Positions 1-59,622 of a stretch of DNA of 59,622 nucleotides are shown one piece after another; the stretch's first letter is position 1; each line of letters starts with the position of its first letter. The DNA comes from Burkholderiales bacterium (GTDB lineage Bacteria; Pseudomonadota; Gammaproteobacteria; Burkholderiales; Burkholderiaceae_C), in the NCBI GenBank assembly GCA_028871575.1, contig JAGWMW010000001.1, positions 1-59,622 on the forward strand, in the 5' to 3' direction. Under the pieces are notes generated by a model. It searched no databases, had not been told where the DNA came from, and worked only from the letters and a program-made list of their open reading frames with translations. The translations under genes and the position numbers were made by a program.

Positions 1-24
1 CGTGGGGTCGTGCGAGTCGCTCAT
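1..24 (-). CDS. 5' end of a gene running off the left edge (MSDSHDPT...), product unknown
   Basis: ATG at 24 on minus strand, GAGGA SD at 29-33, perfect TATAAT -10 at 102-107 (minus). Confidence 0.5.
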
Positions 25-172
25 CGAATCCTCGGGGTCCGATCTTCCGGTCGGCGGCGGGCCCTCGACAGCTGGCCAGCTCAGCAGGGCAAACCCGCGG
101 GATTATAGAGGGGGGTCCGCGGCCGAGCCGGGTGGGCGCAGGCCCCGGCGGTAGAATCGCGGGCTGCGGAAA

Positions 173-247
173 GCGACCGTGGTGAAGTGGATATCATGCG
201 GCCCTCCGAAGGCTGCGTCGCAAGTTCGATTCTTGCCGGTCGCACCA
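173..247 (+). tRNA. tRNA-Arg (anticodon CCG)
   Basis: Acceptor stem GCGACCG/CGGTCGC, anticodon arm CGGCC-CTCCGAA-GGCTG, T arm GCAAG-TTCGATT-CTTGC, encoded CCA; TAGAAT -10 at 152-157. Confidence 0.95.
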
Positions 248-254
248 AGCACCC

Positions 255-944
255 TTGAGCCCCTTACGCCTCGGTGGCCCGGTCTGCAGTTCCCCACGGC
301 CCCCGGGCCGCGGCCGCACCGACACCCCGGCCCTGGCGCTGTGGCTCGGCGCCGTCGGTGCCGCATTGCTGGCCGGCTGCAGCAGCGCCCCGCCGCTGCG
401 TGACGGGGCCGAGGCCCGGCCGCCGCCGAACCTGGCCCAGACCCCCGACGCCGTGCCCCGCATCGAGCCGCTGCGCGTGGGCGGCCCCAACAAGCCCTAC
501 ACCGTGCTCGGGCGGACCTACGTGCCGATGACGGCCGACCTGCCACTGCGCGAGGTGGGCGGCGCCTCGTGGTACGGCACCAAGTTCCAGGGCCGGCCCA
601 CCGCCAGCGGCGAGCCCTACGACATGTACGCGATGACCGCGGCGCACCGCACGATGCCGATCCCGAGCTATGCCCTGGTGCGCAACCCCGCCAACGGGCG
701 CGAGGTCATCGTGCGCATCAACGACCGCGGCCCGTTCGCGCCGGGGCGCATCATCGACCTGAGCTACGTGGCCGCGCTCAAGCTCGGCCTGCTGCACGGC
801 GTGGCCCCGGTGGAGGTGCAGCGGCTCACCTTCGACGACATCCGCGCCTGGCAGGCCCAGCAGGCCCGCAGCGCGCCACCGGCGGCCGCGGGACCGGCGC
901 CGACGGCGCTCGACGCCTGGATCGCGGAGCACGCCACTCCCTAG
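255..944 (+). CDS. rlpA: Septal ring lytic transglycosylase RlpA family lipoprotein (DPBB domain only, no SPOR); start uncertain
   Basis: Lipobox LLAGC; GxASWYG, TASGEPYDMYAMTAAHRT and VRINDRGPF...RIIDLS motifs. Confidence 0.9.
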   Translation: MSPLRLGGPVCSSPRPPGRGRTDTPALALWLGAVGAALLAGCSSAPPLRDGAEARPPPNLAQTPDAVPRIEPLRVGGPNKPYTVLGRTYVPMTADLPLREVGGASWYGTKFQGRPTASGEPYDMYAMTAAHRTMPIPSYALVRNPANGREVIVRINDRGPFAPGRIIDLSYVAALKLGLLHGVAPVEVQRLTFDDIRAWQAQQARSAPPAAAGPAPTALDAWIAEHATP

Positions 945-1025
945 CTCGTCGGCAGCGCGCGGCTTGCCGGGGTGCCGCTTTGCGCCGATGCTGGCCGCCC
1001 CCCGACGGGCGACGGAGCGCGCGAC

Positions 1026-4000
1026 ATGGCCAGCGACGACAGCAACGCGATCACCTTCGTCGTCCCCGGACAGCGCCAGGCCGCGCGCGGCGGCGCCAGC
1101 GATCCCGCCCGCGGCCCGTCCATGGCCGGGCTGGCCGGCACGGTCAAGGATTCGGTGCGCGTGGCCGCGCGCCGCGACGGCAGCGGCGGCGACAGCGTGC
1201 GCCTGAGCGCCGTGCCGGGCCGCGACCTGGTGCTGCTGCAGCTGGCCGGCGGCCCCACCCTGCTGCTGCACCCCGAGAACGCGCGCGACCTGCTGCTGGG
1301 CCAGGGCACGCAGGCGCGCGGCGCCACGGCCGCGGCCGCGCCGGGCGAGGTGGTCGTGCCCGGCCAGCTGCGCTGGCGCGGGCTGGAGCAGGCCGCGCCC
1401 ACGCGCAGCGGCGGCTTCCTCGGGCAGGTGCTGCTGCAGGCGGTCGAAGTCGTCACCGGCGTGGCCGAGGACGGCGCGGCCGACTTCGCCGCCAGCCTGG
1501 TCGTGCAGAAGGTCGACGGCCAGGTGGACGCCGGCGTGTATGCGCTGCGGCGCGAGGCGCTGTCGGCGCTGAAGGGCAGCGGCCTGAAGCTGGCCCAGGT
1601 GCCGGCGCCTGGCGACCCAGCGACGATGCCGCTGCTGGTGCTGATCCACGGCACCTTCGTCGACACCGCCAGCACCTTCGGCCAGCTCTGGGCGCTGCAC
1701 CCGCAGCGCGTGGGCGAGCTGTTCACGGCCTACGGCGGGCGCGTCTACGCGCTCGACCACCCGACGCTGGGCGCCAGCCCCATCGCCAATGCGCTGACCC
1801 TGGTGCAGGCGCTGCCGGCCGGGGCTCGGCTGCACCTGGCCACGCATTCGCGCGGCGGCCTGGTGGCCGAGGTGCTGGCGCGCGTGTGCGGGCAGGCGCA
1901 GCTGGGCGACGCCGAGCTGGCCGGCTTCGACGACCCGGCCTGGGCGCCGCAGCGCCAGGCGCTGCAGGAGCTGCACGCCGCGGCCCAGGCCAAGGGCCTG
2001 CGCGTCGAGCGGCTGCTGCGCGTGGCCTGCCCGGCCCACGGCACGCTGCTGGCCAGCGAGCGGCTCGATGCCTACGTGTCGGTGCTGAAGTGGGCGATCG
2101 AGCTCGCCGGCGTGCCGGTGCTGCCGCAGCTGGTCGACTTCCTCGGCGAGGTGGCGCGCCGCCGCGCCGACCCGGCCCTGCTGCCTGGGCTGGCGGCCAT
2201 GATCCCCGACAACCCGCTGCTGAACTGGCTCAACGCCGCCGAAGAGCCGATCCCGGGCGAGCTGCGGGTGGTCGCCGGCGACCTGCAGGGCGACAGCGTG
2301 GGCAGCTGGGTCAAGACCCTGCTGGCCGACGCCTACTACTGGACCGACAACGACATCGTCGTGCAGACGCGCAGCATGTACGGCGGCACGCCGCGCAGCG
2401 GCGGCGCGAGCTACCTGCTCGACCAGGGCGGCCGGGTCACGCACTTCAACTACTTCGTCAACGAGCGCACCGTGGCCGCCGTGGTGGGCGGCCTGACCCA
2501 GGCGGCGCCGGCGGGCTTTCGCCCGATCGGCCCGCTGTCCTGGGCCGGCCAGGACGCCAGCGGCGCGCGCGCCGCCCGCCGCGGCGCCGACGACCCCCGA
2601 CCGGCCAGCAGCAAGCCCGCGGTGTTCGTGCTGCCGGGCATCCTGGGCAGCAACCTCAAGGCCGGCGACCGGCGCATCTGGCTGAGCCTGCACCTGATCG
2701 GCGGCCTGTCGCGGCTGAAGTACCTGCCGGGCCAGAGCGACCAGCGCGAAGACGGCGTCGCCCCCGACGGCCCGATCGGCCTGAGCTACGACGACCTGAT
2801 GGACCACCTGGCGGCCACGCACGAGGTCATCGCCTACGCCTACGACTGGCGGCTGCCGATCGAGCTCGAGGCGCAGCGCCTGGCCGACGCGGTGGAGCAG
2901 GCGCTGGACGCCCGCAACGCCAGTGGCCAGCCGGTGCGGCTGCTCGCGCACAGCATGGGCGGCCTGCTCGCGCGCACGATGCAGCTCGAGCGGCCCAAGA
3001 CCTGGTCCCGCCTGATGCAGCGCGACGGTGCGCGGCTGCTGATGCTGGGCACGCCCAACGGCGGCAGCTGGGCGCCGATGCAGGTGCTCTCGGGCGACGA
3101 CACCTTCGGCAACGCGCTGGCCAGCTTCGGCAGCCCCTTCCACGACCGCCAGGCGCGGCAGTGGATGGCCGAGATGCCCGGCTTCCTGCAGCTGCAGGCC
3201 GGCCTGCTCGACCCGGCGCTGGCGCTGGACCGCGCCGAGACCTGGCAGAAGATCGCGCAGGACGACCTGCAGCGGGTGCAGCAGAACAACTGGTGGCACA
3301 CCAGCAACGGCGGTGCGCCCGAGGCGGCCTACGCCTGGGGCCTGCCGCCGCAGCCGGTGCTCGACCAGGCCCGCGCGCTGCGCCAGCGGCTGGACGCCCA
3401 GCGCCAGGCCGACCTGCCGGCCTTCGCCGACCGGCTGCTGCTGGTGGTGGGCCGGGCCGGCTTCACGCCCGACGGCTACGAATGGGGCCCCGACGGCTTC
3501 GTCTACCTCGACGCGCCCGACGGCGGCGACGGCCGGGTCGCGCTCGAGTCGGCGCTGCTGCCGGGCGTGCGCACCTGGACGCTGGACTGCGAGCATGGCG
3601 GCCTGCCCGACGACGGCACCGCCTTCGACGCCTACGCCGACTTGCTCAGCCAGGGCGACACGGCGCGCCTGCGGCGCCTGGCGGCGTTGCCCGGCAGTGC
3701 CGGCGCGGGCCGGGGCAGCGCGGCGGCTCCGGGCGGTGCGCAGATGCGCGTGCGCAGCCGGCCCTCGCGCGGGCGCAGCCTGCCCGTGCCGGCGGACAGC
3801 CTGCGGGCCGTGTTCGCCAGCGGGCGCGGTGCGCTGCCCGAGCCGCCCGACGCCGCGGCCGGTGCGCCGCTGCGCGTGCGCGTGCTCAACGGCAACCTGA
3901 GCTTCGTCGCCCAGCCGCTGATGGTGGGCCATACCCGCGCGCTGGCGCTGACCGGCACCGAGGCCGTGCTGGACCGCCTGGTCGGCGGCGCGATGAAGGA

Positions 4001-6602
4001 ATCGCTCGACGCCGGCCTGTACCCCGATGCGCCCGGCTCGCACCAGATCTTCATGAACTCGCGGCTGGACCCCGACAACCCCTGGCGCGCGCCGCAGCCC
4101 GCCAGCGCCGTGATCGTGGGCCTGGGCGAGGAGGGCAAGCTCACCGAGCAGGACCTGGCGCGCAGCGTGCGCCAGGGCGTCATCGCCTGGGCCCAGCGCA
4201 TCGCCGAGCGCAGCGCCGACGCGCCGGCCCAGATCGAACTGGCCGCCACCCTGATGGGCAGCGGCGGCGTGGGCATGAACGCCAGCAACGCGGCGCGCTC
4301 GATCGCCCAGGGCGTGCGCGACGCCAACGAGCGGCTGCAGGGCCGCGGCTGGCCGATGGTGGGCGAGCTCACGCTCGTGGAGCTCTACCTCGAGCGCGCC
4401 TCAGACGCCTGGCACGGCCTGCAGGTGCTGGCCACGGCGGCGCCCGGGCGCTTCGACATCGCCCCCACCATCGCCAGCGGCATCGGCCCGCTGCGGCGCC
4501 AGATCGACAGCGGCTACCGCGGCGCCGACTACGACTTCATCGCCGCCACCAGCCCGGTCGACGGCACCATCGCCTTCGCGCTCGACACCAAGCGCGCCCG
4601 CACCGAGGTGCGGGCCCAGACGACGCAGGGCCGGCTGCTGCGCGACCTGGTGGCGCGCGCCAGCACCGCCGCCAGCCAGGACCCGCGGCTGGGCCGCACG
4701 CTGTTCCAGCTGCTGGTGCCGCCCGAGGTCGAGCCCTTCCTGGCCGGCACGAGCCGGATGCTGCTCGAGCTGGACGACGCCACCGCCGTCATCCCCTGGG
4801 AGCTGCTCGACACCGGCGACGACGGCGCCGGCCGCAGCGACGCCCGGCCCTGGGCCGTGCGCACCCAGCTGCTGCGCAAGCTGCGCCAGGAGAACTACCG
4901 CCAGCAGGTGCAGGACGCGAGCAGCGAAGACGCCGTGCTCGTGATCGGCGAGCCGCTGGTGGACGCCGCCGTCTACGGCCCGCTGCCCGGCGCGCGCGCC
5001 GAGGCCCGGGCCGTGGCCGAGGCGCTGCAGGGCCCGGGGGGCATCGGCGCCGAGCGCGTGACGGCGCTGATCGGCGGCCACGACGCCGGCAGCGTGATCA
5101 ACACCCTGTTCGAGCGCCGCTACCGCATCGTGCACGTGGCCGCGCATGGCGAGCCGGTGCGCCGCGACCCGGCCGACAAGACCCGCGTGGCCAGCAAGGG
5201 CGGCGTGGTGCTGTCCGACGGCACCTTCCTGGGCAGCGACGAGATCCGCAGCATGCGCACCGTGCCCGAGCTGGTGTTCGTCAACTGCTGCCACCTGGCG
5301 GCGCGCGATCCGGCGCAGGCGCTGGCGCCGCGTGAGTTCAACCGCGTCGAGTTCGCCTGGGGCCTGGCCGACTCGCTGATCGAGATCGGCGTGCGCTGCG
5401 TCATCGCCGCCGGCTGGGCCGTGGACGACGGCCCGGCCGAGACCTTCGCCACCACTTTCTACCGCGAGATCCTGGCGCGCCGTCCGTTCATCAGCGCCGT
5501 GGCCGCGGCGCGCGAGGCGGCCTGGAACGCCGACCGCAACAGCAACACCTGGGCCGCCTACCAGGCCTACGGCGACCCCAACTGGAGCTACCGCCAGGGC
5601 CAGGGCGAGGCGGCCAGCACGCCGATCGCGCCGCGCGAGGAGTTCGAGGGCGTGGCCTCGCCACTGGCGCTGGCGCTGGCGCTCGAAGAGCAGGCCGTCA
5701 AGAGCAAGTGGATGCATGCCGACGCGGCCGGCCAGCTCGAGCGCGTGCGCCACCTCGAGGCCCGCTTCGCGGCGCTGTGGGGCGGCATGGGCGCGGTGGC
5801 CGAGGCCTACGCCGTGGCCTACGCCGAGGCCGGCGAGCGCGACGCCGCCATCGCCTGGTACGAGCGCGCGCTGCAGGCCAACGACGCCAGCGCCTCGATC
5901 AAGGCCTGCGAGCAGCTGGCCAACCTGCGCGCCCGCCGGGCCTGGGCCCGCGCCGACCGCGCCGCCGCGGACAGCGCGGCGCTGGAGCAGGCGCGGCAGG
6001 ACATCGAGGCCGCGCTGCAGGACCTGCGCGCCCTGCTGGCGCTGCAGCCCACGCTGGAGCGGGCCAGCCTGGTGGGCTCGGCCTTCAAGCGCCTGGCCCT
6101 GCTGCAGGCCAAGCGCGGCGACACCCGGGCCCAGCGCCAGGCGCTGGCCGAGGCGGCTGCGGCCTACGGCCAGGCCGAGGCGCTGGCGGCCGCGGCGCGC
6201 GACCCCGATCTCTTCTACCCCGCGCTCAACCGCATGGCGCTGGAGCTGGTGGCGCACCTGGGCCAGGCCGGCTGGGCGGGCCTGGCTGCCGAGGCCCGTG
6301 CCGCGGTGCGCGCCAGCCTGCAGGCCAAGGCCGCGAGCCAGCCCGACTTCTGGTGCTTCGCCGGCCAGATCGAGCTCGACCTCTACGAGGCGGTGGCCGC
6401 GGGCCGGCTGGCCGAGGCCCAGGGCGCCCTGGCCTCGCGCTGGGCCGACCTGCACGGCCGCGTCGCGGCAGCCACGATGTGGGGCTCGGTGTCCGATCAG
6501 GCCACGCTGGTGCTGCGGCCCTACGCCCAGGCCCGCCGCGGGGCCGAGCAGGCCGCGGCGCAGGCCCTGCTGAAGGTCCTGCGCGCCTACGCCGCGGGCT
6601 GA
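1026..6602 (+). CDS. Giant multidomain protein: two alpha/beta hydrolase (lipase/LCAT-like) domains, CHAT caspase-like peptidase, TPR-like helical C-terminus
   Basis: ATG 1026 after GGAG; IHGT...HSRGG...NDIVV...H; LPGILGS...YDWR...HSMGG...GTP...GDGRV...H; CHAT dyad HVAAHG and FVNCCH; WAAYQAYGDP. Confidence 0.85.
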   Translation: MASDDSNAITFVVPGQRQAARGGASDPARGPSMAGLAGTVKDSVRVAARRDGSGGDSVRLSAVPGRDLVLLQLAGGPTLLLHPENARDLLLGQGTQARGATAAAAPGEVVVPGQLRWRGLEQAAPTRSGGFLGQVLLQAVEVVTGVAEDGAADFAASLVVQKVDGQVDAGVYALRREALSALKGSGLKLAQVPAPGDPATMPLLVLIHGTFVDTASTFGQLWALHPQRVGELFTAYGGRVYALDHPTLGASPIANALTLVQALPAGARLHLATHSRGGLVAEVLARVCGQAQLGDAELAGFDDPAWAPQRQALQELHAAAQAKGLRVERLLRVACPAHGTLLASERLDAYVSVLKWAIELAGVPVLPQLVDFLGEVARRRADPALLPGLAAMIPDNPLLNWLNAAEEPIPGELRVVAGDLQGDSVGSWVKTLLADAYYWTDNDIVVQTRSMYGGTPRSGGASYLLDQGGRVTHFNYFVNERTVAAVVGGLTQAAPAGFRPIGPLSWAGQDASGARAARRGADDPRPASSKPAVFVLPGILGSNLKAGDRRIWLSLHLIGGLSRLKYLPGQSDQREDGVAPDGPIGLSYDDLMDHLAATHEVIAYAYDWRLPIELEAQRLADAVEQALDARNASGQPVRLLAHSMGGLLARTMQLERPKTWSRLMQRDGARLLMLGTPNGGSWAPMQVLSGDDTFGNALASFGSPFHDRQARQWMAEMPGFLQLQAGLLDPALALDRAETWQKIAQDDLQRVQQNNWWHTSNGGAPEAAYAWGLPPQPVLDQARALRQRLDAQRQADLPAFADRLLLVVGRAGFTPDGYEWGPDGFVYLDAPDGGDGRVALESALLPGVRTWTLDCEHGGLPDDGTAFDAYADLLSQGDTARLRRLAALPGSAGAGRGSAAAPGGAQMRVRSRPSRGRSLPVPADSLRAVFASGRGALPEPPDAAAGAPLRVRVLNGNLSFVAQPLMVGHTRALALTGTEAVLDRLVGGAMKESLDAGLYPDAPGSHQIFMNSRLDPDNPWRAPQPASAVIVGLGEEGKLTEQDLARSVRQGVIAWAQRIAERSADAPAQIELAATLMGSGGVGMNASNAARSIAQGVRDANERLQGRGWPMVGELTLVELYLERASDAWHGLQVLATAAPGRFDIAPTIASGIGPLRRQIDSGYRGADYDFIAATSPVDGTIAFALDTKRARTEVRAQTTQGRLLRDLVARASTAASQDPRLGRTLFQLLVPPEVEPFLAGTSRMLLELDDATAVIPWELLDTGDDGAGRSDARPWAVRTQLLRKLRQENYRQQVQDASSEDAVLVIGEPLVDAAVYGPLPGARAEARAVAEALQGPGGIGAERVTALIGGHDAGSVINTLFERRYRIVHVAAHGEPVRRDPADKTRVASKGGVVLSDGTFLGSDEIRSMRTVPELVFVNCCHLAARDPAQALAPREFNRVEFAWGLADSLIEIGVRCVIAAGWAVDDGPAETFATTFYREILARRPFISAVAAAREAAWNADRNSNTWAAYQAYGDPNWSYRQGQGEAASTPIAPREEFEGVASPLALALALEEQAVKSKWMHADAAGQLERVRHLEARFAALWGGMGAVAEAYAVAYAEAGERDAAIAWYERALQANDASASIKACEQLANLRARRAWARADRAAADSAALEQARQDIEAALQDLRALLALQPTLERASLVGSAFKRLALLQAKRGDTRAQRQALAEAAAAYGQAEALAAAARDPDLFYPALNRMALELVAHLGQAGWAGLAAEARAAVRASLQAKAASQPDFWCFAGQIELDLYEAVAAGRLAEAQGALASRWADLHGRVAAATMWGSVSDQATLVLRPYAQARRGAEQAAAQALLKVLRAYAAG

Positions 6603-6618
6603 CCGGGCCGGGTCGCCG

Positions 6619-7365
6619 TCAGCGTCCGCCGCTGACGTCGAGCAAGGCGCCGGTGGTGTAGGCGGCTTCGTCGGAAAGCAGCCAGACGATGGCCGCGGCC
6701 ACCTCGTCGGCCCGCCCCGGACGCTGCATCGGCACGCTCGCAGCCAGGCGCCGGGCGCGATCGGGCTGGCCGCCGGAGGCGTGGATCTCGGTGTCGATGA
6801 TGCCCGGGCGCACCGCGTTCACGCGCACGCCTTCGGCAGCCACCTCGCGCGCCAGGCCGACGGTGAAGGTGTCGACGGCGGCCTTGCTGGCGGCGTAGTC
6901 GACGTACTGCGCCGGCGAGCCCAGCGTGGCGGCCACCGACGAGACATTGACGATCGCGCCGCCTGCGCCGCCATGGCGCCGGCTCATGCGGCGCAGCGCC
7001 TCGCGCGCGCAGGCGAAGCTGCCCAGCACGTTGATGGCGAACATGCGCGCCACGCGCTCGGCGCTCATCTCGTCCACGCGCGCGGCCACGTCCACCACGC
7101 CGGCGCTGTTGACCAGCCCCGACAGCCCGCCGGCCTCGCGGTCCAGGGCCGAGAACAGCGCGCGCACCTGGGCGTCGTCGGCCACGTCGGCCTGCAGCGT
7201 CCAGGCGCGGCGGCCGAGCGAGCGCACCTCGGCCGCCACGGCTTGGGCGGCCGCGGCATCGCGGGCGTAGTTGACGGCCACGTCCCAGCCGCGGGCGGCC
7301 GCGGCGCGGGCGGTGGCGGCGCCGATGCCGCGGCTGCCGCCGGTGACGAGCAGGACCGGGTTCAT
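6619..7365 (-). CDS. SDR family oxidoreductase
   Basis: TGGSRGIG Rossmann motif, YAASK catalytic motif, IVNVSS; TAGCAT -10 six nt upstream of ATG. Confidence 0.93.
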   Translation of the reverse strand: MNPVLLVTGGSRGIGAATARAAAARGWDVAVNYARDAAAAQAVAAEVRSLGRRAWTLQADVADDAQVRALFSALDREAGGLSGLVNSAGVVDVAARVDEMSAERVARMFAINVLGSFACAREALRRMSRRHGGAGGAIVNVSSVAATLGSPAQYVDYAASKAAVDTFTVGLAREVAAEGVRVNAVRPGIIDTEIHASGGQPDRARRLAASVPMQRPGRADEVAAAIVWLLSDEAAYTTGALLDVSGGR

Positions 7366-7394
7366 GCCCCCATGCTACGGGAGCCGTCGCGGGC

Positions 7395-7431
7395 AAAAAA
7401 GGGCAGCCCGCCGCAGGCGCGGGGGGCTGCC
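7395..7431 (-). terminator. Intrinsic terminator on minus strand with no minus-strand CDS upstream
   Basis: GGCAGCCC...GGGCTGCC stem followed by T6 on minus strand. Confidence 0.65.
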
Positions 7432-7564
7432 GCAAGCCCTCGAAGCCGAGGGCGTCGTTGGGAGCGTCGGCGCGGCGCTGCGGGACAATCCGCGGCCACC
7501 GCCCTGGCCGGCGAATCTACGCCCGGCCGGCATTGCTTCCATCCCCAGACATGGGGACGCCACC

Positions 7565-8215
7565 GTGACTGCAGCCCGCCCCGATCCCGCGCCGCTGACC
7601 GACGCCGACATCGCCCGCCTCGCGGCGCTGCTCGACAGCTTGCCACCGCCCTGCCAGCCGCTGGACGTGTCGGCGCTCGACGGCTATCTCTGCGGCGTGC
7701 TGCTGCAACCCAAGCCGGTGCCCGCCGCGCGCTGGCGCGCGCGCATCGCCGACCTCGAAGGCCGCGCCGCACCGGCCGGCGTCGCCCTGGACGAGGCCCT
7801 GGCGCTGGCCGAGCGGCGCCACGGCGAACTCGACCGCGCCATCGGCGCCCGCCAGTGGTTCGACCCCTGGGTGTTCCCGCCCGACGACGACGCCGCCGAC
7901 GAGGCCGCGCCCAGCCAGGCCCTGCTGCCCTGGGTGGCCGGCTTCGCCGCCGCGCTCGAAGCCTTCGGCGACCTGCTGGCGCTGGGCGACCCGGCGCTGA
8001 TCGAGCCGATGGCGCTGCTGTATGCGCACTTCGACCCCGACGATCTCGAGGACGCCGACGCCCTGCTGGAGGTGATCGACACGCTCGAGCCGCCGGCCGA
8101 CCTGGCCGAGGCGGTGCAGGACTGCGTGCGCGCGGTGATGCTGCTGGCCGACGTGACGCGCCCGCGGCGTCTGCCGGCGACCCGGCGCGCGCCGCCGCGC
8201 CGGCCGCGCCGCTGA
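7565..8215 (+). CDS. YecA/UPF0149 family protein
   Basis: In-frame GTG at 7565 after GGGGA; PLTDADIARLAALL, LDVSALDGYLCGV, WVAGF patterns. Confidence 0.8.
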   Translation: MTAARPDPAPLTDADIARLAALLDSLPPPCQPLDVSALDGYLCGVLLQPKPVPAARWRARIADLEGRAAPAGVALDEALALAERRHGELDRAIGARQWFDPWVFPPDDDAADEAAPSQALLPWVAGFAAALEAFGDLLALGDPALIEPMALLYAHFDPDDLEDADALLEVIDTLEPPADLAEAVQDCVRAVMLLADVTRPRRLPATRRAPPRRPRR

Positions 8216-8227
8216 AGCCGGTCTCGA

Positions 8228-8443
8228 GCAAACGTGGCTCTGCCACTTTGCTTGAACCCCCACGGGGGGCGGGCTGGGCGCAGCCCGGCCCTGGGGGCGC
8301 TCTGACGCAAACGTGGCTCTGCCACTTTGCTTGAACCCCCACGGGGGGCGGGCTGGGCGCAGCCCGGCCCTGGGGGCGCCCTCGAGCAGACGTGGCTCTG
8401 CCACGTTGCTTGAACCCGCCGCAGGGGACGGCCCCGGGGGCGC
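8228..8443. repeat. Tandem array of a 79-bp palindrome-rich REP-like element (two near-identical units plus a degenerate third)
   Basis: Units start at 8228, 8307 and 8386 (GCAAACGTGGCTCTGCCACTTTGCTTGAACCCCCACGGGGGGCGGGCTGGGCGCAGCCCGGCCCTGGGGGCGC); between convergent genes. Confidence 0.9.
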
Positions 8444-11400
8444 TCAGAGGTGCATGGCCACTTCCATGAACACGCTGCGGCCGAAGGGGTCGTAGACGCC
8501 GGCCAGCAGGTTGCCGTTGAGCAGCAGCGGGTTGGCGCCGTAGCCGACGATCGGCGGGTTCTTGCCGAACATGTTGTTGATGCCCATGCGGACGTCGACA
8601 TGCCTGAAGTGGTAGGCGGCGCTGAGGTCGAAGTAGTCGTACGAAGGCACGTGCGCATCCACGGCGTAGACCGTCTCGCCGGAGAAGCCGGCATTGGTGC
8701 CCTCGAAGTCCATCGTGCCGATGTGGCGCCAGTTCAGCGAAGCCTCGAACTCGGCGTGCGTCCAGGTGGTGCGCAGGCTGTGGCGCCAGTGCGGGATCGG
8801 CGAGGTCGGCCCGATGTTCGAGCAACTGGGCCCGAACAGGCCGGCGCAGTCGACCACCGGCACCGCCGGGTTGACCGCGATGCGGTTGCTCAGCAGCTTG
8901 CTGCCGTTGAAGGCGAAGCCCAGGCGCTGGCCCGTGCCCAGCGGGAAGGCGTACTGCAGCGCGAAGTCGATGCCGCGCTCGGCCCAGCTGCCGGTGTTGG
9001 CGCGCGTGGCCAGCACCCGGCCGGCGGTCAGCGTGCCGCCGGGGCCGCGCCGCACCAGGTTGCAGAAGATCGGGTTGCCGGTGGCCACGCACTGGGGCAG
9101 CGAGACGCTGGCCGGGATCGAGCCGATGTAGTTGCGGATGTCGATCTGCCAGTAGTCGATGCTCGCCAGCAGCGACGGCGCGCGGCGGAAGTTCGTGAAC
9201 ACCACGCCGGCCGTGACCGACTTGGACCGCTCGGGCGTGAGCGCGTCGTTGCCGCCGGTCACGACATTGATGCCGTTGGCCGTCGGCAGCGTGCCGTACT
9301 GCGCCGCCGGCAGGCCGGTGTTGGCGCAGCCGGCCTGGCTGGCCGTGGGCGCGGGCCCGCTGCAGGGGTCGGCGATGGGCTGCACGTTGGTGGCCTGGCC
9401 CAGGAACAGCTCGTGCCCGTTGGCGGCCCGGATGGCCTGGCTGCGGCCGGCGCGGAACCGCACCTGGTCGATCGGCGCCCACACCGCCCCGAGGTTGTAG
9501 GCATTGGCGCCGCCCTGCGGGTTGTAGCGCGCGTAGCGGTCGGCGAGGTCCAGGCTCAGCTCCTTGGCGTAGGGCCGGTTCTCCACCAGCGGCACCTTGA
9601 GCTCGGCGAAGGCCTCGCGCACGTTGAAGCTGCCGGCCGTCGGCAGCTGGCCGTAGAGCACGTTGCTTGCGTACATCAGGTCGCCGCTGGCCAGCGAATC
9701 GCTGGGCTGGTTGCTCACCGTCTCGCTGCGGTACTCGGTGCCCAGGGCGAGGTCGAGCGAGTCGTCGGCCCAGGGGCTGGTCAGGCCGTAGGCACCGAGG
9801 TCGCCGACCACCTGCGCGCTCACCACCTTCTGCGTGGCGTAGCCCGAGTTGCCGCCGCTGCCCGTGATATAGCCCAGCGCGGCCGGTGTCACGCCGCCGG
9901 CCGACCAGATGTTGTAGGGCACGCAGGTCGGGTCCGAGCCGTCCACCACCGACTGGCAGGTGGGCACGCCGCCCACGCTCACCACGTTGAGCGCATTCGC
10001 GACCCGCGTGATGGAGATGTCGTTGCTGACCTGTTCGTTGGCCGTGACCTTGCCGTAGTTCACCGAGGCGTCGTAGGTCCAGTCGGCATTGAGGTGGCCC
10101 TTGAGCCCGAGCACCACCCGGTACGAGGTGTGGCGGAAGCTGTCGGTCAGCGGCCCGCCCTCGACGTTGCGCCGGCCGATGCCCACCTGCGCGATGCCGG
10201 CCGCGGTCAGGCCGTTCTGGGCGCACAGGATGTTGAACTCGCTGGCCGACAGCAGCGGGTTGCTGCAGGGCACCGCATAGACCTGCGGGCCGATCAGCGA
10301 CGGCGCGGTGCCCGAGGGCTCGTACTGCACCGAGGTGTCGTCGTGCATGTACGTGCCCTCGAAGTAGACCTGGGCATGCGGGTTGAAGGTGTAGTGCGCG
10401 AACAGGCCGGCGATGCTGCGCTTGTCGGGCCGCTGCAGGCTCTCGGGGCGCGAGAAGTTGTAGCCGTCGGCGGCCGGGTCGTAGGGGCGCAGGCCGGTGC
10501 CGCTGGTGTCCAGCGTGTAGGCGCTGCCGTCGGGGTTGACGAACTGGCCGCGCGGCGTGGTGCCGTCGAGCAGGCAGCCGTAGGACGCCCCCTGCTCCTG
10601 CAGCGTGCAGGCGCTGAAGTCGCGGCTCGAGGCCAGGATGCCCGCGCTCTGGCGCAGGCCGGCATAGACCACCACATGCCCGGCGTGGCCGGCGAAGTCG
10701 GTGCCGAAGACGCCGTTGAGGTCGTAGTTCTGGCCGTCGAACACGCCCGAGGTGTTCGGCTCGACACCGCTGGCGCGCGCGATGGCCTGCAGGCCGCCGC
10801 GGTTGTTGCCGTCGTACAGGCCGCCGCCCTGCAGCACGAGCTTGGCACCGGTGTAGCCGGTGTCCATCACGAGGTTGACGACGCCGGCCTCGGCGTCGGA
10901 GCCGTAGATCGACGAGGCGCCGCCGGTGAGCACCTCGACCCGCTTGATCAGGATCTCGGGGATCGTGTGCAGGTCGGCCGACGGGTTGACGGCGTCGCCC
11001 GGGTTGATGCGCCGGCCGTTCATCAGCACCAGGGTGCGGAAGGCGCCGACGCCGCGCAGGTCGACCGTGGCGGTGCCGGTCAGCGGCGTCTGCGCCACGC
11101 CGACGCCGGAGTCGGTCAGCCCTGCATTGGCCTGGGGCAGGCTGATCAGCAGGTCCTCGGTCTTGGTCGTGCCCTGGCGCGAGAGCTCGGAGGCATCGAT
11201 CATCGACACCGGGGCCGGGCTGCTGGCGTTCGGCGTCAGGAAGCGGGTGCCGGTGACGACCAGCACCTGCTCGGCCGTGTCGGGTGCAGGAGTCTTGGTG
11301 GCCTTTGTGGCATTGGCAGCCGAGGCGGCCGAGGCCGCCGGCGCCGCGGCCTGCTGGGCGGCGGCGGTCGAAGGCGCGAGGCCGGCCGCCAGGCTGGCCG

Positions 11401-11518
11401 CGAGGCTCGCGGTGACGGCGGCGACGACGCGAATGCCACCCCTTTTGAAAGCCAGCAATCCCTCGCGGGCCTCGGAGGCGGCCTGCTTCGGGGGCCGCGG
11501 GTCGACGGGTTGGCTCAT
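8444..11518 (-). CDS. TonB-dependent outer membrane receptor
   Basis: TonB box EQVLVVTGTR; plug motifs VDLRGVG...RTLVLMNGRR and RVEVLTGGASSIYGSDA; terminal GINNMFGKNPP...GR; ATG 11518 has a GGGGA SD. Confidence 0.92.
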   Translation of the reverse strand: MSQPVDPRPPKQAASEAREGLLAFKRGGIRVVAAVTASLAASLAAGLAPSTAAAQQAAAPAASAASAANATKATKTPAPDTAEQVLVVTGTRFLTPNASSPAPVSMIDASELSRQGTTKTEDLLISLPQANAGLTDSGVGVAQTPLTGTATVDLRGVGAFRTLVLMNGRRINPGDAVNPSADLHTIPEILIKRVEVLTGGASSIYGSDAEAGVVNLVMDTGYTGAKLVLQGGGLYDGNNRGGLQAIARASGVEPNTSGVFDGQNYDLNGVFGTDFAGHAGHVVVYAGLRQSAGILASSRDFSACTLQEQGASYGCLLDGTTPRGQFVNPDGSAYTLDTSGTGLRPYDPAADGYNFSRPESLQRPDKRSIAGLFAHYTFNPHAQVYFEGTYMHDDTSVQYEPSGTAPSLIGPQVYAVPCSNPLLSASEFNILCAQNGLTAAGIAQVGIGRRNVEGGPLTDSFRHTSYRVVLGLKGHLNADWTYDASVNYGKVTANEQVSNDISITRVANALNVVSVGGVPTCQSVVDGSDPTCVPYNIWSAGGVTPAALGYITGSGGNSGYATQKVVSAQVVGDLGAYGLTSPWADDSLDLALGTEYRSETVSNQPSDSLASGDLMYASNVLYGQLPTAGSFNVREAFAELKVPLVENRPYAKELSLDLADRYARYNPQGGANAYNLGAVWAPIDQVRFRAGRSQAIRAANGHELFLGQATNVQPIADPCSGPAPTASQAGCANTGLPAAQYGTLPTANGINVVTGGNDALTPERSKSVTAGVVFTNFRRAPSLLASIDYWQIDIRNYIGSIPASVSLPQCVATGNPIFCNLVRRGPGGTLTAGRVLATRANTGSWAERGIDFALQYAFPLGTGQRLGFAFNGSKLLSNRIAVNPAVPVVDCAGLFGPSCSNIGPTSPIPHWRHSLRTTWTHAEFEASLNWRHIGTMDFEGTNAGFSGETVYAVDAHVPSYDYFDLSAAYHFRHVDVRMGINNMFGKNPPIVGYGANPLLLNGNLLAGVYDPFGRSVFMEVAMHL

Positions 11519-11599
11519 GCTGCTGTGTCCCCAATCATTGGTGCGCATCGGCGGCTGCCGGCGCTTTGTGGGCCCCCGAGGGGCGTTCTTGGTGGCCGG

Positions 11600-11654
11600 A
11601 AGGTAGGGCCGCAGCCTGTCGGCAACATGAAGAGTTTCTGAAACTTCGTTCAGG
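11600..11654 (-). promoter_or_regulatory. Four-box operator plus -10 for TonB receptor gene
   Basis: CCTGAA-N6-TTCAGA-N5-TTCATG-N5-GACAGG-N9-TACCTT (minus); same geometry at three other promoters. Confidence 0.75.
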
Positions 11655-11754
11655 CAGGCCGCGGCGGCCGCCAGCCCGTGCCGATACAGGTTGCGTTCAG
11701 GTTCCTGGGTCAGAGTCCGACCCTCCGATCCACGCCAACCGAGAGTCCAGAGCC

Positions 11755-12792
11755 ATGAAACGCCGCCCCCTCGTCCTCCTCAGCTGCCTCCTGCTCGCCG
11801 CCTCGGCGGGCCCGGCCGGCGCGGCGCCCCCCGCGCCGTCGGCCGAGCCCCTGAAGCTGATCGGACGCACCGAGCTGCCGGGCTACACCGGCGACTTCGA
11901 CCACCTGGCCGTCGACGAGAAGGCACACCGGCTGCTGATGGCGGCCGAGGACCACGGCTCGCTCGAGGTCTTCGACCTCGACACCGGCGCCCACCTGCGC
12001 ACGCTGTCGACCTTCGACACGCCGCACGGCATCTTCGTCGTGCCCGGCACCGACCGCATCATCGTCACCGACAGCGGCAAGGGCGGCACCCGCGTGCTCG
12101 ACCGCAAGACGCTGGACGTGGTGGGCACGATCAAGCTCGCGCCGGGCGCCGACTCGTCCAGCTACGACCCCTCCACCGGCCGCTACTACATCGTCACCGG
12201 CGGCGGCGATGTCGGCATGAAGGTGTGCTACCTCAACGAGATCGACCCGAAGACGGGCCGGGTGCTGCGCCAGCTGACCGTCGACTCCGACCACACCGAG
12301 GCGATCGCGCCCGAGCAGCACGGCTCCCGGATGTTCGTGAACCTCGCGGACAAGAACGAGGTGGCCGTGATCGACAAGGCCAGCTTCAAGATCATCGCCC
12401 GCTGGCCGGTGGTCGGCGCCCAGGCCAACCTCTCGCTGGCGCTGGACGAGCCGCACCACCGGCTGTTCGTGGTCACGCGCAAGCCCACCAAGATGATCGT
12501 GATGGACTCCGACGACGGCCACCTCGTCGCGACGGTGGACGTGCCGGCCATCGTCGACGGCGTCTTCTTCGACGCGGCGCGCCAGCGCATCTACGTGCCC
12601 GGCGCCGTGGGCGAGGTCGGCGTCTACCAGGAACTCGACCCCGACCACTACCGCGAGCTCGCCCGCGTGCCCAGCGCGCAGGGCGGCAAGTCGGGCCTGT
12701 TCGTGCCGTCGCTGAACCAGCTCTACGTGGCCGCCTCGCCGGGCAAGCGGGTCGGCGGGGCCGTGCTGCGGTTCGCGGTCGAGCCGCAGTGA
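11755..12792 (+). CDS. Secreted YncE-like beta-propeller protein (paralog 1)
   Basis: Signal peptide; repeated propeller blades; GRTELPGYTGDFDHL N-terminal motif shared with 22347-23396. Confidence 0.85.
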   Translation: MKRRPLVLLSCLLLAASAGPAGAAPPAPSAEPLKLIGRTELPGYTGDFDHLAVDEKAHRLLMAAEDHGSLEVFDLDTGAHLRTLSTFDTPHGIFVVPGTDRIIVTDSGKGGTRVLDRKTLDVVGTIKLAPGADSSSYDPSTGRYYIVTGGGDVGMKVCYLNEIDPKTGRVLRQLTVDSDHTEAIAPEQHGSRMFVNLADKNEVAVIDKASFKIIARWPVVGAQANLSLALDEPHHRLFVVTRKPTKMIVMDSDDGHLVATVDVPAIVDGVFFDAARQRIYVPGAVGEVGVYQELDPDHYRELARVPSAQGGKSGLFVPSLNQLYVAASPGKRVGGAVLRFAVEPQ

Positions 12793-12830
12793 GCCCGGGC
12801 CGTCCGCAGGGGCGTGCTACAGTGCCGCGC

Positions 12831-12905
12831 ATGCGTTCGGCCCGTTTCTTCTTTGCGCGTTTTTGGTTCTCGCACCGCTCGGCGGCTGGAGAGGCAAGCG
12901 CATAG
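12831..12905 (+). CDS. Phe/Trp-rich attenuator leader peptide MRSARFFFARFWFSHRSAAGEASA
   Basis: 24 codons with 5 Phe and 1 Trp within 8 residues; extended -10 TGcTACAGT ends 7 nt before ATG; followed by a terminator and aroG. Confidence 0.8.
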   Translation: MRSARFFFARFWFSHRSAAGEASA

Positions 12906-12930
12906 GCAGAAGCAGCGCCCCGCACCCAGG

Positions 12931-12960
12931 AACCGCCGGCCACCCCGGCGGTTTTTTCTT
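12931..12960 (+). terminator. Attenuator terminator upstream of aroG
   Basis: AACCGCCGG-CCACC-CCGGCGGTT stem plus T-tract, ending 27 nt before the aroG ATG. Confidence 0.85.
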
Positions 12961-12987
12961 GCCCGCCACCGTAAGGAGAACCTCGCG

Positions 12988-14112
12988 ATGGGTCCCTCGA
13001 CCGCCCCCCCCGACGACCGTTATGCCTTGAGCGAGAAGACGAGCCGCACCGACGACCAGCGCATCCGCGACGTCACGCCGCTGCCGCCGCCCGAGCACCT
13101 GATCCGCTTCTTCCCGATCGCCGGCACGCCGGTGGAGACGCTGGTGGCCGGCACGCGCGGCGCCATCCGCCGCCTGATGGCGGGCGAGGACGACCGCCTG
13201 CTGGTCATCATCGGCCCCTGCTCGATCCACGACCCCGCGGCGGCGCTGGAGTACGCGCGCCGGCTCAAGGCCCTGCGCGAGCGCCATGCCGGCGACCTCG
13301 AGATCGTGATGCGCGTGTACTTCGAGAAGCCGCGCACCACGGTGGGCTGGAAGGGCCTGATCAACGACCCCTACCTGGACCAGAGCTTTCGCATCCACGA
13401 GGGCCTGCGCATCGCGCGCCAGCTGCTGGTGGACATCAACCGGCTGGGCATGCCCGCGGGCAGCGAGTTCCTCGACGTCATCAGCCCGCAGTACATCGGC
13501 GACCTCATCGCCTGGGGCGCGATCGGCGCCCGCACCACCGAGAGCCAGGTGCACCGCGAGCTGGCCTCGGGCCTGTCGGCGCCGGTGGGCTTCAAGAACG
13601 GCACCGACGGCAACATCAAGATCGCCATCGATGCGATCCAGGCCGCGGCGCGGCCGCACCACTTCCTGAGCGTGCACAAGAACGGGCAGGTGGCCATCGT
13701 CGAGACCACCGGCAACCCCGACTGCCACGTGATCCTGCGCGGCGGCAAGGCGCCCAACTACGACGCCGCCAGCGTGGCCGCGGCCTGCACCGAGATCGAG
13801 GCCGCCGGGCTGCCCTGCCGGCTGATGATCGATGCCAGCCACGCCAACGCCGCCAAGCAGCATCAGCGCCAGATCGAGGTGATGCGCGACGTGGGCGCCC
13901 AACTGGCCGCCGGCAGCCGCTGCATCTTCGGCGTGATGGTCGAGAGCCACCTGCAGGCCGGGGCGCAGAAGTTCACCCCCGGCCGGGACGACCCCGCCGC
14001 GCTCGAGTACGGCCGCAGCATCACCGACGCCTGCCTGGGCTGGGACGACTCGGCCGCGCTGCTGGGCGAGCTGGCGCAGGCGGTGCAGGCGCGGCGGCGC
14101 GGCGCGCGCTGA
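12988..14112 (+). CDS. aroG: 3-deoxy-7-phosphoheptulonate (DAHP) synthase, class I-alpha
   Basis: AAGGAG SD; IIGPCSIHD, RVYFEKPRTTVGWKG, IGARTTESQ, GFKNGT, SITDAC motifs. Confidence 0.96.
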   Translation: MGPSTAPPDDRYALSEKTSRTDDQRIRDVTPLPPPEHLIRFFPIAGTPVETLVAGTRGAIRRLMAGEDDRLLVIIGPCSIHDPAAALEYARRLKALRERHAGDLEIVMRVYFEKPRTTVGWKGLINDPYLDQSFRIHEGLRIARQLLVDINRLGMPAGSEFLDVISPQYIGDLIAWGAIGARTTESQVHRELASGLSAPVGFKNGTDGNIKIAIDAIQAAARPHHFLSVHKNGQVAIVETTGNPDCHVILRGGKAPNYDAASVAAACTEIEAAGLPCRLMIDASHANAAKQHQRQIEVMRDVGAQLAAGSRCIFGVMVESHLQAGAQKFTPGRDDPAALEYGRSITDACLGWDDSAALLGELAQAVQARRRGAR

Positions 14113-14145
14113 GCCGGGCCGCCCGGCCGGGACGGGCCGGCGGAC

Positions 14146-14733
14146 TCAATCGTCGGGATCGGCCTGCGCGCGCGCCAGGCGCTCGCTGCGCCAGTAGACG
14201 TCGTCGCCGCCCAGGCCGTCGAGGTTGGCGCGGTTGAGCACGCGGGCCAGCACGAACAGCAGGTCCGACAGGCGGTTCAGGTACTGCCGCGGCGCCTCGT
14301 GCACCGCCTCCTGCGCGGCCAGCGCCACCAGCGCGCGTTCGGCGCGGCGCGCGACCGTGCGGCTCACGTGCGCCAGCGCGGCGCTGCGCGTGCCGGCCGG
14401 CAGGATGAACTCGGCCAGCCGCGGCAGCTGCGCGTTGTGCTCGGCCAGCGCCCGGTCCAGCCGCGCCACGGCCTCGGCCTTGAGCAGCTCGTAGCCCGGG
14501 ATCGAGAGCTCGCCGCCGAGGTTGAACAGCTCGTGCTGCACCGTCACCAGCAGCTCGCGCACGTCGGCCGGCAGCGGTTCGGCCAGCAGCACGCCCAGGG
14601 TCGAGTTGAGCTCGTCGACCTCGCCCATCGCGTGCACGCGCAGCGCATGCTTGGGCACGCGGCTGCCGTCGCCCAGGCCGGTGCTGCCGTCGTCTCCGGT
14701 GCGGGTGGCGATCTGGGTCAGGCGCTTGCTCAT
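14146..14733 (-). CDS. PduO-type ATP:cob(I)alamin adenosyltransferase
   Basis: TRTGDDGSTGL, GEVDELNS, FILP, RTVARRAER, YLNRLSDLLF motifs. Confidence 0.93.
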   Translation of the reverse strand: MSKRLTQIATRTGDDGSTGLGDGSRVPKHALRVHAMGEVDELNSTLGVLLAEPLPADVRELLVTVQHELFNLGGELSIPGYELLKAEAVARLDRALAEHNAQLPRLAEFILPAGTRSAALAHVSRTVARRAERALVALAAQEAVHEAPRQYLNRLSDLLFVLARVLNRANLDGLGGDDVYWRSERLARAQADPDD

Positions 14734-14850
14734 CGGGGCGGCGGCCGCAGGGCCGGTAGAGAAGGTGCTGCCATTGGACCACCGCCGGCGGCTGGCCTAC
14801 GATGCCTGCGGCGGCCCGCCCGGCCCGCCCGCCTTGCCCGGAGCGTTGCG

Positions 14851-16272
14851 ATGAATGCTGCCCTGCCCCACCCCTTGTCGCCCGAGGCCGCGCCGCGCCC
14901 GGTGCCGCCCGCGATGCTGGCCGCGCTGCGGCAGCGCTTCGGCGCGCGCCTGAGCACGGCCGTCGCGGTGCGCGAGCAGCATGGCCGGGGCGAATCCTTC
15001 TATGCCGCGCTGCCGCCCGAGGCCGTGGTGTACTGCGAGAGCACCGAGGAGGTCGCCGCGGCGGTGGCGCTGGCCGGCGCGCATGCCGTGCCGGTGATCC
15101 CGTTCGGCGTGGGCTCCTCGCTCGAAGGCCATCTGCTGGCCGTGCAGGGCGGCCTGAGCCTCGACCTGGGCCGGATGAACCGCGTCGTGCAGGTCCATGC
15201 CGAGGACCTGACGGCGACGGTGCAGGCCGGCGTCACGCGCGAGCAGCTCAACCGCGAGATCCGCGACCTGGGCCTGTTCTTCCCGATCGACCCCGGCGCC
15301 GACGCCAGTCTGGGCGGCATGGCCGCCACGCGCGCCAGCGGCACGAACGCCGTGCGCTACGGCACCATGCGCGAGAACGTGCTGGGGCTGGAAGTGGTGA
15401 CGGCCGGCGGCGAGGTCGTCCGCACCGGCACCCGCGCCCGCAAGAGCAGCGCCGGCTACGACCTGACGCGCCTGTTCGTGGGCAGCGAGGGCACGCTGGG
15501 CGTGATGACGGAGATCACGCTCAAGCTCTACCCGCTGCCCGAGGCAGTGAGCGCGGCGACCTGCCACTTCCCCAGCATCGCCGCGGCGGTGCAGACCACG
15601 ATCGCGATCATCCAGATGGGCGTGCCGATCGCGCGCTGCGAACTGCTGGACGCCCACGCCATCCGGGCCGTGAACCGGCACTCGAAGCTTTCGCTGCGCG
15701 AGGCGCCGATGCTGCTGATGGAGTTCCACGGCAGCCCGGCCGGCGTGCGCGAGCAGGCCCAGACCGTGCAGGCCATCGCCCGCGAGCAGGGCGGCGAAGA
15801 CTTCGACTGGGCCAGCACGCCCGAGGCGCGCTCGCGGCTGTGGACGGCGCGCCACCAGGCCTATTTCGCGGCGCTGCAGACGCGCCCCGGCTGCCGCTGC
15901 CAGGCCACCGACACCTGCGTGCCGATCTCGCGCCTGGCGCAGAGCATCGACGAATCGATCGCCGAGGCCGAGGCCTCGGGCATCCCCTACTGGATCGTCG
16001 GCCACGTGGGAGACGGCAACTTCCACCTGAGCTACCTGTTCGACCCAGACGACGCGGCCGAGGTCGCCGCCGTGGAGCGGCTGAACCTGCAGATGGTGCA
16101 GCGCGCGCTGCGCCTGGAAGGCACCTGCAGCGGCGAGCACGGCATCGGCCTGCACAAGATGGGCTACCTGCAGGAAGAAGCCGGGCCCGGCGCGATCGAG
16201 ATGATGCGCGGCATCAAGCGGGCGCTGGACCCGCTGAACATCATGAACCCGGGGAAGATCTTCGCCCTGTGA
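14851..16272 (+). CDS. FAD-binding oxidoreductase (D-lactate dehydrogenase/GlcD family)
   Basis: PFGVGSSLEG, FPIDPGA, SSAGYDLT, GHVGDGNFH, SGEHGIG, DPLNIMNPGK. Confidence 0.9.
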   Translation: MNAALPHPLSPEAAPRPVPPAMLAALRQRFGARLSTAVAVREQHGRGESFYAALPPEAVVYCESTEEVAAAVALAGAHAVPVIPFGVGSSLEGHLLAVQGGLSLDLGRMNRVVQVHAEDLTATVQAGVTREQLNREIRDLGLFFPIDPGADASLGGMAATRASGTNAVRYGTMRENVLGLEVVTAGGEVVRTGTRARKSSAGYDLTRLFVGSEGTLGVMTEITLKLYPLPEAVSAATCHFPSIAAAVQTTIAIIQMGVPIARCELLDAHAIRAVNRHSKLSLREAPMLLMEFHGSPAGVREQAQTVQAIAREQGGEDFDWASTPEARSRLWTARHQAYFAALQTRPGCRCQATDTCVPISRLAQSIDESIAEAEASGIPYWIVGHVGDGNFHLSYLFDPDDAAEVAAVERLNLQMVQRALRLEGTCSGEHGIGLHKMGYLQEEAGPGAIEMMRGIKRALDPLNIMNPGKIFAL

Positions 16273-16318
16273 AGGGCGCCGCCCCGAGCGGTGCGCCACC
16301 CCGCCCGGGGGCGCCCAC

Positions 16319-17089
16319 TCAGGCCCGCCGGCGACGCGCCACGGCCGCGCCCAGCAGCGCCACGCCCACCAGCGCCAGCGAGGCCGGCTCGGGCACGGCG
16401 GCGCCGCCGGTGCCCACCACGACGGTGATGTCGGTGCGGGCCAGCGGCACGCCGTCGCCCAGGGCTTCGAGGAAGAACGAGTAGGTGCCGTTGGCGGCCG
16501 GGTTGAAGCCAGGGCCGAACCAGCCCAGGTTCTCCGAGTTCTGCATCAGGTTGTACTGGCCCGCCAGGGAGGCCTGGGTCGTGCCGCCCCCGGCCTTGAC
16601 ACCGCCGCCCCCGAGCGTGCTGTTGTTGCCGAAGGCGTTGTCGCCGATGGCCAGCAGCGGGTTGAAGGCAACGAAGTTGACACCCTGGCTCGGGTCGGTG
16701 TCGAAGCCCAGCAGGTAGGTCAGGGTGCCGATCGTGCGGCCGCCCAGGCCGGCGGGGTCGACGTTGATCGAGAAGTCGAAATTCCAGCCCGCCAGCGTGC
16801 CGCTGCCGCCGAAGCCGCCGGCGGGGAAGGTGTAGGTGCCGGAGCCGTTGCTGTTGAACACGTTCAGCGGCGTGGGGTAGCGCACATGCGCCCGCAGGCC
16901 GAGCTCGATGTTGTTCTGCGTGTCGACGGTCCAGCCGCCATTGGCGTTGCCGCTGCCGTAGATGACGGCATTGGTGACGTTGGCGTCGTAGACCAGGCCC
17001 GCATGGGCGGCCAGGGCGCCACCGGCCAGGGCCGCTGCCACCAGTGCGCGGCGCACGCCGCGGCCGGCCACGAGACTGCGAATGTCCAT
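16319..17089 (-). CDS. PEP-CTERM sorting-domain surface protein
   Basis: GGAGG SD; signal peptide; Gly/Asn-rich body; C-terminal VPEPASLALVGVALLGAAVARRRRA. Confidence 0.92.
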   Translation of the reverse strand: MDIRSLVAGRGVRRALVAAALAGGALAAHAGLVYDANVTNAVIYGSGNANGGWTVDTQNNIELGLRAHVRYPTPLNVFNSNGSGTYTFPAGGFGGSGTLAGWNFDFSINVDPAGLGGRTIGTLTYLLGFDTDPSQGVNFVAFNPLLAIGDNAFGNNSTLGGGGVKAGGGTTQASLAGQYNLMQNSENLGWFGPGFNPAANGTYSFFLEALGDGVPLARTDITVVVGTGGAAVPEPASLALVGVALLGAAVARRRRA

Positions 17090-17309
17090 CTCCACCTCCC
17101 CGTTGACTGCTAGGCGCCACGGGGCACCACCTGACGGACATCCTAACGGCCGAGCGGTGGCGTCAGGGGCGAGGCCCACCCCGGAACCGCGGGGGTTTCG
17201 GGCGGCTGATGTGTGAAGCCGGATGACCAAGGTGTCGGCGAAGTGAAGCGGCGGTGAGCCGACGGGCGGCGAGGCCGCCGTGACGCCACCGCGACCCCGG
17301 GCCGGCGCT

Positions 17310-18185
17310 TCAGGCCGCGCCGTCGTGCATCGGCGCCGGGCGCCACTTGGCCAGCCGGTTCTCCACCCGCGTCATCAGGGACTCGGCCAGCAGGGCCACG
17401 ACCATGATGATCACGATGGCGGCGTACATGCCGGCGGCGTCGAACGAGCCCTTGGCGACGTTGATCAGCAGCCCGATGCCATAGCGCGCGCCGACGAACT
17501 CGCCGACGATGGCGCCCACGATCGCGAAGCCGAAGCTGATGTGCAAGGAGGCGAAGATCCAGCTCATCGCCGAGGGGATGACCACCGTGCGCGTGAGCTG
17601 CCAGCCGCGCGCGCCCAGGATCTGCGCGTTGGCCAGCAGGTTGCGGTCGGCCTCGCGCACGCCCTGGAAGGCGTTGGAGAAGACGACGAAGAACACCATC
17701 ACGAACGACAGCGCCACCTTGGAAGTGAGGCCGAGGCCGAAGATCATGATGAAGATCGGCGCCAGCACCACGCGCGGAATCGAGTTGATGACCTTGATGT
17801 AGACCGAGAACACGTCGGCCAGCATGCGGTTGCGGCCCAGCGCCACGCCGGCGACGATGCCGCCGATGGAGCCGCTGACGAAGCCCAGCACCGACTCCTC
17901 CATCGTCACCCACAGGTGGTACCACAGCGGACCCTCGGACGTGCCGTCGACGATCCAGGTCTGCAGCCGCGCCAGGATGGCGCTGGGGCGCGAGTAGAAG
18001 AACTCGTCGATCACGTGCGCGCGCGACAGCAGCTCCCAGCTGCCCAGGAACAGCACCAGGATCAGCCAGCGCCAGAACTGCACGGTGCGCCGGCGCCGCT
18101 GCGCGCTGCGGGCGGCGGCGGCCTCCATGGCCTGCAGGCTCGTGCCGGCGGCGGCCTCGACGGCCAGGTCGGGGCTGGCGATCAT
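17310..18185 (-). CDS. NitT/TauT family ABC transporter permease
   Basis: Multiple TM segments, EAA-like loop ANAQILGA, GAIVGEF; ATGA overlap with ATPase stop. Confidence 0.9.
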   Translation of the reverse strand: MIASPDLAVEAAAGTSLQAMEAAAARSAQRRRRTVQFWRWLILVLFLGSWELLSRAHVIDEFFYSRPSAILARLQTWIVDGTSEGPLWYHLWVTMEESVLGFVSGSIGGIVAGVALGRNRMLADVFSVYIKVINSIPRVVLAPIFIMIFGLGLTSKVALSFVMVFFVVFSNAFQGVREADRNLLANAQILGARGWQLTRTVVIPSAMSWIFASLHISFGFAIVGAIVGEFVGARYGIGLLINVAKGSFDAAGMYAAIVIIMVVALLAESLMTRVENRLAKWRPAPMHDGAA

Positions 18186-19018
18186 GGCGCGGCCTCCGCC
18201 ACCAGGGCTTCCTCGCGCGAGGCACCGCGCAGCACCTCGTCGCGCAGGTCGCCCCAGATCGTGCGCGAGATCTCCACGAAGCGCGCGTCGTAGCGGATCT
18301 CGCTGGCCACGCGCGGGCGCGGGATGTCGATCGTGTAGACCGACTTCACCGTCGCCGGCCCGGCAGTGAGCACGTAGACCTTGTCGGCCAGGGCGATCGC
18401 CTCTTCCAGGTCGTGGGTGACGAAGACCACCGAGGCCTTGGACTGCGACCACAGGCGCAGCAGCTCGTCGTGCATCATCACCCGCGTCTGCACGTCCAGC
18501 GCCGAGAAGGGCTCGTCCATGAGCAGGATCTGCGGCCCGTTGATGAAGGTCTGCGCCAGCGCCACGCGCTTGCGCATGCCGCCCGAGAGCTGGTGCGGGT
18601 ACTTCGACTCGTGCCCGCTGAGGTTGACGCGCGCCAGCCACTGGCGGGCGCTGGCGTAGGCCTCGTCCTTGGGCCGGCCGCGGTACAGCGGGCCGGCGAC
18701 CACGTTGTCGATCACGCTGCGCCAGGGGAACAGCGCGTCGGTCTGGAACACGAAGCCGATCTGCTCGCCGATGCCGGCAACCGGCCGGCCCATGACCCGC
18801 ACCTCGCCGGCCGAGGGCGGGGTCAGCCCCGTGACGAGGTTGAGCGTGGTCGACTTGCCGCAGCCGGTGGGGCCGACGACGGCGACGAACTCGCCGCGCG
18901 CCACCGTCATCGTGAAGTCGCGCAGCGCCGTCATCGAGCGGCCGTTGGGCGCCATGAAGCGGCGCGTGACGTTGATCAGCTCGATGGCCGGCCCGGTGCC
19001 GGGGGCAGCGACATCCAT
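18182..19018 (-). CDS. NitT/TauT family ABC transporter ATP-binding protein
   Basis: Walker [15 protein letters not shown] signature, LMDEPF, VTHD. Confidence 0.93.
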
Positions 19019-19019
19019 C

Positions 19020-20021
19020 TCATTTCACCTGCTTGACGAACTCGGTCGTGTAGGTCTTGGACAGGTCCACGGTCTTGCCCTTGAAGCTGCGCGAGAAGCC
19101 CGACAGCACCGCCAGCACCGTCTCCGGCCCGCCCGGGGGCATCACGCCGTCGGGCGTGAACATGCTCTTGCCGTTGGCCAGGGCCTGCACGTAGGCCGCC
19201 TTGTCGCCGACGTAGAAGTCGGCCGGCATCTGGTCGGCGATCTGCTCGGCGCTGTGGCTGGCGATGTAGCGCAGCGCCTTGACGAAGGCGTTGGCCAGCT
19301 TCTGCACCACGGGCTTGTGCCGGGCGATCCAGTCGGCCTCCATGTACAGCGAGGCGGCCGGGTAGGTGCCGCCGAGCGCGGCCCGGGTGGACTCGGCGCT
19401 GCGCAGGTCGACCAGCACGCGCGCCTGCCCGGTCTTGAGCAGGCGCGAGACCGTCGGCTCGGTGGTCATGCCGGCCTGGATCTTGTCCTGCTGCATGGCG
19501 GCGATGAAGGTGGTGCCGGCACCCACCGGCAGCGAAGTGAACTGGCCCAGCGGCACGCCGGCCTTGACCATCAGGAACTGGGTCAGGAAGTTGGTCGACG
19601 AGCCCAGGCCCGTGACGCCCAGCGTCTTGCCGCGCAGATCGGCCATCGACTTGACCTGCGGGTATTTCGACGACACCAGCTCGACCTCGCCCGGCGCATG
19701 CGACAGCTGCACCACCGACATCACCTGCTTGCCCTTGGTCTGCAGGTCGACGCAGTGGTCGTAGAAGCCCACCACGCCCTGCACCGCGCCGGCCAGCATC
19801 TCGTTCTCGGCGTCGACCCCGGCGCCCTCGTTGAGCAGCTCGACGTCCAGGCCCTCGGCCTTGAAGTAGCCCAGCCGCTCGGCCAGCTTGGCCGGCAGGT
19901 AGATCTGCTTCTCGTAGCCGCCCACCATCAGCGTGACCTTGTCGGCGGCACGGGCCGGGGCCGGGACCAGGGTGGCGGCGGCCAGCGCGGCGGCGCAGGC
20001 GAGGATCTGGCGTTTGTTCAT
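19020..20021 (-). CDS. NitT/TauT (SsuA/THI5-like) ABC substrate-binding protein
   Basis: Signal peptide; GYFKAEGLDVEL, DLRGKTLGVTGLGSST; first gene of the ABC operon. Confidence 0.88.
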   Translation of the reverse strand: MNKRQILACAAALAAATLVPAPARAADKVTLMVGGYEKQIYLPAKLAERLGYFKAEGLDVELLNEGAGVDAENEMLAGAVQGVVGFYDHCVDLQTKGKQVMSVVQLSHAPGEVELVSSKYPQVKSMADLRGKTLGVTGLGSSTNFLTQFLMVKAGVPLGQFTSLPVGAGTTFIAAMQQDKIQAGMTTEPTVSRLLKTGQARVLVDLRSAESTRAALGGTYPAASLYMEADWIARHKPVVQKLANAFVKALRYIASHSAEQIADQMPADFYVGDKAAYVQALANGKSMFTPDGVMPPGGPETVLAVLSGFSRSFKGKTVDLSKTYTTEFVKQVK

Positions 20022-20081
20022 TCGGGGGGTCTCCAGGGTTCGTCGCCGGTCAATCCCGGGCGCGGGACGGCACGGCCTGCG

Positions 20082-20136
20082 AGGCTAGGCGGCCAACCTG
20101 TCCGGCGCGTGAACGGCGTCTGAAGCGCCGTTCAGG
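20082..20136 (-). promoter_or_regulatory. Four-box operator plus -10 for ABC operon, embedded in the kinase 3' end
   Basis: CCTGAA-N6-TTCAGA-N5-TTCACG-N5-GACAGG-N9-TAGCCT (minus). Confidence 0.75.
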
Positions 20137-21509
20137 TCGGGCTCGGGCGGCGCCGCCGCGGCGGGCAGCTCGATGACGATGCGCAGGCCGCGGCCGACAT
20201 CGCCGCTGGTGGCGCGGATCGTGCCCTTGTGCAGGCGCACGATGCTCTGCGAGATGGCCAGGCCCAGACCGCTGCCGGGGGGGTCGCCCGTGGCCGGCGT
20301 GAAGCGCACGAAGCGCTCGAAGATGCGCTCGCACTGGGCCGGGCTCAGGCCGGGGCCGTCGTCGATCATGCTCAGGCGCCACACGCCGTCGGCGACCACG
20401 GATTCGAGGTCGACCACGCCGCGGGGCGGCGAGACCGCCAGCGCGTTGACCAGCAGGTTCAGCAGCACCTGGCGCAGCCGGTTGACGTCGATCGCGACGA
20501 GGCCGGCACCGTGGTGGCGGCAGACGAAGACCTGGCCGCGGTGCTCGGCCAGGGCGGCGGCGTCGGGCGCGAAGCTGCCCAGGAACTCGGCGGGCCGGCA
20601 CTCGCGCAGCGCCAGGCTCACCGCGTTCGCGTCGGCGCGCGAGAGGAACAGCAGCTCCTCGATGATCTGGTTCACGCGCTGCAGCTCCTCGAGCTGCACC
20701 TGCAGCGCCTCGCGCTGCGCCGGGCTCAGCCCACCCCCCGTGAGCAGCCGCTCGGCGTGCAGCCGCACCAGCGACAGCGGCGTCTTGAGCTCGTGCGAGG
20801 CGTCGGCCGCAAAGCGCCGGATCTCGGCGAACGAGTTCTCCAGGCGGTCGAACATCTGGTTCAGGAACAGCGCCAGCTGCGAGAACTCGTCCTTCACCGT
20901 GCCCACCGGGATGCGCTCGGCCAGGTTGTCCGAGCGGATGCGCATGGCCGTGGCCTGCATCAGCCGCACCGGGCGCAGGATGAGCTCGCTCAGGATCCAG
21001 CCGATGCCTACCGTCAGCAGCAGCATCCCGGCCAGCAGCCCGAGGAAGACGCGGCGGTAGCCGTCCATCAGGTCGCGCACCGGCGCCAGCGGCGTGGCCA
21101 CCGTCACGTCGAAGGGCGGCAGGCGGAACTCGCTGACCCGCAGCGCCCCGATCGGGTCGAGCGAGGTCGTGTACGTGTGCAGGCCGCGCAGGTCGGGAAT
21201 CGACAGGCCGTGCAGGTTGTGCGACTTGAAGAAGCGGTTCGTCATCGACTCGTGCATGTCGATGTAGAACAGCGCCGAGGCCGACTCGGTGACCTCGCGG
21301 ATGCGGTCGTCCACCAGGGCCGGCGTCAGGCTGCGGTAGTCGGGCCCGAGCGAGGCCTTGAGCTGCTTGAACTGCACCTCGACGAGCTCGTCGAGCTGGT
21401 GCAGCAGGTAGCGCTCGAGCAGGTAGTGGCCGGCCACGAACAGCCCCGCCAGCGCGGCCGTGGCCGTGAGGGCATACCACAGCACGATGCGGGCGCCGAT
21501 CGATCGCAT
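20085..21509 (-). CDS. Membrane sensor histidine kinase (CusS/CzcS-like architecture with HAMP)
   Basis: Two TM segments; H box FAADASHELKTPL; N box NLLVNA; DDGPG, IFERF, GSGLGL; TAGCAT -10 seven nt before ATG 21509. Confidence 0.9.
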   Translation of the reverse strand: MRSIGARIVLWYALTATAALAGLFVAGHYLLERYLLHQLDELVEVQFKQLKASLGPDYRSLTPALVDDRIREVTESASALFYIDMHESMTNRFFKSHNLHGLSIPDLRGLHTYTTSLDPIGALRVSEFRLPPFDVTVATPLAPVRDLMDGYRRVFLGLLAGMLLLTVGIGWILSELILRPVRLMQATAMRIRSDNLAERIPVGTVKDEFSQLALFLNQMFDRLENSFAEIRRFAADASHELKTPLSLVRLHAERLLTGGGLSPAQREALQVQLEELQRVNQIIEELLFLSRADANAVSLALRECRPAEFLGSFAPDAAALAEHRGQVFVCRHHGAGLVAIDVNRLRQVLLNLLVNALAVSPPRGVVDLESVVADGVWRLSMIDDGPGLSPAQCERIFERFVRFTPATGDPPGSGLGLAISQSIVRLHKGTIRATSGDVGRGLRIVIELPAAAAPPEPDLNGASDAVHAPDRLAA

Positions 21510-21542
21510 GCCGCCGATGCTAGTCACGCCGGATGGTCCGAG

Positions 21543-21560
21543 GCTGAACGCCTGTTCAGG
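21543..21560. promoter_or_regulatory. Palindromic operator core between divergent kinase and response regulator
   Basis: GCTGAA-CGCCTG-TTCAGG, same N6 palindrome as in the four-box operators. Confidence 0.6.
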
Positions 21561-21636
21561 TTGGCCGCGGCCTTCGGCCGGGCGTCGGTATCGGCCCCGA
21601 TTGCGAGACGGGGCCGAGCCGGGCAGTCTGCGGCCC

Positions 21637-22302
21637 GTGAAGATCCTCGTCGTCGAAGACCAGAAGCGGCTCGGCCAGTTCCTGCGCCAGGGCCTGACCG
21701 AGTGCTCGTACACGGTGTCCTGGGTCGGCAGCTGCGCCGCCGCCGAGGACGCGCTGTGCGAGACCGCATTCGACCTGGTGGTGCTCGACCTCGGGCTGCC
21801 GGACGGCGACGGGCTCGATCTGCTGCGGCGCTGGCGCAAGAACGGCTTCAACGAGCCGGTGCTGATCCTGAGCGCGCGCGACGGCATCGAAGACCGGGTC
21901 AAGGGCCTGGACCTCGGGGCCGACGACTACCTCTCCAAGCCCTTCAGCCTGGAAGAGCTGCTGGCGCGGGTGCGCTCGCTGGTTCGGCGCCACGCCACGG
22001 CCAAGCAGGTCGTGCTCGAGCACGACGGCCTGCGGCTGGACCTGATGAAGCACACGGTGCACGTGGACGGCGTGCCGGTCGACCTGACGAGCCGCGAGTA
22101 CGCGCTGCTCGAGGTGTTCATGCAGAACCAGGGCCGCATCCTGCCGCGCACGCTGATCTCGGAGAAGATCTGGTCGTCGCACTACGACGTCGACACCAAC
22201 CTGCTCGACGTCTACATGAGCCGGCTGCGCGCCAAGCTCGAAGGGCCGCACCGCAAGCCCTACTTCAAGACCGTGCGCGGGGTTGGCTACCAAATGGTCT
22301 GA
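21637..22302 (+). CDS. OmpR/PhoB family response regulator
   Basis: GTG start; ILVVED, LDLGLPDGDG, GADDYLSKPF, winged helix LTSREY...VYMSRLRAKL...TVRGVGY. Confidence 0.95.
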   Translation: MKILVVEDQKRLGQFLRQGLTECSYTVSWVGSCAAAEDALCETAFDLVVLDLGLPDGDGLDLLRRWRKNGFNEPVLILSARDGIEDRVKGLDLGADDYLSKPFSLEELLARVRSLVRRHATAKQVVLEHDGLRLDLMKHTVHVDGVPVDLTSREYALLEVFMQNQGRILPRTLISEKIWSSHYDVDTNLLDVYMSRLRAKLEGPHRKPYFKTVRGVGYQMV

Positions 22303-22346
22303 GCCCACGCTCGCCCGCCCATAGGCGCCGCCCGCCGGCAGTGGCT

Positions 22347-23396
22347 TCAGGGCCCGGGCAGCAGGTCGTAGCGCAGCAAGGCGGCCATGCCGTGGCTGCT
22401 GCCCGGGGACACGGCGACGTAGAGCCGGTGCAGCGCGGGCACGAGCAACCCCGTCTTGGCGCCCGGGGCCGAGGGCACGCATTCGCGCGGCACGACGCGG
22501 TCGGCGCCGACGATGTCGAACACCGCCACGCAGCCGTCGCCGGTGGCGTAGAGGCGCCGCTGCGCGGGGTCGAACAGCAGCTGGTTGGTCCGGTCCGGGA
22601 CGTCGAAGCTGGCGATCCCGGCGCCGCTGCGGGCGTCGATCTCGACCAGCTTGAAGGGCTGGCGCGTGACCACGTACAGCCGCTGGTTCGCCTCGTCCAG
22701 CGCGATCGGCGAGTTGGACCGGCCGGCGCCGACGGGCCAGCGCGCGAGCACCCGAAGCGTGCGCTTGTCGACGACCCGGATCTCGCTGCGGCCGGCCACG
22801 TTGACGAAGGCGCGCGAGCCCTGCTGCTCGAAGGCGATGCCTTCGGTGAAGTCGCTGTCGATGGACAGCCGGCCGCGCACCTGCAGGCTGCGGGCATCGA
22901 TCTGCAGCAGCTCGGTGTCGGGCCGCTTGGGCACGGCGTTCTTGCCGCCGGTGACCAGCCAGAGCTGCCCGGTGGACGGGTCGTAGGCCATCGAATCGCC
23001 CGCCGGGATCGGCTGCGGCAGCGCCACCTCGGCCAGCGTGTCCGCATCGAGCACGCGGCTCGTGCCGGGCCCGGTGTCCGAGACCACCAGGCGCCGGGTG
23101 GCGGCTTCGAGGTGCAGGGCGTGGGGCGCCCCGAAGCCCTTCACCGAGCGCAGGTGGCGGCCGCTGGCGAGGTCGAACACCTCCAGGCTCGCGCCGTCCT
23201 CGCCGGCGACGAAGAGGCGGCCACCAGGCACGTCGGCCAGCAGGTGATCGAAGTCCCCCTGGTAGCCGGGCAGCTCGGTGCGCCCGGCCAGGCGCAGTGC
23301 CGTCGAGGCAGGACCCGGCGCCTGCGCCTGTGCGGTCGCGAGGGCGCAGGCCGCGACAAGCGCGGCCGCCAGAAGCAGGTGTCGGCGAGTAGGCAT
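22347..23396 (-). CDS. Secreted YncE-like beta-propeller protein (paralog 2)
   Basis: Signal peptide with TRRHLL (possible Tat); GRTELPGYQGDFDHL; colinear similarity to 11755-12792. Confidence 0.85.
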   Translation of the reverse strand: MPTRRHLLLAAALVAACALATAQAQAPGPASTALRLAGRTELPGYQGDFDHLLADVPGGRLFVAGEDGASLEVFDLASGRHLRSVKGFGAPHALHLEAATRRLVVSDTGPGTSRVLDADTLAEVALPQPIPAGDSMAYDPSTGQLWLVTGGKNAVPKRPDTELLQIDARSLQVRGRLSIDSDFTEGIAFEQQGSRAFVNVAGRSEIRVVDKRTLRVLARWPVGAGRSNSPIALDEANQRLYVVTRQPFKLVEIDARSGAGIASFDVPDRTNQLLFDPAQRRLYATGDGCVAVFDIVGADRVVPRECVPSAPGAKTGLLVPALHRLYVAVSPGSSHGMAALLRYDLLPGP

Positions 23397-23431
23397 CGGG
23401 TACTCGGGCGAGGGCGACGAGGCGGGCTTGC

Positions 23432-23486
23432 AGCGTGCAGCGATGACCTGAAGCCCACCTGTCGCCGGGCTGAACGCGCCGTCAGG
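23432..23486 (-). promoter_or_regulatory. Four-box operator plus -10 for YncE-like paralog 2
   Basis: CCTGAC-N6-TTCAGC-N5-GACAGG-N5-TTCAGG-N9-CACGCT (minus). Confidence 0.7.
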
Positions 23487-23566
23487 AACGCCTCGGGCCA
23501 GGGATCGGCTGCGCGGCGCGGCCAGGGTTGCGCCGGCCGGCCTGCGCCAGGTACAGCGCCGTCGAG

Positions 23567-23621
23567 CCTGACAAGGGGTTCAGCCTGGGTTCAGGCTGGG
23601 GTTAGCGCCAGCCCTTATGGT
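23567..23621 (+). promoter_or_regulatory. Four-box operator plus -10 for small HhH gene
   Basis: CCTGAC-N6-TTCAGC-N5-TTCAGG-N5-GTTAGC-N9-TATGGT (plus). Confidence 0.7.
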
Positions 23622-23687
23622 CGGGTCCGGCCCGGCGCTCAGAGGCGAGCGACCGGCCCGCCCCGCCCTCACTTGTCGCGACCTGCC

Positions 23688-23912
23688 ATGGCCTTCACCC
23701 CCGACGAACGCACCAAGCTGCTGGCCCAGCCGCGCATCGGGCCGCTGGTGCTGCAGCGGCTGGAGCAGGCGGGGCTGGACTCGGTGTCCAAGCTGCAGGC
23801 CCTGGGCGTGGACGCCGCGGTGCTCATGATCTGCGACCAACTCGGCAGCATCGCCTGGGCGAACCGGCGCCGGCCGCTACGCCGGGCGATCGCGGTGATG
23901 GTGGGCGGGTAG
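23688..23912 (+). CDS. Small helix-hairpin-helix-like protein (74 aa)
   Basis: MAFTPDERTKLLAQPRIGPLVLQRLEQAG resembles an HhH motif; own promoter upstream. Confidence 0.7.
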   Translation: MAFTPDERTKLLAQPRIGPLVLQRLEQAGLDSVSKLQALGVDAAVLMICDQLGSIAWANRRRPLRRAIAVMVGG

Positions 23913-23932
23913 TGGGCGGGTAGTGGGCGGGT
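23901..23932. repeat. 11-bp tandem repeat GTGGGCGGGTA, about 3 copies
   Basis: Read directly; spans the stop codon of the HhH gene. Confidence 0.85.
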
Positions 23933-24010
23933 TCGGGCCGGGTAGCGGCAGGGCAGCGGACGGATAACGGTCGGGCGGTGGGGCCTGCGGCAGGCCCGCT
24001 CGCGGCGCGC

Positions 24011-25564
24011 TCAGCCGGCCGGTGCGGGCACCGTCCAGCGCTTGGTCACGTCGCCCTTGCCGTTGACGCTTTCCAGGTGGACGCCGAAGCCCCACAGGCG
24101 CGCCACGTGCTTCATCACTTCCTGGCCGCTGTCGTGCAGCGGGCGGTCGTTGTGCTGGAAGTGGCGCAGCGTCAGGGAGCGGTCGCCGCGCAGGTTGACG
24201 CTCCAGACCTGGATGTTGGGCTCGCGCGAGCCCAGGTCGTACTGGTGCGACAGCGCCTCGCGCACGCGGCGGTAGCCGCTGTCGTCGTGGATGGCGCTGA
24301 CCTCGAGCTCGCTCTGCCGCTCGTCGTCGGTGATCGCGAACAGGCGCATCTCGCGCATCAGCTTGGGGCTCAAGTACTGGCCGATGAAGCTCTCGTCCTT
24401 GAAGTTGCGCATCGCATGGTCGAGCGTGGGCAGCCAGGGCTTGCCGGCGATCTCGGGGAACCAGGCGCGGTCTTCTTCGGTGGGGGCCTGGCACACGCGC
24501 TGGATGTCGGTGTACATCGCGAAGCCCAGGGCATAGGGGTTGAGGCCGCTGTAGGCGCGGTGGCCCACCGGCGGCTGGTAGATCACGTTGGTGTGCGAGG
24601 TCAGCCACTCCATCATCACGCCGTCGGTGAGGAAGCCGTCGTCGTACATGGTGTTGAGCAGCCGGTGGTGCCAGAAGGTGGCCCAGCCCTCGTTCATGAC
24701 CTGGGTCTGGCGCTGCGGGTAGAAGTACTGCGCCACCTTGCGCACGATGCGCACGATCTCGCGCTGCCAGGGCTCGAGCAGCGGCGCGTTCTTCTCGATG
24801 AAGTACAGCAGGTTCTCCTGCGGCTCCTCGGGGAAGCGCTTGGCCTCGGGGGCGGCGCCTTCCTTCTCGGCGCGGCGCGGCAGCGTGCGCCACAGGTCGT
24901 TGACCTGGCGCTGCGCGTAGGCCTCGCGGTCCTGGCGCTCGCTGAGCTCCTGCGCCAGGCTCTTGCGGCTGGGCCGGCGGTAGCGGTCGACGCCGTGGTT
25001 GGCCAGCGCGTGGCAGCTGTCGAGGAAGCTCTCGACCGCGTCCAGGCCATGCTTGTCCTCGCAGGCCGCGACGTAGTTCTTGGCGTAGACGAGGTAGTCG
25101 ATGATCGACGCCGCATCGGTCCACATCCGGAACAGGTAGTTGCCCTTGAAGAAGCTGTTGTGGCCGTAGGCGGCGTGGGCGATGACCAGGGCCTGCATCG
25201 CCATCGTGTTCTCCTCCATCAGGTAGCTGATGCAGGGGTTGCTGTTGATGACGATCTCGTAGGCCAGGCCCATGTGGCCGCGCTTGTAGTTCTTCTCGGT
25301 GGCGATGAACTCCTTGCCGTAGCTCCAGTGGCGGTAGTTCACCGGCATGCCCACGCTGGCATAGGCGTCCATCATCTGCTCGGCGGTGATGATCTCAAGC
25401 TGGTTGGGGTAGGTGTCCAGCCCGAAGCGCTGCGCCGTGTCCTTGATGACGCGGTGGTAGGTCTCGATGAGCTCGAACGACCAGTCGCTGGGCCCGGGCA
25501 GGTGTTCGCCCGGCCGGCTGGCCAGGGGCAAGGGCTGTTCGAGGGCCAGCGGCCTGGGTTTCAT
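24011..25564 (-). CDS. spoVR: SpoVR family protein
   Basis: HWSYGK, GLAYEIVINSNPCI, HAAYGHNSFFK, YFYPQRQTQVMNEGWATFWH. Confidence 0.95.
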   Translation of the reverse strand: MKPRPLALEQPLPLASRPGEHLPGPSDWSFELIETYHRVIKDTAQRFGLDTYPNQLEIITAEQMMDAYASVGMPVNYRHWSYGKEFIATEKNYKRGHMGLAYEIVINSNPCISYLMEENTMAMQALVIAHAAYGHNSFFKGNYLFRMWTDAASIIDYLVYAKNYVAACEDKHGLDAVESFLDSCHALANHGVDRYRRPSRKSLAQELSERQDREAYAQRQVNDLWRTLPRRAEKEGAAPEAKRFPEEPQENLLYFIEKNAPLLEPWQREIVRIVRKVAQYFYPQRQTQVMNEGWATFWHHRLLNTMYDDGFLTDGVMMEWLTSHTNVIYQPPVGHRAYSGLNPYALGFAMYTDIQRVCQAPTEEDRAWFPEIAGKPWLPTLDHAMRNFKDESFIGQYLSPKLMREMRLFAITDDERQSELEVSAIHDDSGYRRVREALSHQYDLGSREPNIQVWSVNLRGDRSLTLRHFQHNDRPLHDSGQEVMKHVARLWGFGVHLESVNGKGDVTKRWTVPAPAG

Positions 25565-25574
25565 GGGCTGTCCT

Positions 25575-26861
25575 TCACGCCGCCTTGGCGCCTTCCTTCT
25601 TGAAGAGGTCGCGGAACACCGGATAGATCTGCGAGGCCTCGGTGGCCTTGCGCATCGCGAAGTGCCTGTGCACGTCGAGCAGCTGGGTGTACTCGTCCCA
25701 CAGGTTCTGCTCTTCCTCGGCCACCTGCACGTACGCGAAGTAGCGGCACAGCGGCAGCAGCTTGTCGTTCAGGATTTCGCGGCAACGGCCGCTGTCGTGG
25801 TGCCAGTTGTCGCCGTCGCTGGCCTGGGCGCCGTAGATGTTCCACTGGCTGGGGTCGTAGCGGGCGCGGATGATCTCTTCCATCAGCACCAGCGCGCTGC
25901 TGACGACGGTGCCGCCGGTCTCGCGGGCGTGGAAGAAGTTCTGCTCGTCCACCTCCTGCGCCTGGGTGTGGTGGCGGATGAAGACGAGGTCGATCTTCTC
26001 GTAGTGCCGGGTCAGGAACAGGTACAGCAGGATGAAGAAGCGCTTGCTGAGCTCCTTGCGCGCCTCGTCCATCGAGCCCGAGACGTCCATCAGGCAGAAC
26101 ATGACCGCCTTGCTCGTCGGCACCGGCACCTTGATGCGGCTGCGGTAGCGCAGGTCGATCGGGTCGAGGTAGGGGATGCGCTCGATGCGCGCACGCAGGG
26201 CCGCGATTTCCTCGATCAGGCGCCGGATCTCGGCCTCGGCCACCGCGTCGCCGGGGCGACGGTCGGCTTCGCAGCGGGCGAGCTGCTCTTGCAGCGCATG
26301 CAGCTCGCGGCGCGAGCAGGCGCCCAGCGCGATGCGCCGGCCCAGGGCACCGCGCATGCTGCGCACCACGTGCAGGTTGTTGGGCGTGCCGTCGCTGGAA
26401 AAGCCCGCGCGCTGGCTCTTCCACTCGGGCATCTCGGCCAGCTGGGTGCGCACCAGGTGCGGCAGCGCCAGGTCCTCGAAGAAGACCTGCATGAACTCTT
26501 CCTTGCTCAAGGCGAAGACGAAGTCGTCCTCGCCCTCGCCCTGGTCGCTGGCCTGGCCCTTGCCGCCGCCGGCCCCGCCGCCGCCCTTGGGCCGCTCGAT
26601 GCGGTCGCCCTGCACGTAGTCCTGGTTGCCCGGGTGCACGATGTCGCGCACGCCGCCCGAGCCGTGGCCGAACACGGGCTCGGAGAGGTCCTTCTTCGGG
26701 ATGTGGATGTCCTCGCCGCGCTCCACGTCGCGGATGCCGCGGCCGTCGATGGCGCGCTTGACCGCCTCGCGGATCTGCTCCTTGTGGCGGCGCAGGAAGC
26801 GCTCGCGGTTGCCGATGGACTTGTTCTTGCCCGCCAGCCGCCGGTCGATGATCTGCTGCAT
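25575..26861 (-). CDS. yeaH: YeaH/YhbH (UPF0229) family protein
   Basis: IIDRRLAGKNKSIGNRERFLRR, MDVSGSM, ETGGTVVSS, QASDGDNW; between prkA and spoVR. Confidence 0.95.
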   Translation of the reverse strand: MQQIIDRRLAGKNKSIGNRERFLRRHKEQIREAVKRAIDGRGIRDVERGEDIHIPKKDLSEPVFGHGSGGVRDIVHPGNQDYVQGDRIERPKGGGGAGGGKGQASDQGEGEDDFVFALSKEEFMQVFFEDLALPHLVRTQLAEMPEWKSQRAGFSSDGTPNNLHVVRSMRGALGRRIALGACSRRELHALQEQLARCEADRRPGDAVAEAEIRRLIEEIAALRARIERIPYLDPIDLRYRSRIKVPVPTSKAVMFCLMDVSGSMDEARKELSKRFFILLYLFLTRHYEKIDLVFIRHHTQAQEVDEQNFFHARETGGTVVSSALVLMEEIIRARYDPSQWNIYGAQASDGDNWHHDSGRCREILNDKLLPLCRYFAYVQVAEEEQNLWDEYTQLLDVHRHFAMRKATEASQIYPVFRDLFKKEGAKAA

Positions 26862-26865
26862 CAGG

Positions 26866-26956
26866 CTCCCTCCCGAAGCGCGGTCGGCGCTCCCCCCCAG
26901 GGGGGGCGCCGCCAGCGGCCCGGCGGAGCCGGTTGCGCGGCGTCCGCCGGGTTGCC
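26866..26956. repeat. GC-rich palindromic REP-like insert between prkA and yeaH
   Basis: GGCGCTCCCCCCCAGGGGGGGCGCC hairpin plus further inverted repeats in a 122-nt intra-operon gap; single copy in window. Confidence 0.45.
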
Positions 26957-26983
26957 GCGTCGTCTCGCTTGGGGTGCAGGCCT

Positions 26984-28906
26984 TCAACTGCTTTTCCTGA
27001 CGCGCAGGTACCACTCGCACAGCAGCCGCACCTGCTTCTGCGTGTAGCCCTTGGCCACCATGCGGGTCACGAAGTCCTCGTGCTTCTTGGCCTCGTCGGC
27101 GCTGGCCTTAGCGTTGAAGCTGATCACCGGCAGCAGCTCTTCGGTGTTGCTGAACATCTTCTTCTCGATCACGGTGCGCAGCTTCTCGTAGCTGGTCCAG
27201 ACCGGGTTCTTGCCCTGGTTGCCGGCGCGGGCGCGCAGCACGAAGTTGACGATCTCGTTGCGGAAGTCCTTCGGGTTAGCGATGCCGGCGGGCTTCTCGA
27301 TCTTCTCGAGCTCGGCGTTGAGGCTGCCGCGGTCGAAGACCTCGCCGGTGTCGGTGTCGCGGTACTCGTGGTCCTGGATCCAGTAGTCGGCGTAGGTGAC
27401 GTAGCGGTCGAAGATGTTCTGGCCGTACTCGCTGTAGCTCTCGAGGTAGGCGGTCTGGATCTCCTTGCCGATGAACTCGGCGTAGCGCGGCGCCAGCAGC
27501 TCCTTGATGAAGCCGACGTACTTGTCTTCGGTCTCCTTGGCGAACTGCTCGCGCTCGATCTGCTGCTCGAGCACGTACATCAGGTGCACCGGGTTGGCGG
27601 CCACCTCGGCGCTGTCGAAGTTGAAGACCTTGCTGATGATCTTGTAGGCGAAGCGCGTGGAAACGCCGCTCATGCCTTCGTCGACGCCGGCGTAGTCGCG
27701 GTACTCCTGGTAGCTCTTGGCGCGCGGGTCGGTGTCCTTGAGGTTCTCGCCGTCGTAGACCAGCATCTTGCTGTACAGGCTGCTGTTCTCGGGCTCCTTC
27801 AGGCGCGTGAGGATGGCGAACTGGCTCATCATCTTCAGCGTGCCCGGCGCGCAGGTGGCGCGGGCCAGCGAGCTGTTCTTCAGCAGCTTCTCGTAGATGT
27901 GCACCTCTTCGGAGACGCGCAGGCAGTAGGGCACCTTGACGATGTAGATGCGGTCGAGGAAGGCCTCGTTGTTCTTGTTGTTGCGGAACGCCTTCCACTC
28001 GCTTTCGTTGCTATGCGCCAGCACCACGCCGTCGAAGGGGATGGCGCCGAAGCCTTCGGTGCCCTTGAAGTTGCCCTCCTGCGTGGCCGTCAGCAGCGGG
28101 TGCAGCACCTTGATCGGCGCCTTGAACATCTCGACGAACTCGAGCAGGCCCTGGTTGGCCAGGCACAGGCCGCCGCTGTAGCTGTAGGCGTCGGGGTCGT
28201 CCTGGCTGTAGGTCTCGAGCTTGCGGATGTCGACCTTGCCGACCAGGCTGCTGATGTCCTGGTTGTTCTCGTCGCCGGGCTCGGTCTTGCTGATGCCCAC
28301 CTGCTTGAGGATGCTGGGGTGGCGCTTGACGACCTTGAACTTGCGGATGTCGCCGCCGAACTCCTCCAGCCGCTTGACCGCCCAGGGGCTGAGGATGCGG
28401 TTGAGGTAGCGGCGCGGGATGCCGTACTCGCTTTCCAGGATGGGGCCGTCCTCGACGGCATCGAACAGGCCCAGCGGGCTCTCGTTCACCGGGCTGCCCT
28501 TGATGGCGTAGAAGGGCACCTCCTGCATCAGCTGCTTGAGCCGCTCGGCGATGCTGCTCTTGCCGCCGCCCACGGGTCCCAGCAGGTAGAGGATCTGCTT
28601 CTTCTCCTCCAGGCCCTGCGCGGCGTGGCGGAAGTAGCTGACCACCTGCTCGATCGAGTCCTCCATGCCGTAGAACTCGGCGAAGGCCGGGTAGACCTTG
28701 ATGATCTTGTTGGCGAACAGGCGCGACAGGCGCGGGTCGTTGCGCGTGTCCACCGAGGTCGGCTCGCCGATGGCGCGCAGCATGCGCTCGGCGGCGGTGG
28801 CATAGGCCAGCGGGTTGCGCTTGCACTCGGCCAGGTAGTCCTCGAGCGAGAGTTCTTCCTCTCGCGTGCGCTCGTAGCGCGCGGCGAAATGGCTGATCAC
28901 ATCCAT
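26984..28906 (-). CDS. prkA: PrkA/YeaG family AAA+ serine protein kinase
   Basis: GGAGG SD; Walker A GPVGGGKSS; EPGDENNQDIS, EFVEMFK, HSNESEW. Confidence 0.96.
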   Translation of the reverse strand: MDVISHFAARYERTREEELSLEDYLAECKRNPLAYATAAERMLRAIGEPTSVDTRNDPRLSRLFANKIIKVYPAFAEFYGMEDSIEQVVSYFRHAAQGLEEKKQILYLLGPVGGGKSSIAERLKQLMQEVPFYAIKGSPVNESPLGLFDAVEDGPILESEYGIPRRYLNRILSPWAVKRLEEFGGDIRKFKVVKRHPSILKQVGISKTEPGDENNQDISSLVGKVDIRKLETYSQDDPDAYSYSGGLCLANQGLLEFVEMFKAPIKVLHPLLTATQEGNFKGTEGFGAIPFDGVVLAHSNESEWKAFRNNKNNEAFLDRIYIVKVPYCLRVSEEVHIYEKLLKNSSLARATCAPGTLKMMSQFAILTRLKEPENSSLYSKMLVYDGENLKDTDPRAKSYQEYRDYAGVDEGMSGVSTRFAYKIISKVFNFDSAEVAANPVHLMYVLEQQIEREQFAKETEDKYVGFIKELLAPRYAEFIGKEIQTAYLESYSEYGQNIFDRYVTYADYWIQDHEYRDTDTGEVFDRGSLNAELEKIEKPAGIANPKDFRNEIVNFVLRARAGNQGKNPVWTSYEKLRTVIEKKMFSNTEELLPVISFNAKASADEAKKHEDFVTRMVAKGYTQKQVRLLCEWYLRVRKSS

Positions 28907-29179
28907 GCGGGCCTCCGGTGTCCAGCGCGCGATGGGGAGGCCTACCCTGCCCCGCCGTGCGTCTGGGAAGTTCTGATGGAGTCCCGGCTGTACGGACCCA
29001 GGCTCCATCAGAGCTTTCCTGCCTACCGGTGCGGACCCTGCTGCATGGGCGTCACGATCGTCATGGCCAGTGCGGATTCAGCATGGTTCATCCTGCGCCC
29101 GACCATGACCCGATGAAGGCATCGAAGACCGGCCATTTTGCGCCGCCTCCGCGCGATCATGCGCCATCCGGGTTGCTCC

Positions 29180-29194
29180 GCAAGACGCGTGCCC
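29180..29194 (-). promoter_or_regulatory. Sigma-54 (-24/-12) promoter for prkA-yeaH-spoVR
   Basis: GGGCAC-GCGTC-TTGC on minus strand; yeaGH is sigma54/NtrC-controlled in E. coli. Confidence 0.65.
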
Positions 29195-29361
29195 TGCCTG
29201 GGCCGCTGCAACCCGGTGCGGTGCCAGCCCTTTTGCCCTTCAACGCGCGGCGCCGGCCACAGGCTGACAGCGCCGGCCCGCACCGGGATGGAGCGGCGTC
29301 GCGCCGCGATGGTTCCGGTCGTGCCTCGGTCCGCGCCGCGGCGCGCGTCTCGGTCCGCGCT

Positions 29362-30240
29362 TCAGCCGGTGGCGACGCCCAGGCGCTCGAGCAGGGCGTC
29401 GAGCTCGTCGAGCGAGCCGTAGGCGATGGCGATCTCTCCGCGCCGGCCACGCTGGCGGATCTCGACCCGTGCGGACAGGCGGTCGGCCAGGCGCTCTTCG
29501 AGCCGGGCGGTGTCGCCGGACCGGGCCGCACGCGCGGCCTGTGCCGTCGTGCGCTTGGCGGCACCGGCCGCGCCCGCGCGGGCCGCCAACCGCTCGGCCT
29601 CGCGCACGCTGAGCTTGCGGGCGCTGATCTGCTGCGCCGCCATCACCTGCTCGGCCGGGCCCAGGCTGAGCAGCGCGCGCGCATGGCCCATGTCGAGGTC
29701 GCCGGCCATCAGCATCTGCTGCACCGGCTCGGCCAGCTGCAGCAGGCGCAGCAGGTTGGTGGCCGCGCTGCGCGAGCGGCCCACGGCCTGGGCCGCCTGT
29801 TCGTGCGTGAGCTTGAAGTCGGCCACCAGGCGCTGCAGGCCCTGGGCCTCCTCGAGCGGGTTGAGATCCTCGCGCTGGATGTTCTCGATCAGCGCCATCA
29901 CGGCCGCCGCCTCGTCGGCCACCGGCCTGACGAGCACCGGCACCTCGACCAGGCCCGCCAGGCGGGCGGCGCGCACGCGCCGCTCGCCGGCGATGATCTC
30001 GTAGGCGCCGTCGTCGACGGGGCGCACGAGCACGGGCTGCATCACGCCCTGGCTGCGGATGCTCTCGGCCAGCTCGTACAACGAGCCTTCGTCCATGCGC
30101 GTGCGCGGCTGGTACTTGCCGGGACGCAGCCGGTCCAGGGCCAGCGTGGCCGGCTGGCCGGCCGCAGCCTCGTCGCCCGCCGTCGGGCCGAGCAGCGCGG
30201 CCAGGCCGAGGCCCAGGCCCTTGGGTTTCTTCGTCACCAT
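29362..30240 (-). CDS. parB: Chromosome partitioning protein ParB
   Basis: GLGLGLAALLG, YQPR, IIAGERR, ENIQREDLNPLEEA, HTH; GACAAT -10 six nt before ATG. Confidence 0.96.
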   Translation of the reverse strand: MVTKKPKGLGLGLAALLGPTAGDEAAAGQPATLALDRLRPGKYQPRTRMDEGSLYELAESIRSQGVMQPVLVRPVDDGAYEIIAGERRVRAARLAGLVEVPVLVRPVADEAAAVMALIENIQREDLNPLEEAQGLQRLVADFKLTHEQAAQAVGRSRSAATNLLRLLQLAEPVQQMLMAGDLDMGHARALLSLGPAEQVMAAQQISARKLSVREAERLAARAGAAGAAKRTTAQAARAARSGDTARLEERLADRLSARVEIRQRGRRGEIAIAYGSLDELDALLERLGVATG

Positions 30241-30270
30241 CGGGGCATTGTCTCCGAGCGCTGCGGCGCC

Positions 30271-30807
30271 TCAGGGGCCCGATCGGCCGGCCAGCGCGCG
30301 GCGCCTGGCCGCGGGGTAAAGCACTTCGCGCTCGAAGTAGCGGCGCAGGCGCTGCACGCGCAGCTCGTTGCGGCCCGGCATGGTGGCCAGCACCTGCACG
30401 ACCGCATCGACGCGCAGCATCAACAGGCCGCGCTCGGTGCGGCGCCAGCAGCCGCTGTGCCGCGCGGCCAGCACCTCGTCGGGCTCGACGCGGCCGAGCA
30501 CGCGCTGCAGGCCCTCGCCCGCGACCCACACGAGCCGGCCGTCGTCCTCGATCTCCAGCGGCACGCCGCCGAAGCTGTGGAAGCGCCCCTGCTGCGGCGC
30601 CCAGAACAGGCCTCGCGCCCACAGCGCGAGGCTGTCGATCCAGCGCACGCCCAGCCAGGGCAAGGCCCACGCAACGAAGGCAAAGGACCCGGCCACCAAC
30701 ATCAGCAAGGGCAGGCCCACGCCCAGCCACTGCAGCAGGCCGAGCAGGGCCACCAGCAGCGCCGCCAGGCGCAGCGCACGCAGGGCCGCGCTCTTCATCG
30801 GGTGCAT
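30271..30807 (-). CDS. Hypothetical membrane protein with BRO-N-like C-terminal domain
   Basis: Hydrophobic N-terminal half; soluble half FGGVPLEIEDDGRLVWV...LQRVLG...RYFEREVLYP; fills the gap between argC and parB. Confidence 0.6.
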   Translation of the reverse strand: MHPMKSAALRALRLAALLVALLGLLQWLGVGLPLLMLVAGSFAFVAWALPWLGVRWIDSLALWARGLFWAPQQGRFHSFGGVPLEIEDDGRLVWVAGEGLQRVLGRVEPDEVLAARHSGCWRRTERGLLMLRVDAVVQVLATMPGRNELRVQRLRRYFEREVLYPAARRRALAGRSGP

Positions 30808-30910
30808 CGGGCGGCGCCCCGCCGCCTGCCGCGCGCCGCGGCGGTCCCGTATCCTCGGCGGCTCACGGGCGATGGACGCATGGCCCGGGAGTTTGCCGGA
30901 GTGCAACGCG

Positions 30911-31843
30911 ATGACGACCGTTTTTGTCGATGGCCAGGAAGGCACCACGGGGCTGCAGATCCACGAACTGCTGGCGCGTCGCGGCGATCTCGAGGTGCTG
31001 CGCATCGCCCCCGAGCGCCGCAAGGACGCCGCCGAGCGGGCGCGCCTGCTCAACGCCAGCGACGTGGCCTTCCTGTGTCTGCCCGATGCGGCCGCGCGAG
31101 AGGCGGCAGGCTGGGTGAGCAACCCCCGCACCTGCCTGATCGACGCCAGCACCGCGCACCGCACCGACCCGGCCTGGGTGTTCGGCCTGCCCGAGCTCGC
31201 CCCGTCGCAGCGGGCGGCGATCCGCGGCGCCCGGCGCATCGCCAACCCGGGCTGCCATGCCAGCGCCTTCATCCTGCTGATTCGTCCGCTGCTCGACGCC
31301 GGCCTCGTGCCGGCCGGGCAGCACCTGTCGGCGACCTCGATCACCGGCTACTCGGGCGGGGGCCGCCGGATGATCGAGCAGTACGAGCGCGGCGGCGATC
31401 CGGCCCTGGCGGCGCCCCGGCCTTATGCGCTGGGCCTGGCGCACAAGCACCTGCCCGAGATGGCGGCGCACACCGGCCTGCGCGCGGCGCCGATCTTCAT
31501 GCCCATGGTGGCGAACTACTACAAGGGCCTGGCGGTGACGGTGCCGCTGGCCCTGGACGAGCTGGGTTGCACGGCCCAGGCGCTGCAGCAGGCCTACGAG
31601 CGGCGTTACGCGGGCGAGCGTTTCGTCAGGGTGATGCCGTTGCGCGACGCGGCCGTGCTCGAGCAAGGCTACTTCGACGTCCAGGGCTGCAACGACACGA
31701 ACCGGGTCGACCTGTTCGTCTTCGGCAACGAGACCCAGGCGGTCCTGATTGCCCGGCTCGACAACCTCGGCAAGGGGGCCAGCGGCGCGGCGGTCCAGGC
31801 GATGAACATCCACCTCGGGCGCGACGAAGGGCTGGGGCTTTAG
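30911..31843 (+). CDS. argC: N-acetyl-gamma-glutamyl-phosphate reductase (uncommon form)
   Basis: VFVDGQEGTTGL, IDASTAHR, IANPGC, GYSGGG, DNLGKGASGAAVQ. Confidence 0.95.
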   Translation: MTTVFVDGQEGTTGLQIHELLARRGDLEVLRIAPERRKDAAERARLLNASDVAFLCLPDAAAREAAGWVSNPRTCLIDASTAHRTDPAWVFGLPELAPSQRAAIRGARRIANPGCHASAFILLIRPLLDAGLVPAGQHLSATSITGYSGGGRRMIEQYERGGDPALAAPRPYALGLAHKHLPEMAAHTGLRAAPIFMPMVANYYKGLAVTVPLALDELGCTAQALQQAYERRYAGERFVRVMPLRDAAVLEQGYFDVQGCNDTNRVDLFVFGNETQAVLIARLDNLGKGASGAAVQAMNIHLGRDEGLGL

Positions 31844-31856
31844 TCCAGCGCGAGGA

Positions 31857-32639
31857 TCAGGGCGCCGTCCGGTAGTGATATGGGTAGGCGTCGGCAAAGC
31901 CGAGCCGGCGGTAGAGACGACGCGCATCCGGGTTGTCAGCCCCGACTTGAAGATACGCAATCTCGTTGCCTGGTTTGATTGATGACGAGAGCATGTGCTC
32001 ACATAACCAGGTCGCCAGGCCGCGGCGGCGGGCACGCTGGGCCGTGACGAGGTCGTACAGGCCGGCCAGTTCGAACTCGCGCGCGAGCAGGCCGCAGGCC
32101 AGCACCGACCCGTCCTCCTCGACGATCGCGTGGCCCTGCAACGGCACCGGCGCCAGGCTCAGGCGATCGCCATGGGCGGCGCGCTCGGCGGGTGGCGAGC
32201 CTCGCAGCTGTCCCACGGCCTGGGCGAAGTGCTGCGGTCCCAGCAGCGCCAGGCGCAAGCCCGGTGGTAGCGGCGCCAGCGCGGAGCGGGCGGCAGGCGG
32301 CAGCCCGGCCCGCACCATGACGAGGGTGTCGTCGTGGCGGCGCCAGCCTCGCTCGGCGAGCGCGGCATCGAGGTCCGGCGGGCAGCTGAACGGCGTGATG
32401 CGCGCGACCATCGGCAGGCCGGCGTCGGCGTAGACCCGTGCCGCCAGGGCGAGCCTGTGGTCGAGCCCGAGGCGGCCTTCGGCCACGGCCTGGATGCTGC
32501 GCGCCCGCTTGACCTGGCCCGGCGCGTAGCGGACCAGCCAGCCATCCACCCAGCGCTGCTGCGGCGACGCGCTGGCGTTGAGGCTCGCGTCTTCGATGCA
32601 CGAGAGCAGAACTGTTTCGGGTTGACGCTCAGGGCCCAA
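31857..32639 (-). CDS. GNAT family N-acetyltransferase; start approximate
   Basis: RRRGLA acetyl-CoA motif, AYLQV...N..A..LY..LGF. Confidence 0.85.
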
Positions 32640-33393
32640 GGCGCTTGACCACCTCGGCCGCGAAGGCCACGAAAGCCTGCGCGCCCTTGGAAGCCGGATC
32701 GAAGGTGACGCCCGGCTGCCCGTAGCTGGGGGCTTCGGCCAGGCGCACGTTGCGCGGAATGATGGTGTCGAACACCTTGCTGCCGAAATGGGCCTTGAGC
32801 TGTTCGCTCACCTGCTGCTGCAGCGTGATGCGGGGGTCGAACATCACGCGCAGCAGGCCGATGATCTGCAGGTCGGGGTTGAGGTTGGCGTGCACCTGCT
32901 TGATGGTGTTCACCAGGTCGGACAGGCCTTCGAGCGCGAAGTACTCGCACTGCATGGGCACCAGCACGCCATGGGCCGCGCACAGGCCGTTGAGCGTGAG
33001 CAGGCTGAGCGAGGGCGGGCAGTCGACGAGGACGAAGTCGTGATCACCTGCGGCCGCCTGCAGCGCCGACTTGAGGCGGCGATCGCGACGCTCGAGCCGC
33101 ACCAGCTCGACCTCGGCACCGGCCAGCTCGCGGTTGGCGCCGAGCACCTGGTAGCCGCCCTGGGGGCTGGCCTGTCGAGCCTCGGCAATGCTGGCCGATT
33201 CGAGCAGCACGTCGTAGACCGACAAGGCCAGCTGGCGCTTGTCGATGCCCGAGCCCATCGTGGCATTGCCCTGGGGGTCGAGATCGACGAGCAACACGCG
33301 CTGACCCAGCTGGGCCAGCCCGGCCGCCAGATTCACGGCCGTGGTGGTCTTGCCGACCCCGCCCTTCTGGTTGGCAATGCAGAAGACACGCAT
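32629..33393 (-). CDS. parA: Chromosome partitioning ATPase ParA
   Basis: [41 protein letters not shown]. Confidence 0.97.
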
Positions 33394-33399
33394 GGGGTT

Positions 33400-34065
33400 T
33401 CAGTGGGCGGGAGGGTTCGGGGGCTGGGGGATGGCCCTGAGCGCCAGCGGGCGCATCCACACCAGGCAGCGGTCGGCTTGCAGGCCCGGTACGAGCAAGG
33501 GTTCCACGTGGAACACCTCGATGTCGGACGGCAGGGCGGCGATCTCGTCGAGGGGCTGCCGTCCTTTCATGGCCAGCCAGATGCCGCCCGGCGCCAGCAG
33601 GTGACGGCTCATGGCTGCAAATTGCGCGAGCGAGGCGAAGGCGCGGCTGACCACGAGATCGAAGACCGGGCCGGTCAGGGCTTCCACGCGGCCATGCCGG
33701 GCCCGCAGGTTTGGCAAGGCCAGCGCACCGGCCACCTGCCGTACGAAGGCCACCTTCTTGGCAACGGCATCGAGACAGGTGACTTCGAGGCCCGGCTCGG
33801 CCACGGCCAGCACGGCCCCCGGCAGCCCGCCTCCGCTGCCCACATCCAACACCTGGGATATCCGGCCTTGCGCCAGGCGCGCTGTCAACGGCGGAACGAT
33901 GGCCAGGCAGTCGGCCAGGTGCAGGCCGAGCATGGCTGCAGGATCGCGTACGGCCGTGAGGTTGTAGGTGGCATTCCAGCGGCACAGCATGTCGAGGTAC
34001 TGCTCGAGGGCCGAGCACTGGCGGTCGCCGAGCGTCAGGCCCAGCGCGCCGGCGACGGCCGCCAC
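33400..34065 (-). CDS. rsmG: 16S rRNA m7G527 methyltransferase; start uncertain
   Basis: WNATYNLTA, LDVGSGGGLPG, SRAF, MKG; downstream of mnmG. Confidence 0.95.
   Translation of the reverse strand: MAAVAGALGLTLGDRQCSALEQYLDMLCRWNATYNLTAVRDPAAMLGLHLADCLAIVPPLTARLAQGRISQVLDVGSGGGLPGAVLAVAEPGLEVTCLDAVAKKVAFVRQVAGALALPNLRARHGRVEALTGPVFDLVVSRAFASLAQFAAMSRHLLAPGGIWLAMKGRQPLDEIAALPSDIEVFHVEPLLVPGLQADRCLVWMRPLALRAIPQPPNPPAH
33500..33515. promoter_or_regulatory. parS site inside rsmG
   Basis: gGTTCCACGTGGAACa, perfect 14-bp palindrome matching the parS consensus. Confidence 0.85.
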
Positions 34066-34091
34066 CGAGTCGAGCTCGGCCGGGGTCGTGT

Positions 34092-36038
34092 TCAGGCCGC
34101 TTCCCCTGCGGAAGCGGCCTGGATGCGGCGGTGCTTCTTCAGGTAGATCTGCAACAGGGCGACCGCTGCGGGCGTCACCCCCGAGAGCCGGCTCGCCTGC
34201 CCCAGGGTGGCGGGGCGTGACCGCGCCAGGGTCTGACGAACCTCGAAGGACAGGGCCCTGACTTCGCCGTAATCCAGGTCGGCGGGCAGCGGCAGGCTCT
34301 CCAGCGCGGCCGTCCGCGCCACCTCCTCATGCTGCTTGTCGATGTAGCCGGCGTACTTGAGCGTGATCTCGGCCTGCTCGATGACGGCGTCGGCCTCGCG
34401 CACGCCGAGCTGGCCGCGCAGCGTTTCACGTGAAACATCGAGCCCGCCGAAGGTGCCCAGCGCCGCCACGTCGTCGTAGCCGATGGCCGGGCGGCGCAGC
34501 AGGTCGGCCAGGCTGTGCTCGTGCTCCAGTGCCTTGCCCAACACCGCGACGGCGGCGTCGGCCGGCAGCGTGGCCGGGCGCAGCCAGCTCGTGGCCAGCC
34601 GCTGCAGCGTCAGGGCCAGGGCTTCGCGCTTGCGCTCGAGCACCTGCATACGGGCGTCGTCGACCAGCCCCAGGCCATGCCCGATCTCGGTCAGGCGCAG
34701 ATCGGCGTTGTCCTCGCGCAGTTGCAGGCGGTATTCGGCACGGCTGGTGAACATCCGGTAGGGCTCGGTCACGCCCTTGGTCACGAGATCGTCCACCAGC
34801 ACGCCGAGGTAGGCCTGGTCGCGGCGCAGCAGCCAGGGCTCGCGCCCCAGCGCCTGCAACGCCGCGTTGGCGCCCGCATGCAGGCCCTGGGCCGCCGCCT
34901 CCTCGTAGCCGGTGGTGCCGTTGATCTGGCCCGCGAAATACAGGCCCCGCAGCGCCTGCGTCTCGAAGCTCGGGCGCAGCGCGCGCGGGTCGAAGTAGTC
35001 GTACTCGATCGCGTAGCCCGGCCGCAGGATGTGCGCCTGCTCGAGGCCGCGCATCGACTGCACGGCCGCGAGCTGCACGTCGAAGGGCAGCGACGTCGAG
35101 ATGCCGTTGGGATACACCTCATGCGTGTCCAGGCCCTCGGGCTCGAGAAAGACCTGGTGCGAGGCCTTGTCGGCGAAGCGGTTCACCTTGTCTTCGATGC
35201 TCGGGCAGTAGCGCGGCCCCACGCCCTCGATCAGCCCCGTGAACATGGGGCTGCGGTCGAATCCGCTGCGGATGATCTCGTGTGTGCGCTCGTTGGTGTG
35301 GGTGATCCAGCAAGGCACCTGGCGCGGGTGCTGCTCGGGCCGCCCCAGGAAGCTGAACACCGGCACCGGATCGAGATCGCCGGGCTGCTCCTCGAGCCGT
35401 GCGTAGTCGATGCTGCGGCCATCGATGCGAGGCGGCGTGCCGGTCTTCAGCCGCCCCTGCGGCAGCTTCAACTCCTTCAGCCGGGCCGACAGCCGCAGTG
35501 CCGGCGGGTCACCGGCTCGGCCCGCGCTCTGGTGCGCCAGGCCCACGTGCATGCGCCCGTCGAGGAAGGTGCCCGCGGTCAGCACCACGGCGCGAGCGCG
35601 AAACTGCAGGCCGATCTGCGTGACGACGCCCACCACGCGGTCGCCCTCCAGCAGCAGGTCGTCCACGCCCTGCTGGAACAGGCTCAGCCCCGGCTGGCTC
35701 TCGATCCGCCGCCGGATCGCGGCCCGATACCGGACACGATCGGCCTGGGCGCGCGTGGCACGCACCGCCGGCCCCTTGCTGCCGTTGAGGATGCGGAACT
35801 GGATGCCCGCCTCGTCGGTGGCGGCCGCCATCGCGCCGCCCAGGGCGTCGATCTCCTTGACCAGGTGGCCCTTGCCGATGCCGCCGATCGAGGGGTTGCA
35901 ACTCATCTGCCCCAGGGTTTCGATGCTGTGCGTCAACAGCAGCGTGGCGCAGCCCATCCGAGCCGCGGCCAATGCGGCTTCGGTGCCGGCATGGCCACCG
36001 CCGACCACGATCACGTCGAACGCCTGAGGGTGCAGCAT
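34092..36038 (-). CDS. mnmG: tRNA uridine 5-carboxymethylaminomethyl modification enzyme MnmG/GidA
   Basis: [56 protein letters not shown]. Confidence 0.98.
34422..34437. promoter_or_regulatory. parS site inside mnmG
   Basis: cGTTTCACGTGAAACa, consensus parS. Confidence 0.9.
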
Positions 36039-36099
36039 AAGCCGTTGATTTTAGGAGCGAAACATCTCCCGGCGCGCTCGCTCCGAGCGGCGCCGCCCG

Positions 36100-38232
36100 C
36101 TAGGGCGCCGGCGAGCCCGCGGCGACGCTGCGCAGGTCCTGGGCCACGCGCCCGTCGTGCAGCGCGATCACGCGGCCCGCCGAGGCGATGGTCTCGGGTC
36201 GGTGGGCCACGATGATGCGAGTAAGCGCTAGCTGCCTGATCGAGTGATTGACGCTGCGCTCGCGCTCCACGTCGAGCGAGCTGGTGGCCTCGTCCAGCAG
36301 CAGGATCTTCGGCCGCTTGTACAGCGCCCGGGCGAGCAGGATGCGCTGCTTCTGCCCACCCGACAGCGCGGTGCCCATGTCGCCGATCAGCGTGTGATAG
36401 CCCATCGGCATGGCCTCGATTTCGTCGTGCACCGCGGCCACCCGCGCGCACTGCTCGGCCCAGGCCAGGTCGGGCGCCGGGCTGAAGAAGCTGATGTTGT
36501 CGGCGATCGAGCCCGAGAACAGCGGCTCGTCCTGCATCACCACGCCGACCTGGTCGCGCCATGCACGCAACCCCAGCCGGGCCAGCGGCACGCCACCGGC
36601 CAGCACCTCGCCCGCCACCGGCGCGTGCACGCCCAGGATGATCTTCAGCAGCGTCGTCTTGCCGCAGCCGGACGGGCCCACGATGGCCACCGACTCGCCG
36701 GGCTCGATCTTCAGGCTCAGGCCGCGCAGGATCTCGGGCTCGCCGTCGGCATAGGCAAAGCGCAGGTCGCGCAGCTCGATGCCGGCGCCGAGCTCGCGCA
36801 CGGGCGCGGCCGTGTCCACCTCGGGCGGCGTGAGCACGATGTCGGCCAGCCGCTCGCCCTGCAGCCGCAGCATGCCGACCTCCACGGCCTTGTCGATCAG
36901 GCCGCTGACCCGGGCCGCAAACGTCTCGCGGTAGGCGAAGAACGCGAACAGCATGCCCACCGAGAAGCGGCCGTCCAGCACCAGACGCGCACCAATCCAC
37001 ACCACCGCGACCCGCTCCAGGCCGAACAGCAGGCGGTGGCCCAGCGTCACCAGCAGGTCGAGCCGGCGCATGCCCAGCTGCGCGTTCATCGTCTCCACCA
37101 CCAGGCTGGCGAATCGCGACTGACGATCGCCCTGGGCGTTGAACTGCTTGATCGCCTGCACGCCGCGCAGCGATTCGAGGAAGTGGCTGGATTGCCGCGC
37201 CTCGAACACCAGCGCGTCCTCGGTGGCCCGCGCCAGCGGGCGGTACGCCAGCGCGCGCAGCAGCGCGTACAGGCCCACGGCGGCCAGCGACACGCCCGTC
37301 AGCACCCCGCTGTACAGCGCCATCATCGCCAGCGTCAGCAGCATCATCGCGCCGTCGAGCAGGGCCTCGAGGAAGCTCGTGGTCAGCGTGCGCTGGATCT
37401 GCTGCACCGCGCCGAAGCGCGACCAGATGTCGCCGATGTGCCGCTTCTCGAACCAGGCCACCGGCAGCCGCAGCAAGTGCGCGAAGACGCTCACCATCCA
37501 CTGCAGGTTCAGTGACGACGACAGCACCAGCACCGCCCAGGAGCGCGCCGCCGCCGTGGCCACCTGGATCAGCACCAGCAGCCCGAAGCCCAGGCCCAGC
37601 GTCAGCAGCAGGTCGCGATCGGCGCTGACCAGCACGTCGTCCACCACCCACTGCATGAAGAACGGGCTGGCCAGCACGAACAGCTCCAGCGCCAGCGCCA
37701 GCACCAGGATCTGCGCCAGCGCGCGCTTGAGCCCGCGCACCGGCCCGATCAACTGCCGCAGGCCGACGTGGCGCCGCTCCTGCGCGGGCTGGAAGCTGGG
37801 CGCCGGCTGCAGCTCGAGCAGCACGCCGGTGAAGTGGCGCGACAGCTCGGCCGGCCGCACCCGCCGCCGGCCCCGCGCCGGGTCGTGCACGATGGCATCG
37901 CCGCCGCGCCAGCCCACCAGCACCACGAAGTGGTTGAGGTCCCAGTGCAGGATGCAGGGCAGCTGTACTTGCGCGAGCTCGTCGAGTTCGGCCCGCAGCG
38001 CGCGCGAATTCAGCTGCAGCGCCTCGGCCATGCGCACCAGGTCGGCCAGCGTGACGCCCTTGAGCGATAGCGCGAACCGCCGTCGCAGCGCCGCCAGGTC
38101 GGTGTCCAGCCCGTGTGCCGCGGCCACCATGGCCAGGCAGGCCAGGCCGCACTCGGCGGCCTCGGTCTGCAGCAACACCGGCACCCGGCCGCGCAGGACC
38201 CCGAGCCGGGCGCCGTCGCCATCGGCCGTCAC
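36100..38232 (-). CDS. Peptidase-containing ABC transporter (C39 + TMD + NBD; CvaB/RaxB-like)
   Basis: GTG overlaps HlyD stop (GTGA); QTEAAECGLAC catalytic Cys, HWDLNHFVVL His, DP Asp; GPSGCGKTT, LSGGQKQR, LDEATS. Confidence 0.95.
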   Translation of the reverse strand: MTADGDGARLGVLRGRVPVLLQTEAAECGLACLAMVAAAHGLDTDLAALRRRFALSLKGVTLADLVRMAEALQLNSRALRAELDELAQVQLPCILHWDLNHFVVLVGWRGGDAIVHDPARGRRRVRPAELSRHFTGVLLELQPAPSFQPAQERRHVGLRQLIGPVRGLKRALAQILVLALALELFVLASPFFMQWVVDDVLVSADRDLLLTLGLGFGLLVLIQVATAAARSWAVLVLSSSLNLQWMVSVFAHLLRLPVAWFEKRHIGDIWSRFGAVQQIQRTLTTSFLEALLDGAMMLLTLAMMALYSGVLTGVSLAAVGLYALLRALAYRPLARATEDALVFEARQSSHFLESLRGVQAIKQFNAQGDRQSRFASLVVETMNAQLGMRRLDLLVTLGHRLLFGLERVAVVWIGARLVLDGRFSVGMLFAFFAYRETFAARVSGLIDKAVEVGMLRLQGERLADIVLTPPEVDTAAPVRELGAGIELRDLRFAYADGEPEILRGLSLKIEPGESVAIVGPSGCGKTTLLKIILGVHAPVAGEVLAGGVPLARLGLRAWRDQVGVVMQDEPLFSGSIADNISFFSPAPDLAWAEQCARVAAVHDEIEAMPMGYHTLIGDMGTALSGGQKQRILLARALYKRPKILLLDEATSSLDVERERSVNHSIRQLALTRIIVAHRPETIASAGRVIALHDGRVAQDLRSVAAGSPAP

Positions 38233-39482
38233 AGCCGGCTCCGCAGGCCCAGCAGGGGCTCGAACAGCCATTGCACCAGGCGCCGGCGGTCGAGCATCAC
38301 GTCGGCCTGCAGCCGCATCCCCGCGGCCAGCGGCATCGCGGCCCGGGGTGCCGGGTCCAGCGCCACCGTGATGCGGAACAGCGGCTCGCTGCCGGCCCCC
38401 ACGGCCGGCAGGGCCAGCGCCGCCAGCTCGTTGGCCGCCAGCGGCGTGCGCGACACCTGCAGCACATGGCCGGGCTGCTGCCCGAACTCCTGGTAGGGGA
38501 AGGCCTCGTAGCGCAACCGCACCGCCTGCCCGGTCCGCACGAAGCCCACGGCGCTGGACGGCGCGTACAGCTGCGCCTGCAGCCGGGCGCCGCTCGGCAC
38601 CAGCGTGGCCAGCGCCGCCGCCGGCGACACGCTCTGGCCGACCTCGGCCAGCACGGTGCTGACGGTGCCCGACTGCGGGGCCCGCACCACCACCTGCTGC
38701 GGCGCACCCTGCTCGGCCGCGTCGCGCTCGACCTGGGCCAGGTCGCGCTCCAGGCTGCCCACCCGGCCCTCGGTCTGCAGCGGCAAGTCTCGCTGCTCGC
38801 CCGCCAGGGTGTCGCGCTCGCGCAGCAAGGCGGCGCGCTGCCGGGCCAGCGTCTGCGCGGCGGCCTGCAGCCCCAGCACCTCGTCCGACTTCGCCTGCAC
38901 CTGCGCCGGCGAGATGAAGTGATCGGCCTGCAGCGACTGCAGACGCGCCAGCGCCTGCTGCGCCAGCGCCAGCCGCTGCTGCTGCAGCCTCGCCTCGATG
39001 TCGAACTGCGCCAGCTCGCCGGCCAGCGACGATTGCCGACGCTCGAGCTCGCCCTGGCGCGACTGCGCCAGGGCGCGCGCCGCCTGCACCGCCTCGCGCA
39101 GGCTGCGCCGGCGCTCGTCCAGGCTGCGGCTCACCTGGGCCTGCGCCTCGGCGCCAAAGGTCGGTCGGTCCAGATCGAGCACGAAGAGCACGTCGCCGGC
39201 CCGCACCGGCTGGCCTTCGGCCGCGCGCCGCTCGACGACCGTGCCGCTGACCGAGGGCACGAGCCGGATCAGGCCGCGGTCGGGCACGAGCACGCCGGCC
39301 ACGGTCGCCTTGCGCGTGTACTGCGCCAGGCTCACGAAGGCCCCCAGGGCCAGGAGGGCGCAGACGGCGCCGGCGGTCAGCCAGCTCAGCGCCAGCGGCC
39401 GCACCAGTTGCACCGGGCCCAGCCATTGCTGCCGCTGGGCCGCGATCGCCTCGGGTCGGAACAACGGGCGCGCGGAGGCCAT
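38229..39482 (-). CDS. HlyD-family membrane fusion protein (CvaA/RaxA-like)
   Basis: LFRPEA N-terminus, single TM, long coiled coil, APQSG, LRYEAFPYQEFG, GMRLQA...WLFEPL. Confidence 0.93.
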   Translation of the reverse strand: MASARPLFRPEAIAAQRQQWLGPVQLVRPLALSWLTAGAVCALLALGAFVSLAQYTRKATVAGVLVPDRGLIRLVPSVSGTVVERRAAEGQPVRAGDVLFVLDLDRPTFGAEAQAQVSRSLDERRRSLREAVQAARALAQSRQGELERRQSSLAGELAQFDIEARLQQQRLALAQQALARLQSLQADHFISPAQVQAKSDEVLGLQAAAQTLARQRAALLRERDTLAGEQRDLPLQTEGRVGSLERDLAQVERDAAEQGAPQQVVVRAPQSGTVSTVLAEVGQSVSPAAALATLVPSGARLQAQLYAPSSAVGFVRTGQAVRLRYEAFPYQEFGQQPGHVLQVSRTPLAANELAALALPAVGAGSEPLFRITVALDPAPRAAMPLAAGMRLQADVMLDRRRLVQWLFEPLLGLRSRL

Positions 39483-39487
39483 GGACG

Positions 39488-39518
39488 AAAAAATGCGGGC
39501 CGCTTCAGGCGGCCCGCA
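39488..39518 (-). terminator. Intrinsic terminator between precursor gene and HlyD gene
   Basis: TGCGGGCCGC-N5-GCGGCCCGCA perfect 10-bp stem plus T6 on minus strand. Confidence 0.8.
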
Positions 39519-39578
39519 AGCACCTCGGGATCGGAGGGACGGCTCCCGGGGAGCGCAAAAAACGGCTTCTGGCGCGGA

Positions 39579-39740
39579 TCAGCCCACGCGCGGCAGCGGC
39601 TCCGGCACCGAGGCACCGCCGCTCACGCGCTTCAGGCTGGCAGCCTCCAGCGGCTGGGGGCGGCGCGGCTCGGCGGCCTGGGCGGCCTGACGGGCCTGGG
39701 TGTGGCGGGACTTGCTGAACAGGGATTGCAGACGCTGCAT
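39579..39740 (-). CDS. Double-glycine leader precursor peptide (53 aa), not in the ORF track
   Basis: GGAG SD; MQRLQSLFSKSRHTQARQAAQAAEPRRPQPLEAASLKRVSGG|ASVPEPLPRVG; directly upstream of HlyD and C39 exporter. Confidence 0.85.
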   Translation of the reverse strand: MQRLQSLFSKSRHTQARQAAQAAEPRRPQPLEAASLKRVSGGASVPEPLPRVG

Positions 39741-39815
39741 GACTCGGCTCCATCCAAATCAGGCCCGGGAATCCGAACCCATGGAAAGATTGAATCAGTC
39801 GCATCGCGCGCGCGT

Positions 39816-39835
39816 AACTGTCAAGTCTTACAGGG
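39816..39835 (-). promoter_or_regulatory. lux box upstream of precursor gene
   Basis: CCCTGTAAGACTTGACAGTT (minus) = CTGT-N8-ACAG dyad; -10-like CAATCT 23 nt downstream. Confidence 0.78.
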
Positions 39836-39884
39836 TGCCGCTGCAAGCCGCGAGGCCGCCCCAGGGTGGCCGCTCGGTCCCACC

Positions 39885-40598
39885 TCAGTGGATGAGCCCC
39901 AGGCGCAGCGCCTTCAGCACCGCCTGGTGCTTGTTGTTGCAATTGAGCTTGTGCATCGCGTGGTTGATGTGCAGCACCGCCGTGCGTTCGGTGATGCCGA
40001 GCACCGCGCCCACCTCCCAGGCGGTCTTGCCCTCCATCGTCCAGCGCAGCACCTCGAGCTCGCGCGGCGTCAGCGCCGGCTTCTCGGCCTGCTGTGCAGG
40101 CGGCAGCAGCAGCCGCATTGCAGCTTCCTGGGCATGCACGGCGAACAGCTGCAGGTCGGCGACGATGCGCTGCAGCTCGCCGGGGTCGGCGGGCAGGGCC
40201 TGGTCGCGGTCCACGCCGAGCAGGAAATGCTTGCCCTCGGGCAGGTGCAGCGCCATCGCCACGCCGGTGCGGTAGCCGTAGCTGGCCTGCTGCTCCCACA
40301 GGTCGCCCGCGCCGCTGTCGACGTAGGTGTCCTGGTTCCAGATGATGGGCACCGTCTCGCGCTTGCAGTGCTGCAGCACCGGATCTCGACGCCCGTCGCT
40401 GACGTCGGAATAGGGCTCCACGTAGTCCTGCGGCGTGTTGTCGATCGTGATCAATTCGGCGCTGCCCAGCCCGCGATCGATCATCGTCACCGCCGAGACG
40501 GTCTCGAACCCGAGCTGGCGCGTGAAGCGCACCACCTCGTCGCGAAACTCTTCGCGGTCACGGGCCTGAAGCACCGTCGTATAACCACCCGGCAGCAT
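39885..40598 (-). CDS. LuxR-family regulator with autoinducer-binding domain (LuxR solo)
   Basis: NTPQDYVEPY...DPV...PIIW...G ligand domain; LTPRELEVLRW..EGKT HTH; no luxI in window. Confidence 0.93.
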   Translation of the reverse strand: MLPGGYTTVLQARDREEFRDEVVRFTRQLGFETVSAVTMIDRGLGSAELITIDNTPQDYVEPYSDVSDGRRDPVLQHCKRETVPIIWNQDTYVDSGAGDLWEQQASYGYRTGVAMALHLPEGKHFLLGVDRDQALPADPGELQRIVADLQLFAVHAQEAAMRLLLPPAQQAEKPALTPRELEVLRWTMEGKTAWEVGAVLGITERTAVLHINHAMHKLNCNNKHQAVLKALRLGLIH

Positions 40599-40640
40599 GG
40601 CGTTCCTCGCCCCATCGGCGCAAGACGTCAGGGCACGGCA

Positions 40641-40660
40641 CCCTGACAGGATTGACAGCT
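40641..40660 (+). promoter_or_regulatory. lux box upstream of DUF4902-like gene, 42 nt from the luxR start
   Basis: CCCTGACAGGATTGACAGCT, 15/20 identical to the box at 39816-39835; -10-like AAAGAT 22 nt downstream. Confidence 0.75.
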
Positions 40661-40694
40661 TTCGCAGGCTCGATGCTTGGCCAAAGATACGGCC

Positions 40695-41108
40695 ATGCAG
40701 AACATCGAAGCAGCAGCCCCACTCTCCAGCCTCCCTACCACGGCCTGGTCTTTGCGTTCTTGGCCCCCCCTATTGTGGCAGGCCGGCGAGCGTTCGCACG
40801 TGCGCTTTCAGCACCTGAGCACGCGCGTGACGCTGGGTCTTTGCGCACCCGGGCCCGCGGCCGGACAGACCGTCTGGGCAGCCTCGGCGGCCGACGGCGA
40901 GGCCGGCATGGCCTGGGACTGGGTGCTCATCGCGCGCGGCGTGGTCGCGATGGCCGACCCCATGTCCGTCATCACCAACGTGCGCCTGCTCGGCGAAGAA
41001 GGCGAAGTGCTGACGGCGGTGGAGTCGGCCCGCTTCCTCAACGAGTTCGTGCGTGCCCTGCCCTGGCAGCAGGAAGTGCAGCGCGCGCTCGGCCGGCAGC
41101 TGAACTGA
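40695..41108 (+). CDS. DUF4902-like protein
   Basis: GQTVW, GMAWDW, DPMSVITNVRL and LPWQQEV resemble the recalled DUF4902 pattern; divergent from luxR. Confidence 0.7.
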   Translation: MQNIEAAAPLSSLPTTAWSLRSWPPLLWQAGERSHVRFQHLSTRVTLGLCAPGPAAGQTVWAASAADGEAGMAWDWVLIARGVVAMADPMSVITNVRLLGEEGEVLTAVESARFLNEFVRALPWQQEVQRALGRQLN

Positions 41109-41181
41109 GAGCCCCTGCGGCCGGGCGCCCAGCCCGCCCCACGGGGGTCCACGCCAAGTGGCGACGCCCCATTGGCTCGAG
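41109..41181. repeat. Degenerate inverted copy of the 79-bp REP-like element
   Basis: GGCCGGGCGCCCAGCCCGCCCCACGGGGGTCCACGCCAAGTGGC aligns to the reverse complement of the 8228 unit; between convergent genes. Confidence 0.7.
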
Positions 41182-41194
41182 CCGCCGCCGCCGG

Positions 41195-42361
41195 CTACCG
41201 CAGCGCCACGCTGCGCAGCACGCGCACCACGTAAGCCAGCGCCAGCGCGGTCAGCAGCAGCCCCACCGCCACCCCGGGCAGCACCAGCGCCGGCGCCAGC
41301 GGCTCGCCCTTGAGCACGCGGCCCATCAGCGTGGTCTGCGCCAGCGCCGGCACCCAGTAGTGCCAGGGCCGGGCGCCCTCCTGGCCGAAAAGCGAGATCA
41401 GCGGCAGCAGCGACAGCCCCAGCACCAGCACGGTTGCGCCGGCCTGCGCCTCCTTGAACGTGCGGCAGCGGATCGCGATGGCCATCAGCAGCGCCGACAC
41501 CGCCCCTGCCAGCGGCAGCAGCAGGGCCACGAAGGCCAGCGCCTCGCGCGGGCCGAAGCGGAACATCGCCGCCAGCAGCTCGCTGCGCAGCAGCCACTGC
41601 CCGGGCAGGAAGCTCAGGCAGGACAGCACCGCGATCAAGAGGCCCACGCTGGCCACGGCCGCCCACTTGCCCAGCACGAGCGCGGCGCGCGGCGCCGGTT
41701 TCGTCAGCAAGGGCTCGAGCGAGCCGCGCTCGCGCTCGCCGGCCGTGCTGTCCAGCGCCGCGTTCAGGGCGCCGTACAGCACCGCCATCAGCACGAAGTA
41801 CGGCACCATCGCGCTGAGCTGCGCGGCCCGCGTGGCGGGGTCGGCGAGGTCGATCTCCTCGATGCGCACCGCCTGCAGCGCCGCCGGCGCCACCCCGCGC
41901 GCGGCCAGCCGCAGCACCGCCTGCTCGCGGTCGAAGCCGCGCAGCAGCCGCAGCAGAGCGCCCACCCCGGCCTGCGCGCGCGGGTTGCCCGAGCTCGACA
42001 CCACCTGCAGCCGCGGCGCGTGCCCGTCCACCAGGCCGGCCTCGAAGCCGGGCGGCACCACCAGCACCGGCTCGCCCAGGCGGCTGCTTTCGAGCTGCTG
42101 CTCGTAGTCGGCCGGCGCGGGCCGCAGCTCGCAGGTCTGGCGCTCGAAGTAGTTGCGCAGGCTGGGCGCCTGCGCCAGGCCCTGCACGACGACGACACGG
42201 TCTTCGGCGCGCCTCTCCAGCCCCGCCACCAGGTTCGAGACCAGCAGCAGCACCAGCGGCCCGATCGCCACCGAGCTGAGCAGCACCGTCGCCAGCGTGC
42301 GCCGGTCGCGCAGGGCGTCGACCAGCTCCTTGGCGTAGACGACCCAGAAGGCGCCCCTCAT
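41195..42361 (-). CDS. ABC-2 type exporter permease (NatB-like)
   Basis: KELVDALRDRRT, AGERERGSLEPLL, multiple TM segments. Confidence 0.88.
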   Translation of the reverse strand: MRGAFWVVYAKELVDALRDRRTLATVLLSSVAIGPLVLLLVSNLVAGLERRAEDRVVVVQGLAQAPSLRNYFERQTCELRPAPADYEQQLESSRLGEPVLVVPPGFEAGLVDGHAPRLQVVSSSGNPRAQAGVGALLRLLRGFDREQAVLRLAARGVAPAALQAVRIEEIDLADPATRAAQLSAMVPYFVLMAVLYGALNAALDSTAGERERGSLEPLLTKPAPRAALVLGKWAAVASVGLLIAVLSCLSFLPGQWLLRSELLAAMFRFGPREALAFVALLLPLAGAVSALLMAIAIRCRTFKEAQAGATVLVLGLSLLPLISLFGQEGARPWHYWVPALAQTTLMGRVLKGEPLAPALVLPGVAVGLLLTALALAYVVRVLRSVALR

Positions 42362-43131
42362 GGCGCCGCCTGCGGCGCGGCCGCGGCCTGCCCGTACGCC
42401 AGTCGCACGAAGGTCTCCTCGAAGTCGGCCTGCCCGGTGCGCGCGGCCAGCTCGCTCAGCGTGCCCTCGGCCACGGCACGCCCGCCGGCCATCACCACCA
42501 CCCGGTCGCACAGGCGCTCGACCTCCTGCATCACGTGGCTGGAGAACACGATGCACTTGCCCTGCTCGTCGCGCAGCCGGCGCAGGGTCTGGCGCAGCGC
42601 GCGCGTGGCCAGCACGTCCAGGCCGTTGGTGGGCTCGTCGAGCACGATGTTCGGCGGATCGTGCACCAGCGCCCGCGCCAGCGCGGTCTTCATGCGCTCG
42701 CCCTGGCTGAAGCCCTCGGTGCGGCGGTCCAGCAGCTCCCGCATCGCCAGCATGTCGGCCAGGGCCTCGGCCCGACGCCGAGCCACCACCGCCGGCAGGC
42801 CGTGCAGGCGGCCGTAATAGACGATGTTCTCGCGCGCGGTCAGCCGCGGGTACAGCCCGCGCGCGTCGCTGAGCACGCCCATCCGCGCCTGCGCGGCGGC
42901 CGGCGCGCCGGCCACGTCGATGCCGTCCACCCGCACCTGCCCGGCGTCGGCCCCGATCAGGCCGGCGGCGATGCGCAGCGTGGTCGTCTTGCCGGCGCCG
43001 TTGGGGCCGAGCAGCCCGGTGATGCAGCCATCGGCGGCCGTGAAGCTCAGGCCGTCGACGGCCTGCACCGGCGGCGCCCGGCGCCCTGGGCCGGAGGCGA
43101 ACTGCTTGCACAGGGCCTGCACCTCGATCAC
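42358..43131 (-). CDS. ABC exporter ATP-binding protein (NatA-like)
   Basis: GPNGAGKTT, FSQGE, LDEPTNGLD, SSH; GTGA overlap. Confidence 0.9.
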   Translation of the reverse strand: MIEVQALCKQFASGPGRRAPPVQAVDGLSFTAADGCITGLLGPNGAGKTTTLRIAAGLIGADAGQVRVDGIDVAGAPAAAQARMGVLSDARGLYPRLTARENIVYYGRLHGLPAVVARRRAEALADMLAMRELLDRRTEGFSQGERMKTALARALVHDPPNIVLDEPTNGLDVLATRALRQTLRRLRDEQGKCIVFSSHVMQEVERLCDRVVVMAGGRAVAEGTLSELAARTGQADFEETFVRLAYGQAAAAPQAAP

Positions 43132-44669
43132 GGACGGTCTCCGTCGTGCACCGGCACGAAGGCCGGCGGGCGCGGCAGCCGGGCCGCGCAGCCGGCATCG
43201 AGCCGCAGCGCGCGGGCATCGCTGGCGGCGTCGATGAACCGGTAGACCAGGTCGCGCAGGCAGGGGATGGCCAGCAGCCCATGGCCGGCCTGGGCGACCG
43301 TCACCTGGCGCGCCATCGGCCCCAGCGCGCGGGCCACCTCGGCGGCATGCCGCGGTGGCGTCGCCGGGTCGGCGCCGCCGGCCAGCAGCAAGGCCGGCAC
43401 GCGGGCCACCGGCAGGCGGTAGAAGTCGGCCGGCACCGGGCCGCGGGGCCAGTCCGCGCACACCTGGCGGTACTGCTGCGCAAACGCCTGGCCGAAATCG
43501 GCGCCGGGCAGGTCGCCGGCCTGGTCCAGGCGGGGTGCATCCTCGCTGCACACGACCGAGAAGTGCATGCCTTCGTAGAGCTTGCCCGGCCCGCCTTCGG
43601 TGGCCGCCGACAGACCCACCAGCGGCTCGAAGCGGCCCTGCGCGGCCTCGTGCAGCGCCAGCGGCAGCCCCGCCGCGAGCCAGGGCGCGTACAGCGGGCC
43701 GCGCACCAGGCCCAGCACCATGTCGCGCGTGAACGTCAGGCGCTGCACCTGCCCGGTCAGCGGCTGCGCCACGCTCGCCTCGAGCGGCAGCGAGGCCAGC
43801 AGGGCCCGCCAGTCGGCCCGCAGCGTGGGGTAGGCGCGGTGGCAGTCGGCATCGCCCTCGCAGGCCGCCAGCAGGCCGTCCAGCGCCGCCTGGTTGTCGG
43901 TCGAGAACGAGGCCGGCAGCACCATGCCAGGCGGTGCCACGCCGTCCAGCACCACCCGCCGCACGTGCTGCGGGTACTGGCGCAGGTAGTCGAGCGCCGC
44001 GCGCGTGCCGTAGGAGCCGCCCACCAGATTCAGCCGGGCCGCCCCGATCGCCCGGCGCACGGCCTCGGTGTCCTGGCTCGCGATCCAGGTGGCATAGAAG
44101 CGCAGGTCGCCCCAGGGCAGCTTTTGCAGCGCGCTGCGGCAGGCCTGCATCCGCGCCGGCACCCGCGCTGGATCGAGCTGCTCCGACAGCGGCGCCGTCG
44201 GCCGGCCTGCGGGGCAGGCCAGCGGCGCGCTCAGGCCGGTGCCGCGCTGGTCGATCAGCAGGATGTCGCGCCGGTTCGACAGCCGCGCCAGCATCGCGTG
44301 GATCGGTCCCGCCAGCTCGATGGCGCTCTGCCCTGGCCCGCCCGCGAAGAACACCACCGGGTCGGGCTGCGGGTTGCGAGCCAGCGCCGGCAGCAGCGCG
44401 TAATGCACCTGGATCTGCGGCCCGAGCGGCCGCGCCGGGTCCAGCGGCCGCTGCACCTGACCGCACAGCGCGGCGTGCTCGAGGCCGTCGAGCCGGCAGG
44501 GCGTCGGGGCCTGGGCGCGGGCCCCTGCCGTCGCGGCCAGCAGGGGCAGCGCCGCGGCCAGGGCCAGGGCCAGGCCGGCGGCGCGCGAGCGCCGGGGCGG
44601 GCGCGAGGGCGGGCTCAAGGGCGGGCTCAAGGGCGGGCTCAAGGGCGGGCTCAAGGGCGAGCGCGCCAC
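43128..44669 (-). CDS. Secreted alpha/beta hydrolase, S33/TAP-like aminopeptidase family; start uncertain
   Basis: Signal peptide; GGPG, DQRGTG, GGSYGT nucleophile elbow, DPATP, GHG. Confidence 0.85.
   Translation of the reverse strand: MARSPLSPPLSPPLSPPLSPPSRPPRRSRAAGLALALAAALPLLAATAGARAQAPTPCRLDGLEHAALCGQVQRPLDPARPLGPQIQVHYALLPALARNPQPDPVVFFAGGPGQSAIELAGPIHAMLARLSNRRDILLIDQRGTGLSAPLACPAGRPTAPLSEQLDPARVPARMQACRSALQKLPWGDLRFYATWIASQDTEAVRRAIGAARLNLVGGSYGTRAALDYLRQYPQHVRRVVLDGVAPPGMVLPASFSTDNQAALDGLLAACEGDADCHRAYPTLRADWRALLASLPLEASVAQPLTGQVQRLTFTRDMVLGLVRGPLYAPWLAAGLPLALHEAAQGRFEPLVGLSAATEGGPGKLYEGMHFSVVCSEDAPRLDQAGDLPGADFGQAFAQQYRQVCADWPRGPVPADFYRLPVARVPALLLAGGADPATPPRHAAEVARALGPMARQVTVAQAGHGLLAIPCLRDLVYRFIDAASDARALRLDAGCAARLPRPPAFVPVHDGDRP
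44607..44654. repeat. 12-bp tandem repeat x4 (TTGAGCCCGCCC on minus; encodes LSPP)
   Basis: Four exact units at 44607, 44619, 44631, 44643. Confidence 0.92.
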
Positions 44670-44674
44670 CGCGG

Positions 44675-45040
44675 TCAGGCCAGCAGCCTGCGCAGCTCGC
44701 CGCTGTCGATGAGGCGCTGCAGGTCGTCGGCGCCGCCGACCAGCATGCCCTTGACGAAGACCATCGGCAGCGTCGGCCAGCCGGTCCACATCTTCAGCGC
44801 ATTGCGCTGGCGCCAGGCGCCGAAGTAGCTGCCGTACTCGAGGTAAGTGTGAGCGATGCCGGCGGCGGCCAGCGAGCGCCGCGCGCGGCGCGGGTACGGG
44901 TTCTGCGCCATCCCCACCACCACCACCGCGTCGCGCGCCACGGCGGCCTGGACCTCGCGCAGCGTGGCCTCGTGGTGGCGGGCGACCTGCTCGCGCACGG
45001 CCGGATGGATCTGCGATTCGTCGAGGATGGGGCGTGGCAT
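44675..45040 (-). CDS. Glutaredoxin-like protein lacking cysteine
   Basis: WPTLPMVFVKG.LVGGADD Grx motif; NPYP at the active-site position. Confidence 0.8.
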   Translation of the reverse strand: MPRPILDESQIHPAVREQVARHHEATLREVQAAVARDAVVVVGMAQNPYPRRARRSLAAAGIAHTYLEYGSYFGAWRQRNALKMWTGWPTLPMVFVKGMLVGGADDLQRLIDSGELRRLLA

Positions 45041-45188
45041 GGGGCGTCGGTCTCCTGCGCCGGAATCTAACCGAGCCCCGCGACGCGAGGCCGGCACCCC
45101 GCATCCGCGGGGGCCGGGCGCAACTTTGCACGCCGGGCGCTGCGGCCGGCCTCCGCGCCGCGCGCCGCCGGGGTCGGCCGCGCCTACG

Positions 45189-48044
45189 ATGCCGGCCGTG
45201 TCCGCATCCCCCCGCCTTCCGAGCCGGCCTCCGCGCCCCCGTCGAGTCGCCCTGGCGCTGGCCGTGGCCGGGGCCGGGGCCGCGCTGGCCCTGCTGGCCG
45301 GCCCGGCCCGGGCCGACAACGCCGACCAGGCCGCGCGCCTGTACGACGACGCACTGACCCGCTACGAGAAGCACGACCTGGCCGGTGCGGCGCTGCAGCT
45401 CAAGAGCGCGCTGCAGCTCGACCGCAAGCAGCTCCCGGTGCATGTGCTGCTGGGCAAGGTGCTGCTGGACAGCGGCCAGCCCGCGGCCGCCGAGGCCGAG
45501 TTCACCCAGGCGCTGGACCTGGGCGTGAACCGGGCCGAGGTGGTCGTGCTGCTGGCGCGCAGCCTGGTCGCGCAAGGCCGCGAGCAGGAAGTGATCGACG
45601 ACGCGCGCTTCGCCCTCGCGGGCCTGCCCGACGCCACGCTGGCCCCGCTGCTGCTGATCAAGGCCGGCTGCTACGCCGATCTCGGCCAGGCCCGCGCCGC
45701 GCTCGACGCGGTGGCCGCGGCGCGCCAGGCCGACCCGCGCTCGCCCGAGGGTTGGCTGGCCGAGGTGCCGATCCGCATCCGGGCCCGCCAGTTCGCCGAG
45801 GCCCGCGCCGCGGTCGAGCGCGCGCGCGCGCTGGCGCCGGGCTCGGCCGCGGTGCATTACGCGCTTGCCTCGATCCTGCATGTCGCGGGCGACGAAGCCG
45901 GCGCGCTGGCCGCCTACGACCAGACCCTCGCGGCCGACCCCGGCCATGTCGACGCCCGGGTGGCGCGCGCCGGCATCTACGTCGACATGAAGCGCGACGC
46001 CGACGCCGAGCGCGACATCGCCGTGCTCACGCGCGATGCGGCACTGGAGCCGCGCGGCTGGTATCTCGGCGCGCTGCTGGCCGAGCGTGCCGGCCGCACC
46101 GCGGCCATGAAGTCGGCCCTGCGGAAAGTGACCGAGCTGCTCGACCCGGTGCCGCTGGGCTTCATCCGCTACCGGCCGCAGATGCTGCTGCTGAACGGCC
46201 AGGCCCACTACGGCCTGGGCGAGAACGAGAAGGCGCTGCCCTACTTCGAGGCCTTCCAGCGCGTGCAGCCGGGCACGCCGGTGGCCAAGGTGCTGGGCAG
46301 CCTGTACCTGGTCAACGGCAACCGCGACCGCGCCGTGGACGTGCTCGAGGACTACCTGCGCGGCACCCCGGGCGATGCCCAGGCCATGGCGCTGCTGGCC
46401 TCGGCCTACATGGCCAAGGGGCGCAACGCGCGCGCCGCCGACCTGATGCAGCAGGCGCTGCAACGCAACGACGCCCCCGAGCTCTACGCGGCCTACGGAC
46501 TGAGCCTGATGCGATCGGGCCGCAGCGCCGACGCCCGGCAGCAGCTCGAGGCCGCGTTCCGCAAGGACCCGCAGCAGACCCAGGCCGGCTACGCGCTGGT
46601 CGGCCTGTACCTGCGCGCCGGCCAGCTCGACAAGGCGCAGGCCGTGGCCGGCACGCTGGTGCGCCAGCAGCCCGCCAACCCCAGCCTGCAGAACCTGCTG
46701 GGCATGGTGCTGGCCAGCCGGCGCGACGTGGCCGGCGCGCGCACCGCCTTCGAGCAGGCGCTCAAGCTCGACCCCACGCTCACCCAGGCCAGCCTGAACC
46801 TGGCCCGGCTCGAGGTGGCGGCGGCGCACTTCGACCGCGCGCAGGGCCTGCTCGACGGCGTGCTGGCCAAGGCCGCCGGCAACACCGAGGCCATGGTCGA
46901 GCAGGCCGTGCTGGCCGAGCGCCGCGGGCACCAGCCCGATGCGCTGCGCTGGCTCACCAAGGCCTGGGACACCGCCGGCGCGAGCGACCTGCGCGCCAGC
47001 CTGGCCCTGGTCGACCTGCAGATGCGCCTGGGCCGGCCCGACCTGGCGCTGAAGGTGGCGCAGCAGGTCGCGGCCAGCCGCAGCGACAACCTGCCCGCCC
47101 TGCTGGCGCTCACCCGGGCACAACTGGCCAGCCACGACGCCGCCGGCGCCCGCGTCACGCTCACCGCGGCCACCCGCTATGCCGGATTCGAGGCGCCGGT
47201 GCAGGTCGAGATCGCCCTGCTGCAGCAGGCCGCAGGCAACCTGGCCGGTGCGGCCTACAGCCTGGACAAGGCGCTGTCGGCCCAGCCCGAGTACCTGCCC
47301 GCCCAGGCCCTGATGGCCGAGATCCAGACGCGCCAGGGAGACTTCGCCGGCGCCGAGCAGCGAGCGCGGCACCTCGTGGCCAAGGCCCCCAGGCTGGCCA
47401 TCGGCTACAGCCTGCTCGGCGACCTGGCCCTGGCGCGGCAGCAGCCCGAGCCGGCGCTGGCCGCCTACCGCAAGGCCCACGCCGTGCAGCCCTCGACCGA
47501 CACCCTGCAGCGCCTGGCCGGCTTGCTGTCGGCGCTCGACCCGGCGGCTGGCCTGGCCCTCGTCGAATCCTGGGTCCGGGCCCATCCCGCCGACGCCGTC
47601 GCCACCAACCTGCTGGCGCAGGCCTACGTGCGGCGCGGCCAATTCGCGCCGGCGCGCGATGTCTACCTGCGCCTGCGCGCCGCGCGGCCCCAGGACCCCG
47701 GCGTCATGAACGATCTGGCCAACGTCCAGCTGGCGCTGAACGACCCGCAGGCCCTGGCCACCGCCGAGCAGGCCCTGGCCGCCGACCCGGGCAATCCGCT
47801 GGTCATCGACACGGCCGGCTGGGCCGCCTTCCGCGCCGGCAAGGCCGACCGCGCAGCCCAGCTGCTGCGCGATGCCCGCCTGCGCGATCCCGGCAACGGC
47901 ACCATCCGCTACCACCTGGCCGCCGTGCTGGCGCAGACCGGCCGCCGCGCCGAAGCGCGTGACGAGCTGCGCACGGCACTGAAGGCGCAGGCCGATTTCG
48001 ACGGTCGCGGGGCGGCCAAGGCCCTGCTGGCGACCCTCGAGTGA
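45189..48044 (+). CDS. prsT: PEP-CTERM system TPR-repeat protein PrsT
   Basis: Signal peptide; AALQLKSALQ N-terminus; about 950 aa of TPRs ending DTAGW...YHLA; adjacent to a PEP-CTERM gene. Confidence 0.82.
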   Translation: MPAVSASPRLPSRPPRPRRVALALAVAGAGAALALLAGPARADNADQAARLYDDALTRYEKHDLAGAALQLKSALQLDRKQLPVHVLLGKVLLDSGQPAAAEAEFTQALDLGVNRAEVVVLLARSLVAQGREQEVIDDARFALAGLPDATLAPLLLIKAGCYADLGQARAALDAVAAARQADPRSPEGWLAEVPIRIRARQFAEARAAVERARALAPGSAAVHYALASILHVAGDEAGALAAYDQTLAADPGHVDARVARAGIYVDMKRDADAERDIAVLTRDAALEPRGWYLGALLAERAGRTAAMKSALRKVTELLDPVPLGFIRYRPQMLLLNGQAHYGLGENEKALPYFEAFQRVQPGTPVAKVLGSLYLVNGNRDRAVDVLEDYLRGTPGDAQAMALLASAYMAKGRNARAADLMQQALQRNDAPELYAAYGLSLMRSGRSADARQQLEAAFRKDPQQTQAGYALVGLYLRAGQLDKAQAVAGTLVRQQPANPSLQNLLGMVLASRRDVAGARTAFEQALKLDPTLTQASLNLARLEVAAAHFDRAQGLLDGVLAKAAGNTEAMVEQAVLAERRGHQPDALRWLTKAWDTAGASDLRASLALVDLQMRLGRPDLALKVAQQVAASRSDNLPALLALTRAQLASHDAAGARVTLTAATRYAGFEAPVQVEIALLQQAAGNLAGAAYSLDKALSAQPEYLPAQALMAEIQTRQGDFAGAEQRARHLVAKAPRLAIGYSLLGDLALARQQPEPALAAYRKAHAVQPSTDTLQRLAGLLSALDPAAGLALVESWVRAHPADAVATNLLAQAYVRRGQFAPARDVYLRLRAARPQDPGVMNDLANVQLALNDPQALATAEQALAADPGNPLVIDTAGWAAFRAGKADRAAQLLRDARLRDPGNGTIRYHLAAVLAQTGRRAEARDELRTALKAQADFDGRGAAKALLATLE

Positions 48045-48148
48045 GGGGTCGCCGACCCCACTGCGCGCGGTCGAGGGTTCTTACAATTGATCACGGTTCG
48101 GCATGCGGCGTAACGGTAAGTCCTTGGGCCCCGGCAAGTCTCCGCCTC

Positions 48149-48163
48149 TGGCACCCCGCTTGC
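48149..48163 (+). promoter_or_regulatory. Sigma-54 promoter for PEP-CTERM gene
   Basis: Perfect TGGCAC-N5-TTGC; possible enhancer half-match GGT-N11-ACA at 48069-48085. Confidence 0.85.
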
Positions 48164-48220
48164 CTGCCTAACCCCAAAGCGCCCGGATCCGGGCCAGCCG
48201 TGAAAGTCGAGGGACGTCGA

Positions 48221-49126
48221 ATGCATCAGATCTCCAAGTGGGTGGGCAGCGTGGCCCTGGTGGCCGGACTGGGGTTTGCCGGCGCGGCAAACGCCACCTG
48301 GACCTTCAAGGGCTCCGGCGCCAACGACACCAACGGCGACCCGCTGGCCAAGACCAGCTACACGCCCGATGCCGGTTTCACGGGCGACCCGTCGCTGAAC
48401 ATCAGCGGTGTCTATGCCCGCAATGGCAGCGGCAACGTCGGCTTCGCCTCGGGTGCCAGCTGGGCGTCCAAGGCATTGACCTATTACGACCCGAACGGGC
48501 TGGGCATGTCCTCCGACGGCAACACGGCGCCGAACCATGCGATCGACAACAACGGCAACACCGAAGGCATCCTGCTGAGCTTCGGCAGCAGCGTCGTGCT
48601 CAGCAGCATCGGCATCGGCTACAAGTCCGGCGACGCCGACATCTCGGTGTTCCGCTACACCGGCGCGTCGGCCCCGGCCTCGCTGCCGGGCTCGTCGGTC
48701 GGCAGCTTCGTGACCGATGCGCTGGGCACCGCGAACTCGGGCTGGGACCTGGTCGGCAACTACGCCAACCTGGCCGTGGACAACACCAACCCGTACAACA
48801 TGATCAACGGCTGCACCAATGCCAGCGGCACCGCCGTGTGCTCGTCCAGCAGCAAGGGCTCGAGCTGGTGGCTGATCACGGCCTACAACACGGCTTTCGG
48901 CACCGGCGCCAACCTGACCCAGGGCGACGACTACTTCAAGGTCTACGCCGTCGCCGGCAGCAAGTGCACGGCCGGCGGCACCGCCTGCGGCAGCACCACC
49001 ACGACCGGGGGCAACGTGCCCGAGCCCGGATCGCTGGCCCTGGTGATCGCGGCGCTGACCGGCACCTGGGCGGCGCGGCGCAAGAGCGGTCGGGCGGCGG
49101 CCAGGCACGCCCTGGCAGCCGCCTAG
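48221..49126 (+). CDS. PEP-CTERM surface protein (XDP1-like)
   Basis: Signal peptide; SSWWLITAYN and DYFK motifs; VPEPGSLAL + TM + basic tail. Confidence 0.9.
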   Translation: MHQISKWVGSVALVAGLGFAGAANATWTFKGSGANDTNGDPLAKTSYTPDAGFTGDPSLNISGVYARNGSGNVGFASGASWASKALTYYDPNGLGMSSDGNTAPNHAIDNNGNTEGILLSFGSSVVLSSIGIGYKSGDADISVFRYTGASAPASLPGSSVGSFVTDALGTANSGWDLVGNYANLAVDNTNPYNMINGCTNASGTAVCSSSSKGSSWWLITAYNTAFGTGANLTQGDDYFKVYAVAGSKCTAGGTACGSTTTTGGNVPEPGSLALVIAALTGTWAARRKSGRAAARHALAAA

Positions 49127-49404
49127 TCGACCACCTGCACGCCCCTCCAGAAGGCCACCCGGCCCTTGATCTGGGTGGCGGCTTCCTTCGGGTCGGGGTA
49201 GGTCCAGACCGCGTCGGGATTCGCGTCCCCGTTGACGAACAGCGTGTAGTAGCTGGCCTGGCCCTTCCAGGAACACATGGTCTTGGTGTTGCTGGGCAGC
49301 AGGTACTCGCGCTTGAGCGCTTCGGCCGGGAAGTAGTGGTTGCCTTCGACCACCACGGTGTCGTCGCTTTCGGCCACGACGGTGCCGTTCCAGAGGGCTT
49401 TCAT
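49123..49404 (-). CDS. DUF427 domain protein
   Basis: VVAES...EGNHYFP, CSWKGQASYY, AVWTYPDP, IKGRVAFW. Confidence 0.9.
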   Translation of the reverse strand: MKALWNGTVVAESDDTVVVEGNHYFPAEALKREYLLPSNTKTMCSWKGQASYYTLFVNGDANPDAVWTYPDPKEAATQIKGRVAFWRGVQVVD

Positions 49405-49515
49405 CGCATCGGCTCCTGCACGAAGACGCTGACGCGGCAGCGTATACCAACCGCGTGAACGCTGCGTGCAGGGTGGTGGAACCCCGGCGCCCGCGCCTGG
49501 CCGTACATTGAGCGC

Positions 49516-50394
49516 ATGAGCTTGCACACCGCCCCCCAAGCCCAGCCTGCGCTCGCCGCGGCACGGCCCGTCGAGCGCCTGGTCCCGGGCCAGGCCACGC
49601 AGGATGGCGCCGGCGTGCGCCTGACCCGGCTGCTGACGCAGGACCTGCAGCGCCGGCTCGACCCGTACCTGATGCTCGACCTGTTCGGCACCGACAACCC
49701 GGGCGACTACATCGGCGGCTTCCCCGACCACCCGCACCGCGGCTTCGAGACCATCACCTACATGCTGCAGGGCCGGATGCGCCACCGCGACAGCGCCGGC
49801 CACGAAGGCCTGCTGGTGCCGGGCAGCGTGCAGTGGATGACGGCCGGCCGCGGCGTGATCCACAGCGAGATGCCCGAGCAGCAGGACGGGGCGATGGAGG
49901 GATTCCAGCTCTGGCTGAACCTGCCGGCGCGCGACAAGCTGCGCGAGCCCTGGTACCGGGACATCGCCAGCGTCGAGATCCCCGAATGGCAGGGCTCGGG
50001 CGTCACCGCGCGCGTCATCGCCGGCGCCAGCCACGGCGTGGTCGGCGCGGTGCAGCGGGCCGACACCGCGGCGCTGTACCTCGACCTGCATCTGGCCCCA
50101 GGCGCCCTGTTCGAGCAGGCGCTGCCGGGCTCGCACAATGCCTTCGTCGTGACCTACCGCGGCGCGCTCGACATCGCCGGCACCCGGGTGCCGGCGCGGC
50201 AGCTGGCGATCCTGGCCAACGCCTCGGGCGACACCCGAGTCGAGCTGCGCGCTGGCCCCGAGGGTGCGCGGGCCATCCTGGTCGCAGGGCGCCCGCTGAA
50301 CGAGCCGATCGCCCAATACGGGCCGTTCGTGATGAACACGCGGCAGGAGATCCTCCAGGCGGTCGACGACTTCCGCGCCGGCCGCCTGGCCTGA
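49516..50394 (+). CDS. Pirin family protein
   Basis: GFPDHPHRGFETITY, WMTAGRGVIHSE, QLWLNLP, GPFVMNT. Confidence 0.95.
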   Translation: MSLHTAPQAQPALAAARPVERLVPGQATQDGAGVRLTRLLTQDLQRRLDPYLMLDLFGTDNPGDYIGGFPDHPHRGFETITYMLQGRMRHRDSAGHEGLLVPGSVQWMTAGRGVIHSEMPEQQDGAMEGFQLWLNLPARDKLREPWYRDIASVEIPEWQGSGVTARVIAGASHGVVGAVQRADTAALYLDLHLAPGALFEQALPGSHNAFVVTYRGALDIAGTRVPARQLAILANASGDTRVELRAGPEGARAILVAGRPLNEPIAQYGPFVMNTRQEILQAVDDFRAGRLA

Positions 50395-50411
50395 GCGCCG
50401 ACCCGGCGCGC

Positions 50412-51680
50412 CTACCGGTCCCTGCGCAGGACCCCCACCGCCGAGGCGGCCGAGCCGACCGCGAACACGGTGTAGTTGGCGCCGGCCACGAAGGTCTGGG
50501 TGCCGGCGCTGACCACCGGCGCGGGGAGGCCGGCCGCGGTGACCGACAGGCTGGCGGTGGTCGAGGGCGGCACGCTGCCGTAGCTCGATGCCGTGCCGGC
50601 GGCGACCCCATCGGCCACCGGCACGAAGTCCACCGTCAGCGCCAGCGGCGTGCCCAGGTCGGCCAGCCCGTTGACCAGGCGCACCTTGGCCTGGGTGCTG
50701 TCCGTGGGCAGGCGGTTGTCGTCCTCGATCAGGCTGGCCTGGGGCGCCGACGGCGGGCCGTAGACCAGCAGCGTGTAGTCGGCGCCGGCGGCCAGGGTCA
50801 GCGTCGTCACCGGGACGCTGACGCCGTTGACGGCCAGGGCCGCCGACTCGCTGCCGGCCGCAACCAGCGCGTACAGCCCCACGGCCGGCGAGCCCACGCC
50901 GCTCATCAGCGGCACGCCGCCCAGGCTGGCACTGACCGCACCACCGGCACTGGCGCCGGCCGCGACCCGAACGCGGGCCTGGGTGTTGTCCAGCCGCGTG
51001 ACGCCGCCTTGCTGCGTCACCAGCAGCGCATTGACGAGCACGCCGCCACGGCCCGGCGTCAGCACCAGCGTCGCCACTTGCTGGCTCGCCAGCGTCAGGC
51101 CGGCGAGGTCCAGCCGCAGGTCGGTCTTGCTGCCGGCGGCCGTCACGCGCAGCCGCGAGCTGCTGCTGTCGACCGTGAGCCAGGCGCTGGGCGTGGCCGA
51201 GGCGCCGCCGAGCAGCGGCACCGAGGCGGACAGCGCGTCGCCGCTGCCGGTGAGGTAGACGTCTAGGCTGCCGGCATCGGGCGCGCCATTCACGATCCGC
51301 AGCAGGCTCTTGCCCGCGGCCGGGGCGGCGACGTCCTCGTCCAGCAGCACCTGGTTCAGCGCGCCGGCATTGCCCCAGGCCAGGAGCGTGTAGTGGCGGT
51401 TCTTGCTCAGGGCAGGGGTGAAGGACAGCAAGGCGGTCGGCGAGCCGGCGCTGTTGATCGTGGTGTCGGCATTGCCGGGGTCGACGGCCACGTAGCCGGG
51501 GTCGGCGGCGTAGGCGACCCCGCCCTGGCGCACCTGGCCGTGGACCACCAGGTCGAGCGCGGCGTAGCCCGTGCTGGCATCGACCAGCCGCAACTGGGCC
51601 TTGGTGCGGTCGGTGCCGCCGCCGCAGCCGGCCAGCAGCAGGGCCAGCGCGACCAGGGCGGTCAGGCGGCGAAAGGTCAT
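50412..51680 (-). CDS. DUF4397-type beta-sandwich lipoprotein
   Basis: Lipobox LLAGC; repeated RLV(D/N)/RIVNGAPDAG..DVY and YTL modules. Confidence 0.78.
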   Translation of the reverse strand: MTFRRLTALVALALLLAGCGGGTDRTKAQLRLVDASTGYAALDLVVHGQVRQGGVAYAADPGYVAVDPGNADTTINSAGSPTALLSFTPALSKNRHYTLLAWGNAGALNQVLLDEDVAAPAAGKSLLRIVNGAPDAGSLDVYLTGSGDALSASVPLLGGASATPSAWLTVDSSSSRLRVTAAGSKTDLRLDLAGLTLASQQVATLVLTPGRGGVLVNALLVTQQGGVTRLDNTQARVRVAAGASAGGAVSASLGGVPLMSGVGSPAVGLYALVAAGSESAALAVNGVSVPVTTLTLAAGADYTLLVYGPPSAPQASLIEDDNRLPTDSTQAKVRLVNGLADLGTPLALTVDFVPVADGVAAGTASSYGSVPPSTTASLSVTAAGLPAPVVSAGTQTFVAGANYTVFAVGSAASAVGVLRRDR

Positions 51681-51714
51681 GTCGGGCACTCCATGCGCGG
51701 ATACGGGCCGGCCA

Positions 51715-51993
51715 TCATGCCTGCCCGCGCGCCGCGCCGCCTGCCGCCACCGAACGGCCGGCGCCGGCCAGCCGCAACGCCAGCCAGGCATTCAGCGGCA
51801 ACTCGGTGCCCAGGGCGTCGACGCCGGCGTGCTCGCGCACGAGCAGGCCCTGCTGCAGCTCGTGGCTCGAATCGAACCAGCCGCAGCCCAGCGGCCGATC
51901 GGTCTCGGCCGGCGGGACGGGCGCGGGGCAGCGCGATGGGTGGCGGGCTCGGCGCAGGCGATGCCACAGGCGTCGCGCAAGGTTCTCGATCAT
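51715..51993 (-). CDS. Small hypothetical protein with GWFDSSxEL motif
   Basis: GGGAG SD before ATG 51993; CGWFDSSHELQQGLLVRE. Confidence 0.6.
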   Translation of the reverse strand: MIENLARRLWHRLRRARHPSRCPAPVPPAETDRPLGCGWFDSSHELQQGLLVREHAGVDALGTELPLNAWLALRLAGAGRSVAAGGAARGQA

Positions 51994-52119
51994 GGTCGGC
52001 TCCCGGCAGTGCGGAAGCCCCATCGTCGACTGCGCCTGCCGCTGCGGCCATCGCCAGGATGGCTGGGGCGCGGGCGGGCCCTCGTCCGGGGGTCGGCCCG
52101 CAACCCCGAGGACGGGGGA

Positions 52120-52701
52120 TCAGCCGAAGGGCCGGACCCCGATCAGCCAGGCATGGCCCCAGAAGGCGAAGACCCCCCAGGCCAGCGCGCCGACGACCAC
52201 CGTCAGGCCGGTGGCCGCCCCGCTGGTGGCCAGCGGCGGCACGGCCCCGACCGCCCGGTCGCGCTGGCGCGCGGCGCGGAAGTCGAGCACGGCCCAGAGC
52301 AGAAAGCTGCCGAACAACAGCACCGCAGCCAGGCTGCCGTTGGCCAGCAGGTGCGCCAAGGCCCAGGTCTTCACGCCCAGCACCATGGGATGCCTCAGGC
52401 GGGCCCGGATGGCATTGCGCGGCACGTAGGCCGCGACCAGCAGGATGAAGGCGGCCAGCATCAGCAGGCCGGCCAGGTGGCGGGTCCAGACCGGCGGCAC
52501 CCACAGCTGGACGGGTTGCTGGCGGGCCAGGCCCCAGCCCCAGACGACGAGTGCCAGGCCGGCCAGCGACAGCAGGCTGTAGCCGCCCTTCCAGGGGCCC
52601 TCGCCCATGCGGGCCAGCGTCCGTCCGCGCCAGCCCTCGGCCACGATGCGCACCGAGTGCACGCCCAGGAAGAGCGCAAGGCCGAGGATCAGCAGGGTCA
52701 T
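52120..52701 (-). CDS. nnrU: NnrU family membrane protein
   Basis: LILGLALFLGVHS, RHPM, WALAHLLANG, HAWLIGV.P. Confidence 0.88.
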   Translation of the reverse strand: MTLLILGLALFLGVHSVRIVAEGWRGRTLARMGEGPWKGGYSLLSLAGLALVVWGWGLARQQPVQLWVPPVWTRHLAGLLMLAAFILLVAAYVPRNAIRARLRHPMVLGVKTWALAHLLANGSLAAVLLFGSFLLWAVLDFRAARQRDRAVGAVPPLATSGAATGLTVVVGALAWGVFAFWGHAWLIGVRPFG

Positions 52702-52874
52702 GGCGGGGCCATTGGGGCTGGCGGTGAAGCGCCGGATTGTGACGGCCGGCCGGTGCGTCGGCCAGAATCGCCGTCGGTCCGTTATCCCCGCTCCATCCTT
52801 CGTCCACCCGCGCCCGGGTGGCGGGTCGCCAGGCCCGCCGCCCCCCGAGCGCCCGACAGCCTCGAAAGCCCGCC

Positions 52875-54011
52875 ATGCCGCATCACCTCCGCCCGGTCCG
52901 CGCCCTGTGGGTGCTGGCCCTGACCTTCGCGGCCCTGGTCGCCGCGGTGCCCGGCCCGGCACGCGCCCAGGCCCCCGAGCCCAAGGTGCTGAACATCTAC
53001 AACTGGTCCGACTACATCGCCGACGACACGATCAAGAACTTCGAGAAAGAGACCGGCATCAAGGTCCGCTACGACAACTACGACAACAACGAGATCCTGC
53101 AAGCCAAGCTGCTGGCCGGCCACACCGGCTACGACATCGTGGTGCCGAGCGCGCAGTTCGCCAAGCTGCAGATCAAGGCCGGGCTGTTCCGCAAGCTCGA
53201 CCGCTCGCTGCTGCCGAACTGGAAGTACCTCGATCCGGCGCTGCTGGCCAAGCTGGACGCCGTGGACCCCGGCAACCAGTACCTGGTCGACTGGCTCTGG
53301 GGCTACATCACGGTGGGCATCAACACCGCCAAGGTGAAGGCGGCGCTCGCCGGCCAGCCGATGCCGGCCAACCCCTGGGACCTGATCTTCGACCCCGCCT
53401 ACGCCAGCAAGCTCAAGGCCTGCGGCATCAACCTGCTCGACTCGGCCTCGGAGGTGATGCCGGTGGCCATGATCTACGCCGGCAAGCCGCCCTACAGCAC
53501 GCAGGCCGGCGACTACAACGCCGCGCGCGCGGTGCTGGCCAAGGCGCGGCCCTACATCACGCGCTTCTCGTCCTCGGGCTACATCAACGACCTGGCCGCG
53601 GGGCAGCTGTGCGTGGTGATGGGCTACTCGGGCGACATCAACATCGCCCGCCAGCGCGCCATCGACGACAAGAGCGGGCAGGACATCCAGGCCCTGGTGC
53701 CCGACCGCGGCGCGACGCTGTTCTTCGACACGATGGCGATCCCCGCGGACGCCCAGCACCCGCGCAACGCGCACCTGTTCATCAACTACATCCTGCGCCC
53801 CGAGGTCGACGCCAGCCTGACCAACAAGGTCTTCTACGCCAACCCCAATCTGGCGGCCCGCAAGTACGTCAAGAAGTCGGTGGCGGACAATCCGACCGTG
53901 TTCCTCACGCCGGCCGAGCTGGCCAAGATGACCGTGCCCGACGCCGTGCCGCAAGACATCCGCCGCGTGCAGACGCGCATCTTCACCGCCTTCAAGGCGG
54001 GGCTGAACTGA
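52875..54011 (+). CDS. potF: Polyamine ABC substrate-binding protein (PotF/SpuD-like), orphan
   Basis: LNIYNWSDYI, FEKETGIKV, GYDIVVPS, YSGD, FINYILRPEV. Confidence 0.88.
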   Translation: MPHHLRPVRALWVLALTFAALVAAVPGPARAQAPEPKVLNIYNWSDYIADDTIKNFEKETGIKVRYDNYDNNEILQAKLLAGHTGYDIVVPSAQFAKLQIKAGLFRKLDRSLLPNWKYLDPALLAKLDAVDPGNQYLVDWLWGYITVGINTAKVKAALAGQPMPANPWDLIFDPAYASKLKACGINLLDSASEVMPVAMIYAGKPPYSTQAGDYNAARAVLAKARPYITRFSSSGYINDLAAGQLCVVMGYSGDINIARQRAIDDKSGQDIQALVPDRGATLFFDTMAIPADAQHPRNAHLFINYILRPEVDASLTNKVFYANPNLAARKYVKKSVADNPTVFLTPAELAKMTVPDAVPQDIRRVQTRIFTAFKAGLN

Positions 54012-54016
54012 ACGCC

Positions 54017-54439
54017 ATGGTCAAGCGGCTGCTGCTGGTGCTGTGCGGGTTGGCCCTGCTGACGGCCCTGTACTTCTGGGTCGTGCTGCACTGGAGCTAT
54101 TCCACCGGCGAGCGCGCCGGCTGGGTGCAGAAGCTTTCGCACAAGGGCTGGCTGTGCAAGACCTGGGAAGGCGAGCTCGCGCTGGTCTCGCTGCCGGGCA
54201 CCACGCCCGAGAAATTCGCCTTCACGATCAGCGACGACGCGACGGCGCAGGAAGTGGTCAAGGCCATGGGCCGCCGCGTGAGCCTGCACTACGAGCAGAA
54301 GGTGGGCCTGCCCGGCAGCTGCTTCGGCGACACGCGCTACTACATCACCGGCGTCAAGGTCAGCGACGAGATCCCGCTCGCGCCGGGGGTGATGGTGCCG
54401 ACGGCCCCGGCCTCGGCCGCCGCCCCGGCGCCGCGCTGA
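54017..54439 (+). CDS. Hypothetical membrane-anchored protein
   Basis: N-terminal TM; YSTGERAGWVQKLSHKGWLCKTWEGEL; coding-like codon usage; 5 nt after potF. Confidence 0.78.
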   Translation: MVKRLLLVLCGLALLTALYFWVVLHWSYSTGERAGWVQKLSHKGWLCKTWEGELALVSLPGTTPEKFAFTISDDATAQEVVKAMGRRVSLHYEQKVGLPGSCFGDTRYYITGVKVSDEIPLAPGVMVPTAPASAAAPAPR

Positions 54440-54476
54440 GGCGGCGGCCGGTCGCGGCCGATCGGCCCCGGGGCGC

Positions 54477-56174
54477 TCAGACGCCGTACCAGATCACCTT
54501 CTGGCGCATCGCCACCCAGCGGTCGTAGTTCTTCGCGAACAGGTCCTCGATCCGGTTGCGCTTGACCTTGAAGGTGGGCGTGATGATGTCGTTGTCCACC
54601 GTCCAGGCGTCGACCATCGCCACCAGGCAGTCGAGTTGCTCGTGCGGGTCCAGCGTCTCGTTGATGCGCGCCAGGTGGGCCGCCAGCGACGCCTCCAGCG
54701 CCGCTCGGCCCGCGGGGTCGCGGGCCTTGTGCGCCGCCTCGGCGTTGAGCATCACCAGCGCCAGCGGCTGGCCGAGGTTGGCGCCGGTCACGCAGCAGGC
54801 CTCGATGGCCTCGTGCATGACCAGCCGGTCCTCGATCGGGGCCGGGGCCACGTACTTGCCCTTGCTGGTCTTGAAGAGGTCCTTCACGCGCCCGGTGATG
54901 CGCAGATTGCCCTCGCCATCCAGCGCACCCTTGTCGCCGGTCTTCAGCCAGCCGTCGGCGGTGAGGGTCTGCGCCGTCAGCTCGGGCTGCTGGAAGTAGC
55001 CCAGCATCACGCAGGGTGCACGCACCTGGATCTCGCTGCTGACGGGGTCGAGCCGGCATTCGACGCCGTCGTAGGCCTGGCCCACCGTCCCCGGCCGCTG
55101 ACGGCCGGGCAGCGTGGCATGGCTGACGCCGCAGTTCTCGGTCATGCCGTAGACCTCGACCAGGTCCAGCCCCAGGCGGTCGTACCAGCGCAGCAGCTCG
55201 GGCGGCATCGGCGCCGCGCCGCCGGCGGCGAACAGGCACTCCTGCAGGCCCAGCGCGCCGAGCACCTTCTTGCGCACGATGCCGCGCAGGACCGGGATCT
55301 TGAGCAGCCGGTCGAGCTTGGCCGGCGGCATCTTGGCGTTCACGCCCTGCTGGAACTTGACCCACAGCCGCGGCACCGAGAAGAAGACCGTCGGGCGCGC
55401 GCGCTGCAGGTCGGCGGTGAAGGTATCCAGGCTCTCGGCGAAATACACCCGCATGCCGGTGGCCAGCAGCCCATGCTCGACCAGCGTGCGCTCGGCCACG
55501 TGCGACAGCGGCAGGTAGCTCAGCATGCGCGCGTTCTGGTTCAGCGCCGGCACCCGCTTCAGCCCGGCCTGCACCCCCCAGGCGAAGGTGCCGAAGCTGT
55601 GCATCACGCCCTTGGGCGCGCCCGTGGTGCCCGAGGTGTACATGATGGTCGACAGGTCGTCCGCAGCCCGCAGCGGCTGGCCCGCCAGCGGCGCGGTGCG
55701 GGCCGTGATGTCGTCCCAGCCGGGATAGCTGCGCGCCACGTCGGGCGGCGCCAGTGGCAGGCCGATGCAGGGCAGCCCGGCCGGCACGCCCGGCTTCATG
55801 GCCTCCCAGCCGTCGAGCTTGCCCACGAACAGCAGCCGCGCGCCGCTGTGCTGCAGGATCTGCCGGATCGTGCCGGCGGCCAGCGTGGGGTACAGCGGCA
55901 CCGAGACGTAGCCCGCGAGCCAGATCGCGAAGTCGCTCATCAGCCAGTGCGCGGTGTTCTTCGACAGCAGCGCCACCCGGTCGCCCGGCTGCAGGCCCAG
56001 GCTCTGCAGATTCGCGGCCATGCGCCGGCACTGGTCCATCAACTCGCGCCAGGTGTAGTCGCGCAGGGCCCCTCCGCCCAGCGGCTGGGTGAGGGCGATG
56101 CGCTCGGGTGCCGTGGCCTCCCAGTGGTACAGGCGCTGCAGGGCCAGCGCGTCGGAGGCAACCGTGGTGGTCAT
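54477..56174 (-). CDS. AMP-binding long-chain acyl-CoA synthetase
   Basis: YTSGTTGAPKG, YLPLSH, YGMTE, TGD, TGRVKDLFK, TPTFKVKR. Confidence 0.93.
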   Translation of the reverse strand: MTTTVASDALALQRLYHWEATAPERIALTQPLGGGALRDYTWRELMDQCRRMAANLQSLGLQPGDRVALLSKNTAHWLMSDFAIWLAGYVSVPLYPTLAAGTIRQILQHSGARLLFVGKLDGWEAMKPGVPAGLPCIGLPLAPPDVARSYPGWDDITARTAPLAGQPLRAADDLSTIMYTSGTTGAPKGVMHSFGTFAWGVQAGLKRVPALNQNARMLSYLPLSHVAERTLVEHGLLATGMRVYFAESLDTFTADLQRARPTVFFSVPRLWVKFQQGVNAKMPPAKLDRLLKIPVLRGIVRKKVLGALGLQECLFAAGGAAPMPPELLRWYDRLGLDLVEVYGMTENCGVSHATLPGRQRPGTVGQAYDGVECRLDPVSSEIQVRAPCVMLGYFQQPELTAQTLTADGWLKTGDKGALDGEGNLRITGRVKDLFKTSKGKYVAPAPIEDRLVMHEAIEACCVTGANLGQPLALVMLNAEAAHKARDPAGRAALEASLAAHLARINETLDPHEQLDCLVAMVDAWTVDNDIITPTFKVKRNRIEDLFAKNYDRWVAMRQKVIWYGV

Positions 56175-56315
56175 GAACTGAGGGGCCGGCTGGGCCGGCG
56201 TTGAGCAACGGGCCTGCAGACTACCCAAGCGGCGCCGCGGCCGGCAGCAGGACTTCCCGAACGCACCCCGAAAGAGGGTGCCCGCCGCAGGCGCAGCGCC
56301 GGCGACCCGCCGGGA

Positions 56316-57137
56316 TCAGGCCCGGCCCTGCTGCTGCGCCTGCGCCAGCTGATCGTGCGTCTGGCGCGCCGCCCGCAGCACCAGGGTCGGGTCGAGGCCG
56401 GCCTGCGCGGCCATGGTCGCGGCCACCTCGTCCAGCGACTGTGGCGCCACCGTCAACGCATGCGCCAGCACCGACAGCGCGCAGATGGCGCGCGGCCCCG
56501 TGCCCTCGGGCAGCGGCCCGCCGGCCTGGGCGGCCACATGGTGCCGCACGCTGGCCACCGCCGCCGCGCCCAGGCCCCAGGTCTCGCACAGGGCGGCGCC
56601 CAGCGCGTCGTGGCTGACGCCGAAGCCGGTGCGCTCAAGCGTCACCAGTTCGGGGTCGGCCGGCGCGGCGCGCAGCATCGCCCCGTAATGCGTCGGCGAA
56701 TGGCGGAACAGCACCGCCTTGCCGCACTCCTCGAACAGGCCGGCCGAATGCGCCGCCCAGGCGTCCAGCGCCAGCCGGCTGCCCAGCCGGCCCATCAGCA
56801 GGCCGCGCCGCGCGGCGCGCTGCCACACCGGCTCGAGCTCGGGGGCGGGCGGGAAGGCGGCGCGCAGGCCCATCTCGAAGGTGATCGCCGCCACCTCGCG
56901 CATGCCCAGGTAGGTGATGGCCTGCTGCACGCTCTGCACCCGCCCCTTCAGGCCGTAGAGCGAGGAGTTGACGGCCTTCAGCACGGCCGCAGCCAGTGCC
57001 ATGTCGGTCTCGATCAGGCTGGCCGCGGCCTGCAGGTTGATGTCGTCCTCGGCCAGCAGCAGCGACAGCTGCACCAGGGCCTGGGGCTGCGCGGGGATGT
57101 CGATGTCCAGGGCGCGCAGTTCGGGGGCGACGGGCAT
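56316..57137 (-). CDS. HDOD domain protein
   Basis: D.ALAA.VLK.VNS..YG, SVQQAI..LG, AGLFEECGK, SH..LG..L...WGL. Confidence 0.88.
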   Translation of the reverse strand: MPVAPELRALDIDIPAQPQALVQLSLLLAEDDINLQAAASLIETDMALAAAVLKAVNSSLYGLKGRVQSVQQAITYLGMREVAAITFEMGLRAAFPPAPELEPVWQRAARRGLLMGRLGSRLALDAWAAHSAGLFEECGKAVLFRHSPTHYGAMLRAAPADPELVTLERTGFGVSHDALGAALCETWGLGAAAVASVRHHVAAQAGGPLPEGTGPRAICALSVLAHALTVAPQSLDEVAATMAAQAGLDPTLVLRAARQTHDQLAQAQQQGRA

Positions 57138-57227
57138 GGCGGTGCAGGATCGGAGCAGCGAAGCCGGGATGGTAGGCCGCGCCCCGTGCCGGCGGCGTAT
57201 CCAAGCGTGCGAACCCGGGCCGGCCAC

Positions 57228-57253
57228 AAAAAAGCGCCGACGCTGCGGCGCTT
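57228..57253 (-). terminator. Intrinsic terminator (minus strand)
   Basis: AAGCGCCG-N6-CGGCGCTT followed by T-tract. Confidence 0.7.
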
Positions 57254-57414
57254 CGAAAGCCGGCCCATCGTGGCGGGGCCGGTCTGCCATGCTGGCTCGG
57301 ATTGGTGTCTGGTGTCTCCTCAGGCCCCCGCGGGGCGAGGGGTCGCTGGGACAGCCGACCGCTCGCCACGAGTGCGCGCACTATGCGCAGGGGCGGTGCG
57401 GCCGGCCATCGGGG

Positions 57415-59058
57415 CTAACCCGTCGCGCCGGCGATCCAGGCGGCGGCCCGCTCGGCGATCATCAGCGTCGGCGAATTCGTGTTGCCACTGGTGATGGTGG
57501 GCATCACGCTGGCGTCGGCCACGCGCAGTCCGGCCAGCCCCTGCACCGCGAGCCGCGGGCCGACCACCGCCCCGGGCTCGCCCTCCCGGCCCATGCGGCA
57601 GGTGCCCACGGGGTGGAAGATGGTGGTGCCGATGTCGCCGGCCAGGCGCGCGAGTTCTTCGTCGCTCTGGTAGGCGGGGCCGGGCTTGATCTCGCGCGGC
57701 CTCAGGTGCGCCAGGGCCGGCATGCCGACGATGCGCCGCGTCAGCCGCAGCGACGCGGCCGCCACGAGCCGGTCCTCGGGCGTGGAGAGATAGCGAGGCC
57801 GGATCGCCGGGGCGTCCTCGGCCCGCGGCGAGCGGATCTGCACCTGCCCGCGCGAGCCGGGGTTGAGGTGGCAGACGCTGGCCGTGAAGGCGTCGAAGCG
57901 GTGCAGCGGCTGGCCGAAGGCGTCCAGCGACAGCGGCTGCACGTGGTACTGCAGGTCGGGCCAGGGCTGCTGCGGCGACGAGCGGGCGAATGCGCCCAGC
58001 TGCGATGGCGCCATGCTCATCGGGCCGCTGCGCCGCCACAGGTATTCCAGCGCAATGGCCGCCTTGCCCCAGGTCGAGTGGGCCAGCGTGTTCAGCGTCT
58101 TCACGCCCTCGACGGCGAACACGGCGCGGATCTGCAGGTGGTCCTGCAGGTTCTCGCCCACGCCCGGCAGCTCGTGGACGACGGCGATGCCGTGCTGCTG
58201 CAGCAGCGCGCCCGGCCCCACGCCCGAGAGCTGCAGCAGCTGCGGCGTGCCGATGGCGCCGGCGCAGAGGATCACCTCGCGCGCCGCGCGCACGGCCTGC
58301 GGCTCGCCGCCGCGGGTCGGCTGCACCTCGATGCCGACCGCCCGCCGGCCCTCGAACAGCACGCGCCGGGTGCGGGTGCCGGTGCGCACCTCGAGGTTGG
58401 GCCGGCCTGCCGCCGGGCGCAGGAAGGCCTTGGACGCGTTCCAGCGCACGCCTCGGCGCTGGTTGACCTCGAAATAGCCCACGCCCTCGTTGCAGCCGCG
58501 GTTGAAATCGTCGCTGGCGGGCAGCCCGGCCTGCCGCGCGGCGGCGGCGAAGGCGTCGAGCACCTCCCAGCGCAGTCGCTGCCGCTCCACGCGCCACTCG
58601 CCGCCGTGGCCGTGGAAGGCCTCGAAATCGGCCGGCGGGCCGGCGTCGCCGCGCCAGTGATCCTCGTGGCGCCTGAAGTACGGCAGGCAGGCCTGCCAGC
58701 GCCAGGCGGGGTCGCCGGTGAGCGCCGCCCAGCCGTCGTAGTCGCGCGCTTGCCCGCGCATGTAGATCATGCCGTTGATGCTCGAGCTGCCGCCCAGCAC
58801 CCGCCCGCGCGGGTAGCGCAGGCTGCGCCCGTTCAGGCCCGGGTCGGGCTCGGTGCTGTAGAGCCAGTCGGTGCGCGGGTTGCCGATGCAGTAGAGGTAG
58901 CCCACCGGGATGTGGATCCAGGCGTAGTTGTCGCGTCCGCCGGCCTCCACCAGCAGCACGCGGCAGGCCGGGTCGGCCGACAGCCGGTTGGCCAGCAGGC
59001 AGCCGGCCGTGCCGGCGCCGACGATCACGTAGTCGAAGGCAGGCGTCGTCGGGTTCAT
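57415..59058 (-). CDS. GMC family oxidoreductase (choline dehydrogenase-like)
   Basis: DYVIVGAGTAG, GRVLGGSSSING, VGENLQDH, FHPVGTCRMG, SGNTN. Confidence 0.94.
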   Translation of the reverse strand: MNPTTPAFDYVIVGAGTAGCLLANRLSADPACRVLLVEAGGRDNYAWIHIPVGYLYCIGNPRTDWLYSTEPDPGLNGRSLRYPRGRVLGGSSSINGMIYMRGQARDYDGWAALTGDPAWRWQACLPYFRRHEDHWRGDAGPPADFEAFHGHGGEWRVERQRLRWEVLDAFAAAARQAGLPASDDFNRGCNEGVGYFEVNQRRGVRWNASKAFLRPAAGRPNLEVRTGTRTRRVLFEGRRAVGIEVQPTRGGEPQAVRAAREVILCAGAIGTPQLLQLSGVGPGALLQQHGIAVVHELPGVGENLQDHLQIRAVFAVEGVKTLNTLAHSTWGKAAIALEYLWRRSGPMSMAPSQLGAFARSSPQQPWPDLQYHVQPLSLDAFGQPLHRFDAFTASVCHLNPGSRGQVQIRSPRAEDAPAIRPRYLSTPEDRLVAAASLRLTRRIVGMPALAHLRPREIKPGPAYQSDEELARLAGDIGTTIFHPVGTCRMGREGEPGAVVGPRLAVQGLAGLRVADASVMPTITSGNTNSPTLMIAERAAAWIAGATG

Positions 59059-59267
59059 CGGGATTCGCCAGGGGCGGGCGCGCCAGGTCGGCCGACGCGG
59101 GTTTTCTCGGGGGCGCCAAAACAACATTTTCTGGCGCGCGGCTTTACAGGGTGACCGCAGCAGTGCGCTAATACGGAGTCTGTGTCTGGCAGCCGCACCT
59201 TTCGCCTGATTGGTTCACGCAGGGTTGAGCTCCACATGGTTTTGACAGGTACTTTCGAGGGCTCCCC

Positions 59268-59622
59268 GTGGGAAACAAACTTTACGTCGGTAATCTGGCC
59301 TATTCGGTGCGCGACGATTCGCTGCTCCAGGCCTTTTCGCAGTTCGGCAACGTCGCTTCGGCCAAGGTCATGATGGACCGCGAGACCGGCCGCTCCAAGG
59401 GCTTCGGCTTCGTCGAGATGGGCTCGGACGCCGAGGCCCAGGCCGCCATCAACGGCATGAACGGCCAGCCGATCGACGGCCGCGCCGTCGTCGTCAACGA
59501 GGCGCGCCCGCGTGAAGACCGCCCGGGCGGCTTCGGCGGTGGCGGCGGCGCCAGCCGCGGCGGCTACGGCGGCGGTGGTGGCGGCGGCTACGGGGGGGGC
59601 GGCGGTGGTGCCGGCGGCGGCG
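59268..59622 (+). CDS. RRM (RNP) RNA-binding protein with Gly-rich tail, truncated by the window edge
   Basis: GTG after GAGG; RNP2 LYVGNL, RNP1 KGFGFVEM, VNEARPRE, GGY repeats. Confidence 0.93.
   Translation, partial: MGNKLYVGNLAYSVRDDSLLQAFSQFGNVASAKVMMDRETGRSKGFGFVEMGSDAEAQAAINGMNGQPIDGRAVVVNEARPREDRPGGFGGGGGASRGGYGGGGGGGYGGGGGGAGGG

What the first reader, a model, noticed from the sequence alone, without database searches (positions are those of the whole stretch)
36100..41108. Candidate new system: LuxR solo controlling a double-glycine secreted peptide, its C39 exporter and a DUF4902-like gene
Seen: luxR, lux box, 53-aa GG precursor, terminator, hlyD and C39-ABC exporter lie in series on the minus strand; a second lux box and a DUF4902-like gene diverge from luxR. 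No luxI, modifying enzyme or obvious small immunity gene lies within the cluster. Known: LuxR-type receptors usually sense AHLs, GG-leader peptide pheromones are typical of Gram-positive bacteria, and CvaAB/RaxAB-type pairs export GG peptides. Inference: the peptide operon sits where an autoinduced luxI normally would, so the peptide is either the signal of a peptide-LuxR loop or an effector released in response to an outside signal.
Basis: partly seen in the sequence, partly recalled or inferred. Interest (0 to 1): 0.92.

Follow-up and report, generated by a model that had tools for sequence, protein, structure and literature searches.

The report
Peptide-sensing LuxR quorum-sensing circuit
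In this Gram-negative bacterium and about 200 related loci, a tiny peptide gene sits where the signal-making enzyme of a quorum-sensing circuit normally sits, and its five-to-seven-residue core changes in step with the receptor's binding pocket, so these bacteria likely talk with peptides through a receptor type known for fatty-acid lactone signals.

Summary
Observation confirmed and extended. luxR, lux box, 53-codon double-glycine precursor, terminator, hlyD and C39-ABC are present; the DUF4902 gene is RsaM, a known luxI/luxR-linked regulator. The cassette belongs to a large Burkholderiales family. Of 232 evaluable loci, 217 carry a short ORF with a core xPxxxW or xPR[VI]G (controls 3-13), 204 the box, and 209 of 217 rsaM. 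The core stays with luxR when leader and exporter are lost (exporter at 172 of 179 GG loci, 1 of 29 others). Three of four lactone-binding residues are replaced. When the core changes between sister loci, only LuxR residues ~50-76 show excess change (p~1e-5; a leader placebo is null). Four core positions covary most with four residues that line the LasR pocket, with size and charge complementarity. Best reading: the processed peptide is the LuxR ligand in an autoinducing loop (0.72); binding and activation are untested. A third box precedes a heme-oxygenase-like/RpfF-like operon in 10 of 12 genomes with the close LuxR versus 1 of 18 without. No description was found in six literature searches; only the rsaM-luxR pair is in print.

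The parts
39885..40598 (-). LuxR-family receptor/activator, 237 aa; pocket residues 59, 63, 69, 100 and 126 covary with the peptide core
   Evidence: PF03472+PF00196; fold matches QscR/RhlR/SdiA; gapless alignment to LasR, window n = LasR n+1; covariation
39816..39835 (-). lux-type box 1, driving the peptide operon
   Evidence: Top genome site, 35.0 bits; 199 of 200 loci at >=57% identity
39789..39797 (-). extended -10 element (TGnTnnAAT), placing box 1 near -43 as in class II activation
   Evidence: T, G, T, A, A, T 94-100% conserved at 19-27 nt after the box in 199 loci; window position
39579..39740 (-). 53-aa precursor: double-glycine leader (cut predicted after G42), spacer, C-terminal core LPRVG
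   Evidence: ORF; leader consensus in relatives; core family
39494..39518 (-). intrinsic terminator between precursor and exporter genes
   Evidence: 10-bp stem plus T run
38229..39482 (-). HlyD-type periplasmic adaptor
   Evidence: PF13437 E 2e-17
36100..38232 (-). C39 peptidase-containing ABC exporter, the only C39 found in the genome
   Evidence: PF03412, PF00664, PF00005; one match; catalytic motifs
40641..40660 (+). lux-type box 2, driving rsaM
   Evidence: 28.6 bits; 190 of 195 loci, shuffles 0
40695..41108 (+). RsaM (DUF4902) homolog, predicted negative modulator
   Evidence: PF16245 in 27 of 51 homologs; the only PDB hit of the family profile is 4o2h BCAM1869, E 2.8e-5; PF16245 = RsaM domain (PMC10710839)
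41195..44600 (-). possible accessory operon: secreted TAP-like serine peptidase plus an ABC ATPase and a permease; link to the system not shown
   Evidence: PF00561/PF08386 and PF00005; permease near luxR in 137 and peptidase in 94 of 232 loci; peptidase in 76 of 81 luxR genomes but also 35 of 220 without

Best explanation
This is likely a peptide quorum-sensing loop: the precursor is predicted to be cut after its Gly-Gly and exported by the adjacent C39-ABC/HlyD pair, would be trimmed to a short Pro-2 core (here LPRVG), would re-enter cells and bind the LuxR pocket, and the bound LuxR would then switch on its own precursor gene, rsaM and a heme-oxygenase-like/RpfF-like operon through the lux boxes. 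Shown: gene order, boxes, promoter geometry, conservation of the core, loss of the lactone contacts, and covariation of core and pocket. Inferred from known families: GG cleavage and export through a TolC elsewhere in the genome, activation from a box near -43, and RsaM as a damper. Inferred only: trimming by aminopeptidases that stop before X-Pro (perhaps the neighbouring TAP-like enzyme), uptake by an Opp/Dpp system, direct binding, and agonism. Variable cores with matched pockets would give lineage-specific pherotypes.
For: (1) The peptide ORF holds the luxI position behind the box in 217 of 232 loci (reverse strand 8, shuffles 3-13), and in 10 of 14 newly fetched family loci with the rule unchanged, versus 0 of 3 luxI-linked LuxRs. 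(2) Leader and exporter are gained and lost together (172 of 179 vs 1 of 29), while the core stays in leaderless polar and hydrophobic precursors of 10-30 aa. (3) Lactone H-bond residues of LasR (Y56, W60, D73, S129; PMC8296597 passages) read in 223 family proteins: never Y at 55, W in 8 at 59, D in 221 at 72, G in 221 at 128. (4) In 91 sister pairs, a core change goes with excess change in LuxR 57-71 (p 1.2e-5); sliding windows reach p<0.01 only over ~50-79. The effect holds with synonymous and leader divergence as covariates (t 5.0, 80 pairs), and a leader-change placebo is null (p 0.5). (5) In 180 six-residue cores the top partners are core 1-LuxR 126, 3-100, 4-63 and 5-69 (z 4.9-9.8). These equal LasR A127, F101, Y64 and A70, all in the published pocket list (PMC9654057 table; chance ~5e-4). 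Thr5 goes with Gly69 in 32 of 36, Gly5 in 1 of 111, same direction in about 7 of 8 independent pairs (p 0.016). Lys100 occurs with a non-basic core 3 in 20 of 55 and a basic one in 0 of 168. (6) A LuxI match at E<1e-15 in only 9 of 81 genomes with this LuxR. (7) 94 of 224 precursors repeat the core and 159 end on it. (8) Six Opp/Dpp-type binding proteins and many TolC-type domains are in the genome.
Against: No binding, expression or peptide-detection data. Covariation shows contact or shared selection, not agonism. The motif rule was written after seeing the data. Most single-residue links other than 5-69 and 3-59 did not reach significance in independent pairs, which were few (4-16). The window's core lacks the Trp of 180 family cores, and it pairs Gly at core 5 with Gly69, against the six-mer rule. 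Among distant members (38-57%) only 18 of 32 pass the rule and some have no visible ORF. Seven GG loci lack an adjacent exporter. No importer or dedicated trimming enzyme is tied to the cassette, and the export route of leaderless precursors is unknown. D72, P73, W87 and G112 of the AHL signature are kept in the window protein. The genome is 83.6% complete.
Confidence: 0.72

Rival explanations
1. The peptide binds the LuxR pocket but as an inhibitor or intracellular modulator (negative feedback on an apo-active LuxR, or one driven by another signal).
For: Explains the covariation equally well. Leaderless 10-20 aa forms have no visible export route. Ligand-independent LuxR solos exist (PMC10134790 class E, read).
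Against: Most members invest in a dedicated exporter and repeated cores, which suits an outside signal. rsaM already offers a brake. The peptide gene has the luxI position behind an activating box.
Confidence: 0.11
2. LuxR senses an AHL or other small molecule from outside and turns on export of a peptide effector (microcin-like toxin, or a signal for another receptor), in the logic of AHL-driven LuxR-smORF phage modules.
For: HlyD plus C39-ABC is the microcin export type (established knowledge). AHL-bound LuxR driving a small ORF that acts on another protein is published (PMC10432266 passages). D72, P73, W87 and G112 are kept.
Against: It does not predict that core residues covary with pocket residues, nor that the core stays when the exporter is lost. 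No conserved immunity or modifying gene in 232 loci. Cores of 5-7 residues are very short for an unmodified microcin (recalled). Three of four lactone contacts are replaced.
Confidence: 0.1
3. The peptide is a precursor that an unlinked enzyme converts (cyclises, cross-links or acylates) into the true LuxR ligand, so the linear core is inactive.
For: Invariant Pro and frequent C-terminal Trp resemble RiPP cores (recalled). The box-controlled heme-oxygenase-like enzyme could act on it.
Against: No modifying enzyme recurs near the cassette. The heme-oxygenase-like gene was found in only 49 of 121 genus genomes, and not with this query in several genomes that have the close LuxR. Trp-less cores are common near the window.
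Confidence: 0.07

Closest known systems
LuxI/LuxR AHL quorum sensing with RsaM (Burkholderia cep/bta, Pseudomonas fuscovaginae pfs)
   Same: LuxR fold, lux box near -43, rsaM adjacent and box-controlled, signal gene under the box.
   Different: No luxI; a peptide gene and exporter in its place; Y56, W60 and S129 equivalents replaced.
rsaM-luxR solo, topology 6a (PMC10710839; passages read)
   Same: Divergent rsaM-luxR pair without luxI in Pelomonas, Kinneretia, Albitalea, Xenophilus and Thauera; probably includes this family (not checked sequence by sequence).
   Different: The main text holds no occurrence of peptide, exporter or transporter; no ligand is proposed in the passages read.
PipR/OryR plant-responsive LuxR solos (PMC4981722 abstract; PMC10134790 part 3)
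   Same: LuxR that ignores AHLs, answers to a peptide (Ser-His-Ser at high concentration) and is flanked by peptidases and an ABC transporter.
   Different: The signal is external (HEHEAA), not self-encoded; the M57/W61 signature is absent here; no precursor gene.
RRNPP peptide pheromones of Firmicutes (PlcR-PapR, Rgg-SHP, ComR-XIP; largely recalled)
   Same: Short precursor next to an intracellular receptor, export, trimming, re-import, pherotypes; the hydrophobic precursors here resemble SHPs.
   Different: The receptor is a LuxR autoinducer domain, not a TPR protein; Gram-negative host; GG leader with type I export in most members.
PluR/PauR of Photorhabdus, class C LuxR solos (PMC10134790)
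   Same: LuxR solo reading a self-made non-AHL signal.
   Different: Signals are pyrones and resorcinols made by enzymes, without autoinduction.
XRE-LuxR-smORF modules of Aeromonas phages (PMC10432266 passages)
   Same: LuxR activates an unannotated small ORF.
   Different: There LuxR binds C4-HSL, needs XRE, and the small protein is an antirepressor; here chromosomal, no XRE, with an exported core.

Membership tests
LuxI/LuxR AHL quorum sensing | LuxR with autoinducer-binding and HTH domains | tested here: met
LuxI/LuxR AHL quorum sensing | Cognate luxI | tested here: not met
   None in the locus or the 83.6%-complete genome; 9 of 81 family genomes have a strong match anywhere
LuxI/LuxR AHL quorum sensing | Lactone H-bond residues Y56/W60/D73/S129 (LasR) | tested here: not met
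   T55, Y59, D72, G128; only D kept
LuxI/LuxR AHL quorum sensing | lux box at class II position before the signal gene | tested here: met
LuxI/LuxR AHL quorum sensing | Responds to AHL | not testable with these tools
   Needs a reporter assay
PAB LuxR solos (PipR/OryR) | W57M and Y61W substitutions | tested here: not met
   Position 59 is Y/F/W and 63 mostly F/Y/S/A
PAB LuxR solos (PipR/OryR) | Adjacent box-controlled pip gene | tested here: inconclusive
   A TAP-like peptidase lies 2.5 kb away but scores 45 bits vs cut-off 260 for prolyl aminopeptidase; no box site found there
RsaM | PF16245 domain, 140-170 aa, next to luxI/luxR | tested here: met
   E 4e-5 (1 bit under cut-off), 27 of 51 homologs hit; profile finds 4o2h; 137-143 aa
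RsaM | Represses the adjacent circuit | not testable with these tools
   Needs a mutant
Double-glycine peptide / PCAT export | LxxxxLxxVxGG leader with C39-ABC and HlyD | tested here: met
   L-12 in 159, L-7 in 160 and V-4 in 169 of about 190 leaders
Microcin / bacteriocin cluster | Immunity gene and antibacterial core | tested here: inconclusive
   No recurring gene >=90 aa of that kind; smaller genes were not searched; activity untestable
RRNPP systems | TPR-type receptor | tested here: not met
   LuxR fold
RpfF DSF synthase (distal operon) | Scores over the RpfF family cut-off | tested here: not met
   194 vs 550 bits for NF053515; over cut-off for NF006452; best PDB hits are RpfF, E 8e-49: RpfF-like only

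The most novel reading that the evidence does not exclude
A lineage of Burkholderiales replaced the AHL synthase of an rsaM-luxR-luxI cassette with a ribosomal peptide gene and re-tooled the LuxR pocket to read 5-7-residue peptides. The result is a widespread Gram-negative peptide quorum-sensing system with dozens of pherotypes, a readable residue code (1-126, 3-100, 4-63, 5-69), at least three precursor designs, and control over a DSF-type fatty-acid signal operon in part of the genus.
Probability: 0.7. Interest if true: 0.95.

Novelty: categorically new. Interest (0 to 1): 0.9.

Why it matters
Textbooks divide quorum sensing into AHL/LuxR in Gram-negatives and peptides in Gram-positives. A self-encoded peptide ligand for a LuxR domain would join the two, name a ligand for a large class of LuxR solos (81 of 301 sampled genomes of the family), and give a setting without AHL in which to test how RsaM works. 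It is directly testable with cheap synthetic hexapeptides in cultured species (Ideonella azotifigens, Aquincola agrisoli, Pseudaquabacterium inlustre, Rubrivivax sp. RP6-9). It also offers a set of orthogonal, gene-encoded inducer-receptor pairs.

Tried and rejected
Complex prediction of the LuxR domain with the precursor was not run because the queue was full: no structural verdict. RNA evidence: no RNA holder was listed, and three same-study RNA runs gave only short foreign matches; this says nothing on expression. Viral contigs: 9 hits, all to the HTH part only. Plasmids: no match at 1e-40. Class-wide draw of 400 genomes: one family member and one luxI-linked LuxR, so the family was not found outside the host family in those searched. 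Precursor against Pfam and NCBIfam: nothing beyond E 0.07. The sigma-70 scan found no promoter; the -10 came from alignment instead. Search for conserved modifying enzymes: none (first attempt timed out; ORFs under 90 aa not considered). Long family proteins were not RsaM fusions by Pfam. A strict box pattern in 10 near-complete genomes gave mostly the two cassette sites and scattered others with no shared target, so no family-wide regulon was found. Rejected: the whole 11-mer as the conserved product (the spacer varies freely); the ORF as a by-product of a DNA or RNA motif (28 codon spellings); the pocket signal as an effect of divergence time (covariates and placebo). Literature searches for the system found no description. 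The library lacks most subscription papers, and no supplements were read; those of PMC10710839 and PMC10134790 could list these loci.
Full report
Observation. The minus strand carries luxR (39885-40598), a 20-bp box (39816-39835), a 53-codon ORF ending in a GG leader and ASVPEPLPRVG (39579-39740), a terminator (39494-39518), hlyD (38229-39482) and a C39-ABC exporter (36100-38232). A second box (40641-40660) and a PF16245 gene diverge on the plus strand. The genome (3.3 Mb, 83.6% complete) shows one autoinducer-binding LuxR, one C39 domain and no LuxI match. The closest named relatives are Rubrivivax and other Burkholderiales. The DUF4902 gene is RsaM: a profile of 51 homologs finds only 4o2h BCAM1869 in the PDB (E 2.8e-5), and PF16245 is the RsaM domain (PMC10710839, passages).

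The family. I gathered loci from genome and metagenome scans and from a 300-genome draw of the host family. In that draw 83 of 301 genomes match at E<=1e-40; two sit beside luxI and are ordinary, leaving 81. A 400-genome class draw added nothing outside the family. After removing duplicates there were 261 LuxR proteins at >=38% identity. I dropped 20 with under 450 nt downstream and 9 followed by a tandem luxR, leaving 232, the window included. Of these, 217 have a ribosome-site ORF with a core xPxxxW, xPxxxGW or xPR[VI]G/S: 199 of 200 at >=57% identity and 18 of 32 below. One call (L236) is probably false, and 8 of the 15 misses show related cores by eye. The reverse strand gives 8 and shuffles give 3-13. 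The rule was written after seeing the data; applied unchanged to 14 newly fetched members it called 10, and none of 3 luxI-linked LuxRs. The downstream box is in 204 of 232 and rsaM in 209 of 217. The rsaM box is in 190 of 195. An extended -10 lies at a fixed distance behind box 1, placing the box near -43.

Three precursor designs, one core. Most precursors have a classical GG leader, a free spacer and one to five cores; 94 of 224 repeat the core and 159 end on it. Others are leaderless: polar 10-20-mers, or hydrophobic 17-29-mers like streptococcal SHPs (resemblance recalled). With 800 nt in view, 172 of 179 GG precursors have the exporter next to them and 1 of 29 others do, and that one has a GG leader my rule missed. 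The GG state needs 5 changes on the LuxR tree. So leader and exporter move together while the core stays with luxR. No modifying enzyme recurs nearby. Only 9 of the 81 genomes have a LuxI match at E<1e-15; five more have weak partial hits.

The pocket. The model folds like QscR, RhlR and SdiA, and the family aligns without gaps to LasR. Of the four residues that H-bond the lactone (PMC8296597, passages), only Asp is kept: in 223 proteins position 55 is never Tyr, 59 is Trp in 8, and 128 is Gly in 221. Residues 57-70 are hypervariable. In 91 sister pairs on separate branches, a change of core goes with excess change in 57-71 after allowing for background divergence (p 1.2e-5). A scan of 73 windows finds the signal only over about 50-79. 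It survives synonymous and leader divergence as covariates (t 5.0, 80 pairs), and a leader-change placebo gives p 0.5. In 180 six-residue cores (effective number 111) the top partners are 1-126, 3-100, 4-63 and 5-69, which equal LasR A127, F101, Y64 and A70, all in a published pocket list (PMC9654057, table passage). The pattern is complementary. Gly5 pairs with Met, Tyr, Trp or Gln at 69, while Thr5 pairs with Gly69 (32 of 36 versus 1 of 111; about 7 of 8 independent pairs, p 0.016). Lys100 appears only with a non-basic third residue (20 of 55 versus 0 of 168). Against this, most other single links are not significant in the few independent pairs, and the window's own Trp-less core pairs Gly5 with Gly69. 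Its nearest relatives share LPRVG/LPRVS, often twice, so it is a natural subtype.

A candidate output. A matrix scan of the genome gives a third site (21.4 bits, contig C268:6574, minus strand) before a heme-oxygenase-like redox gene and an RpfF-like crotonase. The redox gene is in 49 of 121 genus genomes; I examined the best 30, all with the rpfF-like gene. Box scores split into >=9.9 (11) and <=-0.5 (19). The box is present in 10 of 12 genomes with the close LuxR and 1 of 18 without (Fisher p 2e-5; kin are not independent). This suggests control of a DSF-type fatty-acid signal in part of the genus. An operon for a TAP-like peptidase and an ABC transporter flanks the cassette in many loci and occurs in 76 of 81 luxR genomes, but also in 35 of 220 without; its role is open.

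Mechanism. Most likely the precursor is cleaved and exported, trimmed to the Pro-2 core, re-imported (six Opp/Dpp-type binding proteins) and bound in the LuxR pocket, which activates the precursor gene, rsaM and the distal operon (0.72). Rivals: the peptide binds as an inhibitor (0.11); an outside small molecule drives export of an effector (0.10); a modified derivative is the ligand (0.07). Binding, agonism, trimming and uptake are inferred; the complex prediction could not be run.

Comparison and novelty. It works like an RRNPP pheromone loop built on the luxR-rsaM-luxI plan. It is not a member of AHL systems (no luxI, lactone contacts lost), PAB solos (signature absent) or RRNPP (wrong fold). 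The divergent rsaM-luxR solo pair is in print without the peptide. PipR answers to an external peptide (abstract). A review of LuxR solos lists no self-encoded peptide ligand in the passages and part read. Phage LuxR-smORF modules use AHL (passages). Searches found no description (listings only, plus passages of PMC13220807); subscription papers and supplements were not covered. Two earlier AI notes of this scan mention a similar LuxR-plus-peptide arrangement in prophages; I did not test them and they are not independent support. Verdict: real, likely a categorically new signalling system; interest 0.9.

Noticed in passing
G000:C268:4838-6593 (L335): Lux-type box before a heme-oxygenase-like redox gene and an RpfF-like crotonase; the box tracks the close LuxR across the genus. 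The enzyme pair may make a modified DSF-type fatty acid.
   Followed up: partly
window 41195-44600 (-): TAP-like serine peptidase plus ABC ATPase and permease, often next to the cassette, including beside distant leaderless members (L019, L022, L023, L374-L380); candidate trimming or export machinery.
   Followed up: partly
L235, L240, L243, L248: Tandem arrays of 3-5 luxR paralogs around one peptide gene, which may be eavesdropping receptors for other pherotypes.
   Followed up: no
L019, L025 versus window: Distant leaderless cassettes occupy the same site between the permease and mnmG, some in inverted orientation, suggesting swapping of cassettes at one locus near the parAB/mnmG region.
   Followed up: no
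window 40661-40697 (+): The -10-like element ends about 7 nt before the rsaM ATG in many loci, suggesting a leaderless mRNA.
   Followed up: no
L023: Two near-identical hydrophobic peptide genes in tandem behind luxR.
   Followed up: no
L015, L144, L146, L152, L155, L156, L159: A second tiny ORF of 7 codons with a PxGTW end follows the precursor gene; its start and meaning were not checked.
   Followed up: no
L332: A 30%-identity LuxR with a hydrophobic core-bearing peptide and a family-type box, so the system reaches beyond my 38% cut.
   Followed up: no
window 44856-49126: PrsT-like TPR protein (label from memory) and a PEP-CTERM protein (PF07589) near the cassette; no link seen.
   Followed up: no

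What the first reader, a model, noticed from the sequence alone, without database searches (positions are those of the whole stretch)
39579..39740. Hidden 53-aa precursor with RaxX-like leader and 11-aa Pro-rich core
Seen: ORF with GGAG SD encoding ...RRPQPLEAASLKRVSGG|ASVPEPLPRVG, with hydrophobic residues at -4, -7 and -12 as in GG leaders. Recalled, not aligned: the Xanthomonas RaxX leader ends in a similar RPEPLDQRLWKHVGG. The core has no Tyr or Cys and no sulfotransferase is present, so it is probably an unmodified short peptide. It looks too short and polar for a class II microcin and more like a signal.
Basis: partly seen in the sequence, partly recalled or inferred. Interest (0 to 1): 0.85.

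Follow-up and report, generated by a model that had tools for sequence, protein, structure and literature searches.

The report
Self-made peptide signal for LuxR receptors
The tiny gene is real and belongs to a family of short peptides encoded where the signal-synthase gene normally sits in a quorum-sensing circuit; the peptide's letters change in step with the pocket of the neighbouring LuxR receptor, so these Gram-negative bacteria likely use a self-made peptide instead of a lactone as their cell-to-cell signal.

Summary
The ORF is real (minus strand, 39740-39579). It is not a RaxX relative; only the export leader is RaxX-like. It lies in a cassette: rsaM-like gene <- box -> luxR -> box -> peptide -> hlyD -> C39 exporter. 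This is the layout of a lactone quorum-sensing circuit with the peptide gene in the place of luxI. Of 114 related loci, 109 have the GG precursor. The conserved part is not the 11-aa core but a unit x-P-x-x-x-W, often repeated 2-5 times. The window's LPRVG belongs to a W-less clade, and its TGA is genuine. A second LuxR clade with no peptide exporter nearby carries the same unit in tiny leaderless ORFs (45 of 59 loci; 0 of 1180 shuffles), so the unit follows LuxR, not the exporter. Three unit positions each co-vary with a different LuxR residue that matches a LasR pocket position (100/F101, 126/A127, 69/A70), on trees built without those columns (p 0.002-0.016). RsaM and HlyD controls show no such tracking. 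Best reading: a peptide autoinducer for a lactone-type LuxR receptor. Ten literature searches found no description. No experiment exists yet, and import and outputs are unknown.

The parts
39579..39740 (-). Precursor gene, 53 aa: leader 1-42 (39740-39615), core 43-53 (39614-39582)
39582..39596 (-). Conserved unit LPRVG (W-less form of x-P-x-x-x-W), the predicted mature signal
   Evidence: the mature ends are inferred
39748..39751 (-). GGAG ribosome-binding site
   Evidence: the same motif in relatives
39816..39835 (-). lux-box-like palindrome (CT-N12-AG), 95 nt before the precursor ATG
   Evidence: present in 110 of 114 loci; top PWM site of the genome
39885..40598 (-). LuxR solo (Autoind_bind + GerE), the predicted receptor; Y56, W60, T75 and S129 equivalents changed, D73, W88 and Y93 equivalents kept
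40641..40660 (-). Second box between luxR and the rsaM-like gene
   Evidence: present in 101 of 114 loci
40695..41108 (+). RsaM-like protein (DUF4902/PF16245), divergent from luxR; an upstream TTG at 40677 is an alternative start
   Evidence: 23.9 bits, cut-off 25; a relative 28.8; profile hits PDB 4o2h, E 6e-4; found in 211 of 229 loci
39494..39518 (-). Terminator-like hairpin with T run between the peptide gene and hlyD; would let peptide mRNA exceed exporter mRNA (inferred)
   Evidence: 2 found, 1.1 expected by chance: weak
38229..39482 (-). HlyD-type periplasmic adaptor
36100..38232 (-). Peptidase-containing ABC exporter (C39 + ABC) with Q22, C28, H101, D117; its GTG overlaps the hlyD stop
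   Evidence: residue numbers as reported for RaxB in 10.1101/442517
41195..44621 (-). Neighbouring operon (TAP-like alpha/beta hydrolase 44621-43128, ABC ATPase 43128-42358, ABC-2 permease to 41195): candidate trimming peptidase and second exporter, link unproven

Best explanation
The gene encodes a GG-leader precursor whose C-terminal unit (here LPRVG; x-P-x-x-x-W in most relatives) is likely the self-made signal of the adjacent LuxR, forming a predicted peptide quorum-sensing loop built on a lactone-type receptor. Shown: cassette order, two conserved boxes, an intact C39 triad, the unit's conservation and repetition, its persistence without the exporter, and its position-specific co-variation with LuxR pocket residues. 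Inferred: (1) LuxR bound to the unit activates the box promoter of the peptide-hlyD-exporter operon (positive feedback); (2) the exporter cuts after GG and secretes the core through HlyD and a TolC; (3) peptidases trim spacers to the 5-7-residue unit, the proline at position 2 stopping aminopeptidases, and repeats give several signals per precursor; (4) the unit re-enters by an oligopeptide importer and binds the LuxR pocket, with position 1 near residue 126, position 3 near 100 and position 5 near 69; (5) RsaM damps the loop. Unit variants would act as strain-specific dialects.
For: The precursor sits where luxI sits in rsaM-luxR-luxI circuits. Full-length luxI was found in 2 of the 36 luxR-carrying family genomes and 4 of the 114 genus genomes, and not in G000. 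The unit persists across different precursor designs: GG + exporter (229 loci with a unit), tiny ORFs with an amphipathic-looking stretch before or after the unit (45 of 59 paralogue loci; 0 of 1180 shuffles, 1 of 4552 genome stretches), and bare 10-19-aa ORFs (L006, L007, L139). 111 of 229 precursors repeat the unit. Co-variation: N/H at position 3 goes with K100 in 54 of 57, while basic position 3 never has K/R100 (0 of 124). That rule was fixed in a note before the new loci were analysed and held there (0 of 44 against 47 of 77). G at position 1 has F126 in 61 of 61, other residues in 6 of 169; T at position 5 has G69 in 53 of 61, G at position 5 in 4 of 103. On a tree from RsaM plus LuxR outside columns 31-130, independent pairs give 9.4:0, 8.3:0 and 10.5:0.1 (median p 0.004, 0.008, 0.002), each column top of 398 tests; this holds after dereplication to 141 rows (p 0.004, 0.016, 0.002). 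For the position-3 trait, RsaM and HlyD columns share at most 7 changes against 14-15 of 17 for K100. Residues 69 and 126 align with LasR A70 and A127, which are ligand-contact residues in 10.1101/269001; residue 100 aligns with F101, listed as a ligand contact in simulations in PMC12567134. Big-small pairs are complementary. G000 has TolC-family and family-5 peptide-binding proteins.
Against: There are no expression, cleavage or reporter data. Co-variation shows contact, not sign: the peptide could inhibit. The K100 rule is not seen in the second LuxR clade (L176 and L181 have H or N at position 3 with I100). The window's own pair (G at position 5 with G69) departs from the majority rule for W-ending units, and its unit lacks the W. 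A 540-700 Da peptide is about twice the mass of a long-chain lactone (recalled), so the pocket must be more open than LasR's. No importer lies in the cassette. No shared target gene was found: only the two cassette boxes score well in G000, and extra boxes in complete genomes precede unrelated genes. The position-1 and position-5 traits and the motif patterns were chosen after seeing the data. The trees are quick searches; the careful search did not finish. The new loci were found with a K100-type query, which enriches that type. Bare 10-19-aa forms have no evident export route. 8 of 59 paralogue loci showed no unit ORF on either strand.
Confidence: 0.7

Rival explanations
1. The unit binds the LuxR pocket but not as an extracellular autoinducer: it is a competitive inhibitor (negative feedback on a LuxR activated by something else), or it acts inside the cell as a memory switch, with export serving only to remove it.
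For: All the co-variation evidence fits equally well. Bare mini-ORFs without exporter exist. The D73, W88 and Y93 equivalents are kept in 229 of 230 LuxRs, so a small ligand may still bind. No importer lies in the cassette.
Against: A dedicated adaptor and exporter in most loci, multiple repeats of the unit (111 of 229) and 118 different units are what a released, strain-specific signal would show. No synthase for another ligand travels with the cassette.
Confidence: 0.17
2. The peptide is an output (a mini-bacteriocin, or a signal for another receptor such as a sensor kinase), switched on by a LuxR solo that senses an unrelated molecule; the co-variation comes from linkage of neighbouring genes. 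This is the logic of the phage LuxR-smORF modules.
For: The GG leader with C39 exporter is the bacteriocin export route. In PMC10432266 (passages) a LuxR-driven small ORF acts on another protein. LuxR and peptide genes are adjacent and are inherited together.
Against: Linkage would affect all linked columns alike, but each peptide position picks one different pocket column (cross-controls share 4-9 changes against 12-18), and RsaM and HlyD do not track the position-3 trait. No immunity-like gene lies in the window's cassette, and the unit is far shorter than class II microcins (size recalled).
Confidence: 0.07
3. In this lineage the gene is a decayed or cheater allele: TGG became TGA and the W-less peptide is inactive.
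For: The TGA is exactly at the W position; 92 of 109 cores contain W.
Against: 17 W-less precursors form one clade (1 change on the tree). Several repeat the W-less unit twice, including internally where no stop is involved. Codon changes are mostly synonymous, and the exporter triad is intact.
Confidence: 0.04
4. A RaxX-like modified peptide that mimics a host hormone.
For: Leader likeness to the RaxX model in 9 of 102 relatives; the same exporter type.
Against: No Tyr in the core (Tyr in 9 of 229 units); no sulfotransferase in the neighbourhoods annotated and no PF13469 match in G000, 83.6% complete; the unit occurs without any GG leader.
Confidence: 0.02

Closest known systems
LuxI/LuxR lactone circuits with RsaM; the divergent rsaM-luxR-solo pairs (type 6) of PMC10710839
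   Same: LuxR fold, CT-N12-AG boxes, RsaM-like modulator, gene order. The review lists divergent rsaM-luxR solos in Pelomonas, Kinneretia, Albitalea, Thauera and Xenophilus, probably this cassette.
   Different: No luxI; a peptide gene and exporter stand in its place. The word 'peptide' occurs 0 times in that review's main text.
RRNPP peptide systems of Bacillota (Rap-Phr, Rgg-SHP, ComR-XIP)
   Same: Predicted logic: a small propeptide next to a cytoplasmic receptor, export, trimming, re-import, strain-specific variants (recalled; search listings). The tiny amphipathic forms resemble SHP/XIP precursors (recalled).
   Different: The receptor is a lactone-binding-fold LuxR, not a TPR protein; the host has two membranes; export is by GG/C39.
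PipR/OryR plant-responsive LuxR solos (PMC4981722, PMC10134790)
   Same: A LuxR solo that ignores lactones, responds to imported peptide-like material (Ser-His-Ser at 1 mM) and has peptidases nearby.
   Different: Their signal is external (later an ethanolamine derivative) and not encoded by the cell; the diagnostic Tyr-to-Trp change is absent here.
RaxX-RaxSTAB of Xanthomonas (10.1101/442517, PMC6637879)
   Same: GG leader with -4/-7/-12 hydrophobic residues; adaptor plus C39 exporter with Q22/C28/H101/D117.
   Different: No Tyr, no sulfotransferase; under a LuxR box; the unit recurs without the leader.
XRE-LuxR-smORF modules of Aeromonas phages (PMC10432266)
   Same: A LuxR drives an unannotated small ORF.
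   Different: There LuxR binds C4-HSL and the small protein inactivates a cI repressor; here the peptide co-varies with the LuxR pocket and is exported.

Membership tests
RaxX family | GG leader with hydrophobic -4/-7/-12 | tested here: met
RaxX family | Adjacent adaptor and C39 exporter with Cys-His-Asp triad | tested here: met
RaxX family | Core Tyr for sulfation | tested here: not met
   no Tyr in the core; Tyr in 9 of 229 units
RaxX family | Linked sulfotransferase RaxST | tested here: not met
   none in the cassette; PF13469 not found in G000, 83.6% complete
RaxX family | Match to NCBIfam NF038382 | tested here: not met
   window peptide has no hit at E<=0.1; 9 of 102 relatives hit weakly, best 9.1e-6
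Class II microcins | GG leader and CvaAB-type export | tested here: met
Class II microcins | Mature core of several kDa and a neighbouring immunity gene (recalled) | tested here: not met
   core 11 aa, family median 18, range 6-48; no extra gene between peptide and hlyD in the window
Class II microcins | Antibacterial activity | not testable with these tools
   needs an assay
LuxI/LuxR lactone circuits | LuxR with autoinducer-binding and HTH domains, and a lux-type box | tested here: met
LuxI/LuxR lactone circuits | Cognate luxI | tested here: not met
   the search found full-length luxI in 8 of 151 family genomes, so it works
LuxI/LuxR lactone circuits | Lactone-head contacts Y56, W60, D73, T75, W88, Y93, S129 | tested here: not met
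   D73, W88, Y93 kept; Y56 mostly T, W60 mostly Y/F (W in 10 of 230), T75 V/I, S129 G
RRNPP peptide systems | Propeptide gene adjacent to its cytoplasmic receptor gene | tested here: met
   adjacency shown; the receptor role is inferred from co-variation
RRNPP peptide systems | TPR-fold receptor | tested here: not met
   LuxR fold
RRNPP peptide systems | Export, trimming and re-import of the peptide | not testable with these tools
   exporter present; 6 family-5 binding proteins elsewhere in G000
OryR/PipR LuxR solos | Trp in place of the conserved Tyr | tested here: not met
   window Y63; family mostly F/Y; taking the Tyr as LasR Y64 is recalled
OryR/PipR LuxR solos | Flanking proline iminopeptidase gene | tested here: inconclusive
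   a hydrolase four genes away hits TIGR01249 at E 6e-12, far below the cut-off

The most novel reading that the evidence does not exclude
A new class of quorum sensing: Gram-negative Burkholderiaceae have re-purposed the lactone-binding LuxR fold to read a ribosomally made 5-7-residue peptide, with a readable three-position ligand-pocket code, over a hundred dialects, at least three precursor designs, and tandem extra LuxR copies that may eavesdrop on other strains.
Probability: 0.65. Interest if true: 0.95.

Novelty: categorically new. Interest (0 to 1): 0.9.

Why it matters
Peptide autoinducers are regarded as a Gram-positive design and LuxR receptors as small-molecule sensors. If true, this joins the two and gives a ligand to a large set of LuxR solos: matches in 114 of 151 genomes of this genus and 93 of 401 of the family at a stricter cut-off. 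It gives RsaM a context without luxI, which may help to explain how RsaM works. It also offers a natural library of peptide-receptor pairs with a pocket code that could be used as orthogonal genetic switches. The test is cheap: short unmodified peptides and a reporter.

Tried and rejected
Complex prediction of the LuxR ligand domain with the precursor's last 30 residues was never run because the queue was full, so there is no structural verdict. Expression: no RNA holder listed. Plus-strand reading of the given coordinates: no start codon or stop, rejected. TGA as an assembly error or as recoded W: rejected by contigs and the sister genome, and because hlyD and luxR also end in TGA. First co-variation test on 108 rows was not significant (4 supported pairs); on 229 rows with only part of the pocket dropped, median p was 0.06 and 0.03; clearer only with the RsaM-based tree. 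No LuxR column could be tied to the W-less state because it arose once. Position 4 gave no clear partner. Regulon search found no shared target. No relative in viral contigs or plasmids. Not found in 299 other genomes of the class (one more was not scored). Seven distant LuxRs in other families of the order were found; the nearest three to four showed no unit ORF in the short stretches held. Pfam and NCBIfam name no family for the precursor; 71 database homologues are unnamed or 'hypothetical'; the ESM Atlas gave unnamed clusters only. The sigma-70 scan found no promoter. Hydrolase/ABC-2 link: present in 33 of 36 luxR-carrying and 18 of 115 other family genomes, but kin are not independent, so it is kept as a lead.

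Full report
Observation. The ORF reads on the minus strand, 39740-39579, as 53 aa with GGAG 7 nt upstream, a leader ending V39-S-G-G42 with L36 and L31, and an 11-aa core ending LPRVG. The stop is genuine: no substitution is read there in eight runs, one contig is identical to the window over the whole gene, and population alleles show V45I, G53S and in-frame 9-nt leader deletions. The nearest sister genome (LuxR 93% identical) ends the same way, with 9 synonymous and 2 non-synonymous codon changes in the last 28 codons.

Context. On the minus strand the order is luxR (40598-39885; Autoind_bind + GerE), the peptide gene, a hairpin with T run, hlyD (39482-38229), a C39 exporter (38232-36100) and mnmG. 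The exporter has Q22, C28, H101 and D117, the numbers given for RaxB in 10.1101/442517 (passages). A divergent gene (40695-41108) hits DUF4902/PF16245, and a profile of 24 relatives hits PDB 4o2h at E 6e-4. PMC10710839 (parts 1-2 of 4 and a term search) identifies PF16245 as RsaM, a modulator always found beside luxI or luxR. It lists divergent rsaM-luxR-solo pairs in related genera and never uses the word 'peptide'. Two CT-N12-AG palindromes lie at 39835-39816 and 40660-40641; their likeness to lux boxes is recalled. They occur in 110 and 101 of 114 unique loci, and they are the only strong sites in G000. The best named relatives are titled Rubrivivax, Ideonella, Aquincola, Rhizobacter and Leptothrix.

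The family. The LuxR matches at E<=1e-40 in 36 of 151 family and 114 of 151 genus genomes. Of 114 unique close loci (25 duplicates dropped), 109 have a GG precursor, 86 of them 92-97 nt after the box. Of the other five, three lack hlyD and carry bare 10-19-aa ORFs with the unit, one contig ends and one has nothing. A further 161 loci gave 133 usable ones (23 duplicates, 5 too short): 126 GG, 3 tiny, 4 none; 121 of the 126 had a recognisable unit. Over 229 precursors the constant element is x-P-x-x-x-W: 118 different units, 111 precursors with 2-5 copies, 171 with a unit at the very end. The window belongs to 17 W-less rows that form one clade. Full-length luxI occurs in 2 of the 36 and 4 of the 114 luxR-carrying genomes and was not found in G000, which is 83.6% complete.

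The unit follows LuxR. A second LuxR clade (39-57% identical; SH-aLRT 100) also has the divergent rsaM-like gene but no hlyD or C39 gene in the stretches fetched. In 45 of 59 such loci a box, often of a different sequence, or a GGAG site precedes a tiny ORF (16-34 aa; one 9-aa alternative start) carrying [L/F/I]-P-x-x-G-G-W, with an amphipathic-looking stretch before or after it. The same pattern appears in 0 of 1180 shuffles and 1 of 4552 genome stretches (the pattern was tuned on these loci). Four more loci have such an ORF on the other strand and two more under relaxed rules; 8 have none.

Co-variation with the pocket. Window LuxR numbering is LasR minus 1. Y56, W60, T75 and S129 are mostly replaced while D73, W88 and Y93 are kept; their roles in lactone binding, and those of A70 and A127 in tail binding, come from 10.1101/269001 (passages), and F101 from simulation passages of PMC12567134. 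Residues 55-72 are the variable part of the protein (entropy 2.2 against 0.4 bits in the HTH). In the first 108 rows K/R100 went only with a non-basic position 3 (17 of 28 against 0 of 80), but the supported pairs were too few. The rule was written down and held in new loci (47 of 77 against 0 of 44; found with a K100-type query). In all rows N/H3 has K100 in 54 of 57; G1 has F126 in 61 of 61 against 6 of 169; T5 has G69 in 53 of 61, and G5 in 4 of 103. On a tree from RsaM and LuxR outside columns 31-130 (211 rows with RsaM), supported independent pairs go 9.4:0, 8.3:0 and 10.5:0.1 in the predicted direction (median p 0.004, 0.008, 0.002), each column ranking first of 398 tests. With 141 dereplicated rows the result stands, and cross-pairs share 4-9 changes against 12-18 (the careful search did not finish, so the quick tree was used). 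RsaM and HlyD columns, tested for the position-3 trait, share at most 7 changes. Against: the K100 rule fails in two second-clade loci, the window's G5/G69 pair is atypical, and the position-1 and position-5 traits were picked after seeing the data.

Mechanism. I infer a loop: LuxR plus unit activates the box promoter; the exporter cuts after GG and secretes the core; peptidases trim it to the unit; an importer returns it; RsaM damps the loop. G000 has TolC-family and six family-5 binding proteins, none in the cassette. The neighbouring hydrolase and ABC-2 operon flanks both LuxR clades in either orientation and is a candidate for trimming and for exporting leaderless forms, but it may be just a shared chromosomal site. 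The sign of the effect, the mature ends, import and outputs are unknown; extra boxes in complete genomes precede varied genes, including further luxR or peptide genes.

Comparison. It works like an RRNPP system on a lactone-circuit chassis, but it fails membership of RRNPP (no TPR), lactone circuits (no luxI), RaxX (no Tyr, no sulfotransferase) and microcins (size). PipR responds to an external tripeptide at 1 mM (PMC4981722, passages); the table of characterised LuxR solos in PMC10134790 (passages) shows no self-encoded peptide ligand in the parts seen. PMC10432266 and PMC6637879 were seen as passages, 10.64898/2026.07.23.740290 as abstract and outline. No supplements were opened; the RsaM review's genome lists could bear on how often this cassette was already counted. 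Ten searches, including six unit sequences as text (one irrelevant hit), found no description; the library lacks most subscription journals. Two unchecked notes of this scan describe small peptide genes behind LuxR boxes in prophages; they are leads, not support.

Verdict. A real, conserved gene; most likely the signal precursor of an undescribed peptide-LuxR quorum-sensing system (0.7), binding to LuxR in some role about 0.85. Interest 0.9.

Noticed in passing
L161 (6497-9974) and L162 (7540-11774): Tandem arrays of four full luxR copies plus a fragment (L161) and five copies (L162) beside a single peptide gene, plus a second hlyD in L161; possible eavesdropping receptors for other dialects.
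   Followed up: no
L151, L182, L199, L207, L378: Tiny unit-bearing ORFs on the opposite strand; in L151 and L378 they lie between two convergent luxR genes, like the prophage cases in the scan's earlier notes.
   Followed up: partly
L006, L007, L139, L307: Close-type LuxR with the same box but no exporter, and bare 10-20-aa ORFs ending in the unit: the smallest form of the system.
   Followed up: partly
window 39584, 39606-39608, 39684-39699: Population alleles of the precursor (G53S, V45I, in-frame 9-nt leader deletions) in mine-drainage and soil runs; G53S changes the predicted signal itself.
   Followed up: partly
window 41195-44621: TAP-like hydrolase with a signal-peptide-like start, ABC ATPase and ABC-2 permease; the cassette sits between this operon and mnmG in either orientation across many genera.
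   Followed up: partly
L023/L161, between peptide gene and hlyD: An extra 168-aa membrane-protein-like ORF, absent from most loci.
   Followed up: no
L355: LuxR with an internal TAG beside an intact precursor in an 80%-complete genome whose hydrolase also shows an internal stop.
   Followed up: no
L191: Two near-identical tiny peptide genes in tandem behind one box.
   Followed up: no
L371, L374, L376, L381: Strong extra boxes before a small ORF with an ABC-2 transporter, an ABC exporter-like gene, a long repetitive protein and another luxR: candidate species-specific outputs.
   Followed up: partly
window 44856-48044 (+): PrsT-like TPR lipoprotein of PEP-CTERM systems (TIGR02917 above cut-off); probably unrelated.
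   Followed up: no
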